A stretch of 64,000 nucleotides of DNA from the IMG/VR virus record IMGVR_UViG_3300035491_000193, positions 95,451-159,450 of that record, one strand, 5' to 3'. The position numbers and the translations under genes were made by a program. Source of the DNA: a virus. Shown here in pieces: positions 1 through 64,000 of the stretch (its first letter is position 1; every line of letters begins with the position of its first letter). The notes beneath the pieces are model-generated. The model was given only the letters and a program-made list of their open reading frames with translations. It was not told the DNA's origin and searched no databases.

Positions 1-1200
1 CTTGTAGCTTTCTGACTGATCCAGCATCCGCTGGTATTCCTTGGTGGTCAGTTGGCCGGCCTCGATATAACGCAGGCTTTCTCGCTTGATGCCGTTGTCA
101 ATAGTGATAGTGGTGTGTTTGACATCCTCCACCTCGACCTCATCGGTAGTCTGGACTATCTCAAAATCTTCCTCTTCGTCAAGGTCAACCTGCTCATCAA
201 ACGCTTCAATCTCCTCTTCAACCGAGCGATCGTCACCATCAGTAAGTTCAGGCGGATCGAATTCACCACTGTCTTCCAGCAGCTCGGTCTCGACGATCTC
301 GCCATCAGCATCCTCACGTACAGACACCGGTTGGGTGGACTTCACCTCTTCCGGTAATTGCTCCGTTGCTAGTTGGATGATGGACTTGTACAGACGCCGC
401 TGCATTTGGATAGGATCAATGCGTCCACCGGTGTCGCCTTTACGCCAGAAATCCAACTCACCCAAGTTCATGTTGATGAATCGATCATTGAACGACACGA
501 TCACGTTGATCCGCTTGAGTTGCTCTGCCGTGAGTTTACCCAACATGCCGCGGTCACGGTTAGGACCAAACCAAGTCCATAGTTCCAGGAAGAACAGTAC
601 GTTATCGTCACGCATACTGTCGAGGGTGTTGAGGTCGCGTCGCTTCTCCGCCTTACGCAACTTAGCAATGGACGGCAACTTGGTCGGAATGGTCAACAGT
701 AGGTAGTTCTGTCGTTGGAAAGTAGAGCTGTCGTGGCCCAGCTGGGTAACCACAGTTAGGAACAAGTTGTACCAGCGCTCATACCACGACATCAACGTTT
801 CGGGGTAACGATAAACCCGACGCAACGGAGCATAGTTCTCCACCATCATGACCCGATCGTCACGCTCCACCAATTTGGTATTGTGCATCATCCGCAGACG
901 TTTGTTGATCCGATGATATTGAATCACGTCGCGAGCAATGGCGGTCTCCACACGACGGGGTCGGCCGACAGTGCCATGTTCGGCCAGGTGCAGTACGTGG
1001 TTAACCTGAATCAGTTTTTCCGCCTTCTCCAAAATCGGGTGATTCTGCGGCGGGCCAATTTCAGACACCCCATCGGTCGGGATGTAGTGCAGAATACTAC
1101 CCCTGGGTAGTTCGAGCTTCGACAGTGATGCGATACGTGGATTGCCGAACTGTTCGACCCGAATCACTGAAAACTGTCGGTTAAAGTTGCGAAGTAACAT
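1..1200 (-). CDS. Virion RNA polymerase beta subunit, N-terminal part (PhiKZ gp178-like); 3' end lies outside the window
   Basis: ATG at 1200 with an upstream GGAAGGA RBS. The frame is open to position 1, so it is absent from the ORF track. Translation begins MLLRNFNRQFSVIRVEQFGNPRIASLSKLELPRGSILHY, resembling the N-terminus of PhiKZ-type vRNAP beta. It lies directly downstream of the beta-prime gene. Confidence 0.75.
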   Translation of the reverse strand, partial: MLLRNFNRQFSVIRVEQFGNPRIASLSKLELPRGSILHYIPTDGVSEIGPPQNHPILEKAEKLIQVNHVLHLAEHGTVGRPRRVETAIARDVIQYHRINKRLRMMHNTKLVERDDRVMMVENYAPLRRVYRYPETLMSWYERWYNLFLTVVTQLGHDSSTFQRQNYLLLTIPTKLPSIAKLRKAEKRRDLNTLDSMRDDNVLFFLELWTWFGPNRDRGMLGKLTAEQLKRINVIVSFNDRFINMNLGELDFWRKGDTGGRIDPIQMQRRLYKSIIQLATEQLPEEVKSTQPVSVREDADGEIVETELLEDSGEFDPPELTDGDDRSVEEEIEAFDEQVDLDEEEDFEIVQTTDEVEVEDVKHTTITIDNGIKRESLRYIEAGQLTTKEYQRMLDQSESYK

Positions 1201-1228
1201 TCTGTCCTTCCTTGCCTATCGGTAAGAA

Positions 1229-1402
1229 TTATTCAGGGTCAGCCAACAGGTTAAACATGGTACGTTCAATCAAGTCGGTGTTGACATCAATCTTTAGACG
1301 GTCACCATTCACCCAGAACGATGCCTTTTGCATTTGTTTGCGGTTTTCTTCCAGTGCTTCGTCGGTGTAGACGGAATCACCAGATCCAGTGTCACCATCG
1401 AA
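1229..1402 (-). CDS. vRNAP beta-prime subunit (PhiKZ gp180-like), exon 2 (57 aa, FDGDTGSGD...LADPE)
   Basis: Begins TTC GAT GGT GAC (FDGD) immediately after a G at 1403 and is in frame with exon 1. Joining the exons restores the catalytic motif GADFDGD. Confidence 0.9.
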   Translation of the reverse strand, partial: FDGDTGSGDSVYTDEALEENRKQMQKASFWVNGDRLKIDVNTDLIERTMFNLLADPE

Positions 1403-1871
1403 CGTGCATTCATGTCGGACGCAGCCCCGACACAGTTCTCGACAGTCGTTTCCCAACGACCCGAACTTCCCACCCATTACAGGTGGATACTAGACTATCT
1501 TATCACCCTCGGTGAGGGGCCTCCTATTTCGAACAGCCATTGGCTTGCTGCTCTACACCGCGCTACCGGTTAGTCGTTGAACTCGTCCCGTGGTCAATAG
1601 ACGTTAGGGAATCAGCTGCTGATTTAAGCATTGCATCGACCCTTAGCGCGAGGACTTCTCAGCCGTCGCTTGTTATGTGTTAGCGTAGGTCATTCCAACC
1701 CGTCTCCAAGGCGAGACGTTTGACTTTTTTCCGCCTTTCGGCTACAATCACGCTCGCCCTTTCGGACCACGTTGTTGTGTGTTGGACTTTAGCATCTTCC
1801 AGCAATTAAGGAGGTTACCAACTAGGAATTACTCCCCAGTGGGACTAGGGCATCTTTTACAGATACAGTTA
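1403..1871 (-). ncRNA. Self-splicing group I intron, 469 nt, with no internal ORF
   Basis: The 5' exon ends in U (GAU|) and the intron ends in G. Core motifs on the - strand: P AAUUGCUGGAAG (1796-1807), Q AAUCAGCAG (1616-1624), R GUUCAACGACUAA (1570-1582), S AAGAUAGUCUAG (1490-1501). R and S give the GACUA/UAGUC P7 pairing. Several GAAA-capped hairpins are present. Confidence 0.92.
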
Positions 1872-3308
1872 ATCAGCACCGAGTTCCACCAGGTTGCTCG
1901 GGTGTGGTGCCATAGAGGTAACAAATTCAGTTACGGTACGATCTGGGAAATCGATGGCCGGTTTTGTCTTTCGTGTTTCCCAGTCCGCATCCAGCTCCCA
2001 CTTCATCTTGGTTCTGGCAGTGGTGGTCAATCTTATAGTAGAGGAGTACGTACTGCCCTGACCAGTTACGGGGTAGCGGGTGACCATGGTGAAATAGTCA
2101 TTCCACTTATCGTAGCCGCTCAAATACAGCAACTCAGCGTACGTGATGCCGCTCACTTTCGAACGATCAAGTGTCTCCGGGAATTCCTGAATATCGTGAA
2201 ATACCCGGAACTGTTTACCATCATCGTAGATCAGGGCGATGTATCTGCCGTCAACCTTCAACGGTTGATGTTTGTCTTCTGTGTGGTGGAAGTCAGTGAT
2301 GAGCTTCTCCACCCCCTCGTCGGTGGTGTACAGGTCGTAGTCTTCCGGCGACACCATCACCATGTCGCGTTTTAGTGATTTCGGGTCGATAAGGTATAGT
2401 GCCCCGTTACCTGCGTCGACTGGTGGCAGGTAGCGAGTACGGACCGCGTGTATCGCCACCGGTAGCAACGACTTCATCCCCTGATACATCCCCATCAGGG
2501 TGTCGGTGGGACGAATCTCGTCTTCCCGGTCCATCACGGGACTAGAGGCATCCATGGAGGAGATCACGTTTCTCGTACCGTTAAAGATACGTCGTGAGGT
2601 CATCTTGCCACGAATGCCGCCCTTCTTACCATCCAGGTACTCGAAGAAGTACTTATAGATCTCACAAAACGTTTCCTGCAGACGCCACCGGGCGTTATCT
2701 AGCAGGGGGTTGTTTTTGTTACCGACATTGGGGATGGTTTTACTGACAGAGAGCAGTTTACGATACAACGGGTTGATGTCGTATTCTTGTTCTTGTCCGT
2801 CTGGCTTAACTTCCAAATCACGCAAGCCGGCTGGCATTACCAATACGTATCGGCCGAGTGCGATCGATCGGAATTTGTTAAGGAGGTTAATCGACTCCTT
2901 ACGGTCGTTGCTGGCGGTTTCCTTCGGTGTGAGGTCGTGAAATTTACTGATAAAGAAACTGTACCCTGTCCCCGCCCCCGCGTCGCCTGGGGCGGCCGGG
3001 TGGAAGTCCTTTTCTTTTTCGTCCCACACCGCGTACCGTTTCCCACTCATCACCTCTTTATACAGGCGCTTCAGTTCGAACAGCGTCAAGGCAATCGCCG
3101 GAGAGATAATGTCGATGTTAACATCGATGTACGAGTATGTCAGGTCGCGCTGCTCGCTACCTACAGGACCAAAAGTGGTGGTGGAGTAGAGACCTTCTGA
3201 ATGAAAGTTTTTCGTGGCACCTTCGAAGGTGTCGAGGGTGGTCACTGGCCGGAGTTTAGACACTACCGACTTATCCACATTGAGCAGATAAAACGTTAAC
3301 CAATCCAT
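1872..3308 (-). CDS. vRNAP beta-prime subunit (PhiKZ gp180-like), exon 1 (479 aa; spliced product 536 aa)
   Basis: Beta-prime-like motifs FGPVG, LVMPAGLRD, KKGGIRGK...RRIFNGTRNV and RYP; the ORF stops at ELGAD. The likely start is ATG 3308 (MDWLTF), because the longer ORF-track start overlaps the tape-measure gene. Confidence 0.9.
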
Positions 3309-3330
3309 ATTAATTTTTTCCGAGGTAGTT

Positions 3331-6300
3331 ATGGCAAAAAAAGAAGATTTGGAGCTCGACGATTGGGATCTCGACGATGAGTTAGATTTCGATGCGGACT
3401 TCGAGCCCCCGTCAATGGCGCCACCGTCCGGTCGCGAAGCCGTCATGTCCATCCCCGCCAAGGCGGTGACGAGTGCTGCCTCGACGATTGCTGGTGAGGG
3501 CAAACGTCGGAAGCTGATCCTGGACTCACTTCCCAAAGATTACACGGTGGCGGCGGATGCATATGATAACATCGCCAGCGAAGGCACCGCGGTGTATCGG
3601 GAGGCGAAGGATCAACTCCGTCAGACCAAGATAGAGCTGAAAAAGGCAGGGCGGGAAGCGCTGCCGATGCTCAAACAGTACCTGCCGGAATCGCTCACCA
3701 AGCGGGTAGAAAAATGGACCAAAGACGACAGCAGCACTGGCAACTATGCACATGTCGATGAGCGTCAAGCGGCAATTGATGCCGCACTTAGCGACACCTT
3801 CCAGGTCAAGTCAGAGGAGGCCCGTAAGGAAAAACTGAAAGAGCGGGCCGAGGATGAGCTGAAAGAGTCAGCAGACATCTTGCGGCAAAACCGTCTGCAT
3901 GAATCGCTGGCCGGCGTACATGCCAACACGGATGCAATGGTGGGGTACCAGACTGTCACCACCAACTACCGCAGGAAGATGCTGGAAATCAACTACCGGC
4001 AGTACTACGCCTTGACGGATCTGCTGGACATCACCAAATCCAGTATGGAGAAGCTGGTCCCGGCCTCAGAATCAATCGTACGCAACACCGCATTGCCTGA
4101 CTATGCCAAGGAAGAGTTCTTGGAAATTGGTCAAGCAATGCTGAAGCGGAAGATACTGTCTGCATTGTCGCCGGCTGAGTTTGCGAGATCCTACCTGTCG
4201 CAACTCGGCACTAATGCCCGCCGCGCCCTCAGTGATTTCGGCAGTGGTGTGCGGGACAACATCAGCATGGTGGGTGGTGTGGTCGGAATGATGGGGGATG
4301 ACTCGTCAGAAGACGATTCACATTTGTCACCTGCCCAGAAACGACTTAAGGCAGCACAAACCGGCGCTGGTATGGCTGGCGGCATGCTTGCCAGGAAATA
4401 TATCCAGCCACATATTCGCAAGATTCAGGAGAAGCTGCGCGAGCAGGGTGAGGGTAATGAAGCGCTGGCTAGCTTTGGTCGTCGCGCACGTTATAATCTC
4501 ACTAACTTGCCGGAGATCCTGAACACGTACGCCAAGGACAACAACTACGAGGGGCAGCATGGGTGGTTGGGGTCACTGGCTGCATTGCTTCAGGATATCA
4601 TGCCGTCGTACGACGGCGATACCGTGGGCGTCACTGACGTAACCGGGGAAGAGTTGGAACGCGCTGTGCCGTGGTCGCGGCGCAGTGACTTGACCCTGAA
4701 CGAAGTGTTACCTGGCTGGCTGTCCAAGATCCACGGTGCCCTGACTGGGGTGGATGAGCAATACGATCATACTACCAAGCAGTTCGTTTCAACTGACGTG
4801 ATTCGCAATCGTATCCGCGACACGGTAGGTGACCAGGAGACACGAGAGTACGTACGTCAAGAAATCGATCGGCTGGTCGACATCATCGATCCGGACAAGG
4901 AACTGTCTGCACAAGACCGTACAGTGCTGGGCCGGGTGTTGGATGAGAAGATCCGTAAAGTGGAGTCATTCGACGTTCGCGATTTGGCCAACAGCTACGA
5001 CGCGTACGGTAGCGCAGGTTATAACCATGACGTCATGGATCTGATGACCCACTTTGGTCAGATCGAGTACGACAAGCCGCATCAGGAGAAGCTCAACATT
5101 GAGATCTCCGACGAGTTGCGGCGCTTGCGGGAGTCGATTACGCCAGTACAAGCGGCCGTCGATGAGATGACCGGTTTGTACGGCCACAATGCCGTGGCTA
5201 ACTCCGGCGTGCTGGATCAAGATCTGTCGCTCAACAAGGCCATGGTGGACTCGTACAGTAATGTGGCGGACATTCACCCGGCATCGCCAGAAGCTCGCGC
5301 TCGGGTAGCTAAGGTGGTGGAAGAAGTCGGCAAGGTTATCCTGGACCCAACTGTCGAAGTCAATATCCGCGACGTCACCGCGGACGTGTACCAAGGTGTC
5401 AAGGACGCACTGTACCAGAGTGAGCCCAACCTGTACATGGTGCTCAAGGACGCCATGTTGGCCCACCGTCCGCCCAGTACCCCGCTGGCCAGCACCGTCG
5501 TGTCGGTAGCTCAACCCAAGACGGAGGAGGACCGGGACTACACTGCTGAGATCTACACAGGGGTCCGCGATGCACTGTACTATAGCGACCCGAACATGTA
5601 CAGTGTCCTATCTGACGTGTTATACGACAGAGACCGGCCTAATAACCTTTATACGGTGATCGCTACCGCATGTGGGGAATTAGCAAAGGGGAATGATCAA
5701 AGCGATCGTGGTGCGTTAGAGAGCGTTGTAGAACGTATTCATGCGCAACTGGTGGCCAACGACATTTCCCCACAGGTCGATGCTATCCTTGACCTGATCG
5801 AGCACATGGCTATTTCAGGTATCGGTACGTACGAACAACCAGAAGGTGAAAAACCTGGCTACTTTGGGAAGTTCGGACAGCACTTGAGGGGTACCAAGGA
5901 CAAAACCGTTGACAAGGTGGTGTCGGGTTATACTTGGGGCAGGGAGAAGTTAGGTAAAGGAAAAGACTGGCTTAAGAGTAAAATCGGCAGTCCGTTTAAG
6001 GCCATTGGTGCACTTAAGGATACAGTGACTGACACTGTAGGTTCAGCCTGGCGTGGTTTAACTGGCACTCGGGACATCTACGACGATCAGGGTAATGTCG
6101 TGTTGTCTGGTCGAATCCTCAAGATGGGTCAGTATTTTGATGCGGACGGGAAGGTTATCAAAACCCTTAAAGACATCAAGGGTGCGATTTATGATCGCGA
6201 TGGCAACATTGTACTGTCTGCCGAGGAGGTTCTTCGCAACGCCAGTAAGTATACCTACTACACCAAACAGGGTTGGCGCAAGCTGTCCGAGATGGTCGGT

Positions 6301-9300
6301 GGCGGTGTTGGTAGTGCGGCCAATCGGGTTGTCTCCATCCCTAAAAACGTAGCTCGGTTCCTTAAAGACCAGGGCGGCGGCGTCCTCAACAGTCTCCGCA
6401 CGTCAGGTGACATTTACGTGAAAGGGGAGGATGAGCCGCGTCTGAAACGCCACCTGATGCTGAAGGGGTTTTACTTCGACAAGAAGACCGGCAAAGTCAT
6501 CCGTGACGTAGACGATATCGGCGGTCCAGTTGTGACGGGGGAGGGGCATGAGGTTATCAGCGCCAGTGAGTTGGCAGATCCGAATTTCCAACTAGTGGAC
6601 GTGAACGGTGAACCCTTTAAGTCAGTGGTTAGTAAGGCGGTCGATAAAGTCGGCAGTGTCTATCGATTCGGGAAGCGGGCAGTTACTGGCGCTGTTGGTT
6701 TCGCGGCTGACTTGCTTGGTGCGGGCGCTGAAGGGATTCGTGGTTTCTTCAAAGGTTTCGTCACCACGGAGGATGTCAAAGGCATCAAGACAGTTCTGAC
6801 GGACATCTACGAGCTGCTTGACGAGCGCCTGCCGGGCGGTAGTGAGAAGTCCGAGCCGGAGGAGAAAGTTGCTGGCGATGCCGACGGCGACGGTGTTCGT
6901 GACAACAGTTTCCGGGACATCTTCCGCCGTCGTCGGGAGGCTCGGGCCGCCGCCGCTGAAAAGAACGAGGTACCCAATCGCCCGGAGGATGTCGATAAGA
7001 AATCGCCTCTCGGCAAAATACTGGGCGCATTGATGGGTGTTGGCGGCTTCGTGGCAGACAAGTTCATGGGTCTGATGGGTACTGCTTCTACATTCTTCGT
7101 GACCAAGGTGTTGGGCGGTCTTACCGACGGGTTTGGCAAGCTCGCTGCCAAGTTTGCTGGCTGGGTTGCTACAGCGATGGCTGGTAAGCAAGCCGCAGAT
7201 ACCGTAGGGGAGGTGCTGGACACTGCGGGAGACATCGACTTGGAACGGGAGGGTCGTAGGCGCGGAGGTCGTCGTGGCCGTATGCGTGATGGACTTCGCC
7301 GTGGCGGTAATGCAGCGAAGAACGCCGCTAAGCGCGCCACCTCCAAAGTGTCCGAAAAGATGGCCCAGCGTGCCGCCGCAAAGGCCGCCACACAAACCGC
7401 TTCCCGCGCGGCGGCCCAAACTGCCGCACGTCAGGCTGTTATACAGGGAGGTAGGATGGCGGCCACTGCCGGCGTGACTGCCGCCGCGTCAGGCATCTCG
7501 ATGGCTGGCGTAGGTAGTGCCGTCGCATCTGGTGCGGCCGCCGTGGGGTCGTTCTTGACCGCACCTGTGGTGTTGGGGGCCATCGCCGTAGGGGGGCTTG
7601 GTTACCTTGCGTACCGCATTGCGACAAGCGAGGACAATGGTCCGTTGGATCAGATTCGTTTTGCGCAATATGGTCTGGAGGATTACGACGATGCCAAACA
7701 TGACGAAGTTGCCAAGATCCGGTATTTAGAGGCAGAGGTCGGTAAGTACGTTGCTTACAATAAGGATGGGGTGGCTTCCATTCGTGGCTTTGCTGATGAA
7801 ACCGCCATTCAGGTGGCGGCTGGCTTTGGCGTTGACGTCGATAATGCAGAGGACTTGCAGGCATACGAAGATTGGTTCTACGGCCGCTTCTGTTCTGTCT
7901 ACCTGTTGTGGGCCAGTCGTCTTCGGCAGTTATCGCCATCATCGACCATGGGTGAATTGGAAAAGACCGTAACTGATGCCAAGATTCGTGCGGAGATGGC
8001 CCAACGAACACTGTTGCCCGAGACTCATCCAGTCTTCAACGTAATGGTGTCGCCGTTCGAGCCTGGTTGGTTTGGTCGGGATGACCTGCTGTCTGGCACT
8101 AAGGTACGCGGCATCCATTTGGACCTGCTCAGCGACTTGAAAAAGAAAGCTGAGAAAGCCAAAGACAAGGTTCTTGCGTCAGCCGAGAAGGACACGACCG
8201 TGGTCGCAATAAAGAGCCCTGCACCAACCGATTCAGGTTCAGGCAGTGTGGTAACGGTCAAGAAATCGGCGAACCCTAACCACGACACCGACAATAAAAA
8301 ATCCTCAACTGCCAGCGTCGATGAGATCATGTTGGATGCTGCCTCGGGCAACTTCCGCATGGGTATCATCGAACTGTCTGCCACTGAGGCGGTGCGGATG
8401 CGTGCATACGGCTTAACCAAACTGAAAACATCAAAGGTATTAACCTTGATGGCATTGGAGCTGGATGCACATGAGCACATCGTGATCAGTCGCGGCATTG
8501 CCAAATTTAAAGGAAGTGTGGAAGAGTTTGCAAAAGTCCACATGCCCGAGTTTGGCAGTAACTACGACGATGCCGAACAACAGACCGCATGGAGAGGGTG
8601 GTTCACGCACCGCTTCTTACCGATCTTGCTGAAATACCTATCTGTACTCAACATGCACGCGCCAAACGCGCGCCCGTTCGATATCGTTGAGTCGTCCACA
8701 ACCCCGTACCTTGCCGACGTGGCTAAATCGCTGACGTGGGCCAGGGTTGAAATAGGAGGTGAAAACGTTGGGGTGTGGTCTGTGATGTTTAACCCCTGGA
8801 ACGACAAAGACCCGATCAACACGGATCCGAAATCGACCCAGGGCAACATCGAGTTTCTGGAGAGCCGTAAGGCTGCAGCCGAACTGGCAGAGAAGACCAT
8901 CGATCCAAACCGGCCAACCGCACAAGTGCTGACCGCCGGCACTAACAACCGGCCACGCGCCGACAGCGGTAGTGGTACTGGACCGGTGGTCACTGCGGGG
9001 TCGGCTGACCAACAGCGGCAGCAGGTAAGTAGCGCCATCGACAACGCTTGGAATAACCGGCAGGTGGGTGGTCCAGGCGGTAACAGCGGCGGCCCTATCT
9101 CTAGTAGCGGTATTCCGATAGGAGATATATCTGACCCGGTAGATCCAAACGGTGCATATGCCAAGATCAAGCTGGCTTCGCATAGTCGCGGCGACGTGGC
9201 CAAGATGATCAGTGAGGTCTCCAAAGCGACAGGGATGGACGAGAACCTGATGTTGACAGTAGCCATGATGGAATCGTCATTGAATCCAAATGCAGGTGCG

Positions 9301-10440
9301 ACAACATCGTCTGCCAAAGGCCTGTATCAGTTCTTGGTGGGTAAGGACGGCAAGAGCGGGACTTGGGGCGAGCAATTGCGTGCCCACGCCAACAAGTACG
9401 GCATTCCGTCTAATGCCAGTGCGTTCGATCCGGTGGCTAACGCCCTCCTGGGGGCGGAGTATCTGCGGTTGGGTGCACGAACGGTTGGGAACTTGTCGCC
9501 GAGCGGTAAGGCCACACCAGTGGACCTGTACCTGTCCCATTTCCTTGGGCCGGGCGGTGCACGAACGTTCTTGCGTGGTCTGAAGAAACATCCAGATAAA
9601 AGCGTGTTGCCAGAATGGCAGAAACAAGCCAAGGCAAATACCTGGGTGTTCTACGCGGGCAACCGTCCGCGCAGCTACCGAGAAGTGTACATGGAACTGC
9701 AGCGGCGTGCCCGGAACGCCTTTAACTCCGTGAGTCAGTATGCTTCGGTTCCGGGTCAGAAGGCGATCGAGCCGCCAATGGCCCCACCTTCATCGCCCGA
9801 GGCAGCGTCGGTGGCTTCAGCCTCGGTTTCTGGCAATGTGGTGGATACTCCAGCACCGAACATGGGCGGTGGGGCGATGCCCTCGCCAGCAGCAGATAGT
9901 GGTCTGCCCGAGTCATCCACGCCAGAACAACGAGAAGCGGTGACGGTTGCAAAAGCCAAGCAAGACGTTCGTCAAGTAACAGCAGAACGCAACCAGGGTG
10001 CGGTGTCTACTATCATACCGTCTGAGGCACCGTCAGTGGGGTCCAGCATTGCCGAGCGCACGGTTGGCGCCATGCGTAAAAAGGTAGGTGATGGTCCCCA
10101 CCGCGTCGACATGGAACGGTATGAGACCGCGGTTAAAGACGAGGTGATGACCAACACGGTAGCGCCTGCCATGAACTTGTCGGAAGTAATGGCCTCCATT
10201 ACACGCCAACAGCGAGCCATGGCTGAGGCAACCAACGGTATCCTCAATGAACAGTTGCTGGTTCAGCGGGAGATGGCCGCCACCCTCCTGAGTATTCGTG
10301 ACCAGTTACTAAAATCATCGAATGCACCAAAATCGCCTGTCGCCCCACCTACTGTGGCGTCCAGTCAGGGCAAAGTGAAAGCCGAGCCTGCAGTTACACA
10401 CCAACGGGGAGTGATCTCCATGGCGCGTGAGTATTTTTAA
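3331..10440 (+). CDS. Tape-measure protein / structural lytic transglycosylase (PhiKZ gp181-like), 2369 aa
   Basis: Very large protein with a GAGGT RBS. The C-terminal region has SLT motifs MMESSLNP, AKGLYQF, ALLGAEYL and YLSHFLGPGG. It sits divergent to the beta-prime gene, as I recall for PhiKZ-like phages. Confidence 0.88.
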   Translation: MAKKEDLELDDWDLDDELDFDADFEPPSMAPPSGREAVMSIPAKAVTSAASTIAGEGKRRKLILDSLPKDYTVAADAYDNIASEGTAVYREAKDQLRQTKIELKKAGREALPMLKQYLPESLTKRVEKWTKDDSSTGNYAHVDERQAAIDAALSDTFQVKSEEARKEKLKERAEDELKESADILRQNRLHESLAGVHANTDAMVGYQTVTTNYRRKMLEINYRQYYALTDLLDITKSSMEKLVPASESIVRNTALPDYAKEEFLEIGQAMLKRKILSALSPAEFARSYLSQLGTNARRALSDFGSGVRDNISMVGGVVGMMGDDSSEDDSHLSPAQKRLKAAQTGAGMAGGMLARKYIQPHIRKIQEKLREQGEGNEALASFGRRARYNLTNLPEILNTYAKDNNYEGQHGWLGSLAALLQDIMPSYDGDTVGVTDVTGEELERAVPWSRRSDLTLNEVLPGWLSKIHGALTGVDEQYDHTTKQFVSTDVIRNRIRDTVGDQETREYVRQEIDRLVDIIDPDKELSAQDRTVLGRVLDEKIRKVESFDVRDLANSYDAYGSAGYNHDVMDLMTHFGQIEYDKPHQEKLNIEISDELRRLRESITPVQAAVDEMTGLYGHNAVANSGVLDQDLSLNKAMVDSYSNVADIHPASPEARARVAKVVEEVGKVILDPTVEVNIRDVTADVYQGVKDALYQSEPNLYMVLKDAMLAHRPPSTPLASTVVSVAQPKTEEDRDYTAEIYTGVRDALYYSDPNMYSVLSDVLYDRDRPNNLYTVIATACGELAKGNDQSDRGALESVVERIHAQLVANDISPQVDAILDLIEHMAISGIGTYEQPEGEKPGYFGKFGQHLRGTKDKTVDKVVSGYTWGREKLGKGKDWLKSKIGSPFKAIGALKDTVTDTVGSAWRGLTGTRDIYDDQGNVVLSGRILKMGQYFDADGKVIKTLKDIKGAIYDRDGNIVLSAEEVLRNASKYTYYTKQGWRKLSEMVGGGVGSAANRVVSIPKNVARFLKDQGGGVLNSLRTSGDIYVKGEDEPRLKRHLMLKGFYFDKKTGKVIRDVDDIGGPVVTGEGHEVISASELADPNFQLVDVNGEPFKSVVSKAVDKVGSVYRFGKRAVTGAVGFAADLLGAGAEGIRGFFKGFVTTEDVKGIKTVLTDIYELLDERLPGGSEKSEPEEKVAGDADGDGVRDNSFRDIFRRRREARAAAAEKNEVPNRPEDVDKKSPLGKILGALMGVGGFVADKFMGLMGTASTFFVTKVLGGLTDGFGKLAAKFAGWVATAMAGKQAADTVGEVLDTAGDIDLEREGRRRGGRRGRMRDGLRRGGNAAKNAAKRATSKVSEKMAQRAAAKAATQTASRAAAQTAARQAVIQGGRMAATAGVTAAASGISMAGVGSAVASGAAAVGSFLTAPVVLGAIAVGGLGYLAYRIATSEDNGPLDQIRFAQYGLEDYDDAKHDEVAKIRYLEAEVGKYVAYNKDGVASIRGFADETAIQVAAGFGVDVDNAEDLQAYEDWFYGRFCSVYLLWASRLRQLSPSSTMGELEKTVTDAKIRAEMAQRTLLPETHPVFNVMVSPFEPGWFGRDDLLSGTKVRGIHLDLLSDLKKKAEKAKDKVLASAEKDTTVVAIKSPAPTDSGSGSVVTVKKSANPNHDTDNKKSSTASVDEIMLDAASGNFRMGIIELSATEAVRMRAYGLTKLKTSKVLTLMALELDAHEHIVISRGIAKFKGSVEEFAKVHMPEFGSNYDDAEQQTAWRGWFTHRFLPILLKYLSVLNMHAPNARPFDIVESSTTPYLADVAKSLTWARVEIGGENVGVWSVMFNPWNDKDPINTDPKSTQGNIEFLESRKAAAELAEKTIDPNRPTAQVLTAGTNNRPRADSGSGTGPVVTAGSADQQRQQVSSAIDNAWNNRQVGGPGGNSGGPISSSGIPIGDISDPVDPNGAYAKIKLASHSRGDVAKMISEVSKATGMDENLMLTVAMMESSLNPNAGATTSSAKGLYQFLVGKDGKSGTWGEQLRAHANKYGIPSNASAFDPVANALLGAEYLRLGARTVGNLSPSGKATPVDLYLSHFLGPGGARTFLRGLKKHPDKSVLPEWQKQAKANTWVFYAGNRPRSYREVYMELQRRARNAFNSVSQYASVPGQKAIEPPMAPPSSPEAASVASASVSGNVVDTPAPNMGGGAMPSPAADSGLPESSTPEQREAVTVAKAKQDVRQVTAERNQGAVSTIIPSEAPSVGSSIAERTVGAMRKKVGDGPHRVDMERYETAVKDEVMTNTVAPAMNLSEVMASITRQQRAMAEATNGILNEQLLVQREMAATLLSIRDQLLKSSNAPKSPVAPPTVASSQGKVKAEPAVTHQRGVISMAREYF

Positions 10441-10443
10441 TCC

Positions 10444-10465
10444 GGTGGTGGGTACGCCCACCACC
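10444..10465 (+). promoter_or_regulatory. Intergenic 9-bp hairpin with UACG tetraloop and no U-tract
   Basis: GGTGGTGGG-TACG-CCCACCACC between two co-oriented genes. Confidence 0.5.
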
Positions 10466-10488
10466 CCCATTTCATAAGGAGTTCATCC

Positions 10489-12612
10489 ATGGCAATCCGA
10501 ATGGAGGACACACGCTGGATACGCGGGGCTTTTGGTTTAGCGCCAACTGCCCGCGGTCGACGAACGAGCAGTCGTCCCCGCACCAGTGCTGAGTTTAAAT
10601 TTGCAGACACCTCACTGGGCGGCAACCAAGCATTGAACCCACCTCCGCAACACACCCGATTTGCGGACCCGAAGGTGGGTGGGTTGCTGACGCGTGCCGA
10701 TCTGAGCGAGGCGTACCAGAGTAAACTCATTAAACGGGAAGATCGGGTGGGTAGCTACAGCATGGGACGGTTCTACTCCGAAGTTATTGACGATAACTCG
10801 CAGTACGTTCACATGCGCTTTGGTGTACCCAAGTACACCGGGATGATTGCGTTCTTCGCTAACATGTACGATCGAGACGCCGCCCGTCTGGCTAAAACCG
10901 GTAAGTACTCCAGTGCCATGCGGGACCTGGGTCGCGCTGCTGGTCTGGGGGCGATGTTTACCTTAATCCCGCTGGGAGTACTGATCCCACTCATTGTTAC
11001 CTCACAAGTGTTGAAAATGGTAACGGGAAAGAAGCCCTCTAAGTACTATTACCTGAAACCGACACCGAACCTGTATTTGCAGGCCGTGCAGGTGATGGCG
11101 GATACGCAACTACTGCATAGTAAGTTGGTGCCGTACAGCGAGCCTTTTGGCATGGATCGAAAGCAGGACGTGACGGAATCTGGTAATGTCTTGAATAGCC
11201 AGATCGAAGAGCTGTATGAGTCACTGCCCGACATTTGGAAGGCCAACGGTAAGTTTGACGTGTTCCGTGCAGTTAACCGGTTCCAGGTGTTGGCGAATTA
11301 CCAGGCGGAAGAGGTTGAGCGCATCTACCGGCAGTCTAAAAGTGAGGATGAGTACCTGTTCAAACTGCAGGCATACGTTGACCAGGTTAAACGTACCAAC
11401 GTTATGCAGAGTCAGGTGACTGAACGGGAAATGTCACTGAAAGCGCTGGCCATGTCGTACGCCAATAACCCGATGTATCAGCAGAACGCTGATGAAGAAC
11501 GGGAAGAGGCCAAAACGTGGGACGCGGTACAGGCCCATGCCGCTTCACAATCGGGCATCAGCGGCATCAACATCGTCAACGAGCAGGAAGAAGGACAAAT
11601 CGCAGACACAGCCACAACGTCTGCGTCGTCGGGGGTGGATCCTAACCAAACCAACAGTTCGTTTTGGTCTGGCCTGTGGGAATGGGCGGTTGATGGTAAC
11701 GAAGCAGCAGCATCTACCGTGGCTCGAGCTGGAGACATGTTGGCCTCGGAACTGAAGGAGGGGGGTGACTGGATCACGTTCCGTGTCGACGCCAAAACGA
11801 CTCTGTCAGATTCGTTTTCTAACAGTACTCGCGAACCTGAGATTGCCAGTACGATGAATAGCCTGTCGTCAGCGGCCCGCTCGTTGGAGGTCAATACGTC
11901 CGGCGGTAAAACTGGCTTCGATATCGTCGATCAGGCAATGTCGGGGGTAAAAGACTTCGTAGGCGGCGCCTTGGAAGCGTTCCACATTACCGGTCTGGCG
12001 GCAATCTACGGCAGCTCCATCATTGACATCCCGGAAGTATGGGACGCCTCCACTGCCCAAGTGGGGACGGAATCGTTTACGATCCAGTTGCGTACCCCCT
12101 ATGGTAACGACTTGGCCATCTTCCAGAACATCACCCTGCCGTTGTGTTTCATCCTGGCGGGCTGTTTGCCGCTTGCTACTGGCAAGCAGACCCACACCAG
12201 CCCGTTCTTGGTGGAGCTGTATTCCCGTGGCCGACAGAACATTCGGTTGGGCATTATCGACTCGGTCAGTATTCAACGCGGTACTGGTAACGTGGGGTGG
12301 CGGTCGGATGGTAAGATGTTGTCATGCGACGTGACTTTCAATGTGAAGGACTTGTCGAAAGTCATGCATATGCCGATCTTGAAAGATCCTGGTATGTTCG
12401 ACGATGACAACATGTATACGGATTACATGGCCACCATCGGCGGAGCGTCGTTGCAGGAAATGACCTCAAGTGTGGAGAAAATGATTTTCAACGCCAATAA
12501 GTGGAAACAATCGTGGAAGTCCGCATTCATGGAAGGACGGATTACCAACTCGTTTGCTAACACTTTCCCCATCAACGTGCTGAAGGCCTTCTCGGCCAGC
12601 TCGTCCCGCTAA
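10489..12612 (+). CDS. Baseplate/tail-tip structural protein (PhiKZ gp182-like), 707 aa
   Basis: AAGGAG RBS; follows the tape-measure gene; C-terminal segment TPYGN...SPFLVELYSRG...GIIDSVSIQRG...VTFNVKDLS typical of this family. Confidence 0.72.
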   Translation: MAIRMEDTRWIRGAFGLAPTARGRRTSSRPRTSAEFKFADTSLGGNQALNPPPQHTRFADPKVGGLLTRADLSEAYQSKLIKREDRVGSYSMGRFYSEVIDDNSQYVHMRFGVPKYTGMIAFFANMYDRDAARLAKTGKYSSAMRDLGRAAGLGAMFTLIPLGVLIPLIVTSQVLKMVTGKKPSKYYYLKPTPNLYLQAVQVMADTQLLHSKLVPYSEPFGMDRKQDVTESGNVLNSQIEELYESLPDIWKANGKFDVFRAVNRFQVLANYQAEEVERIYRQSKSEDEYLFKLQAYVDQVKRTNVMQSQVTEREMSLKALAMSYANNPMYQQNADEEREEAKTWDAVQAHAASQSGISGINIVNEQEEGQIADTATTSASSGVDPNQTNSSFWSGLWEWAVDGNEAAASTVARAGDMLASELKEGGDWITFRVDAKTTLSDSFSNSTREPEIASTMNSLSSAARSLEVNTSGGKTGFDIVDQAMSGVKDFVGGALEAFHITGLAAIYGSSIIDIPEVWDASTAQVGTESFTIQLRTPYGNDLAIFQNITLPLCFILAGCLPLATGKQTHTSPFLVELYSRGRQNIRLGIIDSVSIQRGTGNVGWRSDGKMLSCDVTFNVKDLSKVMHMPILKDPGMFDDDNMYTDYMATIGGASLQEMTSSVEKMIFNANKWKQSWKSAFMEGRITNSFANTFPINVLKAFSASSSR

Positions 12613-12658
12613 GGCAAAAAAAAAGAACCGAGGAGGGCACTGCCCTCCTCCTTTTTTG
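12610..12658. terminator. Bidirectional intrinsic terminator
   Basis: A9 run, hairpin GAGGAGGGCA-C-TGCCCTCCTC (12630-12650), then a T6 run, between convergent genes. Confidence 0.8.
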
Positions 12659-12660
12659 CG

Positions 12661-13164
12661 TCACATCGCATTCCAGACTTCATCGCAGCAACGCAGTCGA
12701 CCGCGCAAAATCGACAAACTGTAAATGCACAGGTCTGGGCAATACTGCATGGTATCGAATGGTAGTGTTCTCGGCACCCAGTGTTTGATGGTGCGCTGGT
12801 GCTGTGGCGTGATGCCATAAATTACCAATACCGCGTGGCCGTCCTCGGCAACCTCATAGTGATGTTGGTCGCACTTTGGTACTGTGGTGCTAGCAGTAAG
12901 GCACTCAGCAAATGCCACGTTGCGAAGCTGCCATTGCACGTTCGCCCACTCACGCCTAAATCGTGGTGTGAGGTTGGGTCCGTGAAGGCGAATGCGGCGT
13001 AAGCAATAACCGAGCAGGCGCTGCAGTTTCAGATGTACCGAGCTGTATTCCAGATTGGGCCGTGCGATTAGACGTGTGAGAATGCCGACCGCTTCGTGCA
13101 AGTTGACTGATGATTCCACGTTGGCGAGTAGGCCGTTCAACAATGCCTGTTCAGGGTAGTTCAT
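12661..13164 (-). CDS. Hypothetical protein (167 aa)
   Basis: ORF whose start overlaps the upstream stop (ATGA); part of a - strand gene run. Confidence 0.65.
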   Translation of the reverse strand: MNYPEQALLNGLLANVESSVNLHEAVGILTRLIARPNLEYSSVHLKLQRLLGYCLRRIRLHGPNLTPRFRREWANVQWQLRNVAFAECLTASTTVPKCDQHHYEVAEDGHAVLVIYGITPQHQRTIKHWVPRTLPFDTMQYCPDLCIYSLSILRGRLRCCDEVWNAM

Positions 13165-13676
13165 ACAGACACCTCTCGGTGAAGCACCATGCCGGCATCA
13201 AACTGCAGGTTGTACGCTTGCGCGCCACGGATCACTTCCCGAAGTGTGGAGTTGTCGTACGGCCCTTCCCGCTCATGATTTCGTTTAGAGATGGCCGCAA
13301 CAATGGTGGTGCTGAGATCAGGCCGACGCGCGCCTACGGTACCTGCAATAAAAAACCCGCCCATGACGTTTTCGATGTCGACAGCGTATTGATTGTTTTG
13401 AAACGTGAGTTTAGATGACTCAGTCACCTCGGGTAATTTATCCACAAGAGACTTAAGCACACGGGCACGGCGACCGTAACCCGCGATGCGCAGTCGCTCC
13501 CGCATCAGCTTCGTCGGATAGACGTCTGGATGCTGTCGCAAGTGCCACTTTGCACGCAAAGATAACTGGGTCGCAGTGCGTCGTTCTGCCGCTGTGGCGT
13601 ATTGGCCAAGAGCCAAAAATAAAGCGCAGGTGTCGATAATAAAATGACATGCGTTCTTAGTGTCGGGGCTTAACAT
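13161..13676 (-). CDS. Hypothetical protein (171 aa)
   Basis: ORF in the - strand run; translationally coupled to the next gene. Confidence 0.65.
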   Translation of the reverse strand: MLSPDTKNACHFIIDTCALFLALGQYATAAERRTATQLSLRAKWHLRQHPDVYPTKLMRERLRIAGYGRRARVLKSLVDKLPEVTESSKLTFQNNQYAVDIENVMGGFFIAGTVGARRPDLSTTIVAAISKRNHEREGPYDNSTLREVIRGAQAYNLQFDAGMVLHREVSV

Positions 13677-13707
13677 TGGGAAATAGTCTCATTGATCAAA
13701 GATGGAA

Positions 13708-13732
13708 GCATGGAGGGGCATCCCCTCCATGC
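13708..13732 (-). terminator. 11-bp hairpin, probable terminator with weak U-tract
   Basis: GCATGGAGGGG-CAT-CCCCTCCATGC immediately after the stop at 13736. Confidence 0.55.
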
Positions 13733-13735
13733 ACT

Positions 13736-14272
13736 TTACAGTACCGCGTAGATACGTTCACACAGCCAATCAAACCGTTTCTTATAGAAGGCAGTACCGT
13801 CAGGCAATACGTAGTAGTGCACCAGCGGCACTCCGTCCTCCAGCACCAAAGAAAGCCGCTCGGCCATTTCTGGATTACGTTCCAGTTTTTGCAGAAGTGC
13901 TGCTTCAAATGCACGGTTCGTGTCGTCAGACGGACGGTTGGGCGTACGTAGCCCCAGTTGCAGCAGTTGCTGCTTTACATCGCGTCCCCACGTCTGAGCG
14001 ACTTTGCCGGTAAGTTGTTTAAGGCGTTCGATGCGGCGCTGCAACATGTTGTTTGGGACATGTCCGTGTTCCGTCAGCGCCTGTTGAATTTTCAGGTAAT
14101 GGTAATAGCCTTCTAAAGACACGAACTGACCTTCCGGCAAGTCCAGCTCAGTTCGGGTGAAGTTAGATAACCAACGACCTAATTCAGTAGATGCTTGGGA
14201 ATACACGTTCAGGTGCGTGACGCCATCATCGCCCACGCGGTAATCAGTACCGTCAATAGTTACAACAGCCAT
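13736..14272 (-). CDS. NADAR (YbiA)-like phage protein
   Basis: DGVTHLNVYS...LGRWLSNF...FVSLEGYYHYLK...WGR...ALLQKLERNPEM matches the N-terminal two-thirds of the NADAR pattern. The C-terminal DxxWG motif is not visible. Confidence 0.5.
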   Translation of the reverse strand: MAVVTIDGTDYRVGDDGVTHLNVYSQASTELGRWLSNFTRTELDLPEGQFVSLEGYYHYLKIQQALTEHGHVPNNMLQRRIERLKQLTGKVAQTWGRDVKQQLLQLGLRTPNRPSDDTNRAFEAALLQKLERNPEMAERLSLVLEDGVPLVHYYVLPDGTAFYKKRFDWLCERIYAVL

Positions 14273-14278
14273 GGATTA

Positions 14279-15157
14279 TTAAGAACTCCCTATGGTTACG
14301 ACCGATTGAAGTCCGCGATGTCGAATTATTTTACGCACATCATCATCGGACATATCGTCAGTGATCCGAATAACATGCCAGCCCCGCTGACCGTTGAAGT
14401 GTTCCCCCACTAACCCGCCTGCGGTAGTGGTGGGGTTGGCCTTCATCAGGTACTCCCCTCCTTTCTCAAGGAAGCCCACATCGTACATGCTGGCTGCCAG
14501 ATACGTCACATCCACACACGTGACTTTGTCATGCGGGTCGGTACTCCGTGCCCGGAACAGATGAGACAGGCTCACGAACCCGGTCAGGGCTTGATCGTAG
14601 GCACTTTCTGCAGCCGGCAAGTCAAAGTCCGCCCCGAGATTATCCCGATCCACGAACCGGAGGTGGCCTGCATCCATCTCCTTACTGAGGATTTGTCGCA
14701 GCTCGTCGACTGTCCGCATCCCTGAGTCCGTGATGCTGATCACGGATCCGTTGGGCTTTTCCACAGTGTTCACCATCTCACGACTGACTTCCCAGCCGCG
14801 GACAAAGTCAAAGGTATCGATTAGCCACGTCTGTAGCAGCAATCGATGGCAGAACGTGCCAGGCGCACAATAACAACCGAGGATAATATCGGTGATGCCG
14901 TTCTCACCAAGCGCCAGGCGCTCAAACCGGTGACGGCAAACATCGGTCATGTGCGACAGCCGATCCCGGTAGAGGTCAGTGTACTCCCGCTCGCTCAGCT
15001 TACCTGCCTTAAAGGATCGAACCATCTCCCAGGTGGGGGCGATGTTCTCCCTGACCATCTCAGTCCCGCTACTGACTGTGGTGTCTATGAACACCACGTT
15101 ACCGTTTCGCGGAATACACTTTCCTACGTTCATTTGTGCAGTATGTACTCGGATCAT
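14279..15157 (-). CDS. DUF488-like domain fused to an uncharacterised C-terminal domain
   Basis: IAPTWEMV...LSEREYTDLY...LGCYC...FCHRLLL is DUF488-like; about 170 further residues are unassigned. Confidence 0.5.
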   Translation of the reverse strand: MIRVHTAQMNVGKCIPRNGNVVFIDTTVSSGTEMVRENIAPTWEMVRSFKAGKLSEREYTDLYRDRLSHMTDVCRHRFERLALGENGITDIILGCYCAPGTFCHRLLLQTWLIDTFDFVRGWEVSREMVNTVEKPNGSVISITDSGMRTVDELRQILSKEMDAGHLRFVDRDNLGADFDLPAAESAYDQALTGFVSLSHLFRARSTDPHDKVTCVDVTYLAASMYDVGFLEKGGEYLMKANPTTTAGGLVGEHFNGQRGWHVIRITDDMSDDDVRKIIRHRGLQSVVTIGSS

Positions 15158-15181
15158 GACAGGTTCCTTTTGCCAGTGACA

Positions 15182-15832
15182 TTAGAAGGATTTTGCGCGA
15201 ATGGCTTGCTCCTGGTCAATCAGTCCCACGGCCAGTGCCCAATCGGTCAGGGTGTCCGGCGCTCGCCCCGAGATAATGTTCTCAATCGGCGCATCCATCA
15301 GATCGACCCCATCCTTGGGTTTCAGGATATATCCGTAATGCAGCTCCAGTACCCGAGCAATCAGCGGACGGAGTTTATCCTTGGCGGCCAGAGTCGGCAG
15401 TACCTGATGCTCGTTCTCAGCAACACGCTTCACAATGGCAGGGTCAAACAGACTGCCGATGACGCGATACGCAAAGCTGAGGCGGTCGGTGGTTTCTTTT
15501 TGGAGCCCTTGACTGCCGTACAATACGAAGCTGGAAAACAAACCACGCACTCTGGTCAGGACCTCGTGGTTGGACTGCAGCACCGTCCGATACGTAGTCA
15601 CTGGGTCCGTGACATACACCGCGATCGATTCTACGGCTTCCGGCGATGTTGGAATAGTCAGCACCTGCCGTTCGTTGTAAGTGTGAGTAACACGAATTTG
15701 GTTACCGTCACGAATCAGCTTGACCGGATGATCGTCTGGCAGTTCAACTACCGTGTCGCCTGCCGCCAGTCGACTGATGCGGAGGTGGTCGCCGACAGTA
15801 AGGGTTACGTTATTGATTTCAAGGGTTTGCAT
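15182..15832 (-). CDS. Hypothetical protein (216 aa)
   Basis: ORF with AAGGAG RBS overlapping the end of the upstream gene. Confidence 0.65.
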   Translation of the reverse strand: MQTLEINNVTLTVGDHLRISRLAAGDTVVELPDDHPVKLIRDGNQIRVTHTYNERQVLTIPTSPEAVESIAVYVTDPVTTYRTVLQSNHEVLTRVRGLFSSFVLYGSQGLQKETTDRLSFAYRVIGSLFDPAIVKRVAENEHQVLPTLAAKDKLRPLIARVLELHYGYILKPKDGVDLMDAPIENIISGRAPDTLTDWALAVGLIDQEQAIRAKSF

Positions 15833-15834
15833 GT

Positions 15835-16836
15835 TTACTCCTTAGTGAATTGAGGGAAGAGTCGATTAAATAAAGTGTCAAAGCGCTCCACCTTGACGTT
15901 CTGACCAGCAGTGGCTAACGCCCACCGGTCTGTGTGACATAGCGCCGCGTATGTGTCTTCGCTGGCACCTATGTAGGGTGCCAGTTCAGCAGCGCCGGAA
16001 GGGTGCACGTCCCACTGAGGATTGATGCGACTGCAAAACGCCAGAAGTTCCTGACCGACTTCCTTCAGTGAGCGGGTGTCATTGAGCGGGCGGCGGTAGC
16101 TGGTTAACATGCCGCGGATGAGTTCTATCTCCACCTGTCGTGTGCGGGAGGTGGGCAGCTTGTCGAGAAACCGGTTCGTTTGGGATAGGTCGCCCATGTT
16201 GGCAGCACGTACCGCATTTTCCTGCCACAGATCCTCTTTAGCTTTGTCATCCTCAATCGAGTCGATCAGCAGCTCGACCAACTGCGGTGCCTTCCACGCC
16301 AGTAGGCTGGCGGTGAGCCCGCGCACCAGCGCCGACTGTCCGGTCACGTCCACCACCGAAAACAGCATGTCTGAGGTTTTCCCGATGGCAGAGTTTACCA
16401 GCTCCACCATGGGTCCCACGTTAATCGCATCGATGGCACTGTCCACATACTGAGCAACGCCATTATACATAACCTTTACTTGATTCAGACCGTCAAAGTT
16501 CTTAACTGCCTGCACTAACTCGGTTTTCTCCAAATCGCCCACTAGCCGATCCAGGTTGGGAATGTCAAATGCCTGCTCAAGTTGCGACTGGACGTTAGAA
16601 AACTCAGAAGAGATGTTTTCCAGAAAGCTGTCTGCTCGAGTGGTGAGTGTAGCCAGCACTTTATCTGGGTCCAATACGTCTTGTTTCAGGTAGTTGGCCG
16701 CCGCCCTGCGAAGCGGGTCATCGCCAATTAACTGGTTCTTTTTCTGGAGGACGTCCTCGCGAAACACGTCCACCACCGTCGGCACCTTTTTCGGGTCCGT
16801 GTTAAAGATGAGGGGTCTGACCTCACTCATGATCAT
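15835..16836 (-). CDS. Conserved PhiKZ-like protein, probable virion structural protein (333 aa)
   Basis: Long ORF; N-terminal VVDVF motif and position in the core block resemble jumbo-phage virion proteins. Confidence 0.5.
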   Translation of the reverse strand: MIMSEVRPLIFNTDPKKVPTVVDVFREDVLQKKNQLIGDDPLRRAAANYLKQDVLDPDKVLATLTTRADSFLENISSEFSNVQSQLEQAFDIPNLDRLVGDLEKTELVQAVKNFDGLNQVKVMYNGVAQYVDSAIDAINVGPMVELVNSAIGKTSDMLFSVVDVTGQSALVRGLTASLLAWKAPQLVELLIDSIEDDKAKEDLWQENAVRAANMGDLSQTNRFLDKLPTSRTRQVEIELIRGMLTSYRRPLNDTRSLKEVGQELLAFCSRINPQWDVHPSGAAELAPYIGASEDTYAALCHTDRWALATAGQNVKVERFDTLFNRLFPQFTKE

Positions 16837-17245
16837 CGTCCTTTGTGTTGCTGTGGTCGTGACGGGTATCGATATCCATGAGGTCGGAAATCAACGTCAC
16901 CTCGACGGGTTCTATACCGCGCTTGCGTCGAACCTTGATGGTCAGCTCGATCTCAGAAAAACCGGCTGACTTCAACCCCTCGATAAACCGATTCCAGCTC
17001 AGGCGGTCATATTTAGTCAGGGCAGCCATCAGGTTAGATCGCCGTTCGCTCCGCCGGTCCGGCGTTTGCTCGGGCACGTTCTGCGGGTTATTCACAAACT
17101 TGGTCATGTACCTATCCCATTGCGGGTAGGTGATGTTGGCCCGATCGATGATGGTCCAAAACAATTTGCCGAGTAAGTTGCCGTGAGATAATTCAATCTG
17201 ACGTTGTGGGTTTTCCGTGGCCTCTCTGGCCCGTTTCTTTGACAT
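16823..17245 (-). CDS. Conserved hypothetical protein (140 aa)
   Basis: GAGGT RBS; overlaps the next gene by 14 nt. Confidence 0.65.
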   Translation of the reverse strand: MSKKRAREATENPQRQIELSHGNLLGKLFWTIIDRANITYPQWDRYMTKFVNNPQNVPEQTPDRRSERRSNLMAALTKYDRLSWNRFIEGLKSAGFSEIELTIKVRRKRGIEPVEVTLISDLMDIDTRHDHSNTKDDDHE

Positions 17246-17290
17246 AGTGACCTCTGATGCTTAACAACATCGCGTCCTAAATGGACGAGC

Positions 17291-17797
17291 TCATAACAAT
17301 GCCTCGCCAAAGCGTATCACTTCTTGATACAATCGACGAGACTTCTTTTGGTAATACGTAACCAGCTCTGCGTTTACGGTCGCAGGCATGGCATGTCGGA
17401 TCTCCTGCAATTGAATAGCGATGGTTTCGATGATCTCCTCAATGTTAAGCAGATATCCACGATCAACCATAAACTCGATGAGTGTGGTTGGGGTGGGGGT
17501 ATCCGCGTACCAATCTGGCATTTGAGTGTAGTACTTCTGGCTCGGACTGTCCGCAATCACGCAATTACGGAACGTCGCCAGCGCTTGCACCACCTCGCCA
17601 ATATCATGTGCCCGCATGTCAATATTAACCTGACGTTGTTCTGCCAAGGTAGGCAATTCACGGTACTCCAATAGAAACTGGTAAAGTGCATCGGCATACA
17701 CGATTTCCCCGACCTGCTTCATTTTATGAAGACGTTTCTCTGCAAGCCACAGTCGTCGCTTACGTGGAGATAAAATATATCCTAAAAACTTTTTCAT
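17291..17797 (-). CDS. Hypothetical protein, possibly virion-associated
   Basis: ORF; likely start ATG 17797 (MKKFLG), although no clear RBS is visible. Confidence 0.6.
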   Translation of the reverse strand: MKKFLGYILSPRKRRLWLAEKRLHKMKQVGEIVYADALYQFLLEYRELPTLAEQRQVNIDMRAHDIGEVVQALATFRNCVIADSPSQKYYTQMPDWYADTPTPTTLIEFMVDRGYLLNIEEIIETIAIQLQEIRHAMPATVNAELVTYYQKKSRRLYQEVIRFGEALL

Positions 17798-17813
17798 GGA
17801 GGCATTGAATCCA

Positions 17814-18254
17814 ATGGCTGAAGACATTGTAAAAGATCCCGATGATGATCGCCTGCTACAAAACCAGACGTTGCGTCACGACATCATCAATCACCTGATC
17901 TCGGACAAAGACGGCAAGCGCAATATCCCAGATGACCTGGATGCCCTGACGTTGGTGAAAAGTCTGCTGAAAGACAGCGACTCGTCCGTGTTCACGAAGA
18001 AACGCCTGACTGTTGATGAGATCGGTGCTGAGAACGACCGTCGTGCTGCCGAGCTGTTGGATCAGGTGTTGAACCGAGCACCGCGCATCGACCGCAACGC
18101 TGAGCGTAGCGTGCGTGGTCCTGATATCAGTCGTGGCCAGTTGCCTGACTTTAACTTGACCCAAGGCGAGACGAGTCAGGTGGGTGATGTGGTTGACCTC
18201 GACCAAATTGTGGCCGAGGGTCGTGCTAAGCTGAAGGGGATAACGGAAGACTGA
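17814..18254 (+). CDS. Conserved hypothetical protein (MAEDIVKDP...)
   Basis: GGAGG RBS at 17798-17802; isolated + strand gene whose 3' end overlaps the next gene by 29 nt. Confidence 0.65.
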   Translation: MAEDIVKDPDDDRLLQNQTLRHDIINHLISDKDGKRNIPDDLDALTLVKSLLKDSDSSVFTKKRLTVDEIGAENDRRAAELLDQVLNRAPRIDRNAERSVRGPDISRGQLPDFNLTQGETSQVGDVVDLDQIVAEGRAKLKGITED

Positions 18255-18933
18255 AATAACTCGGCTTCCACCAATGCAGGCTGAAGTATTCCGCCAGTTG
18301 TTGCTTCACCCGAACGAACGGGTCGATCGATTCCCGTTCAATGTGGGCTAGCAGTTCAGGGTCATCATCGATAATAACCCCTTGCGTATACAGCGTCACC
18401 CGCGGAATGCGGTGTGACGCTAACGCTTCTTTTTGTGCGTCCATCCACGGGATAGCATTATACATGATCATGGCGCTATAGCGATCGCCAACCAGTTTGG
18501 GCGTTAACTCAGTCACGGGGTGTGACACCATGGACACTAACGTACCTTCGATAGCCAGTTCGCTAATAGCCGCCACAAACTCGTCCTGAAGCTCCTCAGT
18601 GAGTCTGTACGGCCAGTAGTTAATGAATAGGTGTAACCGGTCATGTATTGGAGAAACGTCGCCACGGACCTTATGTGGCGCTAGGAGACGCCCTAAGGTT
18701 TTTGCAAACACGGTAGCGTGTGATGACTTAATCACGCTGAGGTCCCGCTCTGCCCAGGCCGAATCCCATTCATTTTTATTTACGCCAAATAATTCAGGCA
18801 AATTGTCTTTATAGCGGTTGACATATGCTGCCATATCAACCGTGGGTACGCGCGAGGGAAATCGGGCCCGCAATAAACCAATACGGGTGTCGAGCAGGGA
18901 ATCAAGGTCAATTAACACATCTTGCGATTGCAT
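18226..18933 (-). CDS. HAD-fold-like conserved jumbo-phage protein
   Basis: N-terminal VLIDLDSLLDTR (DxD-type motif); GGAG RBS before ATG 18933. Confidence 0.55.
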   Translation of the reverse strand: MQSQDVLIDLDSLLDTRIGLLRARFPSRVPTVDMAAYVNRYKDNLPELFGVNKNEWDSAWAERDLSVIKSSHATVFAKTLGRLLAPHKVRGDVSPIHDRLHLFINYWPYRLTEELQDEFVAAISELAIEGTLVSMVSHPVTELTPKLVGDRYSAMIMYNAIPWMDAQKEALASHRIPRVTLYTQGVIIDDDPELLAHIERESIDPFVRVKQQLAEYFSLHWWKPSYFSLPLSPSA

Positions 18934-18934
18934 A

Positions 18935-19396
18935 TCACACTCCAGCAGACAACTCACTCAGAACGGAGCGGAAGGCCGCCGTGATTAAATAGATCACCAG
19001 CGGTCCACCACTTTCAATCAGACTGTGGTCGATGCGGTCCGTTACCTGAGTATCGAACAACTCCATAACACCAAGATCTCCTAAGGTCTCGGAGAATACA
19101 TTCTGCAGTTTACTGAAACTCACATCTGGACCCATGGTGTCAAGATCCATCCGCAGGTGTATTGCCGTCCGTGCAATGAAGTTGGTGAGGTATGCCTGGG
19201 TGGCTGCTTGCTGCGCATCGATACCCTGGAGGATATTTTGGTAGCCTTCATGAGTGAAGATCGACAGCGTCACCGAGCCAAAAACCCCTGCGAACTGTTC
19301 GATACGTCCCGAAGTGTCGTCAGCTGTGTTGAGCTCTTGCCGTATTTGATCGCGGACGAGATTGAGCGCGTACTGATAAATGGATGACGTGTTCAT
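18935..19396 (-). CDS. Hypothetical protein (153 aa)
   Basis: ORF tightly packed between its neighbours. Confidence 0.65.
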   Translation of the reverse strand: MNTSSIYQYALNLVRDQIRQELNTADDTSGRIEQFAGVFGSVTLSIFTHEGYQNILQGIDAQQAATQAYLTNFIARTAIHLRMDLDTMGPDVSFSKLQNVFSETLGDLGVMELFDTQVTDRIDHSLIESGGPLVIYLITAAFRSVLSELSAGV

Positions 19397-19398
19397 CG

Positions 19399-20061
19399 TT
19401 AGTATCCCAGGTTAGTGCCGATGTGCATGCAGCGGAAAATGATGCCAGTGGTGACCACCGACTTGGTGCGGGTTTTATCCGCCCCTTCGAAGGATTGGGA
19501 GGCGCTACCAAACTGACGTAACTGCCGATCAACCGCCTGGCGGGCTTTGTTATCGCCGCCACGGATCTTGATCAGTTCGCGAATGGTTTCTTTATATCCT
19601 TTCGTGGCCATAACGTAGATCTGCGGAAATGAAAAGGAAGAACCTTTCGACGCACCAGTGGCCTGACCCGTGGTCTTGTCAATCGTCCGGTTGTGGTCGG
19701 CGATGGAGATCTTTTTATCGATCATCTGAGTTTGTCGGCGAACCGGCAACGGCAGCACGATATGCTTCTTGCGTGTCAGGGAAGTCACCCCTGTACGTGG
19801 GTCCGTCAACCAACACTTCTGCTCTGGCTCATACCCAAGCTTTCGCATGATCTCTACGTTGCGCATGTGGTCGATCCTCACCTTACCGCCATTGGGCGCA
19901 TAGATTGGGATTGGCCGTGCAATAAATGCTTCCAGGGCCTTATCGTCAAGGCGGGGGAAGATCTTTTCTTGGTACAGTCGTTTGTTTTCCCCTGAGGGGT
20001 CGACCTGGTGTACATAATCGAGGATAAACGCCTCGATTTTCTTACGGGTTTGCGGTTTCAT
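19399..20061 (-). CDS. vRNAP beta subunit, C-terminal part (PhiKZ gp149-like)
   Basis: VDPSGENK...PIYAPN...LPLPVRRQTQMIDKK...TGQATGASKGSSFSFP...ELIKIRGGD corresponds to the RNAP beta C-terminal region; AAGGA RBS before ATG 20061. Confidence 0.8.
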   Translation of the reverse strand: MKPQTRKKIEAFILDYVHQVDPSGENKRLYQEKIFPRLDDKALEAFIARPIPIYAPNGGKVRIDHMRNVEIMRKLGYEPEQKCWLTDPRTGVTSLTRKKHIVLPLPVRRQTQMIDKKISIADHNRTIDKTTGQATGASKGSSFSFPQIYVMATKGYKETIRELIKIRGGDNKARQAVDRQLRQFGSASQSFEGADKTRTKSVVTTGIIFRCMHIGTNLGY

Positions 20062-20233
20062 ACTGGGTTCCTTGCGTGCGTGGCTCGCTGAGGATGGCGG
20101 TGAGTTCCTCACTAACGGCCCGAACAATGGCCGCTCGTAACCGATCGACCTGGATGCGATCGTGGACTTCGGTATAAATAGTGGTAACGACGCCCTTGTC
20201 AGTGATGTCGGTTTTCACACTAACGTTACTCAT
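20042..20233 (-). CDS. Small hypothetical protein (63 aa)
   Basis: ATGA overlap with the upstream gene. Confidence 0.5.
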   Translation of the reverse strand: MSNVSVKTDITDKGVVTTIYTEVHDRIQVDRLRAAIVRAVSEELTAILSEPRTQGTQYETANP

Positions 20234-20739
20234 GTGGTTTTCCCCTGCTTTATTTTTCTCACCGTGACCAGGCGCCCTTCCTGGATCGCTTGCTCGGTGA
20301 TATACTTACATTCCTTACTTAACCCTTGGGTGATCACAACGACGACATGGGATGCGGCCACCATGCGCCGATCGCGCGCTTTGGTTAAGCGCACAGACGG
20401 TTGGGTCCACTCTTCGATTTGACCAGAGTCGTGTATGTCCACCTCAATGTGATTGCGTGTTGCATATTGACGCACAATAGCTTCAACGCCGTCATGTTGC
20501 CCAGTTTGAATGCGCACATTGACCTTGCGTTCAAAAATAGACAAGATAGAAGTAATGCAGTTGGATACCGCCGCTTTATCTGTCAGATCGCTATCGCCTG
20601 TGATGGCGACAGACACCTGGTCCATGGTGTCAGGATCAAGTCCTGCAAAAAACAGTTCTGCATGACCGACGTTTGTGTGCGAAAATAACCCACCGTGTTC
20701 CAAGGTGTCAAGTAGCTTGTCAAAGATGGGATTGCGCAT
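20230..20739 (-). CDS. SLOG-family protein (YspA/DUF2493-like)
   Basis: IQTGQHDGVEAIVRQYA...ARDRRMVAASHVVVVI...SKECKYITEQA...VRKI follows the SLOG pattern. Confidence 0.55.
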   Translation of the reverse strand: MRNPIFDKLLDTLEHGGLFSHTNVGHAELFFAGLDPDTMDQVSVAITGDSDLTDKAAVSNCITSILSIFERKVNVRIQTGQHDGVEAIVRQYATRNHIEVDIHDSGQIEEWTQPSVRLTKARDRRMVAASHVVVVITQGLSKECKYITEQAIQEGRLVTVRKIKQGKTT

Positions 20740-21077
20740 TATCTATCCAACTTAATATAAGTGGGGAAATAGCGGTCCATCAAGTTGCGGATCCAACCAG
20801 CTACATCTTGGGACCGGTTCAAAGTCCCCAGGCTATTGCGGGCTCGACGAACTTCTTCGTGCAGTCGCTGATTATCACGTCCACGATGCTCACGATAACG
20901 GGACAACAACTGCCAGTTCAGAAAACTGTTGATATCTCGCACTTCTTCGTGCCAGTGGGTATTAATAGAACGGGTGCGCGACTTCCAATCGTGGTAGGCT
21001 TCGCGCAGCTCGCAACTGAGTTCAGGATATTGGTACTGGATCTCCAGTTCCAATTCCCGCATAATGCGTCCAGTCAT
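20739..21077 (-). CDS. Hypothetical protein (112 aa)
   Basis: AGGAG RBS; TAATG overlap with the next gene. Confidence 0.6.
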   Translation of the reverse strand: MTGRIMRELELEIQYQYPELSCELREAYHDWKSRTRSINTHWHEEVRDINSFLNWQLLSRYREHRGRDNQRLHEEVRRARNSLGTLNRSQDVAGWIRNLMDRYFPTYIKLDR

Positions 21078-21088
21078 AATAACTCCTA

Positions 21089-21106
21089 GGCGGGGACTAC
21101 CCCGCC
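21089..21106 (-). terminator. Hairpin downstream of the recombinase gene
   Basis: GGCGGGG-ACTA-CCCCGCC; no clear U-tract. Confidence 0.4.
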
Positions 21107-21114
21107 CGTTGTTG

Positions 21115-22566
21115 TCACTTTGAACAGGAGAGCATCTTAGGTTTAAGGTTGCCCAATGCCATGTCCAACAGTGTCATAATGGTGATAGTGGGCTTGCCAA
21201 TCTCTTCCTCTTGGTCTTGGAAGTACCAGTACTCAACCGTGTCTTGGAGGATCTGGTTCCAGTCAAAGCCCCGTTCTTTGATTTTGTCGTACAGCTCCTG
21301 CGCACTCATCCGATATTCAGGGTCAAGGTGGAACCAGTTCATGTTGATATATGCCAGAGACGCAGTGATGGCCATGGCTCGTTTGAACTTGGCATTGGCC
21401 TCGAGCAGCTCGCGCAGGTTCTTCCGGGTGAATGTTACCTCCGGGTAGATATCGAGCTTCTTGAACGCCCCACCTGAGCCGGAGGATGTCACGCCAAACT
21501 CCTTCGCATGTTCGCGAATGTAGTTAAATTCAGTTACACCGACCAGTAGGCCTTCGATTTGTGAAAAAGCGATTTCGATGCTGGCGCCAGTTGGACCGGA
21601 TTTGCCTCGCAGTTCAGTGAATTCAATGAACCGCAAGTCGGTGTCGCCCACACGCGGTTCCACGTCCGGGTGGGGGTATTCTGGCATCTTATCGGATTTG
21701 TTGAGACCGTTACGAAACCCGGTGGCCAACAATACACTGTTCGGCAGGAAACTAAATCCGCGTCCAGGTACGCCTTTGAACTTCAGGTTGCCTTTCAACC
21801 CTTCCAACTTCTTCTGGGAGGGGGCGTACATGTCCATCTTCAGTTCGTCATCCGCGTGAGCGATCAGGCCAAAGTAGTAGTTACCACGCGCCGCCACGGT
21901 AGGCATCTGCTTCATCAGCTGTGCTTTGGAGCGTGCATCATCCATAGCTTCAGTGTTCAGGTCAGACTCACCCACGGTGCCTTTGTCGTACTTCTTCTCA
22001 ACGGAGCCAGTGTGGAATTCTGACAAGGAATCGACGGTAAAGATCCACGGGTTGAGCATGGTGGCGTAGGTGCCGTCCATTTCTTTGAATGGAGTGATGC
22101 GATGATCTTTCTCTTTGATTTTTTCACGGTTGGCCAGTTCACCCCGACAGTTGTCCCGCCACCACAGCTCGCCCGGCTGTACCGCGGAGTTGGTCATGTT
22201 CCACGGGGTGTCAGGGTCGTCCAGCAACTGAAGGATGTCAGGCCGCTCTTCCCAGTGATGGTCGCGTACTACGCTGTCAATGTAGTCTTGTATGCGTCCA
22301 ACTTTCATTGACAGTTCTGAATCGTAAAACTCGGTGTATTCGAACTGGTACCGCAATGAGGCAGTGGAGGCCAGTGTACACGACAGCGCTGACTTGAACG
22401 TATTGCCGCGTCCGCCGAAGCCCATGATTTGTCCATACCCGCCATCGAGGTACCAGAGGTTATCTTTTCCTTTCAGAAAACGACCGGTCATCAAGTCCAA
22501 GATGGAGAAGACGTTAAACCGTGGGCGGATGGTTTTCGCACGAACGCGTGAGCTAGGTCCAGCCAT
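21115..22566 (-). CDS. uvsX: RecA/UvsX-like recombinase (PhiKZ gp152-like)
   Basis: Variant Walker A GGRGNTFKS, YDSE, Walker B FTVDSLS, and the late LRGKSGPTG motif. Confidence 0.8.
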   Translation of the reverse strand: MAGPSSRVRAKTIRPRFNVFSILDLMTGRFLKGKDNLWYLDGGYGQIMGFGGRGNTFKSALSCTLASTASLRYQFEYTEFYDSELSMKVGRIQDYIDSVVRDHHWEERPDILQLLDDPDTPWNMTNSAVQPGELWWRDNCRGELANREKIKEKDHRITPFKEMDGTYATMLNPWIFTVDSLSEFHTGSVEKKYDKGTVGESDLNTEAMDDARSKAQLMKQMPTVAARGNYYFGLIAHADDELKMDMYAPSQKKLEGLKGNLKFKGVPGRGFSFLPNSVLLATGFRNGLNKSDKMPEYPHPDVEPRVGDTDLRFIEFTELRGKSGPTGASIEIAFSQIEGLLVGVTEFNYIREHAKEFGVTSSGSGGAFKKLDIYPEVTFTRKNLRELLEANAKFKRAMAITASLAYINMNWFHLDPEYRMSAQELYDKIKERGFDWNQILQDTVEYWYFQDQEEEIGKPTITIMTLLDMALGNLKPKMLSCSK

Positions 22567-22659
22567 GTTATCATTTCCCCTTTAATCATTCTATGTGTGG
22601 TTCATTCAAAAGATGATGTCCTATCCTAAAAAATAAACTTTTTGTGAGGTACTAACCTG

Positions 22660-23511
22660 ATGCAAACGTTACCTAAGCTCATTGAGCTCCAACGACTCAA
22701 TGTTGCGATCGAACACGAGGCCGCGTCCAGCTTTTATGAGAACTTCGCACGGGTGTTTAAAAACTCCCTATTTGGGCGCATGTCTGAACGGGTTAGCGAA
22801 CTGTTCGGCAAGAACATGGCCAGTCATTACAGCTGGTCGCCAAGGGTTGAGCAAGATCTGCTTGCGTGGGCGGACCGGGAGTCTTATATGGTACTGGGCG
22901 ATGTGACACTGTTTGTACCAGTCGGTCTGAAAGTGACGTACCTGGAGTACTTGGACGCACTGGAAAATGCACTGCCGCATATTCTCAAGCTGAACGAAGA
23001 GCTACTCCAGCCAGCCATCGAGACCGTGGGTGTGCTGATCAACAATCCCGGCCTGGCGGCGTCCAAATCCGGTCTCAAAGGCACTGCCTTCACTGGCAAA
23101 CTGTTTGGGGTTAAGCCGGAAGACGTGGCCAAAGAAATCAGCAAGTGTTTCGATGCAGCGAGCCGCGATGACACCGCCAAATACAAACAGGTGCTGAAGC
23201 GAAACCAAGACCTGTCCGTGACCGTGCAGCGACTGGCTCAACTCCAGGACAACTTGCCACTCAGCCATATGCAAGCTGTCGAGCGCAACATGCGACAGTT
23301 GATACAGCTGGCCGATGAGCTGGTAACGCAAATGAAAGACGATGAGCGCTATCAATCGCTCTCACCGAAGATGGGTGGAATGATCTCCGATCAGCTGTAC
23401 CAATGCGCGGTGTGGGTAGAGTTCTTTGCTGTCTACCAACGTCAGGTGCTGGTGTTGAGCACTGCACTGGAAGACAGTGTGAAGAAACTGAAAAAGATCT
23501 CAAAAAAATAA
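22660..23511 (+). CDS. Probable virion structural protein (283 aa)
   Basis: GAGGT RBS; lone + strand gene divergent from uvsX, the arrangement I recall in PhiKZ-like phages. Confidence 0.55.
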   Translation: MQTLPKLIELQRLNVAIEHEAASSFYENFARVFKNSLFGRMSERVSELFGKNMASHYSWSPRVEQDLLAWADRESYMVLGDVTLFVPVGLKVTYLEYLDALENALPHILKLNEELLQPAIETVGVLINNPGLAASKSGLKGTAFTGKLFGVKPEDVAKEISKCFDAASRDDTAKYKQVLKRNQDLSVTVQRLAQLQDNLPLSHMQAVERNMRQLIQLADELVTQMKDDERYQSLSPKMGGMISDQLYQCAVWVEFFAVYQRQVLVLSTALEDSVKKLKKISKK

Positions 23512-23555
23512 AAAAAAAAGAACCGTCGGGAGGGCTAGCGTCCTCCCGCGTTTTG
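23502..23555. terminator. Intrinsic terminator with long U-tract on the - strand and short U-tract on the + strand
   Basis: A-runs, CGGGAGG...CCTCCCG hairpin (23527-23548), then TTTT. Confidence 0.7.
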
Positions 23556-23572
23556 TGCAGATACCGAACGAT

Positions 23573-23589
23573 CAGACTATATATCTGAG
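23573..23589 (-). promoter_or_regulatory. Partial copy of the repeated promoter-like motif (CTCAGATATATAG)
   Basis: First 12 nt are identical to the copy at 60024-60041; the site is also a TCAGA-N7-TCTGA inverted repeat. Confidence 0.35.
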
Positions 23590-23625
23590 ATTACTGTTAC
23601 TGACGATAGCCAGATATGACGAAGG

Positions 23626-24207
23626 CTACCGCTGCCCTGCCTTTTTATACCTAGGACCTATACCGCGCAACTTTTCCCGTGTGATGCCAGTCAGGGTCAG
23701 TGTAGCACCGCCACGTCGAACTGTAACATCGCAGTCCACATCATACAAACCCAGCCGGTACAGATCTGCTGTAATGACGTTCTCGATCTCAGCATAGGCG
23801 TCGAAGTGCGGTAGACACTCCTGCACCATCCACGCGACGGTTACAGGTGAGAGGTCGTTGGGTCCGTACGGGTCATCCTCGTCGTCAATGGTCTCCAACA
23901 TTCCCGCGGCAAGTCGACTACCATCTTCCGCCAACTCTTGCAGGTCTTGTGGGCTCAGTTCGATGTACGCACCTTCTGCAAACACCAACGGTCCGGTGAT
24001 GTCCAATAGCGCCCGGTAGCGGTGCATGTTGTAACTGCCGTTCATGATGTATGAAATCAGCTCCTCAACTTGCATGATGAAACAATCGTACACTAGCTGT
24101 CGTGCGGCATCAGAAAATACCCCCAGGTCATGATCGGATTCTATTTTCGTCCAAAGTCGACGAATCGCATCACGGGATCGCCGTCCCAAGTTTAAAGTTA
24201 CTTCCAT
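23626..24207 (-). CDS. Hypothetical protein (193 aa)
   Basis: ORF overlapping the end of the upstream gene. Confidence 0.65.
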   Translation of the reverse strand: MEVTLNLGRRSRDAIRRLWTKIESDHDLGVFSDAARQLVYDCFIMQVEELISYIMNGSYNMHRYRALLDITGPLVFAEGAYIELSPQDLQELAEDGSRLAAGMLETIDDEDDPYGPNDLSPVTVAWMVQECLPHFDAYAEIENVITADLYRLGLYDVDCDVTVRRGGATLTLTGITREKLRGIGPRYKKAGQR

Positions 24208-24638
24208 GTCTCCACCCTCACCCTAACATAGTTTAGTGCTGGACTGACGTACACTCGATCGATGGCCAATGCATCATCAGGTACTGACCGTTCGTAAAGT
24301 TTCCGTAATGGAGCTAACAACATACATAGCTCTGCCGGTCTTGGGATGGTGTGACCAAAGAAGTCAGACAGACTCTCATGTGAGCCAACCTCGCGCCACA
24401 CACTGGCGAAATCTGCAAACCGTGCAGTGGGCATGTCATAGCTCAGCATTGTGTCGATACATTCCTCAATGGCCAACCTAAACACCCTCGTGTACAGACT
24501 GTGCATGTGGTCCCCTTCCGACAGTCCCAGCTCTAATACCCCAGCGGAGTATAAACTTCGCAGGTTGTCACGCACATCCGGCGGGATGTCTATGGTGACG
24601 TCAATGACACGATAATCGTTACTCACGACAAACTCCAA
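24198..24638 (-). CDS. Hypothetical protein; true start may be GTG 24626
   Basis: ORF; TTGGAG acts as a plausible RBS for the GTG. Confidence 0.6.
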   Translation of the reverse strand: MEFVVSNDYRVIDVTIDIPPDVRDNLRSLYSAGVLELGLSEGDHMHSLYTRVFRLAIEECIDTMLSYDMPTARFADFASVWREVGSHESLSDFFGHTIPRPAELCMLLAPLRKLYERSVPDDALAIDRVYVSPALNYVRVRVETWK

Positions 24639-24670
24639 GATAGTTAGTTCATGATAATAACATATAACTG

Positions 24671-24705
24671 AAATAAAAACCGGTCAGGGACCCGAAGGTC
24701 CCTGA
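24671..24705 (-). terminator. Intrinsic terminator with UUCG loop
   Basis: TCAGGGACC-CGAA-GGTCCCTGA on the + strand, with an A-tract to its left. Confidence 0.75.
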
Positions 24706-24711
24706 TGGCGG

Positions 24712-25104
24712 TTAGGATATTGTTGTCTTTTGCCGTTGTTCTTTCCACGCAGTTTGCCGCAAAATCAGATCGATCATGTCATCAGTGCGCCAGTCGGGCA
24801 GCCGAAAGGCATCCTTACGGAAGTGTGGGTTTGGTACGTATTGCGGCGTCCACCAGCGTACGGGCCATTTCCATTTAGTCTTCCGGCAGAGTCCGTTGAT
24901 AACCCGCTGCGTAAGTGTAAGTCGCTTTGGCACTACCCGCGGTGGTTCCAGCAACACACCCAAGTTATTGTACACTTCGGCATACTCCACTTTACATAAC
25001 CAGTTACCCTCTGCCTTTCGCGACATGGGAACTTGCTCGTACTCCAATCGTCCCGCGTCCGGACCACTCATCACCACATAGTACGGCTTCCTTACAGTAT
25101 CCAT
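24712..25104 (-). CDS. Hypothetical protein (130 aa)
   Basis: GAGGAG RBS; overlaps the end of the RNase H gene. Confidence 0.65.
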   Translation of the reverse strand: MDTVRKPYYVVMSGPDAGRLEYEQVPMSRKAEGNWLCKVEYAEVYNNLGVLLEPPRVVPKRLTLTQRVINGLCRKTKWKWPVRWWTPQYVPNPHFRKDAFRLPDWRTDDMIDLILRQTAWKEQRQKTTIS

Positions 25105-26720
25105 GCTTGCTCCTCAGTAGACAAGATACGCTTATTGCGATACACGCCGGCCCAAATGCCCACGCCGTCATCGCAATCAAGTACAAAACCATAATTGTAC
25201 AGAATGCGTGAGAACTTCCACGTCACAATATAAACTTTGGGGTTCTTGTCGGTAAGCTTTGCCAGCATGTTTCGTGACGGCAAATCGATTCCCCGCGCCA
25301 GGATTAACTTCACCGGCTTGCTTACTCCGTCCAGATTCGCTTGGACCTCGATGGAGCGGTCGACGTTGGTGTAGAACTCAGTGAGCTTGACAGCACCCGC
25401 CTCTCCGTTCTTCTTGACCTCCTGCTGGAAAAACGCGTCAGTCAGGTCGGTCAGCGCAATCTTGGTCTGTGAGGGGTTGTCGTCGCCATCCACGATGCAA
25501 CCCTTAGTCATCAGGTAAGCATTGAGAATGTCCCGCAGGTTACGCTCTTCGTCCAACACCCGGTACGATAATCGCGGCGGTCTTTGCACTTTCGCCACCA
25601 GCTCCTTGTCGATAGTTAACAGGTCGTCATGGTCATTGCCCATCCACAGGCACTCTCTGCCCGCACGCTTCAACTCCCAGATAATCCGCGGCGACATGAT
25701 CGACGACACGTTGACCATGCCGACCAAGGCCGACTGATACATCTCACACTGTGTGGTCCACATGTTGTTCCGATGATAATCTAACAGCTCATCGATTAAC
25801 GCAGGCCGCTCCTTTGACAATACCACAGAGAAGCCCGCATCGGGGATAATCTTACCTAGCAGTTCAACGTCATCTTTGTTCTTAGAATGGTCGCCCAAGA
25901 AATACTGATGGTAGGTTTCGCCATCGATATCAACCTGCTGCCGCTCTTCCGACGTTAACGCATAACACCACTTTTGGTGCAGCATGGGCGGTACTGGTTT
26001 CTCCGGCTCCCAGTAGTCCTGGTCGTGCACGTCGGTGGCGATCCAGTGGTTAGTCGGCTTGCCGTTAATACCGGCCACGACAGCAAAGGTGGCGTTGCGG
26101 TCCGCCGACTCATTTCCGAAGTGCCCTTTATGGGCCTTGATCTTTTTCACTTCCAGCCGGTCTTTCCATACCTCGAGCAACTTATCGATGCGTTGCCAGA
26201 TTTCCAGGTTCTTAATTTCAGTCCCGTCTGCTCTGCACCAATTGCGCGCCTTCCAGTTGACCAGGTCGCGACGAATGCCGTCGACCAGATACTGACTGTC
26301 GGAATATACTAACATGTACTCCACATCCAGTTTGTCAGTTTCCAGGACCTGGCACAATGCTTCCAATTCCCCTACTTGAGAGGTGCCGTCGGGGAAAGAA
26401 ATCCAGGCATCGACGATAGCGATGTCAGCCCCCTCTTTAGTAACTCTACAGACACCATCATCGGCTTTCAAACTGATTTTCTGATCCCACTGCTCATAGG
26501 TCGGGTTGTGTTTTTCGTCTTTCAGCTCCGGGCCGGTTGGTTTGGGATGGTAACCTGTCGGGGTGATGATGTTGGGTACTTTACTGTAACGGACGGTGGG
26601 AAGTTCGTTATATAGGTAACCATGAATACCGGAGCCGCCGGAGCCACGATGAGTTCCTTCACGTCGACCACCGTCAGTGTACATCACTGCGTATTTGTAT
26701 TTAAGAGGTTGGGTTATCAT
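25092..26720 (-). CDS. rnhA: Ribonuclease HI domain with long C-terminal extension (PhiKZ gp155-like)
   Basis: YTDGG, GELEAL, YSDSQY, KNLEIWQ, KAHKGHFGNESAD give the full RNase HI catalytic set. Confidence 0.88.
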   Translation of the reverse strand: MITQPLKYKYAVMYTDGGRREGTHRGSGGSGIHGYLYNELPTVRYSKVPNIITPTGYHPKPTGPELKDEKHNPTYEQWDQKISLKADDGVCRVTKEGADIAIVDAWISFPDGTSQVGELEALCQVLETDKLDVEYMLVYSDSQYLVDGIRRDLVNWKARNWCRADGTEIKNLEIWQRIDKLLEVWKDRLEVKKIKAHKGHFGNESADRNATFAVVAGINGKPTNHWIATDVHDQDYWEPEKPVPPMLHQKWCYALTSEERQQVDIDGETYHQYFLGDHSKNKDDVELLGKIIPDAGFSVVLSKERPALIDELLDYHRNNMWTTQCEMYQSALVGMVNVSSIMSPRIIWELKRAGRECLWMGNDHDDLLTIDKELVAKVQRPPRLSYRVLDEERNLRDILNAYLMTKGCIVDGDDNPSQTKIALTDLTDAFFQQEVKKNGEAGAVKLTEFYTNVDRSIEVQANLDGVSKPVKLILARGIDLPSRNMLAKLTDKNPKVYIVTWKFSRILYNYGFVLDCDDGVGIWAGVYRNKRILSTEEQAWIL

Positions 26721-27411
26721 GCTCAGGTTCCACTATCGGAATAATACTGTCAGAAACAGAAGTCCACTTTTCGACTTCTTTTAACATACCATCGTAACCG
26801 ATGGTTTTTATTAAGTGCAGACAATGGTACATGCGTGCAGTTTCGTACCCTTCATAGCCGGCGTCATATACCGCCACATGCGGAATCCGTTCCGGGTAGT
26901 TCCAGAATCGCTGTATTTCGATGTCACTAATCGGGGGTATTTCCAGACCGTGATTAACACGCTCCACGGTCCGAGATGAGTCTAGAGGGCGGGCATGGAG
27001 TGGGGTACGGTACATACCTAACTGCCGCAACGCATGGCGAAGAATCACATAGTCAAAGTCCGGCCCCTTCATCGGCATGGCAAACTTGCCGTAAGGAAGC
27101 GATCGGAAGTAACTGTCGACCTGTTTCATGCCTTCGTTGAAGGTCGTGCGTCCATGCCAGGTCATGTCGTGTGCCAACTGTGTGGGGTGGCCTTCGCCGC
27201 GCCCGGCCCACCAGTCGAGGGTCTGAGGGCTGCTAGTGCGACTGGCCTGTTCAGGGTCCTCGGGATCGAAGGTCACGTTTAGCACACTAACCGGCTTCAA
27301 GGTGTAGTTATCGAACATCACCGCACCAACGGACAGGAGGTAGGCAGAGGCTTCAGTGTCCTTGGTCTCAATGTCCGCGCCGACTGTGTATCTGGGAATC
27401 GTTATACGCAT
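26701..27411 (-). CDS. DEDDh 3'-5' exonuclease (Rv2179c/DUF5051-like)
   Basis: ADIET, LSVGAV, GPDFDYVILR, DSSRT and HVAVYDA motifs. Confidence 0.75.
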   Translation of the reverse strand: MRITIPRYTVGADIETKDTEASAYLLSVGAVMFDNYTLKPVSVLNVTFDPEDPEQASRTSSPQTLDWWAGRGEGHPTQLAHDMTWHGRTTFNEGMKQVDSYFRSLPYGKFAMPMKGPDFDYVILRHALRQLGMYRTPLHARPLDSSRTVERVNHGLEIPPISDIEIQRFWNYPERIPHVAVYDAGYEGYETARMYHCLHLIKTIGYDGMLKEVEKWTSVSDSIIPIVEPEHDNPTS

Positions 27412-27460
27412 AATGAACTAATCCAAAGTTAGCGGGGTCTATAGTATCGATAACTTAGTA

Positions 27461-27498
27461 ATAAATAAAAATAACGATGGGGACCGAAGTCCCCATCG
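27461..27498 (-). terminator. Intrinsic terminator with UUCG loop
   Basis: CGATGGGGAC-CGAA-GTCCCCATCG with an A-tract to its left. Confidence 0.75.
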
Positions 27499-27506
27499 CA
27501 CGTTGG

Positions 27507-27956
27507 TTAATATACGCAAAACTTTAATTGGGTCTGGTAGGCCCTGCGCACTGTGACCACGTCGCGATTATGACGCAGTCGCAACTCGCGAATAAAGTCG
27601 GTCAGGTCCCACTCGAAGTCGTCACGACGTCCTTGACGGCGTCGCTCAAACGTGGGGAATGGCTCCAGCTGCGGCGGTTCAGTGAGACGACAGAGCGCTG
27701 GATCGGCAGGGGGCGTCCATCCTAAGCTGACTGCGTACTGGTTCAGGTTTTTCGTGTAAGCAAATAAATAACCCAAGTACAGGTTCATGTCATCTGCGTA
27801 CTGGCGGATCTCTTCACGCGTGGGTGAGTCTTCCCTCTGCGTGATTAATTGGGGTGGTTGGGTAACTATACCGATAGGGATAGTGGTCGTATCTCGGTTT
27901 AGGACGCAGCCCCCCAACTGCGCCACTATGAGCAACGCCAAAAGTAATCTCATCAT
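27507..27956 (-). CDS. Lipoprotein, probable o-spanin (Rz1-like)
   Basis: Signal peptide with lipobox LGGC; Pro-rich segments; directly follows a membrane protein gene. Confidence 0.6.
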   Translation of the reverse strand: MMRLLLALLIVAQLGGCVLNRDTTTIPIGIVTQPPQLITQREDSPTREEIRQYADDMNLYLGYLFAYTKNLNQYAVSLGWTPPADPALCRLTEPPQLEPFPTFERRRQGRRDDFEWDLTDFIRELRLRHNRDVVTVRRAYQTQLKFCVY

Positions 27957-27960
27957 TACC

Positions 27961-28377
27961 TCAGTTTGTTCCGTTGATCCAGTCGATCATCCGATCCTGA
28001 TTCACTGTCCGTGTATCCTCCTCTCTGACAACGAGCCGATTGCGGTCACCGCGTTTATCATATGGCTCGGGCGTCTTAGGCGGCTCTTCAACAGCTGATC
28101 GTGAATGCGCATGCACCAATTCGCCGATACGCAGTTGTTGAGCCTCGACGGTGTCATTCAGGTGCGCGATGGTGGTGTTCAGCCGGACGTTCTCGCCATG
28201 CAAGACGAAGAACTGCTCACCAACATACACCAGCATGCAGAACAGGCTGACGATCACCAGTACGCTAACGCGTTCCAGTACCGTACTGCGCTTGTTCTCT
28301 GCCTGAGGATTGAGGATCTCTTTGCCGTACTCCAAGAGAATCGGAAGAAGTACTTTTATCCAAGATAAGGCTCCCAT
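27961..28377 (-). CDS. Membrane protein, probable i-spanin (Rz-like)
   Basis: Transmembrane segment VSVLVIVSLFCMLVYVG followed by a coiled coil; paired with the lipoprotein gene. Confidence 0.55.
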   Translation of the reverse strand: MGALSWIKVLLPILLEYGKEILNPQAENKRSTVLERVSVLVIVSLFCMLVYVGEQFFVLHGENVRLNTTIAHLNDTVEAQQLRIGELVHAHSRSAVEEPPKTPEPYDKRGDRNRLVVREEDTRTVNQDRMIDWINGTN

Positions 28378-28436
28378 ATCAGTTTTACCTTCTATTTCAT
28401 GTGTTACCTATTAAAAAATGGCTTTGGAGTGCATTT

Positions 28437-29759
28437 ATGTTTACCTTGAAAGGGTTTATATCCATTACTGCGTTGGCAAACAACACGCCTAACCTCGTGT
28501 CTCCTCTTGGTGAATTGTCGAGCGTATCAGAAAGTTACGCCCGCGAAAAGGGCTTCTATAACAAAGCGGACGCGCCGAATGTTCAGCTGGTAACGTTCAC
28601 CAGTGAACGAGACGGTAATGTGATCACCACACCGGCCGCGTTTCACAGTCACGTCCTGACGATTGCTCAGTGGGTGTTTAATAACGCAGTCAGTAATACC
28701 ATCAACGACGATCCTGAAGCGTTTCGTCAACTACTACTCACCCAATTCGGCGTCGACATTAAAAACGTGGAAGTGGGTAAGATGGTGGTGGCCAAATCCA
28801 ACTGGATGCCCTCTTATATTCAATGGACACTGGATAAAGCCGGCGTCGAAGAAAACACCATCCGAATTTGGTTTGCTGACGAAGCGTTCCAAAACCAGTA
28901 TGATGATTACGAAATCATTGTCATTCCGCCCATTGAGCCCGTGGACACATTCCAGAAAGTTAAGTCAGTGGTACAGACCGCGTTGGCGACGTTTAACCAA
29001 CCAGACCATCTCCTCAAAGTGCTGGAAAAGACAGATGGGGTACCGTACACCTACCTGATCTCGAAAGAATACGACTGGTACGATCGTGAAGATCCAACTG
29101 CGACCCTTCCCACCACCTGGTCGGTGGCGGTGTATGGAATCGCTGGTAGAAACCCGATTGTGATCAAAGAAGCCATCGCCGACTACATCCTTGAGAATTC
29201 CGCGTATGGTCGTCCCGATTGGATACCGGTGTTTCCGGATATCTTCACCTCCACCGAGTTCGTGTTCGTTCCGATGTGGCACCGTAACAGCATTCCCGAT
29301 GAAACAGTAAGGGGGTCCTTGTACTCTCCTTTGGTTTCATATAATGATGCGCTCGCAGTCACTAACATGTTCGTGAAATACACTAAAGCCGGGCATGTGC
29401 AGGAGAATTTAGAGTTTGGTACAGTGCATTTTAAATCGCTGGCATTCACCGTGGTGGGTGGCCAAGATAACCGGAATGCGGTGTTTAATCTCAGCGCTTA
29501 TTTCCCGGACTATGCCCTGATCCCGAGCACATCTATCGAATTCAATCGGATGTCGGCGGACACTGTGGAATGGATGACCATGTTTGTGCGGGCGGTGATT
29601 ACTGCTGAGGAGATGGATGAGTATTCTTACGTTGATGTGGAGTTTTCGCGCATTGAACGTGACGGAAACATGTACATCGGCTTCTCGCATGAGAACGTGC
29701 TGTACTTGATCTTGACACGCAACGCGCTGTTGGAAGGTCTGGCTGCTAACGCTGGCTAA
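28437..29759 (+). CDS. Conserved virion structural protein
   Basis: GGAG RBS before ATG 28437; MFTLKGF...GELS N-terminus resembles PhiKZ-like virion proteins. Confidence 0.6.
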   Translation: MFTLKGFISITALANNTPNLVSPLGELSSVSESYAREKGFYNKADAPNVQLVTFTSERDGNVITTPAAFHSHVLTIAQWVFNNAVSNTINDDPEAFRQLLLTQFGVDIKNVEVGKMVVAKSNWMPSYIQWTLDKAGVEENTIRIWFADEAFQNQYDDYEIIVIPPIEPVDTFQKVKSVVQTALATFNQPDHLLKVLEKTDGVPYTYLISKEYDWYDREDPTATLPTTWSVAVYGIAGRNPIVIKEAIADYILENSAYGRPDWIPVFPDIFTSTEFVFVPMWHRNSIPDETVRGSLYSPLVSYNDALAVTNMFVKYTKAGHVQENLEFGTVHFKSLAFTVVGGQDNRNAVFNLSAYFPDYALIPSTSIEFNRMSADTVEWMTMFVRAVITAEEMDEYSYVDVEFSRIERDGNMYIGFSHENVLYLILTRNALLEGLAANAG

Positions 29760-29774
29760 CTCGTAGGAGGATAA

Positions 29775-30413
29775 ATGGCACAATTAACCACGCGCCGTAC
29801 AGTCACCCCGCCAATTAATACGTCCGGCTTTTACCAAGTGTATCAGCCGTTTGTACTTAGCGATCGATTGACGTACCGGTGCGACGCCATTCGTAGCTTT
29901 AGCGAATTGGCCAAACGCGACATCGATGTCTATGTCACCTACTACAAACCGTTTGGAATCAGTGAGGCCGACTACCAGAAAGACTTGGACCTCAATGCTT
30001 CTATCGTCACCTTGATCTCCTCTGAAGGCGAGTTTGTTTACGTCCCTAACACGTACATTGAAGCATATCCCGGCATGTCTGGGGTGTCGTATCAACGTAC
30101 GGTGTTGGTGGTTGAGATGGGTCCACTGCCAGAATCTGCTGATGTCACTTATCTGCTGCCGGAAGTGGAGTCATTAGTATCGTCTGCATCAGGCACGTCC
30201 GCTAAGGCAACAGTTGCAGTGGTACCGTTGGAGAGTCCACTGACCCATGAAGAGCATCAGCAGCTAGAAGGTGCCCGACGAGGCGCCCTTGCTCTAAGAA
30301 CCTCCCTGGTTGAAGAGAACGCTACGCTGACCGCAAGAAACGACGAGCTGACCAGGCAGGTGGATGAGTTGATGGCTATCATCGCCAGCCGGCCTGAGTT
30401 CGTTGCCGACTGA
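29775..30413 (+). CDS. Conserved virion structural protein (212 aa)
   Basis: AGGAGG RBS; co-transcribed with the previous gene; C-terminal coiled coil. Confidence 0.55.
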   Translation: MAQLTTRRTVTPPINTSGFYQVYQPFVLSDRLTYRCDAIRSFSELAKRDIDVYVTYYKPFGISEADYQKDLDLNASIVTLISSEGEFVYVPNTYIEAYPGMSGVSYQRTVLVVEMGPLPESADVTYLLPEVESLVSSASGTSAKATVAVVPLESPLTHEEHQQLEGARRGALALRTSLVEENATLTARNDELTRQVDELMAIIASRPEFVAD

Positions 30414-30457
30414 CAAAAAAAAAAGAAAGTCTGCCGTGTGGGGTTGCCCCCACACGG
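30414..30457. terminator. Terminator between convergent genes
   Basis: A10 run plus CCGTGTGGGG-TTGC-CCCCACACGG. Confidence 0.75.
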
Positions 30458-30462
30458 TGGTG

Positions 30463-31311
30463 TTATGCTGCTAACTCGCGATCACGTATCACGGCATCTT
30501 GCAGGTTCCAGTCGGGAGCAAGCGGATCGCGCTTGGATTGGAACTTGCAATGGACCTTGAATGTGCTGTGTACCATTGTGGATGTAGGTGTCAGGCGCAC
30601 GTCAGGTTTGGTTAATACTGCAGGCATGCAGGTGGATTGCATGGCCAGCACTAACTCCTGTTGCCAGCGTCGCCTCTCCTCTTGGCGATCCAGATATGCC
30701 ACTAACGCTTCCTTGGCCATTGGTCCATAGGTACTGCGTGCCTTATCAATCTTGGCTTTCAATACACCAATGAATTGGGCAACGTTACGCGCTCGACCTT
30801 CGCGGTAGAACAGGCGACCATTGACAGCAGCCAGCTTGGGATACATATCGGCCACGTTCTGATGCCAGGGGGCGCGAGCGATCTCAGCGGCCCGGCGTGG
30901 GGAGAGCAAGTGTGCCATATACACCTCGGTCAGTGTGGGCTCGCGTCCGAGGTAGTTACGTAACGTTCGCCGGTTCTCTTTAAGGTACTCGGCCCCCATC
31001 ACTGCGTTATCGTACGCTGCTCGACGATTAGCAGTTCGCGCAATGCCATACTGGTGACCGTAACGCTGCACAGTCACCCGCCAAGTGCGGTTGGTGAATT
31101 GGAACAGTCCGGTGGCGGTTGATTGATCGTTCTTTACGGTTGGTCGGAACGATGACTCAATGGCCGCAAAGGCGGCCAACTCTTCCACGTTGGTGTTGCT
31201 GTCTAAGCTGGCACGAACGATGTCGTCGGCCACACGATGCCAATTGGCGGAAGCCATACTGCTGGTGAACAATGTAGTCACGAAAATAAAGACGGTGTAC
31301 AAGTTAAGCAT
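30463..31311 (-). CDS. Soluble lytic transglycosylase (SLT) endolysin-like protein with N-terminal hydrophobic signal
   Basis: AAIESSF (catalytic Glu), ATGLFQF, NAVMGAEYL, VYMAHLL; N-terminus MLNLYTVFIFVTTLFTSSMASA; GGAG RBS. Confidence 0.8.
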   Translation of the reverse strand: MLNLYTVFIFVTTLFTSSMASANWHRVADDIVRASLDSNTNVEELAAFAAIESSFRPTVKNDQSTATGLFQFTNRTWRVTVQRYGHQYGIARTANRRAAYDNAVMGAEYLKENRRTLRNYLGREPTLTEVYMAHLLSPRRAAEIARAPWHQNVADMYPKLAAVNGRLFYREGRARNVAQFIGVLKAKIDKARSTYGPMAKEALVAYLDRQEERRRWQQELVLAMQSTCMPAVLTKPDVRLTPTSTMVHSTFKVHCKFQSKRDPLAPDWNLQDAVIRDRELAA

Positions 31312-31342
31312 AAGTCTCTCCAAGATTTCTGGTCTGGTTTGG

Positions 31343-31918
31343 TTATGCGACGGTTGCCGCTTCTTCGTTTTTCTGTACTTTCTTTTTCGGATAGGGAATA
31401 ACGTTAATAACTTTCTTCAATTTAAAATGAGGGAAGTGGCCAAAGTACGATGATTTAAAGGTGGCGACCCGGCCTTTGTGGAGCACGTAACCACCATTAA
31501 AGATTGCAGAATAGAGCGCGCCTAAATGCGTACGCTCACAGGACGTTAGTTCGGAATCACATTGACGACCCAGGTCAGTGTCGATACAAATGTCCAAGGA
31601 CAGCTGGGTTGGTCGCGGGTAGTGTTGTGTGAGCCTTGCTCTAGTGTGTTTGTATTGTTCAGGATCGGCGCCAGACAACTTCTTTGACAGTGACATACTC
31701 TTGCGCTCGAGTCCACGCACGTAGTGCTCGAACAGGCGGCTTGCCACATCACGGTGTCCGTCCGTAAACCCATGGCCAATTTCAACACTGCATATATACA
31801 GCTGCGGTTCGCCTGTTGGGGTATTAAAAATAGGAACCGTGACATGAATCGAATCCAGGTCACGCAGGGTTAAATCCAGGTACTCGTTTACGTATTCAGT
31901 GAAGTGAGGATGGTACAT
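31343..31918 (-). CDS. Hypothetical protein; probable start ATG 31918
   Basis: AAGGA RBS before ATG 31918; the promoter-like motif lies just upstream, inside the longer ORF-track version. Confidence 0.6.
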   Translation of the reverse strand: MYHPHFTEYVNEYLDLTLRDLDSIHVTVPIFNTPTGEPQLYICSVEIGHGFTDGHRDVASRLFEHYVRGLERKSMSLSKKLSGADPEQYKHTRARLTQHYPRPTQLSLDICIDTDLGRQCDSELTSCERTHLGALYSAIFNGGYVLHKGRVATFKSSYFGHFPHFKLKKVINVIPYPKKKVQKNEEAATVA

Positions 31919-31955
31919 ATCAAAGTTCCTTGATGATACACGCGCTAATTCAAGA

Positions 31956-31973
31956 AGATGATATATACCTGAG
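31956..31973 (-). promoter_or_regulatory. Repeated promoter-like motif CTCAGGTATATATCATCT
   Basis: 16/18 identical to the copy at 60024-60041; about 40 nt upstream of an RBS and ATG. Confidence 0.55.
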
Positions 31974-31980
31974 GTAAAAT

Positions 31981-32448
31981 TCACTCGTCCTGATAGAGCA
32001 CGCTGTCCAGGGGGATGTCTGAAAGCACATCATGAATGGCTTGCCGTACCCTCGTCTTATCCTCACCTGCCAGCCGGCCATTGAGCTGCCCTAGAGGTGG
32101 TAGTGCCAGCGAGGTGATTTTTAACGTGGGGTAATGGTTTGCCAGTTTATGGAGATTGTCAATAATCAGTTCTGGCGGGGACGGGTCCCGCCAGTCAATC
32201 TTCGTAGGAAACAACAAGATCCTCCGCTCGGTTGACACACGATAACTCATTAGGCTGTTTGGTAATACTAGCCCGGCTTTGCAGCGCTTGCGGTAGTGTT
32301 GGTAAATGGCGGGGTGCCGCTCCCGCAGCGACAATGCCACACCGCGCCCCATAGCGCCGACCACGTTGATGGTGATCAGCACCGTTTGTTCTGGAGCGTT
32401 AAGGATGTCGCGGCCTGGCAATGCGTCACGCGACCGAACGGTGTGCAT
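31981..32448 (-). CDS. Macrodomain protein, DarG/TARG1-like
   Basis: TINVVGAMGRGVA, LFPTK.DWR and LALPPLG motifs. Confidence 0.8.
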   Translation of the reverse strand: MHTVRSRDALPGRDILNAPEQTVLITINVVGAMGRGVALSLRERHPAIYQHYRKRCKAGLVLPNSLMSYRVSTERRILLFPTKIDWRDPSPPELIIDNLHKLANHYPTLKITSLALPPLGQLNGRLAGEDKTRVRQAIHDVLSDIPLDSVLYQDE

Positions 32449-32779
32449 GAGTTACCTTACTGTCCAAATGTGCAAGGATGGTGGGCGCCTCTATTGCCAG
32501 CAGTCGGCGTGCATTGGCCGTGACTTGAGGTCGTGTGTTCGGGTGGGTCAATACACGCATCAGACTGCGAGCATTGTTGATGTATTGACAACGACCACTC
32601 TCATCGTTGTAGAGCACCATCAGATCACTGTCGTCCATGACCGCCACCGTCAGGTTGACGTTGTCAGTGGTCGGGATATTGGTCGCCAAACTGACACGGC
32701 TAAAGTTCAGTCGACGTGCCTCACCAATCAGTTGCTGATAAATGTCGGCTGGAATACGATTGAAGTTCTTTGCTTTCAT
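32426..32779 (-). CDS. Hypothetical protein (117 aa)
   Basis: AGGA RBS; overlaps the macrodomain gene. Confidence 0.6.
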   Translation of the reverse strand: MKAKNFNRIPADIYQQLIGEARRLNFSRVSLATNIPTTDNVNLTVAVMDDSDLMVLYNDESGRCQYINNARSLMRVLTHPNTRPQVTANARRLLAIEAPTILAHLDSKVTHAHRSVA

Positions 32780-32794
32780 TGGAGCTAGTTCCTA

Positions 32795-35296
32795 TCATCC
32801 TGCGTACGTGATGGTGACGCGTTCGTTGTACGATTGTGGCAACGTAATGCCTTCCGGATCAATGACCACGTTTGCCGCATTAGCCAATTTAAAATGACTG
32901 GCAGGATCGTGGCTAACCATAAACACCTGACTACAAAATCCACCACCCAATAACCCCTTCACAAAGTCAATCATGGATGCGCGATGGCCTTGGTCGAAAC
33001 CACTACCCAGCTCATCCAAGAACAGCGGGTAACGCTCCAACCCGCGGGCACGGTACACTGCCAACACAAACACGAAGTCAAACACTTCCTTCTGCCCTAC
33101 CGACCCGAGGGAAATGTCCGCTTTGGGTCGAGAGTCGTCGCCGCTCCAATATGGGAACTTGTAGTCCATATCGGCATCGGACACGTCACAGGGCAGGACC
33201 TGCATACGATAGCCCCATATTTGCTCTACGTATTCTGTCATCAGGTTGGTGATGCGTTCAATACATTGGTAAAGATACTTAGCCAGGACCCCAGAATCGG
33301 GAGACATGGACTCCATGATGTGCTTGACCGCATTGAGGCGCGTGGCTTGGGTCGCAAGCTGCTGCTCCTGGTCTTCCAGACGCAGTCGCTCCCGTTCCAT
33401 CTCATCGTAACGTTGCCGACAAGTGATGAGTAGGTCCCAGAGTTGTTGGCGGTGCTCAGCCAGTAGCTCTTGCTTAATGTTAGCCACCACCACATCACTC
33501 AGCCGCTGATGCTCGTCCAAATAGCGCTGGTGCTCGGCTTCCAGTTCGGCCGCTCGCCGCTGCCGTAGTTCCACATCGTGGAATAGCTGAAGGTGGGTCT
33601 TGGCAACGTGCTTACGCGACAGTAAGTCGTTGATGCGTTGGTTGAGCTCGGTCTCCAGCTGCTTGAGCTGATCCACATCTTCAGCCTGCGTGGCCTCTGC
33701 CAGCTTGATCTCGTCAGCGATGCGTTCTATACGCGCGTCTATATTGGCACGGCGTGCCATGGCAGACAGTTCGGTCTGGAATCGTTGAATGCTGGGCAAG
33801 TAGGACAGCGGATCCTTGGAGAAGGCGTCATTGACCGACAGGTAGCTAAATAGGCTCATCACGGGCCGTGAGGATTTGAAATACCGCCCCACGTCATTGA
33901 TGCGGTCTTTAACATGCAGTAACTCACCTAATTGTTTCAGCGCACTCTCCCCAGTCTTCAGCCCTTCACGTACCACTGCTAAGTCATTGGCGACAATAGA
34001 CAGTTCGTGCTGTAACCTCGCCACGTCTGACTGACGCATTCCTGGCTTGAAGGTGTGGTTGCAGTGGTCACAAACTACTTCTTTGGCCTCGTGATATGCT
34101 TTGAGTCGCATGGTTAACTCATGCTCACGTCGCTCCAGCTGCGTCAGTTGATTAGCCAGGACCGCCACTTCTTGCTGCTTGGCCGTATATTGTCCCTGCA
34201 AATCCGCAACGGAAAAGTCCACGGCAAATGCTTTAAGACCATTCACCAGCGTTTCAATGTAGCTGCCTGTGCTTTCTTCGGCGTGTGAAAGTTCAGCCAA
34301 AGTGTATTGGAGTAAGTCCGGGAACAACAACTGTCCTAATTCGTTGTCCAGTGTCTGTTTGGTGCGCATGAGCTCTTGTTCTTGCATGCGCAGTTCACCA
34401 ACGTCGATCTGTGTCACCTGGATGGCCTTGTTAAGTCGGCCTTGCAGGTCCTCTAACCGCTCCAGGGTTTGTTGGTAGTGTGCGTCGATGGCTACCAGCT
34501 CCTGTTCCAACTCACGCGTTGACAGGGCCTGTAAACTACGTGGTACAGCGATGTCCAACTTCATCACTTCGTTGTGAATATGTTGGAGCTTGGCTTCCAC
34601 TCGTTCAAGGTTCGTGATAGATACGTCGGGGTTGGATTGACAGCGGTCAATCTCTCGATCAAGGGCGGAGATGTCCTGCTGGAGTTCTTGTAGCCGCGTT
34701 CGAAGGGCATTGCGTTCTTCCTCCGACGCCACCACTCGCGGACGCAACTCGCCAATGGTGTATTGTAGCGACTTAATACTACCCGTCAGGTCGCGGTGGT
34801 GTTCTTTGGTCTTCTTGTAGAAGGTAAGCGCGTACGACAGGTCAGATTCTGACAGCGAACTAAACCACTTCTTCCGATCGCCTACTGACATCGAAGTCAG
34901 CTTGACGCGTCCGGTGAGCAAATCGTGCAGGTCTTTGTCATAATTGAACAGTTGTTTGATCAGCTTGTTAAACACCGCACTGTTGGCGTCTTTAACCAGC
35001 ACTACGTTATCGGTCAAGTTGATCAGGGTGTTCTTGATATGGCCGTTGCGATTCACACTGCGCAATTCGTAGCGTACGTTGTCCAGCCGCACCACTTGAG
35101 CTTTGTGTCCGTCTGCCAAGATGTCAAACCGAGTCGGTGCCAGCGGACTCAACATCGCAATTAGACGTGACTTACCGCAGCCGTTACGACCAAGGATAAT
35201 GGTGATGGCTTCCTCGATGGTCATTTTAAAGCTTTCTATTTTATTCAGCCACATGCCGTCGAAGTTTTTCAGTTCGATTGATTCAATGAGGTACAT
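32795..35296 (-). CDS. sbcC: SbcC/Rad50-like SMC ATPase (PhiKZ gp165-like)
   Basis: Walker A GRNGCGKS, long coiled coils with central CDHC zinc hook, signature SLGSVGQ, Walker B LFLDELG, and VSHD H-loop. Confidence 0.88.
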   Translation of the reverse strand: MYLIESIELKNFDGMWLNKIESFKMTIEEAITIILGRNGCGKSRLIAMLSPLAPTRFDILADGHKAQVVRLDNVRYELRSVNRNGHIKNTLINLTDNVVLVKDANSAVFNKLIKQLFNYDKDLHDLLTGRVKLTSMSVGDRKKWFSSLSESDLSYALTFYKKTKEHHRDLTGSIKSLQYTIGELRPRVVASEEERNALRTRLQELQQDISALDREIDRCQSNPDVSITNLERVEAKLQHIHNEVMKLDIAVPRSLQALSTRELEQELVAIDAHYQQTLERLEDLQGRLNKAIQVTQIDVGELRMQEQELMRTKQTLDNELGQLLFPDLLQYTLAELSHAEESTGSYIETLVNGLKAFAVDFSVADLQGQYTAKQQEVAVLANQLTQLERREHELTMRLKAYHEAKEVVCDHCNHTFKPGMRQSDVARLQHELSIVANDLAVVREGLKTGESALKQLGELLHVKDRINDVGRYFKSSRPVMSLFSYLSVNDAFSKDPLSYLPSIQRFQTELSAMARRANIDARIERIADEIKLAEATQAEDVDQLKQLETELNQRINDLLSRKHVAKTHLQLFHDVELRQRRAAELEAEHQRYLDEHQRLSDVVVANIKQELLAEHRQQLWDLLITCRQRYDEMERERLRLEDQEQQLATQATRLNAVKHIMESMSPDSGVLAKYLYQCIERITNLMTEYVEQIWGYRMQVLPCDVSDADMDYKFPYWSGDDSRPKADISLGSVGQKEVFDFVFVLAVYRARGLERYPLFLDELGSGFDQGHRASMIDFVKGLLGGGFCSQVFMVSHDPASHFKLANAANVVIDPEGITLPQSYNERVTITYAG

Positions 35297-35388
35297 GTTG
35301 TTCGGACCATGGTTGAGGTTCTATATCATTTCCCATGGCGGTAAAAAATCAGGCATCCTATAGACGCAAACTAAATCGGAGTCAGTCC

Positions 35389-36294
35389 ATGGAACTTTCA
35401 CATTTGCACTTTCATTCCTGGGGGTTAGTGGCTGAAAACGCTGCGATCGGTCAGCAGGTGGTGAGTGTGGTGCCGGTTGAATACCGGTTCGGCCATAAAG
35501 AGGTGGTGATTGATAACCCACAGGAGGATGTGGTCACCTATCCGTCTGAGGACGGGATGGAAACTGTCAAGGTTTTCCACAACGGTGCCGTCCCCTGTCA
35601 GTGGCTTAATCTTAACGGTAACCGAGTCACCCCGCCCAACGTTCGACGTAATGACGACGTCATCATCTTACGCATGGGCAACACTGACCAGTATTACTGG
35701 ATGGACTTTAATATCGCCAATGTAAAGCGACTGGAAACGGCCGTGTGGGCATGGTCAGGCGATCCCAACAACCCCATTAAAGACGACCTCTCTAATGCGT
35801 ACCGGCTAGAAATATCCACGCATGGTGGTCTGGTTACGTTCACTACCTCCCGGGCCAATGGCGAGCCATTCGGTTATGTGCATCAATTCAACACCAAAGA
35901 CGGTAAGGTGGTGTTAGAGGACACAGCCGGGAACCGTATCTACATGGATAGTTCCCGCACGGACATTGGCATGATCAATGCTGACAAAACGTTTCTCCGT
36001 CTCAACCGCAAGAACATCGAGGCCTACGCGCCGGACAGTATACACTGGACCGCTGTGAAACACGTGAGCTTCAAATGTCAGACCATGTCAATCCAAGCCG
36101 CCGACAGCTTGAAGATCAAGACCAACGACTTCTTGGCCGATACGCCAGTCGCCACCTTCACTGGGCTGGTAAAGGCCGATTCAATGAGCTGCACGAACGG
36201 TGGTCAATTTGGGAGTGTGGATGCCTCAGGCGCCATCAATGCCAAATCCATGACCGCAGACACTGCTAACTTTAAATCCCACGGACCACATTAA
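35389..36294 (+). CDS. Baseplate central spike / gp5-like protein (PhiKZ gp164-like)
   Basis: GGAG RBS; WLNLNGNRVTPPNVRR OB-like region, beta-rich repeats, and C-terminal H-x-x-H. Confidence 0.6.
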   Translation: MELSHLHFHSWGLVAENAAIGQQVVSVVPVEYRFGHKEVVIDNPQEDVVTYPSEDGMETVKVFHNGAVPCQWLNLNGNRVTPPNVRRNDDVIILRMGNTDQYYWMDFNIANVKRLETAVWAWSGDPNNPIKDDLSNAYRLEISTHGGLVTFTTSRANGEPFGYVHQFNTKDGKVVLEDTAGNRIYMDSSRTDIGMINADKTFLRLNRKNIEAYAPDSIHWTAVKHVSFKCQTMSIQAADSLKIKTNDFLADTPVATFTGLVKADSMSCTNGGQFGSVDASGAINAKSMTADTANFKSHGPH

Positions 36295-36306
36295 TTGACA
36301 CAACTG

Positions 36307-36336
36307 CGTGCAGGGAGGCACATGCCTCCCTGCACG
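36307..36336. terminator. 14-bp inverted repeat between convergent genes
   Basis: CGTGCAGGGAGGCA-CA-TGCCTCCCTGCACG. Confidence 0.7.
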
Positions 36337-36337
36337 G

Positions 36338-37573
36338 TTATTTGATGCGTGCGCGGTAATGAATCATCGTTGGTTCAATTTCCATCACTGGCCGGTAGGG
36401 TGCAGCTCCGCCATTCATTCGGACCAGCTGCAGCCAGTCGGTGTCGTGGTGCATGTAGGTCTGTCGATGTGACTCCACGCCACACAGCGCCCAGACGAAC
36501 TCTCCGCGCACTGGCCAATACTCAATCCCCCGCCCCAAATGATCCACTAAACGAGAATGGGTGCGATCGATCGGGACCACGTAGCTTCCCATCTTGGCAC
36601 TCAGACTCACGCCGGTTTTATCCACCATCAGGTCCGGATTGTCAATCAGTACCAGAAAACTGTAGGGTGACGTCAGGTACTTGTGGATGGCGTTGTCGCT
36701 AGTGACATGACTCATCACAGATTGACTGTCGATGTCATCCAGTCCCATCATCTCCAAGTCCAACGTGTCTTGGGTCTCCAGCACCCGCTCGACATAACGA
36801 CTGTTCCGCAACGTTATCGCGATGGTGTTGTCACCAATCACCGACACTACATTATCGAGCAAGTGTAAATGACCGCCCAGTACCAACCCGACCGTCTTCC
36901 GGTTGATGTTCTGCCGAACGTCGATCAGGATGCGATCGAAGTAGGTGTGCTGCTCGCTGACCTTGTGGATGTTATCGGCAGTGATCGGAACCTGGGCTAT
37001 GGTGCCGATATGCTCAAATGACAGCAGGCCTGCGTCCATCCTACCCGACTTGCGGATGATATCGCCAGCGTACTTTAACCGGCAGCCGTATTGGTGATAG
37101 GTAGTGGGGACCACTAGCCCATTGATGGTGAACAGGCATTTATAATGCAAGTCAGCCGGAGCAATGTCGTCGTACGTGATGACCAAATCATCGTAATCTT
37201 CGACGGCCACCTCGTGTGAGGGGTGGTATCCGGCCTTGGCCATCTTAAAGGTGCCTTTACGCAGCGTGAGTGGCACGTAACGCGTTTCCCCAATGATTAA
37301 AGAAGGATGGCCGTCAGTCAGTTGCAATGCCTCATGGCCGATGTCGTTGAGCCACTGTGGGAGTGTCCGACGACTGTCTCGAATTCGCCCTTCATACTGG
37401 AACAAATCGAGGGTCTTGTCCGCCCCGTAGAAGTCCGTCAGCGGGACCTCCAGTTGGCGATAGTTGGCGATGAGTTCGTTTAGTGGTGTTAGTTCGATGT
37501 CGATGGTATCCCACCGTCGCGTTTGACGGGTCTTGGCCACTGCTAATCCCGCCAATTGATAATGACCGTGCAT
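36338..37573 (-). CDS. Conserved virion structural protein (411 aa)
   Basis: AAGGAG RBS; lies between spike and fibre genes; contains CLFTINGL motif. Confidence 0.6.
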   Translation of the reverse strand: MHGHYQLAGLAVAKTRQTRRWDTIDIELTPLNELIANYRQLEVPLTDFYGADKTLDLFQYEGRIRDSRRTLPQWLNDIGHEALQLTDGHPSLIIGETRYVPLTLRKGTFKMAKAGYHPSHEVAVEDYDDLVITYDDIAPADLHYKCLFTINGLVVPTTYHQYGCRLKYAGDIIRKSGRMDAGLLSFEHIGTIAQVPITADNIHKVSEQHTYFDRILIDVRQNINRKTVGLVLGGHLHLLDNVVSVIGDNTIAITLRNSRYVERVLETQDTLDLEMMGLDDIDSQSVMSHVTSDNAIHKYLTSPYSFLVLIDNPDLMVDKTGVSLSAKMGSYVVPIDRTHSRLVDHLGRGIEYWPVRGEFVWALCGVESHRQTYMHHDTDWLQLVRMNGGAAPYRPVMEIEPTMIHYRARIK

Positions 37574-37680
37574 GTATAAAGCTCCTTGAGATCATGGTGT
37601 CTGCGACTTACATACTATCGGCCCCGACAAATAGTATGTCTTGGATCTTATCTTATTACTCTAGTTATTTGAGGTGTGAA

Positions 37681-40600
37681 ATGCCCCAGTACGACTATAA
37701 TTTCGACCCGCACGCGTCGGCGCCGGAGAACTGGATTCTGGGCGAGGAGCATCCGACGGCGGTTACTGGCCAGCGTCGTGTGCTTGTCCCTAAATTCGCT
37801 CCTTTCTTTTTTAAGGACCTGGTGGTCCGTCTTGGGTCCGAGGAGCTCATTGAAGGACGAGACTATTACCTGTGCATTGCGTACCGGGAAGCCAGTCATC
37901 GATTCGGCCAGTTGGTGTTCGGTGGCATCTGGTTGATTGACGACAAACGCGCCGGGACGTTTCGCATTGACTACCGCACAGTAGGTGACAAATACACCCT
38001 ACCGCGATCACGCATTACGCAATACCTGACCAATGAGTTGACTGACCCACAACAGGCAGACTGGATTGATGTCATGGGTCAGCCAATGTTCATCCCACCT
38101 GTGGAGATCAAGTTTGATCGTCCCGCATACTACGACGAACAGGTGTTGTCCGCCAGCATCCGTACGTTGGCCGACGGCATCAGCGCCAAGGACCCGAAAG
38201 AGGACGAACTTTACCAGTTCCTCGATCGCTGGTTGCGGGAGCTGGAGCGGGTAGTACACACCTCACCGATGATTGCTCACCTGACCAATAAAAACAACCC
38301 ACACGGCACTAAATGGTTCCATGCCGACGCATTGAAGGTGGATGGGGTTGCTGCGAACTCAGCAAAAGCCTACGGAAAAACTTTGGCTGAATTGACCGCA
38401 TATGTGAATGCTCGAGGCATTACCCAAGCGCATCTGGACGCCTACATCAAACTCCGTGGTGGGAAAACCGTGACAGGTGATTTGCGCTTGCGCGACGGTG
38501 CCATGTTGATTGAGGGTATGAAGAATGGTGCTGGAGTGGTGTTGAGTCTTGATTGCGGCAATGCTGCAGTTGACAGTAAGAAGGGGGTGGCAGTCACCGC
38601 TGACAAGAACGCTAATCAACCTGGCAAACGAGTGAAGCTGCAAGCTGGCACTAACGTACTGGAGGTGATTTCTTCCGGTGGTGTGCAAGAAAAGGATAAC
38701 TTGCGTCTCAACGGCCACCCTGTGGTGCATGAAGGAAACCTTACCGATCATATCCCCTCGGTAGGTACGTATATCGTCGACTTACGTACAGCTGACACCC
38801 TCGTGCTGAAATTCAGCGGATTAGGAACAGTAGCCAGCCCCCTCAAGATCGAGGCTATGATACCGCAATCGGGCCTTGGCTTGCCAGGCATCGCCACCGT
38901 AACAAGCCAGTCGGGAACCCAAACCGATCGTGCAATCAGCGAGCACGCGGTTAAGTTGACCAACGATGAGTTTACCAACAAGGTGCCCAAGACGCGCACG
39001 ATCAATGGACAGCCTTTGTCGAGTGACGTGACTTTAACTGCTGACAGTATTGGGTTGGGCAATGTGGTGAACGTGCCTGACACGGGCCTGCCTGCAAACC
39101 CCAACCATACACTGTTGTTGGAGAACAAGGCACCAGCTGTGCATGAGCATGGTATCGAGGATTTCGCAGTGCCGACAGCCACCACTACCGTAAAGGGCGT
39201 GGCGCGAGTAACGGAAGATCTGTCTGCACCCAACAACACTGACGTGGCGGACAGTATTAAGGTGGCGGAGATTGCCGACCGCGCAAACTTTGCAGTGAGT
39301 CAGATCTTCACCCGCCTGCCGAAGAACCTTATCGACGTGTCCCACTTTGGTGGTTATGGTACGTCTCCAATTGCGGTAAACAAGAATGGGTGGAAGTTGA
39401 CCTTCACCCAAACTCAGCCTTACTACACTGGGCAGGTGCAATATACGTTACCGATCACTGAACTGGATCTGGCGGTGCTGTTCCCCACTACGCGGTTTAA
39501 CACCGCGTTCTACATCTACGTGGAGGTGGTGGGGGGCAGCGCTAGATATGTCCTTAGGGGTGATTTTGTGGTGGATTCTGCCGCTATGTTACGGATTGGT
39601 AAGCTCACCACCAACAGTACTGGCATTGTAACGGTGGAGGTGCTGCGCAGATGTCGGCTGGGGCAGTTCCGGGAACTAACCGACCATATCGAGGCACGCA
39701 GTGCGCACGGGTTCGATGCTGAGTCAGTTACCCCTCAGGATGTCGGACTGGGTCTAGTGGAGAACAAGCCACTCTTGGAGAGCCTGGTGATTCCGTCGTT
39801 TCGGGAGGTCTTCGATACGTGGTATCGGTTTTCACATCGCAGTGACGGCGTGTACCCATCACTGCCCGCTGAAACAACCACATGGGAATATTTGCCCGCC
39901 ACTGACAGCATACGTAACCTGACCAATTCATCGTCCTGCGTGGGGATGGTTAGTAACTCACTGGTCGGAGACTACGAGTTCGAGTGTGCAGTCTCATCAA
40001 CCAATGCGGACGATGACCATATCGGCATTGTGCTGGGTTTCGCCATTATTGATGGGGTTGAGCATACGCTCATTGCATATGCCACCGGGACCGATACTAG
40101 GGACTACTCTTTCTTCGTGGCATATAACTACACGCAGTCGTTGCACGGTGGTAGAGTGCTGTGGCAATTCAACCAACCACTTCGCAAAGGTTGGGATGAG
40201 TTGGGCGAGTGCACCATCCGAGCAGTTAAGGTGGGTAATAGGATTGATCTGGAGTTCTCCCCTTTTAGCGGTGCGTCAGAAAGTGTGGGCGCCACTTATA
40301 CCGTAGAACTCACTGGAGACCTTGAAAAGTTTCGAGGCTCTACGCGGTTTGGGTATACTGCTCAATCCCAAGCCTATTCTACATGGCGGAATATCAAACG
40401 CCCTGACGAGAGTGTGGGTAACTACTACGCCGATGGCAAGCTCCTTGCCCAGAACTACTCATGGGGAGTGCGTACCACGGTAATTTCCGGCAAGCTCGCG
40501 GTGAATAACGTCAATGGCACGTATTCCATCCCACTACCACGGGTGGTTGATCCTGCCAGTTATCACGTCTGGTTGGGGCACACCAAGATCCAAGATACAA

Positions 40601-40743
40601 ACGGCGGTCTTAAGACCGGTACCTTGACATTCACCAAGTATAACAACCGAGTGGAGGTGACCGAGGACACCGGTTGGTCTATCAATCAAATTGCCTATGT
40701 TATCACCATCTTCAACGATGTGCGGATGTACACCAACAATTAA
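37681..40743 (+). CDS. Tail fibre/baseplate-associated protein, paralog 1
   Basis: GAGGT RBS before ATG 37681; N-terminal YNFDP...NWI..EEH, NPH motif, RTING...SDVTL and ATTTVKGVAR fibre repeats; C-terminal DDD lectin-like domain. Confidence 0.75.
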   Translation: MPQYDYNFDPHASAPENWILGEEHPTAVTGQRRVLVPKFAPFFFKDLVVRLGSEELIEGRDYYLCIAYREASHRFGQLVFGGIWLIDDKRAGTFRIDYRTVGDKYTLPRSRITQYLTNELTDPQQADWIDVMGQPMFIPPVEIKFDRPAYYDEQVLSASIRTLADGISAKDPKEDELYQFLDRWLRELERVVHTSPMIAHLTNKNNPHGTKWFHADALKVDGVAANSAKAYGKTLAELTAYVNARGITQAHLDAYIKLRGGKTVTGDLRLRDGAMLIEGMKNGAGVVLSLDCGNAAVDSKKGVAVTADKNANQPGKRVKLQAGTNVLEVISSGGVQEKDNLRLNGHPVVHEGNLTDHIPSVGTYIVDLRTADTLVLKFSGLGTVASPLKIEAMIPQSGLGLPGIATVTSQSGTQTDRAISEHAVKLTNDEFTNKVPKTRTINGQPLSSDVTLTADSIGLGNVVNVPDTGLPANPNHTLLLENKAPAVHEHGIEDFAVPTATTTVKGVARVTEDLSAPNNTDVADSIKVAEIADRANFAVSQIFTRLPKNLIDVSHFGGYGTSPIAVNKNGWKLTFTQTQPYYTGQVQYTLPITELDLAVLFPTTRFNTAFYIYVEVVGGSARYVLRGDFVVDSAAMLRIGKLTTNSTGIVTVEVLRRCRLGQFRELTDHIEARSAHGFDAESVTPQDVGLGLVENKPLLESLVIPSFREVFDTWYRFSHRSDGVYPSLPAETTTWEYLPATDSIRNLTNSSSCVGMVSNSLVGDYEFECAVSSTNADDDHIGIVLGFAIIDGVEHTLIAYATGTDTRDYSFFVAYNYTQSLHGGRVLWQFNQPLRKGWDELGECTIRAVKVGNRIDLEFSPFSGASESVGATYTVELTGDLEKFRGSTRFGYTAQSQAYSTWRNIKRPDESVGNYYADGKLLAQNYSWGVRTTVISGKLAVNNVNGTYSIPLPRVVDPASYHVWLGHTKIQDTNGGLKTGTLTFTKYNNRVEVTEDTGWSINQIAYVITIFNDVRMYTNN

Positions 40744-40758
40744 TCCATGGAGACAAGC

Positions 40759-43700
40759 ATGTCTATTGTCGTCGCTTACCCATACGACCCCGATGGGTCT
40801 CGGGAAGAATGTCGCATCAAGGACGAGCGCCACGTCATCACCACCAACAACAACACGTATCGGGTGATTGCACCGGAACTGGCGCCGTTCTTTCGGAAGG
40901 ATCTGGAGGTCGTGCATACGGCCTCCGCCCACGTATTAAAAGAGGGGGTGGACTATTACCTCGGCAATAAACTGACTAGCGTGAAAGCGATCGCCAGTTC
41001 TCCACTGTTTGGCACTATTGTGTTGATCAACCCTAACCTGTTTGGGGAGTTCACCTTGAATTACCGAACCGTTGGCTCCACGTTCGTGGGGGTGCGGTCT
41101 GAGATCATGACGTATTTGGCGAATCACTTGACTGATCCGGTGAAGACACCCTTTGAGCGGATTATTGATCGTCCCGAATACTACACTCCACACGAGCACG
41201 AAATGCACTACGCTGACTTTCTTAACAAAGAAGGGGTGGCGGATGCGTTGGAGGACCTTAATCAAGCGATTCTTGATGCTAGTGCAAACGAAGCCGCGGT
41301 CGCAGTGGCGGACCTGGAGCAACGCGTTGTGGCATTGAACGCGTTGCTGAACCAGTACCGTTACGACCTGCATATTGTTGATAAGACCAACCCACATGCC
41401 ACTACCGCAGTGCAGGCCATGGCGCTCCCGGCGCATCAGGCTGCGCAAGACACGTTCTTGGCGTTTAACAAGACCTTGATGGAGTTGGCTGAATACATCA
41501 ACGTGCGAGGTATCACTCAGGCCGATATGGACCTTTATCTGCATAAGGTCACCAGTCAGACACTGTCAGACACGCTGACGCTGCAAGACGGTCAAGCGGT
41601 ACTGCGCAACCAGCTAGGCAATGTGACCCTTAACCTGGCGAGTGGGGATGTGGTGCTGAATGCACCCGGAATGATCGAGTTGGCGGCGGCAGTGGGTGTG
41701 TTGACCTCAGCGATTCCTAACCGGCTAAAGGCCGGCAAGAACGTGCTGGAAATAATCAGTGATGGTAGTGTGCGTGCTGAAACGTCCCTGAAGTACAACG
41801 GCAAGATGGTCTACACCACCAAGAACATTCGTGCCGAGCTGTTGGGGATTGGTGCTGGACCATCGCGGATTGTAACTGCTAACACACAGTACGTGGAGAT
41901 GTCTGGCGCTGGCTGGGAGGCGGCACCTCTGGTGGCGAACCTGCGGTTACCAGCAGCCACCCTTACGGGGCGGGGGATCACCCGTTTATCCAGCAGCTTG
42001 ACTGGCACGCGACAAAACGTGGCCGCCACACCAAAAGCCATCAACGATCTGAGACTGAAGGTTAACAATTACGTGCCGTCGTCTCGACGCGTCAATGGAA
42101 AAGAGTTAACGGCGGACGTAACCGTCACTACTGCAGATCTTAATCTGGACCGCGTTGACAACACCAACGATTTGGAAAAGCCGATCTCCACACCGCAACA
42201 GCAGTTGTTAGCCGGATATGCCGCTCCGGGTCACAAACACCCGGTGGGTGAGATCGAGGTTCCCATCGCCGACGAGACCACCGCCGGTATCATGTCCATG
42301 GTGAATGACCTTGAGGTGATTACGTCAATGCGAGGTGGTGCGACACCACAGGTGGCGTCGGAAATTGACGCAGTGATCAAGGAACTGGAATATGACACCG
42401 GGGCGTTGCAGCATTCATCGACGTTGAACCTCAAGTGGTGGACGTTGGATGATGCCGTGGGTTTCGAGGAACCGATTATCACGTACAGTGGGTTTGTGAT
42501 CACGATTCCTGCCGGTGCTAAGGTCTACCTTAACCAAGTGGATTTTACCATCGATCGCTCCAGAACCGTTAATGGCGCTACGTTAGATTTGGCGACGCTG
42601 TTCCCAACCAATCATAAGTACCGTACATTCTACATCTACATGCAGATGGTTAACGGTAACATTGACTATGTCGCACTCACCTCCCGTAAGGTTGTAGAAT
42701 CAAACAGTGAGTGTTTCTTGTTTGCTGTGCAGACCGATGGCACCACACTCACTGCCGGTAGTGGTTATGGTTTTGCGGTGCCGTCTGACGGCATTCTGCA
42801 TGTACAGCCTGTCACGTCCGTGGGGATGTTTTCAGAACTGGAAGCCCACCTTGATGAAACACTCCCTCATGGCGGCGGTGCCAACGACGGTCTGACCCAA
42901 CTGGGACTTGACTTGTTGAAGAACGTACCGACATCTGACGGGGTGTCGATTTACTCGCACGATAACCTGGACCGTTGGGATATCGTGACCACGTACAGTG
43001 ATGTGGCGTTTAGTAAGCGACTAATCTCAGTAGGGGGGTCTACAGCAGCGATGGGAACCATAATGTCCAGTCAGGTCACGCAGAACGGACACACGATCCT
43101 TTATAGTCGGATGCCGCAGTGGGACGACAACATACGTCAGCGTACTGTTTCGTACGTGATCGAACCGGGCGGTACAGCGAATCAGACCGCAGTCGGGATT
43201 TGTGTTGGTGAGGGAGTTATTAACAACACCCCGGCAGTGGTAGTGGTTGGCATTCACAATAGCGGCGACGTTACGTTCGAGGTGATAGTAAAAGACGGCG
43301 GCTTCCAACTGATTCCAATCACGGTATTATTGACCGGCGATAGCCAGATGCCTGCCAACATCCCGTACCATGTCAAAACCACGATCAATAAAGATGGCGA
43401 TACTCCGTTTGTGATCACAGTCACGATGGCACACGGCAATACGTACCGGGAGGTGACTTGTACAGTACGTAAAGGGATCAATTTGGAGTTTCATGTGGAG
43501 CGCACGGCGTATGCGGCTGGCTCAATTCCTGTATACACCACCAACGCGGTGACGGTTGAAAGTGTTGGTGCGTCTGCAGGTTTGCGTGATGTGGTTGGGC
43601 CGGATGTGTTTGGTCTCACTGTAGGGCCACGCGTCGGCGCAGGGTCGGGCCCGTGGCAGTCGGAGGTTACCATTAACTGCGTTGGGGACAGCGCGTTAGG

Positions 43701-44088
43701 GCAGTCGCAGGAGTACTTAACTGCCGAGGCTGCGTATAATGCCATTAAAACCAACGCGAACGTCATGATACTGACCGGTCAGACAACAGGCACGCTCCCA
43801 GTACCACCTCCATGTTCACGGTATGTGGTGTTGTATGGCTTTGGCGATATCGGTACCGCGGGCGCTGCGAGTAACGGAACGGGTCCTGGTATCGACGGCT
43901 TCGACATTCGACTGTCGCGTCCGGCGGAGAGTGATGCAGACATCACATCCAGGCTGGTGCAGGGGGCCGACACCCTCAAGACGCACACGCTGACAATCAA
44001 AACCAAGTACGAGTCGGAGGGCGCCGCCGCAGCAGCCACCCATCCCGGCACGTTAAACTACATGATCATCGCATATCGCGACATCTAA
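40759..44088 (+). CDS. Tail fibre/baseplate-associated protein, paralog 2 (ATG 40747 also possible)
   Basis: YPYDPDG...I..ERH N-terminus, NPH, and RRVNG...ADVTV repeats; distinct C-terminus. Confidence 0.75.
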   Translation: MSIVVAYPYDPDGSREECRIKDERHVITTNNNTYRVIAPELAPFFRKDLEVVHTASAHVLKEGVDYYLGNKLTSVKAIASSPLFGTIVLINPNLFGEFTLNYRTVGSTFVGVRSEIMTYLANHLTDPVKTPFERIIDRPEYYTPHEHEMHYADFLNKEGVADALEDLNQAILDASANEAAVAVADLEQRVVALNALLNQYRYDLHIVDKTNPHATTAVQAMALPAHQAAQDTFLAFNKTLMELAEYINVRGITQADMDLYLHKVTSQTLSDTLTLQDGQAVLRNQLGNVTLNLASGDVVLNAPGMIELAAAVGVLTSAIPNRLKAGKNVLEIISDGSVRAETSLKYNGKMVYTTKNIRAELLGIGAGPSRIVTANTQYVEMSGAGWEAAPLVANLRLPAATLTGRGITRLSSSLTGTRQNVAATPKAINDLRLKVNNYVPSSRRVNGKELTADVTVTTADLNLDRVDNTNDLEKPISTPQQQLLAGYAAPGHKHPVGEIEVPIADETTAGIMSMVNDLEVITSMRGGATPQVASEIDAVIKELEYDTGALQHSSTLNLKWWTLDDAVGFEEPIITYSGFVITIPAGAKVYLNQVDFTIDRSRTVNGATLDLATLFPTNHKYRTFYIYMQMVNGNIDYVALTSRKVVESNSECFLFAVQTDGTTLTAGSGYGFAVPSDGILHVQPVTSVGMFSELEAHLDETLPHGGGANDGLTQLGLDLLKNVPTSDGVSIYSHDNLDRWDIVTTYSDVAFSKRLISVGGSTAAMGTIMSSQVTQNGHTILYSRMPQWDDNIRQRTVSYVIEPGGTANQTAVGICVGEGVINNTPAVVVVGIHNSGDVTFEVIVKDGGFQLIPITVLLTGDSQMPANIPYHVKTTINKDGDTPFVITVTMAHGNTYREVTCTVRKGINLEFHVERTAYAAGSIPVYTTNAVTVESVGASAGLRDVVGPDVFGLTVGPRVGAGSGPWQSEVTINCVGDSALGQSQEYLTAEAAYNAIKTNANVMILTGQTTGTLPVPPPCSRYVVLYGFGDIGTAGAASNGTGPGIDGFDIRLSRPAESDADITSRLVQGADTLKTHTLTIKTKYESEGAAAAATHPGTLNYMIIAYRDI

Positions 44089-44161
44089 ACCCATAATGAA
44101 TCAGGTGGTCGTCCTTAGGGACGGCCATCTTTTGTATGTATCTAACTTGAGGTTTCTCGTC

Positions 44162-47100
44162 ATGGCCGATTACGCCTATCCGTACGATTCAACTGCTTCG
44201 TCTGCCGCTAACTTGGTCGTGGACGAGCGGCACGCCTTGGCTGACTACCCGAATAAGTGGGGGTCAGTCATCCCTAAATTTGCCCCCTTTTACCGTAAAG
44301 ACCTGGTGGTGCGGCATCGTCCTTCTGGCCGTACGCTATTGGAGGGGATCGACTACTACCTCGGTCATCGTTTCGCTGAGGCCTCCACTGCGAACAAAAT
44401 GCCAGTGTACGGCAGCATCATGTTGTTGGATCGCAGCCTGGCAGGCGAAGTGGAATTTAAGCAGTATCGGACGCTGGGCGGTCCCCACACCATCCCGTTT
44501 GAAGAAGCACTGAACTACCTGGCACGCGAAGACAACCCTGATCCGCGCAACGCAGACTGGGTTGATGTAATGAAGTTCCCACGCATGGTGCCGGTGATCG
44601 TTGCCCCTGATGACATCAATGGGGCCATTCGCGATGACGCCATTACTGGGAAATTGGATAAATTGGCTGCGACATTGCGCCAACTGGCAGAGCAGGAACG
44701 TCAAGCTTACGAAAATGTCATGGCTAGCATTGCAGCGTTGGGTGATAAAATCCATACGTTTGATGTGGCAGTGCATGAAGATCGCACATACCCCCATGCA
44801 GTTACTTACACTCAGCTTAACGCCATCAAGAAGGACGGTACTGCGGTTGATGCACTGAAAGCGTACGGACTCACACTGGCACAGTTTGTGGCCTTTGTGG
44901 AAAGTGCTGCGATTGAAATTAGTGACAAGGAACGCTTGGCGGATTTGATCGGTGACCAACTGCAAGGGCGGCTGCGGCTCGAGGGCGATACTTGCGTGAT
45001 TCAGGGTCAGGGCGGTGCCAGTACCTTGGACCTGAAGACTGGGGATTTGGCACTGGTCGCTACAGGTAACGTGACTCTGACGTCAAACGGCACCGAAGAC
45101 AAAACCGCAATTGGTCTGCAATCTGGCCAGAACTCGTTATCACTTCACCGCAGTTACAGCCACGACGTGACTGACCCACTGGTGTATAACGGCTTCTATG
45201 TGATCCATGCAGGTAATATCGCCGATTACGTACCTGATCAAGGTAGTAGTAGTCAGCAGGTATATACGGGCGCTGGCGACCATATTACTTTACGCGGTAT
45301 TGGCACACCGTCTCGCCCTTTGACTGGTGATGTGTCGTTCCCCATCGCCACCGCTACCGCTGACGGTCTGTTTAGCTTGTCGACATCAACAGTGTCTAAC
45401 GACACGGACAAGGCAGCCACACCGAGCGCCCTGAAAGCAATCCATGACCTACTGGCGACGCTGGTGCCCACCTCGCGTATGGTGAATGGACGTGCTTTAA
45501 CTGGCAACCTGACATTCAGCAAGACTGACTTTGGCCTGGGTCGTGTGGACAACACCCATCCCAATAGCAAACCTGCCAGTAACGCATTCAAGACAGCTGC
45601 TGCTGCGAAGCCGGCAGTGGATCATACACACACCCTGGCTGATCTGGAAGGGTTGGAGGCTGCGGGACCTGAGAGTCGGGGGCTGGTTAAATTAGCTACC
45701 GACATCAGTAGTGCGACGGACAGTGTGATCACCACCGCAGTGGCTGCAGGACTGGACGACCGGACAGAGGCCGTTGAAAACGACCTGTTCGAAACCATCC
45801 CAAGTGAAGCGTTTGACATTCAAAAGTACGGCGATGCAAGCTATCTTCCCATTCCTGCCCGCGGGAGCTATCCTGCAGCCGGGGTAAATATCAGCAATTA
45901 TGCAGTTGTTGGTGAGTTCGAGGTGGGCGGTAGGTTAGTTCTACTTCGTAATGGTGCGGACGTTATTGACAGCGGTGTATATTATTCGTATGGTGACCTT
46001 GACGGATCGGGCGGTTTCTCAAGGTTTATCAACACAGCGGCTGAGTATCGACCTCGCTACTTACCGTTCGGTGTTCGGGTGCTGGCCGCATCCCGCGGCA
46101 GTGCCGGTGTGTTTATTGCCAAGATGTCGGACGGTAATGCACATTTGGTACTTACCCGAGGCACTATGGATGGCGAGCACCATGTCGGCTCACCGCTTTT
46201 GGGTGAATGGTGGATGAACTGGAATACGATTCCATTCATTGCCGGTGAATATGTTTATATCTTACATCAAGAAGTTGGCCGTGGGTTGGGCTTATCCGTC
46301 AGGTTGTGGCGTGTGTCAGTTAGTGACGTCGAGCGTGGGGTGGCATTAGCGCCTGCGGCGGTTAAGCTGTCTGGCATCGATATTTATGGCGACGCTTTCG
46401 CTAACGTAGATATTGCCCCCCTGTCTCGCGTAAATGTGTCAAGTAACATTTCAGATAAACCGTACGCACTACGTGAAGATAACGGCACTTGGACCACAGT
46501 TATGCCTGTCAGGTCGTTAAATAACTACGACATCGCAATTCGAGAGGATGAGGTCAGGGTGTTCAACTACACGACTGTGTATCTGAGAAATGCCACCGAA
46601 TCCCGACATCACCGAGTTAGTTATAGTTACCGCGTTGATTTTAAAACTGGGGTTGTTAACTTAGATGATCGTAGTGCCTTCCCAATTAAAATTAAGCCTA
46701 CTGGTGCCGAGACGACGGCGATCGCGCCGAGCGGTGAATGGGCCGCAATGCCTTATGGTAACGTGGACCGATTGGCTGGCGTAATCGACGCGGGTGACCG
46801 AATGTGTGCGGTCGCTTACCATCGAACTTACATGATTCCGAAGGTGGTACCATTCTCCAAAAACGACGGGACGGTGAGCAAGTTTGACCACCTCAGCGCT
46901 GCAACTAAACGAATAACGTTTAGCTACAGTAACGAGGTGGATCTTGCCGGCGCCCGCGGTTCTGTTGCTGGATCCGTGCCGATGTCGGTGGGTTTTCTCT
47001 CTGACAATAAAATTATTGCACGTGAACGTGCGGGCACTAGCAATATCCTGCAATACGACCCTAGCGGCGAATACGTCACCGGCGACGGCGGTTTTGGTCC

Positions 47101-49309
47101 TACGGCAGATCGGAGGCTTACTACCACAACCGGACACTACGATATGGTGGTGGTGGCCAACGTGGTGGATCTTAATGGCAGCGTTCGTAACGCCGGTGGT
47201 GTATTTCACACTTCACGACTGTCAACTGCGACTGTTTGTGTTAACGAACAGCTGCAAAATGTGCTTTCGATGAGTCTCGCTGTCCACGATGCTGCAAATG
47301 CCACAGTCCTCAATATGTTGCCTGACCTTGTGGAGGGTCAGATACTTGACACCACATTCACACTCGTTGTGTTTGGGGACTACACGATCGCAAATGACCT
47401 CGACGCCTTCATCGTAATGGGTTGCCAGCATCAGCAGCCATCTAAGCCGGGTAAAAGCTTAAGCTTGCTGGTATTTCCTGCGCAATTGACTATCGCGAAT
47501 GGCCAGATCACATCGATATCTGTCGGCACCGTGTTGCTGAATGACGTTATTGCTGACACATCAACCGTGGTCAGGGAGGTCGCTCTCTGGGGGATGAATC
47601 ATCGAGTCAAGCATAGCGATACAGAAACCATGTTTATAATCAACACTACGCCGCCTGTGCATGTTGTTGGTGGTACAGCGGCGCGCAGTGCAGTATTGAG
47701 GCGAACTGGCACGTCGTGGGAGGCAAAGTTTGTTGGCATAAATGCCCACCTCACGTCATCTTGGCATTATCATCCCAAGCTGGGCTATTTTGAAATAAGT
47801 AGCGACGATAGTGGCGAGGCGATTATTGCGAACACAAAAGATCTTAGAAATCTCAACACGACAACTGTGACCAAGCACATTATCCACTCCACCAGAGTAG
47901 CCTCGGGCTGGATCGTGTACTTCACTGAGCCTGTGCCCTTTTACGCTAATGGGGAGTTAACGTACGCCCCGGTCAAATCGTTTGACTTGAGGGAGTTGTT
48001 CCCTAACGCGTACCAGTCCAAGACGTTCTACATCTACGTCACGCCAGGCCTGGAAATTGACAACGGGGGGGTAGTAGAAGTTATCCCACCCGAGTATCGG
48101 TTTCTTACTGACCACATCGACGATAGCGATGAGATGCTGTACATCGGCTACTGTAAAACCGACGATCGTCAGATCACGGAGTTACAGGTCGATTCAGTGC
48201 TGCGCATGGGTAAACTGCGGGAGGTGGAGGAACACATCCACAATCCGAATGGTCACGGCACTGTTCTGACCATCACCAAGGAAAAGTTTGGTGCAGGGCA
48301 TCTGCAAAACATGCCAATGTTGAGTACGTTGACAATGCCGACCTTTAAGGAGGTGTTTGATAGTTGGAAGCGGTTCGTACACTGGCACACGACAGACACG
48401 CAGCCTGCGGCGACTGGGCCACTTTCTGCCTGGGAATATCTTGAAGACCAAGACGTGCTTCGGTCGATGGCAGACTCGGTCACTCAGCACATGTTCGTTG
48501 GGTTCATTTCACCACAACCGGTGGGAGACTATACATTTGACGTGAAAGTCTCATCGGTCGATGCGGACGACGATTGGATTGGTATTGTACTGGCGTATGC
48601 GGTAGATGCTAATGGGCGAGAGCACACATTGTCCGCACTGAGGTCGACTGGCGCCGAATGGCAGGAAGTGATCAGTGGCCAATTCTACAATTGCGCAGTG
48701 GTTAAGAACTGGAGACAGCCGAGGCAAGGACAGCGGGTGTTGAGTACAGCTAAACCGGGCAAAGATGGCGGCTGGGGCGGTAAGGGCACGGCTCGCATAC
48801 GTGCGGTGCGTAAAGCCGATCGGATTACGGTGACGTATTACGAATTCAGTGTTCGAAATGCTGACACTGTAATACACGAGTACGTTATCGACCTTAACGA
48901 GCCTGACCTGCAAATCTTCAAAGGTGCCGCCAACTTCGGTTTCTGCTCGCAGTCGCAAGGGTTGGCGACGTTCGATTCAAGTATCCGCCCAGATGAAGAC
49001 GTTGGTAACTACTACGCCACAGGTGAACTCGTACGGTTAGCGGCAGAACACCAAGCCACTTCTGTCGCATTTCGTCAGGGGTTGGTGACTGCTGGACAAG
49101 CGGTCCCTGTCCCACCTGGTTTCACCATCGCAGAGTGCAAGGTCCTGGTGGACTACCATTCTAACAGTGAGCCAACGCTCGTGAAAACGCAGATCAAGGT
49201 ATCTTGCGATCCCGCCACCTTGGTAACCAAACTGGAGTACCACAACGGTTCAACCTGGGTAACTAATGCCGGCATTGTGAAATACTACCTGGTCGCCAGA
49301 AAAGCTTAA
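44162..49309 (+). CDS. Long tail fibre / receptor-binding protein, paralog 3 (about 1715 aa)
   Basis: GAGGT RBS before ATG 44162; same N-terminal and fibre modules as paralogs 1 and 2, a large insertion, and a C-terminal DDD lectin-like domain. Confidence 0.75.
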   Translation: MADYAYPYDSTASSAANLVVDERHALADYPNKWGSVIPKFAPFYRKDLVVRHRPSGRTLLEGIDYYLGHRFAEASTANKMPVYGSIMLLDRSLAGEVEFKQYRTLGGPHTIPFEEALNYLAREDNPDPRNADWVDVMKFPRMVPVIVAPDDINGAIRDDAITGKLDKLAATLRQLAEQERQAYENVMASIAALGDKIHTFDVAVHEDRTYPHAVTYTQLNAIKKDGTAVDALKAYGLTLAQFVAFVESAAIEISDKERLADLIGDQLQGRLRLEGDTCVIQGQGGASTLDLKTGDLALVATGNVTLTSNGTEDKTAIGLQSGQNSLSLHRSYSHDVTDPLVYNGFYVIHAGNIADYVPDQGSSSQQVYTGAGDHITLRGIGTPSRPLTGDVSFPIATATADGLFSLSTSTVSNDTDKAATPSALKAIHDLLATLVPTSRMVNGRALTGNLTFSKTDFGLGRVDNTHPNSKPASNAFKTAAAAKPAVDHTHTLADLEGLEAAGPESRGLVKLATDISSATDSVITTAVAAGLDDRTEAVENDLFETIPSEAFDIQKYGDASYLPIPARGSYPAAGVNISNYAVVGEFEVGGRLVLLRNGADVIDSGVYYSYGDLDGSGGFSRFINTAAEYRPRYLPFGVRVLAASRGSAGVFIAKMSDGNAHLVLTRGTMDGEHHVGSPLLGEWWMNWNTIPFIAGEYVYILHQEVGRGLGLSVRLWRVSVSDVERGVALAPAAVKLSGIDIYGDAFANVDIAPLSRVNVSSNISDKPYALREDNGTWTTVMPVRSLNNYDIAIREDEVRVFNYTTVYLRNATESRHHRVSYSYRVDFKTGVVNLDDRSAFPIKIKPTGAETTAIAPSGEWAAMPYGNVDRLAGVIDAGDRMCAVAYHRTYMIPKVVPFSKNDGTVSKFDHLSAATKRITFSYSNEVDLAGARGSVAGSVPMSVGFLSDNKIIARERAGTSNILQYDPSGEYVTGDGGFGPTADRRLTTTTGHYDMVVVANVVDLNGSVRNAGGVFHTSRLSTATVCVNEQLQNVLSMSLAVHDAANATVLNMLPDLVEGQILDTTFTLVVFGDYTIANDLDAFIVMGCQHQQPSKPGKSLSLLVFPAQLTIANGQITSISVGTVLLNDVIADTSTVVREVALWGMNHRVKHSDTETMFIINTTPPVHVVGGTAARSAVLRRTGTSWEAKFVGINAHLTSSWHYHPKLGYFEISSDDSGEAIIANTKDLRNLNTTTVTKHIIHSTRVASGWIVYFTEPVPFYANGELTYAPVKSFDLRELFPNAYQSKTFYIYVTPGLEIDNGGVVEVIPPEYRFLTDHIDDSDEMLYIGYCKTDDRQITELQVDSVLRMGKLREVEEHIHNPNGHGTVLTITKEKFGAGHLQNMPMLSTLTMPTFKEVFDSWKRFVHWHTTDTQPAATGPLSAWEYLEDQDVLRSMADSVTQHMFVGFISPQPVGDYTFDVKVSSVDADDDWIGIVLAYAVDANGREHTLSALRSTGAEWQEVISGQFYNCAVVKNWRQPRQGQRVLSTAKPGKDGGWGGKGTARIRAVRKADRITVTYYEFSVRNADTVIHEYVIDLNEPDLQIFKGAANFGFCSQSQGLATFDSSIRPDEDVGNYYATGELVRLAAEHQATSVAFRQGLVTAGQAVPVPPGFTIAECKVLVDYHSNSEPTLVKTQIKVSCDPATLVTKLEYHNGSTWVTNAGIVKYYLVARKA

Positions 49310-49324
49310 TTGAGGTAACAGTAT

Positions 49325-49717
49325 ATGTTTTATTACGGTTTTAATGAAGAATCGAAGCGGTGCCATTTCTCCGCCGACGGGTATGTGATGGCGCCTCCCG
49401 GTATCGTCATCGTGACGTCGGAGGTGAACTACCCAGACATCACTCGACTGGAGCTGGTTGAACGCGATGATGGCACGCAGGCCATTAATGAACGCAGTGA
49501 CACCCTGGAGGACATCAAACGACGCTTTGAGGTAGAGCGCGAGGATCGTTTGCGTATCGCTGGCGAGCAGATCCAGATACTGAAGGATGTGGTGGATTAC
49601 GGCGATGCAGAAACCGCCACTCCGCTGTACGAGGCGTGGCGAGCCTACCGTGCCAAAGTCTGGTCGCTCGATTATGACGCCTTCACCGAATCAGGCTGGC
49701 CTGCCAAACCTGAATAA
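49325..49717 (+). CDS. Tail fibre assembly chaperone (Tfa-like)
   Basis: C-terminal AWRAYRAKV...GWPAKPE motif; directly follows a fibre gene. Confidence 0.7.
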   Translation: MFYYGFNEESKRCHFSADGYVMAPPGIVIVTSEVNYPDITRLELVERDDGTQAINERSDTLEDIKRRFEVEREDRLRIAGEQIQILKDVVDYGDAETATPLYEAWRAYRAKVWSLDYDAFTESGWPAKPE

Positions 49718-49766
49718 TTAGAAATCTTGATTGGAGCGGGGCAGGTAACTGTCCCGATTAGCTAGC

Positions 49767-51425
49767 ATGGCATTGAAACAGTTCATTTATCCACTGGACC
49801 TGTCGGGCACACGCACCTCGAACCGAGTAACCGAACTCCACACCATCGGCGTGGATCGCTACCGTGCGTTTGCGCTGAAGACCGGTCCGTTCTACACCAA
49901 AGATCTGGTGGTTCGTGAGAATGGTAAAACTACCCCGCTGAAACGTGGTCTGGACTACGAGTGTGTGTTCTACTACGAGAACATCGGTCGGATGACCGCG
50001 GGGCTCGAAGTCTGCGGCGTAATCGTAGTGCACAACACCAACATCGGCACCGATCTGTCTGTGGAAGTCAACATCGTAGGTGGACCGTACGCTGCTTCGG
50101 CAGAGGCCATCCAAGATGCCATCAACCAGCTGGAGCTGGACAATCGCAACGTGTATTGGGCGAACGTGATTCAGAAGCCGGATCTGTTCCAACCCACCCC
50201 GCATTTGCATGACCTGGGCGATATATTCGGCTTCGAGTTCATTATTGATCTACTCGGTGCGATTCGTGATGCCATTCTGGTGGGTGACAATGCCAAGATG
50301 GAGCAACTGCGGGACCATCTGGATGAGATCGTACGTCAGTTCAACCAGTCACTCCAGACCCACTTGAACGATAAGAGCAATCCGCATAAGGTCACGTCAG
50401 ATCAGGTCAACGCGTATTCGAAAGAAGCTATCGATCAGATGGTGTTGCTGATTAACCAGGCGCTGTCGCAACACGCATCGCGGATGGACGGCATCGATCA
50501 AGACATCAACCAACTGGCGAGGGACCTGCAGGCGTTTGTGGATGCCCTTACAGCTTATAACCAGCGCGTCAGTGTGGTGGAAGGAAAGCAGTCTAGACTG
50601 AGCTCTGACATCGCCGCGATAAATGATGCGATCCAGGCTATCAATGAGGACCTGACTCGTGTCTGGGCAGAGATTAACGCCCTCAAAGAAACCGACATCG
50701 CGCATCAGCAAGCGATCAACAAGAACGCGCAAGACATCGCCCTGATCAAACAGAAGGATGCACAGCAAGATCAGCGTTTGAATGCACTGGAGCAGGAAAA
50801 CGCCACACAACAGCAGCAAATCGATGCGGTGACGGACAAAGCCAACAGCCTGCAAGACAACATGAAGGACTATGTCAAGAAGTCTGAAGTGTATGGTGAT
50901 GTCAACGATCACACGCAGGAAGAGATGATCGGACGTATCCCCAGAATCCGACCGAATGGTGCGTTGGAGATCTGTCACGTCATCGATTTCCATATTGCCG
51001 GCTCGCAAAAAGACTGGGACATTCGTGAAGAAGCGCGGATGAACACCAGCATCAATGCCTTGGAGATCTACAACACCGAGCGTTACAATGCCATCGACGT
51101 GTTCATTCGATCTGACCTCCGGGATAAGAACGATGTGGAGGCACTGTCTGGCGAGCGCGCGCATCAGATCCTCACGGACATTGGTGGGGGTATCACCTAT
51201 CGACTGCTGGAGGAAACCGCACGCACGGCTGGCCTGGCTGCACAAGAAGTGCAGAAGGTAATGCCGGAAGCCATCGTGGTTGGTGAGAACAATGAAGGCG
51301 AGGAACGGCTTAGCGTGCGTAACAATGCCATCATCGCGGCGTTGGTATCGGGTTACAACTACCAGCAGGAGCGGATTGAAACACTGGAGCAACTGCTTAA
51401 AGATATACTCAACAAAAAGGAGTAA
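49767..51425 (+). CDS. Tail fibre with coiled-coil shaft and C-terminal peptidase S74-like intramolecular chaperone
   Basis: Paralogous N-terminus (YPLDLSG...N...E.H), NPH, long heptad region, and RSDLRDK...GLAAQEVQKVMPEAI. Confidence 0.75.
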   Translation: MALKQFIYPLDLSGTRTSNRVTELHTIGVDRYRAFALKTGPFYTKDLVVRENGKTTPLKRGLDYECVFYYENIGRMTAGLEVCGVIVVHNTNIGTDLSVEVNIVGGPYAASAEAIQDAINQLELDNRNVYWANVIQKPDLFQPTPHLHDLGDIFGFEFIIDLLGAIRDAILVGDNAKMEQLRDHLDEIVRQFNQSLQTHLNDKSNPHKVTSDQVNAYSKEAIDQMVLLINQALSQHASRMDGIDQDINQLARDLQAFVDALTAYNQRVSVVEGKQSRLSSDIAAINDAIQAINEDLTRVWAEINALKETDIAHQQAINKNAQDIALIKQKDAQQDQRLNALEQENATQQQQIDAVTDKANSLQDNMKDYVKKSEVYGDVNDHTQEEMIGRIPRIRPNGALEICHVIDFHIAGSQKDWDIREEARMNTSINALEIYNTERYNAIDVFIRSDLRDKNDVEALSGERAHQILTDIGGGITYRLLEETARTAGLAAQEVQKVMPEAIVVGENNEGEERLSVRNNAIIAALVSGYNYQQERIETLEQLLKDILNKKE

Positions 51426-51428
51426 GTC

Positions 51429-51938
51429 ATGTACCATCCTGAACACTTTAGTGCCAGTGAGTTGGTGCCGCCGGAGGAGCACGCGCGGTGGGGTGCGGGA
51501 GCGATCATGGTGATCAATCCCTTGCTGTGCATCACGCTGGATCAATTGCGTAAACGACACGGTCGGCTGATCGTTAATTCCTCAGGCCGAGATCGCCAAC
51601 AGTCTGGCCTGCGCACCGTCGAGTTTTACCGTCGCGAATACCGCAAGCTTAACCGGTCGCAACAGGACAAAAAATACATCGCCTCGCGTTCAGCACACAT
51701 TCGTGGCGATGCAGCAGACTGTATCCCGCTCGACACCTCACTCGTCGACATCCATGCCGACATCAAAGCCAATCCGGATTTGTACCCGTTCCTGCACTTC
51801 GTGGAGACGGACATCACCTGGTTACATGTTGATGTACGTAACCAGCCCGACATCACGTTCTGGTCACCGAAGCGTGGTGTGGTGGATGTGGTCAAGCAAC
51901 AGCCCATTGAGTGGGGAAAAATCGCTCCAGGTCTCTAA
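51429..51938 (+). CDS. Peptidase M15-family endolysin
   Basis: SGLR, SAHIRGDAAD and WLHVD zinc-binding motifs. Confidence 0.75.
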   Translation: MYHPEHFSASELVPPEEHARWGAGAIMVINPLLCITLDQLRKRHGRLIVNSSGRDRQQSGLRTVEFYRREYRKLNRSQQDKKYIASRSAHIRGDAADCIPLDTSLVDIHADIKANPDLYPFLHFVETDITWLHVDVRNQPDITFWSPKRGVVDVVKQQPIEWGKIAPGL

Positions 51939-51974
51939 TAAGGCAAAAAAAAAGAGGAGGGCACTGCCCTCCTC
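51939..51974 (-). terminator. Intrinsic terminator, copy of the element at 12610
   Basis: TAAGGCAAAAAAAAAG plus GAGGAGGGCACTGCCCTCCTC. Confidence 0.8.
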
Positions 51975-51996
51975 GTCTTTGTGCGCTTTAGCGCAA

Positions 51997-52701
51997 TTAG
52001 AGCAGTTTCCCGTCCATGAACTTACTGTACAGACCCAGACGTTTCAGGGAAGTGATACATACCGGCGCAGTGCCTGTCTTTTCCAGCCGCTCCCGCAAGT
52101 CCATGATGATGTGCGGCGTCAAACCAGGAAGATTGGTGAACATCACCGGATCGTCGTGACTTACCAGCTCAAGCAACAGACTCCGGTCTTTTACGTCCCA
52201 CGACTGCCGATTGCCACGTAACCGAAGCAGGTCGGTATCATACACCAAACCAGTAGACCAGGCATAGGGGTTGTCACAGATCAGCACTTTCATAATTGCC
52301 TTGATCCGGCACTTAAGACGCTCGGTGATTTCCTTAAGGTGTATGTCGTACTCCTTGAGTGTCAGCACGATACTTCCGTAGTCGTCACGAATAGCCGTTA
52401 CATCGAACTTGCAAGATGTAACGACCTTTCGATATTCGTCGGTCGATTCGCAGGCGACGCCGTGTGTTCCCAGATAACTCACGATGCTCGCCACCGGATC
52501 ATCTGCCAGAACAATGTCAGCAATCTCCGACTGGTACGGCAATCGGTTATCGAAGTCCACTTCACCTGACACCATGTAGTCATGAACAGGCTTGAGGTGG
52601 TCAAGGAGTGCAGGGTGTTGTGTCCAGTCTACCGCCAGGCTGTCCAGGTTGCGAAACAGATGAGTGACGGCGTGTTTATACGTGGTGATCAGTTCGTTCA
52701 T
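51997..52701 (-). CDS. Hypothetical protein
   Basis: CAGGAG RBS before ATG 52701. Confidence 0.65.
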   Translation of the reverse strand: MNELITTYKHAVTHLFRNLDSLAVDWTQHPALLDHLKPVHDYMVSGEVDFDNRLPYQSEIADIVLADDPVASIVSYLGTHGVACESTDEYRKVVTSCKFDVTAIRDDYGSIVLTLKEYDIHLKEITERLKCRIKAIMKVLICDNPYAWSTGLVYDTDLLRLRGNRQSWDVKDRSLLLELVSHDDPVMFTNLPGLTPHIIMDLRERLEKTGTAPVCITSLKRLGLYSKFMDGKLL

Positions 52702-52747
52702 GATTTTCTCCTGATAGTAAAAGAAGGCGACATAACACATGTCACCT

Positions 52748-52765
52748 GGATGATATATATCTTAA
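52748..52765 (-). promoter_or_regulatory. Repeated promoter-like motif TTAAGATATATATCATCC
   Basis: 15-nt core AGATATATATCATCC is identical to the copy at 60024; intergenic and upstream of an RBS. Confidence 0.6.
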
Positions 52766-52771
52766 TTTGAC

Positions 52772-53959
52772 TTAGATAGTAGCGTGGTAGATCTGGCCGT
52801 TAATGATACTCAATGAATAGGCCGGTATCGGCAGGTCGCATTGTGCGGTGTTTAACACTACACGACACTCAGGGTTTGCTTTAATCCAGGTACTGATGAA
52901 CTGGTCGAAGATATTTTCATAACTACCCACTAAGTAGATAACCGACGGATCGCCATCGCGCGGTAGGGTCGTTGGGGTAACATCGACAACCGGCTTGGTG
53001 AAAAGGGCCCCCTTAGCCCCCAACTGCTCCACAAGCGGTTCGATCAACAGCATGCTACAACCGACAGCAATATCGATAGGGGACCACTCGATGTTTATTT
53101 TACCCACCGGGCGCCGCTTGACCTCCTCCTCAGCGCCATTGTCATAACCAAGATGCCGCCTGTTATAAGAGGCAAATGCGCCAGGTCGACCAAAGCGCTG
53201 CATCATCTGGTTAAAGCGCCGGTTGTTGTGTCGAGACGTTGGCTCCCGGAGGCGCTCGATCAACAGGTAGTAATCGTCAAGCGAGATGTCTCTTAACCCA
53301 CCGATAGCATGTATGATCCAGTGGTCAGGAAGCTGGTGAATGAGATCGTGTGGTAAGTTGGCCATCCCCACAATAGGTACTATGTCTTCAGGATGCGTGC
53401 CGACGGACCGCAATGCTGACACCAACACTTCGCTAGGGTGAGTGTGTTTCGCCAGACGCCACACAACCTTACCGTAGGTGTGATACAAACTGACCAGGGT
53501 GTCAACTGGCAGCTGACTGTCGCCATACAGCACCTTCAGATCCTCAGGCCAGTCCGCCTGCTCTGCTCCGCTGCGATTACCTACCTGCTCAAAGGCACTC
53601 ACTGCCAGTCCTTTGTTAATGGCATGGTTAAGCGCAACGACATGGATGGTATCGCTACCGCCCAACGGCAGTGTGAATATTTCAGGCTCATCCAGCTCAG
53701 TAGTGATGAAATCGATGATTGCTATCCGCAGTGCGGTATCGAGCTCACTGCCAACAGTAGATCCTTCGTTGATCCATTCTACTAATTCCAGAATGTTGGC
53801 TTCGTCGTCAAGACTGAGGTACTTACCGACCAGGTCAGCATCGATAGTGATCATGTCCCGGATTGAATAGCTATCAACCAGGAAGTTAATACGCACTTTG
53901 CCCATTGAGCAAGTTTTTTCTTTGAGGGCTTCGAGTACGGAAATGTGAAAGGTGTTCAT
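52772..53959 (-). CDS. Hypothetical protein (about 395 aa)
   Basis: GGAG RBS before ATG 53959. Confidence 0.65.
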   Translation of the reverse strand: MNTFHISVLEALKEKTCSMGKVRINFLVDSYSIRDMITIDADLVGKYLSLDDEANILELVEWINEGSTVGSELDTALRIAIIDFITTELDEPEIFTLPLGGSDTIHVVALNHAINKGLAVSAFEQVGNRSGAEQADWPEDLKVLYGDSQLPVDTLVSLYHTYGKVVWRLAKHTHPSEVLVSALRSVGTHPEDIVPIVGMANLPHDLIHQLPDHWIIHAIGGLRDISLDDYYLLIERLREPTSRHNNRRFNQMMQRFGRPGAFASYNRRHLGYDNGAEEEVKRRPVGKINIEWSPIDIAVGCSMLLIEPLVEQLGAKGALFTKPVVDVTPTTLPRDGDPSVIYLVGSYENIFDQFISTWIKANPECRVVLNTAQCDLPIPAYSLSIINGQIYHATI

Positions 53960-54000
53960 GCTAAGCTCCATTATTGAAATATGCAAGTAGTGCCACTGTA

Positions 54001-54243
54001 TTAGGCAGAGAGTAATTCGTTATCGGTCTCGAGGTTGTGCAGGGCGTCATTCAACTGACCGATCAGTTTACTGCGACGGTGCCACTGAAGAGGACGACCG
54101 TCCAGGTGACGCTCTACCGCCTCAACGATAGCATCGCGTTGTACTTTCAACGCCCCCACTGCGATGTAATGAGGGAACCTGTAGTACGCATTGAAAAAGC
54201 GCAGAGTTTGTTCGATTACAGTACGGTCAAATTCCTTCGACAT
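54001..54243 (-). CDS. Small hypothetical protein (80 aa)
   Basis: GGAG RBS before ATG 54243. Confidence 0.6.
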   Translation of the reverse strand: MSKEFDRTVIEQTLRFFNAYYRFPHYIAVGALKVQRDAIVEAVERHLDGRPLQWHRRSKLIGQLNDALHNLETDNELLSA

Positions 54244-54270
54244 GTCAAAACTCCAAGATACTAACAACAC

Positions 54271-54302
54271 AAACAAAAGGTGGGGTGACCGAAGCCACCC
54301 CA
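54271..54302 (-). terminator. Intrinsic terminator with UUCG loop
   Basis: TGGGGTGAC-CGAA-GCCACCCCA with an A-rich tract to its left. Confidence 0.6.
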
Positions 54303-54308
54303 AGTACA

Positions 54309-54908
54309 TTAGCCGTAAATAGCCTGACCTTCTTCCAGCAGACCGTAGGACCAGCTTTCCAGTCGGTCAGCGAACTGTGCCAGCAGCTCGTCACGGGTGA
54401 ACCAACCTAGGATTTCGATTTGGTCTTCCTTCGCGGTAGCGGCTTCGTCGATGACGTCCATGATGGATAACGCACCAGCATGTACCTGGTCAGTTTCAGT
54501 GACCATGGAGATGATGTACTTGTTGGTAACGCGCAGCCCTTCAGTCAGGCCCAGCGTCAGCTCCTCGCCCAGTTCGCGATGCGCGGCGTTCAAGGCGGTG
54601 GCTTCGAGATCCAGGACGCTGTCGACATGCACACAGTCTTCCAGATCGACGTGACCGCCGAAACCGATAGACACCTGACCATGCAGGCGCGCTTCGCCGG
54701 CGCTGGTGGTTCTTGCATACGCCAGGAATTTCTGGTCGTGACGGATGATAGTGTAGCTGATCAGTTGGCGGTACGCGGTGTTGGTTTCCAGTCCTTCCCG
54801 TTGCATCAGCACCAGGTCGTGATTGTCGACGGCGGCCTCTTCCAGGTGAAAACCCAGCATGTTGCGGAAGATGTTCGTGTCGATGGCGAGAATGTGTTGC
54901 GGTTTCAT
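54309..54908 (-). CDS. Nudix-fold hydrolase
   Basis: EARLHGQVSIGFGGHVD...AAHRELGEEL is a Nudix-box variant. Confidence 0.7.
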   Translation of the reverse strand: MKPQHILAIDTNIFRNMLGFHLEEAAVDNHDLVLMQREGLETNTAYRQLISYTIIRHDQKFLAYARTTSAGEARLHGQVSIGFGGHVDLEDCVHVDSVLDLEATALNAAHRELGEELTLGLTEGLRVTNKYIISMVTETDQVHAGALSIMDVIDEAATAKEDQIEILGWFTRDELLAQFADRLESWSYGLLEEGQAIYG

Positions 54909-54917
54909 TTAGGTTCC

Positions 54918-55721
54918 TTAAACTTGTTCTACAGTAACGGCGGAGTTGGTAACGATGTAGTCTACCAGTTTACGAATCAGGCGTTCTGCCTGTTGTTCCA
55001 CCCGCGCTTTGTTAGGCAGCGGGTAATAATCGAGTTTAAACCCATCGGTGCCGTTCAGGGTGTAATAGTAGCCACACCCACTGACCCGCAGTTCACCTCG
55101 ATTGATATTAAACAGTTTCCCATCGGTGCTGAAGTTCACAGAGATCGTGACACCTTCACTCCGCAAAGTCAGCCCGTAATGGATAGAATGCGCGCCCACC
55201 GTCATCCGATGACGGGCATCCACGACCGGATGACGGTCCAGGCAATCGATCAGTTCCTTGCTATTCCACACATCTTCACGAGCGATGGTGTCGTCGAACA
55301 CGTGCTCGAGCTGCAACAACTGCTTTACCACCGGCTGCTCATCCTGCACCTGCTTGTCGTGAGTTTCCAGATAGTCGGCAAGTCGGCTGGTCTTCAGGCT
55401 AAACACCTCCACCATTTCACGATTGCGCATGATGAAGTGCTCGTTATCCATCTCCAGTCGCAGTTCGATGTCGGGATGGATCACGATGCGAGCCACGTAT
55501 TCTGGCCCTAGCAGTCCGGTAATGTAGCGACGACGTTCGTCGTCGGTTTTGTTTACCCACTCAGGCGGACCGCTACGGACAAATGCGTGCAGCACGGTAT
55601 CGACTTGCACCATCAGGATCGGAAACACGTCCGTGCCTTTGATGGGATAATCTGCCCGCAGGGTGATTTTTCGACCGCCGAGATTCACAACGATCGGTTT
55701 AGGCACAAAGGGCTTAGACAT
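54918..55721 (-). CDS. Hypothetical protein; probable start MSKPFV
   Basis: ORF; a start at ATG 55721 overlaps the upstream stop by only 8 nt. Confidence 0.6.
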   Translation of the reverse strand: MSKPFVPKPIVVNLGGRKITLRADYPIKGTDVFPILMVQVDTVLHAFVRSGPPEWVNKTDDERRRYITGLLGPEYVARIVIHPDIELRLEMDNEHFIMRNREMVEVFSLKTSRLADYLETHDKQVQDEQPVVKQLLQLEHVFDDTIAREDVWNSKELIDCLDRHPVVDARHRMTVGAHSIHYGLTLRSEGVTISVNFSTDGKLFNINRGELRVSGCGYYYTLNGTDGFKLDYYPLPNKARVEQQAERLIRKLVDYIVTNSAVTVEQV

Positions 55722-56040
55722 GACTTTCCTCCAGCTCCAGAAAATCCAGCGTTTCGAGTTCGGTGATGTCGCCAGCAGACCCGACCTCGTACGCATAAAG
55801 GCGACCATTCATTTCAACCGCAGCACGGTCGGCGCGCTCAACGACGCGACCGACGCCAAACTTGGCTTTGGCCTTCTTGATGACCTTGACGTAAGTGGGG
55901 CCAGCAAACCCCTTCTTCGCAAGATCGTCCGTGTAAAGGAGGTGTAGGGTGTTGTTGAACACCAGGCCGTAGGCTGCACCACGTTCGGTCATCCAGCCGC
56001 TAACACGCTGACCTTTATAATGAGTATTAAATTGTTGCAT
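55714..56040 (-). CDS. Hypothetical protein (108 aa)
   Basis: AGGAG RBS. Confidence 0.65.
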   Translation of the reverse strand: MQQFNTHYKGQRVSGWMTERGAAYGLVFNNTLHLLYTDDLAKKGFAGPTYVKVIKKAKAKFGVGRVVERADRAAVEMNGRLYAYEVGSAGDITELETLDFLELEESHV

Positions 56041-56052
56041 GGTTGCTCCTAA

Positions 56053-56913
56053 TTAATTCCAGGGGGTTCCGTCGGTCGCGAGGAAGACTTGGCTATCTCC
56101 CCGCGGCACGACCAAATATGGGATGTTTTGTAACACACTGCTAATCCGACGTTTGGAAGCCTCGATGTCGGGCGTCAGCTGCTTGGTGTAGGGGTACGAC
56201 ATCAGCGGTATCGTGCCATCTTGCTTGATGATGATACGAATGCCTTCCACTTCTGCCACCTGCCGCTCAAATTCAGAAGCGGACACCAGCCGGATGTTTT
56301 TGACTTCCGACAGGATGGTGTTGGCAGCAGCCAAGCAATCTTCCTGATACTCACGACTGTCGAAGTCGTTAGAGCGCACACGGAGTCGGCGGTTGTGGGG
56401 AAGATGGTCCCAGGCCTGCCGATAACGTTCATGTACGGCTTTGAGGTATTCGCTACCACGCTGCTCGATCCGACAATCCTCCGCTCTCCCACGCAGTCGG
56501 GTCATGGCCACCGTGAAATCGACGTCCAACCATACGGTATAGTCGGGTAAGCTCGCCACCGACTGATCTACTTCATCCATGGCGTGGTTCTGGTACGCGA
56601 AGGACGATGCCAGGTGTCGATCGCAAATCACCACCTTGTTTTGATCCAAGGCAGGCTTAATGACTTCCATCCACAGTTGGTGCCGGGCAGCCGACATCAT
56701 CAAATACTCAGACAGTGGGTGGATGGTCTCCTTCACCGACGTGTCCTTAAGGTAACTGCGGATTTGCTCAGCCAGTGGCGTGCCACCAGGCTGGCGACAC
56801 AGCACAACGTCGAGCCCTTGCTGTTTGAAGGTCTTCTCCAATCGCCAGCAGAATGTGGATTTACCGGCACCGTCGAACCCTTCGACTACCACAAACATCC
56901 CCTTCCGTTCCAT
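56053..56913 (-). CDS. tmk: Thymidylate (dTMP) kinase with C-terminal extension
   Basis: VVEGFDGAGKST P-loop, RQPGGT, SAAR, and DRHLASSFAYQ. Confidence 0.9.
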   Translation of the reverse strand: MERKGMFVVVEGFDGAGKSTFCWRLEKTFKQQGLDVVLCRQPGGTPLAEQIRSYLKDTSVKETIHPLSEYLMMSAARHQLWMEVIKPALDQNKVVICDRHLASSFAYQNHAMDEVDQSVASLPDYTVWLDVDFTVAMTRLRGRAEDCRIEQRGSEYLKAVHERYRQAWDHLPHNRRLRVRSNDFDSREYQEDCLAAANTILSEVKNIRLVSASEFERQVAEVEGIRIIIKQDGTIPLMSYPYTKQLTPDIEASKRRISSVLQNIPYLVVPRGDSQVFLATDGTPWN

Positions 56914-57314
56914 TATTCGCTCCTGTATGGTGACATACCCTTTGAAATTAACATGCTGTGTTGGGGCGGATTAACAGCGGTGTAGCCGCGCTCGCCTGGT
57001 GTGATGACGTCCACAGTACAGCAGGACACGTTAGCCAATAGCCAGTCGAACGTCAGTGGTTCGGTCGTGTTGAACAACTGACACATATACTGCATGCCTT
57101 CGACGATTGCGGCTTGTAGCGTCGCATCTTCACGTACTCGGTCCAAGAAGGTCAGCGATCCTGCGAAGTCCAACTGCCAGGACACATGACCAATGACGTA
57201 GACTGGCATGGACGACACCGACCCCAGACATGTAAACAGTTCGCGCCGTAAGTGTTCATCCACAGTGACCGTAAAACTCACCCCGACGCCTAATTTAAAC
57301 ACACACTTTAACAT
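56913..57314 (-). CDS. Hypothetical protein
   Basis: GGAG RBS before ATG 57314; TAATG coupling to tmk. Confidence 0.6.
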   Translation of the reverse strand: MLKCVFKLGVGVSFTVTVDEHLRRELFTCLGSVSSMPVYVIGHVSWQLDFAGSLTFLDRVREDATLQAAIVEGMQYMCQLFNTTEPLTFDWLLANVSCCTVDVITPGERGYTAVNPPQHSMLISKGMSPYRSE

Positions 57315-57330
57315 AGGACTAGACTCCCGG

Positions 57331-58005
57331 TTATTTTTGATAGGTATTGAGGATTTCACACACATAGTTGGGGAGTCGTTTGAACGAACCCATCCGTTCA
57401 AACATCAAATAGTGGGCTTCCAGTTCCCACGGTTTGGCCTTCATCTCAGCCATCATGAACCGAAGTGCAGGTATTGCATCAGGGTAAATGTCAGCATACT
57501 CCGCAAGCAGACACTCGACCTCACTGGCCTTCATGGCCATTCGCATTTCTTGCCCCTTCCAAACGAAACGTCCGCCTAATACATCAATGAGGAAGTCGCT
57601 GCGTGCGATCTGGTCGATGTGGATGGATTCATGAAACATCACCGAGTCAAAATACGATGGGTCGTCTACTGAGTCAGCGAGAAAGTCGCTTGGGACCACA
57701 ATGTGAGGGACATTGCTCGCCACGTCAAGGGTGACGAATGCTGTAACTTGGTCCAAGATACAATCGATCTGGTAGTCCTTACAAAGCTCACGAAACGCAA
57801 CACAGTCGACGGTGGTCACGTTGCAGCGCTCCAGTCCATTGATGTCGTGCGGGCGACTAAGCAGATCATCCACATGGTGCGGTAAATTAATCGTTGCTAA
57901 CGACCGGCGACGGAAGTCGGCCAGCGACCCACGACTGTCAATGATCGCCAGCTGTTCGCGGGGGATGTCAGCACGCTGCATCGGGGTGGGGGTATAAATG
58001 TTCAT
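57331..58005 (-). CDS. Putative zincin metallopeptidase (HEXXH)
   Basis: FHESIHIDQI plus downstream PWELEA. Confidence 0.55.
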   Translation of the reverse strand: MNIYTPTPMQRADIPREQLAIIDSRGSLADFRRRSLATINLPHHVDDLLSRPHDINGLERCNVTTVDCVAFRELCKDYQIDCILDQVTAFVTLDVASNVPHIVVPSDFLADSVDDPSYFDSVMFHESIHIDQIARSDFLIDVLGGRFVWKGQEMRMAMKASEVECLLAEYADIYPDAIPALRFMMAEMKAKPWELEAHYLMFERMGSFKRLPNYVCEILNTYQK

Positions 58006-58020
58006 GATGGGATCTCCAAG

Positions 58021-58056
58021 ATAAAGAAGGTGGTAGGTAGGGCGTCCCCTACCTAC
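58021..58056 (-). terminator. Intrinsic terminator
   Basis: GGTAGGTAGGG-CGT-CCCTACCTACC with an A-rich tract to its left. Confidence 0.65.
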
Positions 58057-58063
58057 CTATGTA

Positions 58064-58675
58064 TCATTGATAACGTTCTGCGTAGAATTCAGGGTTCAGA
58101 CCGAAAACGCGCTCGCCTTTGTTGGTCATGCAAACCGGACCCTCGCAGCGATAGTATTCGGTCTGACCAATGGCATTGGCCATCGGTACCGCAAACATCA
58201 GGTCATCTACGGAAACGTCCTGACCATTGTAAGTGCATTTAACGTCCGTACAATCGACGTCGTAGACGTCTTCACCGATGTACAGGTCGCTACTACCAAA
58301 CTCGCGCAGGTAGTTCGTAACTTGCATCGCAGTGTACGGTCCGTATCCGTCCCAGAACGCCACGGTTTCCCCGTCGATAACCGACAATCGGTATTCGCCG
58401 GCGACCAAGTACAGCCCGGCGGGTGCCCGTCCGAAGGTCTCATTGGAAGCGACCTGGACACAGTCAGTGTTCGGATCGCAGACGACCAGGCTGTTGGTCT
58501 CGTAATTAAACTCACTTTTTCCCTTTTCCCCAAAGAACGAAATGGTTTTGACGAGAGGGTCGTTGATGTCAGTGCAATACGTCAGTCCTTGGCCGGGAAT
58601 GCACGGATACCACGTCGGGGCAACAGCCGCTACGGAACCGGAGAACGCCAGACAAACGAGTGCAAGTTGTTTCAT
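58064..58675 (-). CDS. Secreted Cys-rich protein of unknown function
   Basis: Sec-type signal MKQLALVCLAFSGSVAA; 8 Cys in the mature part; AAGGA RBS. Confidence 0.65.
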   Translation of the reverse strand: MKQLALVCLAFSGSVAAVAPTWYPCIPGQGLTYCTDINDPLVKTISFFGEKGKSEFNYETNSLVVCDPNTDCVQVASNETFGRAPAGLYLVAGEYRLSVIDGETVAFWDGYGPYTAMQVTNYLREFGSSDLYIGEDVYDVDCTDVKCTYNGQDVSVDDLMFAVPMANAIGQTEYYRCEGPVCMTNKGERVFGLNPEFYAERYQ

Positions 58676-58687
58676 GTTAAGTCCTTA

Positions 58688-59518
58688 TTACAAAAGAGGG
58701 GTGACTAATTTAGAGAGGTCGGTTATTAACTGTTGCCGATGTTCAGAGCTGCGTGCCGTGTAGGGCGTCACACGACTACCATGCCATTGCAGGTTATCTT
58801 GTCGAGTACGAATACATCGCCAGTTCTCTTCCACCATAAGGTCCGGAAAGTATTGCTTAAGCAGGTCTTCCGGTCTGCCATGTCCCAGCTCTACCGGGTC
58901 GTGGAACGCAAGAGGCGTCCCTTCCAATCCGAGGCTATCAAGGGTACTGGTCAACATAGTGGGACCCACCACGTCCTCCTCCACGTCACGTAGTCGTTGT
59001 TCAGAGGTAAGGTTGCTGTCCCGAAACTCAAACAGCTCACTGAACAGCTCATGCAGGAAATGCTCGCCACTTACGGCGGCTTGACATACCGTACGTGGAC
59101 CCACATGTGGCGTGGGGTCATTCATCAATGCTTGCAGCACACAGCGTGGAGTGATAATCTCCGGCGCATGTTCCGGGTAGATGTCGTAGGTGCTGCGACT
59201 GCGTCGGGTGGCACCTATGATCATCTCAATGGTGTTGTTGAAGGCAACCCAGCCACAAGCAGTATGTAGTAACTCACCACGTACCAAAAACCGACAGACG
59301 GTCCCATCGACGACCAAGTGACGAAAGTAGATGCTCTCATGATTCGAGGTGACCGTTACTTCTCCGGTTTTAACGACCCTCAGCAGGCCTTTACATTGAA
59401 TCTTGTTGGGGCGCTGTCCGCGACGGATCATGTCCCGAATCTGTTCGAGTCGCTCTTGATCGATTTCGTAATGGCGACGATATTGCGGTATGCGCTGGAC
59501 GTTTTTGTAAAGTTCCAC
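58688..59518 (-). CDS. Hypothetical protein; probable GTG start at 59518
   Basis: GGGAG RBS before the GTG; the longer ORF-track start would run through a terminator. Confidence 0.6.
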   Translation of the reverse strand: MELYKNVQRIPQYRRHYEIDQERLEQIRDMIRRGQRPNKIQCKGLLRVVKTGEVTVTSNHESIYFRHLVVDGTVCRFLVRGELLHTACGWVAFNNTIEMIIGATRRSRSTYDIYPEHAPEIITPRCVLQALMNDPTPHVGPRTVCQAAVSGEHFLHELFSELFEFRDSNLTSEQRLRDVEEDVVGPTMLTSTLDSLGLEGTPLAFHDPVELGHGRPEDLLKQYFPDLMVEENWRCIRTRQDNLQWHGSRVTPYTARSSEHRQQLITDLSKLVTPLL

Positions 59519-59536
59519 CTGTAAACTCCCATCGAT

Positions 59537-59561
59537 AAAAAAAGAGGAGCCGAAGCTCCTC
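59537..59561 (-). terminator. Intrinsic terminator with UUCG loop
   Basis: GAGGAGC-CGAA-GCTCCTC with an A7 run to its left. Confidence 0.75.
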
Positions 59562-59582
59562 GTTAACATGACTATTGCCGCA

Positions 59583-59957
59583 TCATTGGAAATGCGGATT
59601 GAACACGATATCAACGATTTTGCCGTTCTCACGAACAATGTTGGACTTCATACGTCCAGCGGAAAACCGAGCGCTGGAGAAAATGCCCAGCGTGGCATGC
59701 AGACATGCGCGACTCAGACAGCTGAAGTCGCCCTTACGCACCAGCCCGTTGATGCTGTAAACTGTCTGCCCGAAGTGGATCGTGTGTGACCACTCGACGA
59801 CAGGCACATCGTCCAGCCAGCGCATTTCGTTGTTAATGCAACGGCCACGACTGGAAGAGTAGCCAAGTTTTTGGTAGCGGTCCAGTAGGGCTTCCTTACG
59901 AGCAACCAGCTTGCGACCGTTGGACCATTTCATCTTTACTTTGAGGGAATTAAACAT
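59583..59957 (-). CDS. Hypothetical protein
   Basis: GGAG RBS before ATG 59957. Confidence 0.6.
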   Translation of the reverse strand: MFNSLKVKMKWSNGRKLVARKEALLDRYQKLGYSSSRGRCINNEMRWLDDVPVVEWSHTIHFGQTVYSINGLVRKGDFSCLSRACLHATLGIFSSARFSAGRMKSNIVRENGKIVDIVFNPHFQ

Positions 59958-60023
59958 AACGGTATCTCCAAGATAGTGCACGGTATTGTGCAGATGAATC
60001 GCATTTTGTATGCTGATTCACTA

Positions 60024-60041
60024 GGATGATATATATCTGAG
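60024..60041 (-). promoter_or_regulatory. Repeated promoter-like motif CTCAGATATATATCATCC
   Basis: Intergenic, immediately after the stop of the upstream gene; near-identical copies at 31956 and 52748. Confidence 0.6.
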
Positions 60042-60042
60042 A

Positions 60043-60246
60043 TTATTTTAATTCCAAGAACGCGTGCACCTCGTAACTGACCACCCATGCAACCATAGCG
60101 ACCAGCCCAACTGTACCCCATTTCATTGCACGCATGTCGGACATTGACAGCGCACGCCGACCAACAACGGCAGACAACCAAATGGTGCCGTTAATACCCA
60201 CCAGTCCGATCGCAGCCATCGCTAATACAAACAGAATGTTTTCCAT
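60043..60246 (-). CDS. Small membrane protein with two TM segments (67 aa)
   Basis: Two hydrophobic helices; GGAGAG RBS. Confidence 0.6.
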   Translation of the reverse strand: MENILFVLAMAAIGLVGINGTIWLSAVVGRRALSMSDMRAMKWGTVGLVAMVAWVVSYEVHAFLELK

Positions 60247-60261
60247 AGGAACTCTCCAACA

Positions 60262-60302
60262 GTAAATAAAAAAAGGACGGTGGAGGGGACAACCCCTCCA
60301 CC
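60262..60302 (-). terminator. Intrinsic terminator
   Basis: GGTGGAGGGG-ACAA-CCCCTCCACC with an A7 run to its left. Confidence 0.75.
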
Positions 60303-60304
60303 TG

Positions 60305-60700
60305 TTAACGCTGTGCGAAGTAATCTAAGAAGCCGCCTTCCGGCAGTACATAACTGACTGATTCGTCAGTCGCGATCTGATCCTAGTAGAACTCACAAGC
60401 ACGTCGGTATTTGAAGAACTCACCAGTTTGCAATTCTTCATTGACCTTATCACGCAGTCGACCGATGGCATCATGGACACTGAGTCCATCAAGTATCATC
60501 GGGTACCAGTGACATGTGCCCAATGTACGGCACAAGCGGTCGTGTTCGACATTACCCCCACCAAAGCCATCGATGATGTTCATTGCACACATTGAATCGT
60601 ACGACAAGAAAGCGGTGTATCCACCACCATATCACATTTTCGACACATGCAAGGTCATACCCTGCTCATCGAGCAGCACGTCAAAAGGTTGTTTTTCCAT
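60305..60700 (-). pseudogene. 131-codon gene interrupted by two in-frame stops (TGA 60634-60632, TAG 60385-60383)
   Basis: GAGGA RBS and TAATG coupling at the start; a single frame runs to TAA 60305, directly followed by a terminator. Confidence 0.65.
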
Positions 60701-60891
60701 TACACTTTCCTCAAGTTGATGGGTGGGGTGGCTGGGAGGTTGATGCGCTGGCCACGGGGGCCGTCGGGCAGCTTGGTGATGTCTGAAAGTGCTTTCGTGA
60801 ACTGAAGTAGGTCAAGCGTCTTAACCTTGTGTACTTGACCCGCGATGCGGAGTTGGACATAATCCGGTCCTTTATATAAAAGTTCAAACAT
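60700..60891 (-). CDS. Small hypothetical protein (63 aa)
   Basis: Starts 2 nt after the upstream stop and is coupled to the downstream gene. Confidence 0.6.
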   Translation of the reverse strand: MFELLYKGPDYVQLRIAGQVHKVKTLDLLQFTKALSDITKLPDGPRGQRINLPATPPINLRKV

Positions 60892-60893
60892 AG

Positions 60894-62870
60894 TTATCTC
60901 ACAATGTGTTGGGTTAACAGGTCGAGGTTGCCGACGTATTTCAAATTGTCACTATCGATGAACAACTCCCCATTTTCCAATCCCAGTTGAGACCGCGAGA
61001 TGTTATACATGGCCAGTAACACGATACCGTTAACGGACGTTGGTTTGGGCTTGCGCTTAATCAAATCTTGCAATGCAGTGAATCCTTCAATATTCTCTGG
61101 CGATTCAGGATCCACACCCGACGCCCACAAACTAACCCGAATCGACGTTTTCACATCTTCATTGAGGTCGCACGTCGGCTGCTCCAACAGTATCAGTACC
61201 TGACTGCGGATTGCTATGAAGCGCCAGACGGTCTCACAAAGTTGGTACAACGTGTCGGGCCGCCACTTTGCGGTTTTGGTTAGCAACCCTGCATTGAACA
61301 AAGTGCTGATGCCGACTGTAGTGTGCGCAGGCAAGCTGATAGCATTCTGCCGCAGTCTGTTCCCGAGCCGATCTACGTCGATCGTTAGAGTTAACAGAGC
61401 ATGTTCACCATCGTTGAAGGTCAGCTTACCCTCGCTAGTTACCTCCACCTCAACGCCTGCCATTATCGTAGTGTAAACTTCCCCCGCAATCGCAAGATCA
61501 TCATTGAATGTGAGCTCTAACGTCGTTTCGTCCACATCTACCGAGACATGGAAAGCTAGCCGGTCGACGTGCACCATGTTGTACAGTAGAATCGGCAGTA
61601 CCTCAGGCACGAACGTTAGTGTGGATGTAACCATGACCTCCTGGACGATGCCGGGGATCGGCGGGACTTCCCGCACCCTGTCGAGATTGACTTCGGTGGC
61701 ACTTTCAAGGTCACGAATCGCCAACTCCTGCTCCACGTAAGCGGCGGCAGAATGTCGCCGCTTGACCACTGAAAGATCTTCCCAACCACTAACCGAGTAA
61801 CCGATTTGTTGTGCCAATTGCGCGTAGTCGTTATCGTCACCAGCCGCCCTGAGGTCGTTTAGTGTCCATGGCCCATATTCAACCATGTGTTTGACAATCG
61901 CGTTTGGCACAAACCGGTAAATGCCGTCCTCGGATACTTGCACGCGCTGAATGGGGTGCTTGGTGGCGCGACGAAACGTCTCGTCACCGGAATACGTCAG
62001 CGAAACCTCACCATTAATGCGTTCCAGCTGATTGTCAGCTGCGATCCTTGACAATATCGCCTTCCTACATAGCCTCTCCTCGTCAATGTCACAGTCAAGG
62101 TGGTCTGGCGGCCCTAACTGGACTTTGTCGGACGGTCGAGTGGGTGGCGTCACACTATCCGTAAAGAACGGTCCAAATGTACTCTTACGAATATTCGCAA
62201 GTTCCAAATAGGGGACAACTTTCCCAGCGGCCATCTGCTCGAACCGATCGGAGAGCATGTTGAGTCGAGCCGCACTCATCCGAAAGTGATCTGCTGCGGA
62301 CTGTCCTTCAGGCAGTGTGTCCTTCAGGTGATGTTTGACCAGCCGACCCGTAGGGCCCAGTGCATACACTTCAAACTCTTCCGGTTGCTCTTCAGTACCT
62401 TTGAGATTGGCGAATAGTGGCAGGAACTGGTCATGGTAGTCAGCACCAGCATCTGTTTGCAGTCGCACGTTATCCGTCAGGTCCTTCAGAGTGATGGGAC
62501 TGATTTCCAGGATCTGCGTTTTCGGCTCCAGCAGCAGCAGCTGTCGGTGGCTACGGCCGTAGATGTCGTTGTGTGGCGTGTAAATGAGCGCATCGACTTC
62601 TTTGTGAACCTTAAGATAATTGTGCTCTTGCAGCTCATAGTTATCCCTCGACCGGTGCCAGACGCGAGGATTGGTGACCTGGTACTTGATTTTGTATGCG
62701 TGCATACCGGATAGCCAAGGCGAAGCCCATTCGTACAAATCGTCCGACAGGTAGAACGTGCCGTCTCGAATGTCGCGATCCAACGTCTCATCGGGATCAA
62801 CCCAATGGTAGCCGATTCCAATGTGAGGAACACCTGTCCTAGCATCGTCGAAACAAGTGATGGTTGTCAT
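60894..62870 (-). CDS. Multidomain (polyvalent-like) protein, 658 aa, with possible N-terminal ADP-ribosyltransferase-fold domain
   Basis: AAGGAG RBS; N-terminal YHW...GTFYLS...VTNPRV...VDALIY...QLLLLEPKTQI pattern; internal HPIQ...RFVPNAIV...AQQIGYSVSG module. Confidence 0.55.
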   Translation of the reverse strand: MTTITCFDDARTGVPHIGIGYHWVDPDETLDRDIRDGTFYLSDDLYEWASPWLSGMHAYKIKYQVTNPRVWHRSRDNYELQEHNYLKVHKEVDALIYTPHNDIYGRSHRQLLLLEPKTQILEISPITLKDLTDNVRLQTDAGADYHDQFLPLFANLKGTEEQPEEFEVYALGPTGRLVKHHLKDTLPEGQSAADHFRMSAARLNMLSDRFEQMAAGKVVPYLELANIRKSTFGPFFTDSVTPPTRPSDKVQLGPPDHLDCDIDEERLCRKAILSRIAADNQLERINGEVSLTYSGDETFRRATKHPIQRVQVSEDGIYRFVPNAIVKHMVEYGPWTLNDLRAAGDDNDYAQLAQQIGYSVSGWEDLSVVKRRHSAAAYVEQELAIRDLESATEVNLDRVREVPPIPGIVQEVMVTSTLTFVPEVLPILLYNMVHVDRLAFHVSVDVDETTLELTFNDDLAIAGEVYTTIMAGVEVEVTSEGKLTFNDGEHALLTLTIDVDRLGNRLRQNAISLPAHTTVGISTLFNAGLLTKTAKWRPDTLYQLCETVWRFIAIRSQVLILLEQPTCDLNEDVKTSIRVSLWASGVDPESPENIEGFTALQDLIKRKPKPTSVNGIVLLAMYNISRSQLGLENGELFIDSDNLKYVGNLDLLTQHIVR

Positions 62871-62914
62871 GTGAAGCTCCTTTTATTTACCGCTACAGTA
62901 TTAAGTAGGCGCAT

Positions 62915-62942
62915 AAAAAACTAGGAGACCGAGGTCTCCTAG
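62915..62942 (-). terminator. Intrinsic terminator
   Basis: CTAGGAGAC-CGAG-GTCTCCTAG with an A6 run to its left. Confidence 0.75.
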
Positions 62943-62969
62943 CATTCGTTTTGATAATATATGTCTGTC

Positions 62970-64000
62970 TTACAGTGGGATGTTTTTCCAGCTGGTTAAG
63001 GGTGAGCCGCTAACTGCATAGCCAAACCTAGACCCATCGAGAAAAGGTGCCAGAAGTGGATCTGACGTTAGATCTATCGTGAAACTGTAGGGTGTGCCTG
63101 GATCCGTTCCGAGTACTGCGCCAGTTACGCTGAGAGTATTCCCGGCTCGAGTGACCGTAACTTCACGTCCAGAAATACCGTCCCAATTATAAGGTCCTGT
63201 GGTTGAATACTTAATGTCAAGTAACGCGGTGTTTGCTTGTAATGGGTTATATCGGATACCCCACTCTGGCCCGTCAACAACACCCTCAGATACATCGACA
63301 CGAACCGACAGCACGTGCTCATTACCTTGCGCATCCATGGCAAACATGGCAACGACATCGACTGGTAATCCGCCATTACCACCAGACTTGATGAGAGTTT
63401 TAAATGTGTAGTGCGTCCCCAACTTGGCTGATACGATGCCAACGTAAGAGCTCGGGTTTGCATCGTAAGTTATTTGGTTATTGACAGCATCGTATTGAAA
63501 TCCGGTGAGTTCGCTGGCAATGGCCGGAAAGAGGCCGGAAGTATTGTGTGAGAATCGGTAGCCATCCACAATTAAATCGCTGGGATTCACCATGCGATAA
63601 TCGGGGAGAAATTCGATATTGCCAGTGTAGACCAAGCCATTGAATTGCAGTTGGTAACTGTCAGGTTCTGTATGGGCAACTACCTTGGCTTCATCGCCGA
63701 CATTTAAGCCGAACTTGGTAAGCAGATGGAGATGTAAGTCTTGGCTGACTGCAGGCAGTCCCAACGCTCCCGCGAATACGTCCTGGTAGTCAGTGGAATA
63801 CCGCCGCTGCGCGCCCGCCACCTGCCCGTCCTGATCAATGAGACTGAATAAATGATCCACGTCGATGCGATCGTATTCGAACGTGACGTAGTCCCCGTCG
63901 ACCTCAGAAGGGTCGATTAACAGGTCCACGTCCACCTCAGTGGTGGTTGGCGGCAGTGTGGTCACTAAATTGCGGGTACTGATGTCATCTTTGGTGAGTG
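62970..64000 (-). CDS. Virion-protein paralog with lectin-like C-terminal domain; 5' end lies outside the window
   Basis: The frame is open upstream of the ORF-track start to the window edge (..LTKDDISTRNLVTTLPP). The C-terminus (YVGIVS...YTF...GNEHVLSV...VTRAGN...IDL...LDGSRFGY) resembles the C-terminal domains of fibre paralogs 1 and 3. Confidence 0.65.
   Translation of the reverse strand, partial: LTKDDISTRNLVTTLPPTTTEVDVDLLIDPSEVDGDYVTFEYDRIDVDHLFSLIDQDGQVAGAQRRYSTDYQDVFAGALGLPAVSQDLHLHLLTKFGLNVGDEAKVVAHTEPDSYQLQFNGLVYTGNIEFLPDYRMVNPSDLIVDGYRFSHNTSGLFPAIASELTGFQYDAVNNQITYDANPSSYVGIVSAKLGTHYTFKTLIKSGGNGGLPVDVVAMFAMDAQGNEHVLSVRVDVSEGVVDGPEWGIRYNPLQANTALLDIKYSTTGPYNWDGISGREVTVTRAGNTLSVTGAVLGTDPGTPYSFTIDLTSDPLLAPFLDGSRFGYAVSGSPLTSWKNIPL

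Follow-up and report, generated by a model that had tools for sequence, protein, structure and literature searches.

A putative ORF-less group I intron within the GADFDGD motif of a jumbo phage virion RNA polymerase gene

We wanted to understand why, in the window (the whole stretch of 64,000 nt of viral DNA that was analysed), a gene for an RNA polymerase (RNAP) beta'-like protein stops inside its own catalytic motif, the rest of the motif being found 469 nt further on the same strand. For this, we looked at the coding parts, at the insert that lies between them and at related loci in other phages.

The interrupted gene and its predicted product

The first part of the gene (exon 1, 1872..3308, minus strand) starts at ATG 3308 and comprises 479 codons ending in ...NLVELGAD. 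Its final codon, GAT (1874-1872), is directly followed on the minus strand by TAA (1871-1869). The second part (exon 2, 1229..1402, minus strand; FDGDTGSGDSVYTDEALEENRK...ADPE) comprises 57 codons and a stop (1231-1229), opens at 1402 with TTC GAT GGT GAC (FDGD) and encodes FDGDTGSGD. Once joined, the two exons encode 536 aa, with GADFDGD restored and the Mg-binding DFDGD loop intact. The initial annotation had described a 469-nt insert beginning with TAA and ending with G between the two parts, and its coordinates, length and ends were all correct, on the minus strand. It had also stated that the same frame resumes after the insert, which does not hold: with a length of 469 nt, not divisible by 3, the insert puts exon 2 out of the genomic frame of exon 1, read-through is impossible and the frame is regained only once the insert is removed.

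The U|…G| boundaries that it had proposed, restoring GADFDGD in a 536-aa beta'-like subunit, were borne out by comparison with relatives. The spliced protein (1-536) aligned as a single tblastn HSP, gapless at ...ADFDGDT..., with 17 intronless loci, namely those of the Vibrio phages pVp-JHP1101 (gp171) and pVa-21 (gp166), of SPN3US (gp240) and of 14 others. Likewise, exon 1 covered positions 9-484 of the PHROG profile phrog_2986 (E 7e-193) and exon 2 covered positions 485-538, the two being contiguous. Exon 1 was 73% identical to pVp-JHP1101 gp171, while exon 2 was near-identical to its orthologs across FDGDT.SGDSVYTD.ALEENR. In total, 309 phage records matched beta'N, and the gene order (transglycosylase/tail-fibre gene, beta'N, beta N) was shared with relatives. 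No match to exon 1 was found among PDB sequences or in Pfam, as expected for a divergent family, and a megablast search with the locus retrieved nothing from isolated phages. By sequence, the host gene is thus identified as the ortholog of SPN3US gp240 and phiKZ gp180, that is, the virion RNAP beta'N subunit; SPN3US gp240 is known to carry the catalytic double-psi beta-barrel motif (PMC5105663). Packaging into the virion is known for SPN3US gp240 and gp241 (PMC5105663) and for phiKZ gp178 (PMC11620839), and by orthology beta'N of the present phage would also be packaged and act in early transcription. The next gene (1..1200, minus strand; phrog_3148, E 3.5e-88) is the predicted virion RNAP beta N gene, orthologous to SPN3US gp241 and phiKZ gp178, and runs past the window, where it contains a second intron, B.

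Boundaries, core and helices of the insert

The insert (1403..1871, minus strand) starts with UAA, an in-frame stop, and ends with an omega-G, G1403. When it was searched with the Rfam group I model RF00028 using cmscan, the full length of the model (positions 1-253) was matched at 32.2 bits (E 2.4e-6). The P, Q, R and S elements that the initial annotation had announced are present in the cmscan alignment as AAUUGCUGGAA, AAUCAGCAGC, GUUCAACGACUA and AAGAUAGUC, and P7 is formed by GACUA/UAGUC. The Rfam search that it had proposed thus gives a match, which however stays under the gathering score of 50 and would look negative at default settings. A default gathering-threshold scan of the whole window gave 0 hits, the intron surfacing only with an E-value threshold, and a scan of the whole genome with RF00028 detected two paralogous introns, B and C, and missed the one in beta'N. 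Together with the same-site homology and the covariation described below, this sub-threshold match over the full model confirms, at the level of sequence and predicted fold, the insert 1871..1403 as a group I intron, and the presence of P7.1 and P7.2 between P7 and the P3 3' strand places it in subgroup IA.

Paralogs B and C, like the beta'N intron, are devoid of ORFs; B is located in the adjacent vRNAP beta gene and C in the DNA polymerase gene. The three introns are related through the P3-P5 domain, which is 74-82% identical over a stretch of about 90-140 nt, and B scores 50.5 bits with RF00028, above the Rfam threshold. No ORF of endonuclease size was found in the 469 nt of the beta'N intron, which by that measure does not encode a homing endonuclease. 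In a blastn search, similarity of the intron to those of other phages (PhiPA3, Goslar, phiTE and others) was restricted to short stretches of the core, and scanning IMG/VR with a core pattern (TTAATTGCTGGAANNNNCTAAAG) yielded over 109 phage group I introns of a generic kind, among which none was close beyond P3-P5. Its closest ribozyme relative was found at the same site in another IMG/VR contig (IMGVR_UViG_3300016744_000005, hereafter L120).

The 5' splice site is contained in P1, in which GAU|UA (1874-1870) would pair with an internal guide sequence, UAGUC (1843..1847, minus strand; intron nt 25-29) which, as in paralog B, immediately precedes P2. The last base of exon 1, U1872, is the splice-site U and forms a U·G wobble with G27. 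P1 has 5 bp, of which just 3 involve exon bases. It covaries, U1-A26 in the window being replaced by A1-U in L120, and its counterparts are AGAU|AAA / UUUGUCU in L120 and GAU|UA / UAGUU in phiKZ. An alternative guide (G50-A56, UAGUUGGUA, pairing with UGCUGAU|UA over 9 bp with many wobbles) was rejected because its UGGUAA corresponds in the alignment to J2/3 of paralog B (UGAUAA) and no P2 would be left. A P10 was sought and none was convincing. At the 3' end, all five related introns terminate in ...CG, as here with G1403; the shifted junction GAUU|…ACGU|, which gives the same mRNA, was rejected since the intron would then end in U.

Downstream of P1, the P2 hairpin (1821..1840, minus strand; intron nt 32-51) has a GUAA tetraloop, is followed by J2/3 (UGGUAA) and shows six compensatory pairs relative to paralog B. 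In the cmscan alignment, the P element (1799..1814, minus strand) comprises the 5' strands of P3 (nt 58-62, CCUCC) and P4 (nt 68-73, UGCUGG). The folded P5 extension (1635..1791, minus strand) is a domain of about 157 nt with several hairpins and two GAAA tetraloops. Paralogs B and C and the L120 intron have it as well, and compensatory changes occur in P5.1, P5.2c and P5.3. The Q element, that is, the P4 3' strand, is followed by P6, P6a and P6b (1581..1622, minus strand; cmscan alignment and helix table). Then come the P7 5' strand GACUA, within the R element, and the P7.1 and P7.2 hairpins (1531..1575, minus strand; cmscan and fold), with two compensatory pairs relative to L120 in P7.1 (nt 302-315) and one compensatory pair in P7.2 (nt 319-341). 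The P3 3' strand GGAGG, the P8 hairpin, J8/7 and the P7 3' strand UAGUC, which belongs to the S element, were aligned by cmscan at 1493..1524 (minus strand). Finally, folding placed the peripheral hairpins P9, P9.1/P9.1a and P9.2 at 1413..1487 (minus strand), with two compensatory pairs in P9 and five in P9.2 relative to L120.

The whole fold was compared with the L120 intron, the structure being derived from the window sequence and the alignment being made by sequence alone. While 66 model pairs were unchanged, 28 were changed on both sides, and 26 of these were still canonical, against 38% for the null made of non-model column pairs (binomial p 2e-9). This indicates that the fold was under selection after the two introns diverged. 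The minimum-free-energy z-score was -1.51, which is not significant. The 3' halves of paralogs B and C could not be aligned reliably to the beta'N intron with MAFFT, and 'broken' pairs in that region were not interpreted.

These helices also bear on whether the gene could be truly split, with a 479-aa and an 82-aa polypeptide (the latter starting at ATG 1477) assembling non-covalently like other jumbo-phage RNAP subunits. Jumbo-phage beta and beta' are indeed naturally divided into several polypeptides (PMC7598289), and an in-frame ATG is located 25 codons upstream of exon 2 here and 26 codons upstream in the L120 intron. However, this ATG is part of the P9 hairpin loop (GUAAU) and is not preceded by a Shine-Dalgarno sequence, the same frame in phiKZ has a stop 8 codons ahead of FDGD, and the stretch from the ATG to exon 2 shows compensatory RNA changes (P9, P9.1a and P9.2) and not coding evolution. 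Moreover, such a split would separate the first from the second Asp within the seven-residue Mg-binding loop, and we know of no RNAP that is divided at that place. We therefore hold a split gene to be highly improbable and regard the 82-aa ORF (1229..1477, minus strand), which reads from the P9 loop into exon 2, as an artefact. A gene caller would list it as an orphan, with the product MGGKFGSLGNDCR....

Site occupancy, sequencing runs and the proposed splicing

To define how the site is occupied elsewhere, we looked at related loci with and without an intron. The L120 intron (4938-6784) is 1847 nt long, with a core scoring 52.4 bits and a 430-aa ORF with HNH_3 and NUMOD1 domains. The phiKZ gene 180 intron (NC_004629.1, 187788..186346) is 1443 nt long, with a core scoring 92.2 bits and the HNH gene gp179. 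Both are placed between GAU and UUY of GAD|FDGD. The codon for the first Asp is GAU in the intron-bearing alleles (3/3) and GAC in the intronless loci (18/18), and GAU in occupied alleles fits the rule of a U at position -1. The intronless pVp-JHP1101 site reads ...GCCGAC|TTCGATGGC...; in phiKZ gene 180, the predicted junction peptide is LGAD-FDGDTVSFNAVYSEEAIAETDAFFK.

Contigs from four tar-pit runs contain an identical copy of the intron-bearing allele. Among these, 62-kb contigs from independent runs span the whole locus with 0 differences, and in a separate hydrocarbon-metagenome run from 2013 a 366-nt contig spans the 5' junction. Such agreement is hardly expected if an intron from elsewhere in the genome, for example paralog B or C, had been mis-joined into the RNAP gene during assembly, although three related introns with ~90-140 nt at 74-82% identity could mislead an assembler. 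Furthermore, the unique 5' and 3' parts of the intron are orthologous to the same-site introns of L120 and phiKZ and not to B or C, and the GAU codon is that of an occupied site. An assembly chimera is accordingly the least credible of the alternatives and very improbable. An intron-less joint was also sought in DNA contigs at the locus and none was found; the sole joint of the 'goes back' type corresponds to the P3-P5 paralogy with intron B. No RNA run was found to contain sequence of the locus.

We also considered that the insert could be the relic of a group I intron that has decayed and lost the ability to splice, beta'N being then a pseudogene or the phage a defective variant. This would agree with the sub-threshold Rfam score, with a short P1 and no P10 found, and with the lack of an RNA run containing the locus. 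It would also agree with a long-read transcriptome of phiKZ in which no evidence for splicing of the gp179 element was obtained under the conditions of that study (PMC10914365), so that the in vivo activity of this intron lineage has little published support. On the other hand, every core helix is intact with 26 of the 28 doubly changed pairs compensated relative to L120, both exons are intact and conserved, the intron-bearing allele is the sole one in five sequencing runs, and related phages require the enzyme (PMC5105663, PMC11620839). A relic is thus very improbable, if slightly less so than a split gene.

Altogether, we favour, with a probability of about 0.93, the reading in which 1871..1403 is a genuine ORF-less IA-type group I intron in the beta'N gene of an uncultured SPN3US/phiKZ-like tar-pit jumbo phage, spliced to give a 536-aa subunit. 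The beta'N gene would be transcribed as one pre-mRNA in which the intron would adopt a P1-P9 core, with P1 formed by GAU|UA and UAGUC, consensus P3, P4, P6, P7 and P8, a large P5 extension, and P9.1 and P9.2. Free guanosine would attack after U1872, and the 3'-OH of exon 1 would then attack after omega-G1403. The ligated mRNA, ...GGUGCUGAU|UUCGAUGGUGAC..., would be translated into the 536-aa subunit with an intact Mg-binding DFDGD. On unspliced RNA, ribosomes would halt at the UAA that opens the intron, giving a 479-aa product with the first of the three catalytic Asp alone. While the anatomy of the sequence, its homology, the covariation and the colinear spliced product are shown by the present data, we infer the splicing chemistry, its efficiency and a dependence of infectivity on splicing, which the initial annotation had also put forward.

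Significance and comparison with known introns

The main value of the finding concerns annotation, and what is known of group I intron function is unchanged by it. Default pipelines and the default Rfam scan overlook the intron, and their output would consist of a 479-aa RNAP subunit unable to catalyse and an orphan ORF. The initial annotation had foreseen such a truncated RNAP entry, and RefSeq offers a case: phiKZ gp180 stops at GAD*, with exon 2 unannotated. The GAC/GAU difference marks empty and occupied sites and could serve for metagenome screening. At one codon boundary, three distant chimallivirus lineages have an intron, with an HNH gene in two of them but not in the third, a series well suited to following how homing proceeds at the active site of an RNAP, from invasion through loss of the endonuclease to retention or loss.

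It is also conceivable, although we advance it only tentatively and think it rather doubtful, that the ORF-less introns act as 'immunity-only' alleles. Both known homing sites in the adjacent virion-RNAP genes would be filled, that is, GAD|FDGD in beta'N (for enzymes of the phiKZ-gp179 and L120 types) and HDD|G in beta N (for the PhiPA3-gp210 type), leaving the HNH endonucleases of co-infecting jumbo phages unable to cut. If true, protection would be gained without the cost of an endonuclease gene, and the introns would be more than selfish leftovers, since selection in interference competition between phages would keep them. The picture of intron competition between PhiPA3 and phiKZ is in any case extended to the beta' subunit.

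The initial annotation had noted that the class is not new, and the precedent is closer than it knew. Introns in the phiKZ RNAP subunit genes gp55 and gp180 are reported in PMC11512511, citing Ceyssens 2014, and the one in gene 180 lies at the identical codon boundary. An intron at GAD|FDGD was therefore already known from phiKZ, and that of the window is, by its predicted boundaries, a further example. As in phiKZ, the host gene is beta'N, the intron separates GAU (Asp) from UUC (Phe) in GADFDGD, starts with UAA and terminates in ...ACG, P1 is designed as GAU|UA with UAGUY, and both P7.1/P7.2 and the P5 extension are there. In contrast, the phiKZ intron has 1443 nt and a 357-aa HNH gene against 469 nt and no ORF here, the cores are ~52% identical with Rfam scores of 92 and 32 bits, and the lineages and hosts are distant (exon 1 proteins 38% identical).

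The L120 intron shares the site and every helix with that of the window, with 67% identity over 427 aligned nt. Unlike it, the L120 intron contains its 430-aa ORF between P1 and P2 and lacks hairpin P5.4. The near-repeats GUCUCUAU and GUCCUAUC flank the ORF module and point to a possible route of ORF loss or gain. From these comparisons, the beta'N intron lineage appears to home into the GAD|FDGD codon boundary, the window copy having lost its HNH endonuclease or never had one.

The PhiPA3 gp210 intron, which Birkholz et al. (2024, PMC11620839) documented in the vRNAP beta gene gp211/209, is also a group I intron in a chimallivirus virion RNAP gene and is likewise placed at Asp residues that matter for catalysis. 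Identity between its 3' core and nt 248-380 of the window intron is 71.6%, and its site, HDD|, is occupied here by intron B. It differs in being located in beta and not beta', at another site, and in encoding an active nicking HNH endonuclease employed in phage-phage competition. Finally, the window intron has the IA architecture of the classical self-splicing subgroup IA introns (T4 td/nrdB/sunY, SPO1/SP82 DNA polymerase, Twort) and, like them, is found at the most conserved codons of an essential nucleic-acid-metabolism gene with a sporadic distribution among close relatives (PMC12908238). Unlike them, it is hosted by the catalytic subunit of a virion-packaged multisubunit RNAP, has no ORF and carries an unusually large P5 extension.

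The interrupted RNA polymerase gene

The virion RNA polymerase (vRNAP) beta'N gene lies on the minus strand and is split by an insert of 469 nt (window 1871..1403). Exon 1 extends from the ATG at 3308 to the GAT at 1874-1872 (MDWLTFYLLN... to ...NLVELGAD) and is directly followed by an in-frame TAA (1871-1869). Exon 2 starts at 1402, right after G1403, with TTC GAT GGT GAC ACT... (FDGDTGSGDSVY...) and runs to the stop at 1231-1229. The joining of 1872 to 1402 gives a protein of 536 aa. This was the layout proposed in the initial annotation, and its coordinates, the TAA start, the terminal G and the protein length all stood, but not its statement that the same frame resumes after the insert: 469 nt is not a multiple of three, and the genomic frame of exon 2 differs from that of exon 1. 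Read-through is therefore excluded, and the frame is recovered only by removal of the insert. A junction shifted by one base, the only alternative giving the same mRNA, was rejected since the intron would then end in U. All related introns have ...CG↓ as their common 3' end (↓, splice or insertion site).

Against the PHROG profile phrog_2986 ("RNA polymerase beta subunit"), exon 1 matched positions 9-484 (E 7e-193) and exon 2 positions 485-538, so that the exons abut exactly on the model. Of 309 phage records matched by tblastn, those of Vibrio phages pVp-JHP1101 (73%) and pVa-21 (72%) ranked closest, and the SPN3US-like jumbo phages of Erwinia, Salmonella, and Cronobacter came next at about 56%. 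In those genomes, the ortholog is a single unbroken CDS of 530-537 aa with a giant divergent gene (tail fibre/transglycosylase) on one side and the large gene for vRNAP beta N on the other, the same arrangement as in the window. Against each of 17 intronless loci (isolates and IMG/VR), the spliced protein gave one full-length HSP, gapless at ...[TG]AD[FYH]DGDT.... In SPN3US, gp240 is the virion-packaged RNA polymerase beta'N subunit with the catalytic double-psi beta-barrel motif, and gp241 is essential (PMC5105663). The divergent neighbour in the window (3331-10440, plus strand) encodes a tail fibre of 2369 aa (phrog_3201) that has a lytic transglycosylase domain at its C-terminus; its orthologs are phiKZ gp181 and SPN3US gp239.

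Contigs of four tar-pit metagenome runs, from which the record possibly derives, carry the locus with zero differences, and the 5' junction is also spanned by a 366-nt contig of a separate hydrocarbon-metagenome run (2013). The intron-less form was not seen among the metagenome contigs covering the locus, and none of the runs containing the locus was an RNA run.

Group I anatomy of the insert

A default Rfam scan of the whole window gave no matches and missed the insert. With an E-value threshold, the full length of RF00028 (group I intron) matched 1470-1856 (minus strand) with 32.2 bits and an E-value of 2.4e-6, in agreement with the group I assignment made initially. The P, Q, R, and S core motifs noted at that time were also found, as nearly consensus elements (AAUUGCUGGAA, AAUCAGCAGC, GUUCAACGACUA, and AAGAUAGUC, respectively). 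The secondary structure was obtained by domain-wise folding and inspection (nt counted from the intron 5' end). It comprises P1 (GAU↓UA with UAGUC at nt 25-29, including a U(-1)·G27 wobble) with a small hairpin in its loop (nt 6-22), P2 (nt 32-51, GUAA loop) followed by J2/3 (UGGUAA), P3 (58-62/348-352), P4 (68-73/250-255), P5 extended by several hairpins (about 157 nt) bearing two GAAA tetraloops, P6/6a/6b, P7 (297-301/375-379), P7.1 and P7.2 between P7 and P3, then P8, P9, P9.1, and P9.2, and omega-G469 as the intron end. P7.1 and P7.2 between P7 and P3 characterise subgroup IA, which includes the classical phage introns. Judged at the sequence level, the insert behaves like a group I intron of this subgroup. 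Its MFE z-score (-1.51) is unremarkable. No endonuclease-size ORF was found within the 469 nt, and for lack of an endonuclease the insert fails as a mobile intron.

Unannotated stretches with 75-78% identity to parts of the insert core were seen in Goslar (82491-82594), phiTE (79894-79981), and Av-05 (120822-120888); these are likely further group I introns.

According to established group I intron chemistry, guanosine would attack after U1872, the exons would be ligated after G1403, and a 470-nt G-intron would be released. Since the intron begins with UAA, as it does in phiKZ, translation of unspliced RNA would end after the first Asp of DFDGD and yield a product of 479 aa. Given what the virion RNAP does in relatives, every infectious particle would be expected to depend on splicing.

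Introns at the same site and covariation

Among 15 orthologous loci obtained by a profile-guided scan of IMG/VR, L120 (IMGVR_UViG_3300016744_000005) has an interruption at precisely the site of the window intron. Its exon 1, 62% identical to that of the window, ends with ...ALGAD at 4937, and its exon 2 begins with FDGDTGSADTVY at 6785. The intron (4938-6784; 1847 nt, core 52.4 bits) carries an ORF of 430 aa (HNH_3+NUMOD1) between P1 and P2, and the near-repeats GUCUCUAU and GUCCUAUC flank this module. A deletion between them would yield the ORF-less layout of the window, which suggests, speculatively, a route of ORF loss or gain.

phiKZ is also interrupted at this site, with gp180 ending in ...APLGAD followed by TAA. 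The intron (NC_004629.1 187788..186346; 1443 nt, core 92.2 bits) carries gp179, and exon 2 (FDGDTVSFNAVYSEE...; FDGDTVSFNAVY...) is unannotated in RefSeq between gp179 and gp178. Within 186160-189258, RefSeq has gp180 stopping after ...LGAD, and the group I core at 186396-186717 is unannotated. For phiKZ, a recent paper that cites Ceyssens 2014 lists introns in two RNAP subunit genes, gp55 and gp180 (PMC11512511). As a caution, splicing of the gp179 element was not detected under the conditions of one long-read study (PMC10914365). The site is uninterrupted in PhiPA3 and in many phiKZ-like isolates (SL2, PA7, fnug, and others), so that the distribution is sporadic, as expected of a homing element.

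The window intron and the L120 ribozyme share 67% identity over 427 nt. Of the model pairs, 66 were unchanged; in 28, both partners differed, and 26 of these were still canonical (binomial p 2e-9, against a canonical rate of 38% for non-model column pairs). Compensation was found in P3, P5.1, P5.2c, P5.3, P6a, P7.1, P7.2, P9, P9.1a, and P9.2. P1 covaries as well (window GAU↓UA/UAGUC; L120 AGAU↓AAA/UUUGUCU; phiKZ GAU↓UA/UAGUU). The codon preceding the site, for the first Asp of D[FYH]DGD, reads GAU in the three occupied alleles (window, L120, phiKZ), whereas each of the 18 intronless loci examined, some of them redundant (L001-L003, L119, L121-L133, L135), has GAC. Since group I splicing requires U at -1, such a synonymous change is expected at an occupied site, and it can serve as a simple indicator of whether an intron is present.

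The P9 loop contains an AUG that shares the frame of exon 2 and lies 25 codons upstream in the window (1403-1477, minus strand) and 26 in L120 (6707-6784); in phiKZ, the corresponding frame contains a stop. This AUG is probably a by-product of the conserved RNA sequence in the window and L120 introns, yet it makes a misleading ORF.

Altogether, anatomy, the RF00028 match, covariation, and ortholog colinearity confirm the initial observation and support its interpretation. This comparative evidence shows that the insert has a complete group I core with selection acting on its structure; its exact removal would recreate a conserved, essential ORF, and its site is shared with endonuclease-bearing relatives.

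Paralogous introns and relation to known systems

The 174-kb record holds two ORF-less paralogs of the window intron, B and C. Intron B (minus strand, contig positions 93620..93151, or 1438-1907 of locus L004; 470 nt, RF00028 50.5 bits) interrupts the neighbouring gene, vRNAP beta N, about 1.8 kb past the left end of the window, after ...GIMHDD↓GKRASF.... Its guide sequence is also immediately 5' of P2, and the product spliced across it (1387 aa) is 62% identical to pVp-JHP1101 gp172. Intron C (plus strand, about 28190-28685, locus L005; 23.3 bits) lies in a DNA polymerase gene (phrog_3011), and its splice sites are ambiguous because of TGT repeats at the junction. In its 3' half it resembles B very closely, and the P3-P5 domain is common to all three introns at 74-82% identity.

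The main practical value of these results is an annotation lesson; they also provide material for the study of intron homing, and of immunity to it, at RNAP active sites. By sequence, the window intron is nearest to the unpublished one of L120, and among known relatives to the phiKZ gp180/gp179 intron. As the latter occupies the identical site, the kind of element, the host gene family, and the insertion site were already known. Intron B occupies the site of the PhiPA3 gp210 HNH intron (PMC11620839). The novelty lies in a member without an ORF, carried by a distant and uncultured SPN3US-like phage, and in the additional ORF-less intron that the adjacent RNAP gene has at the PhiPA3 site.
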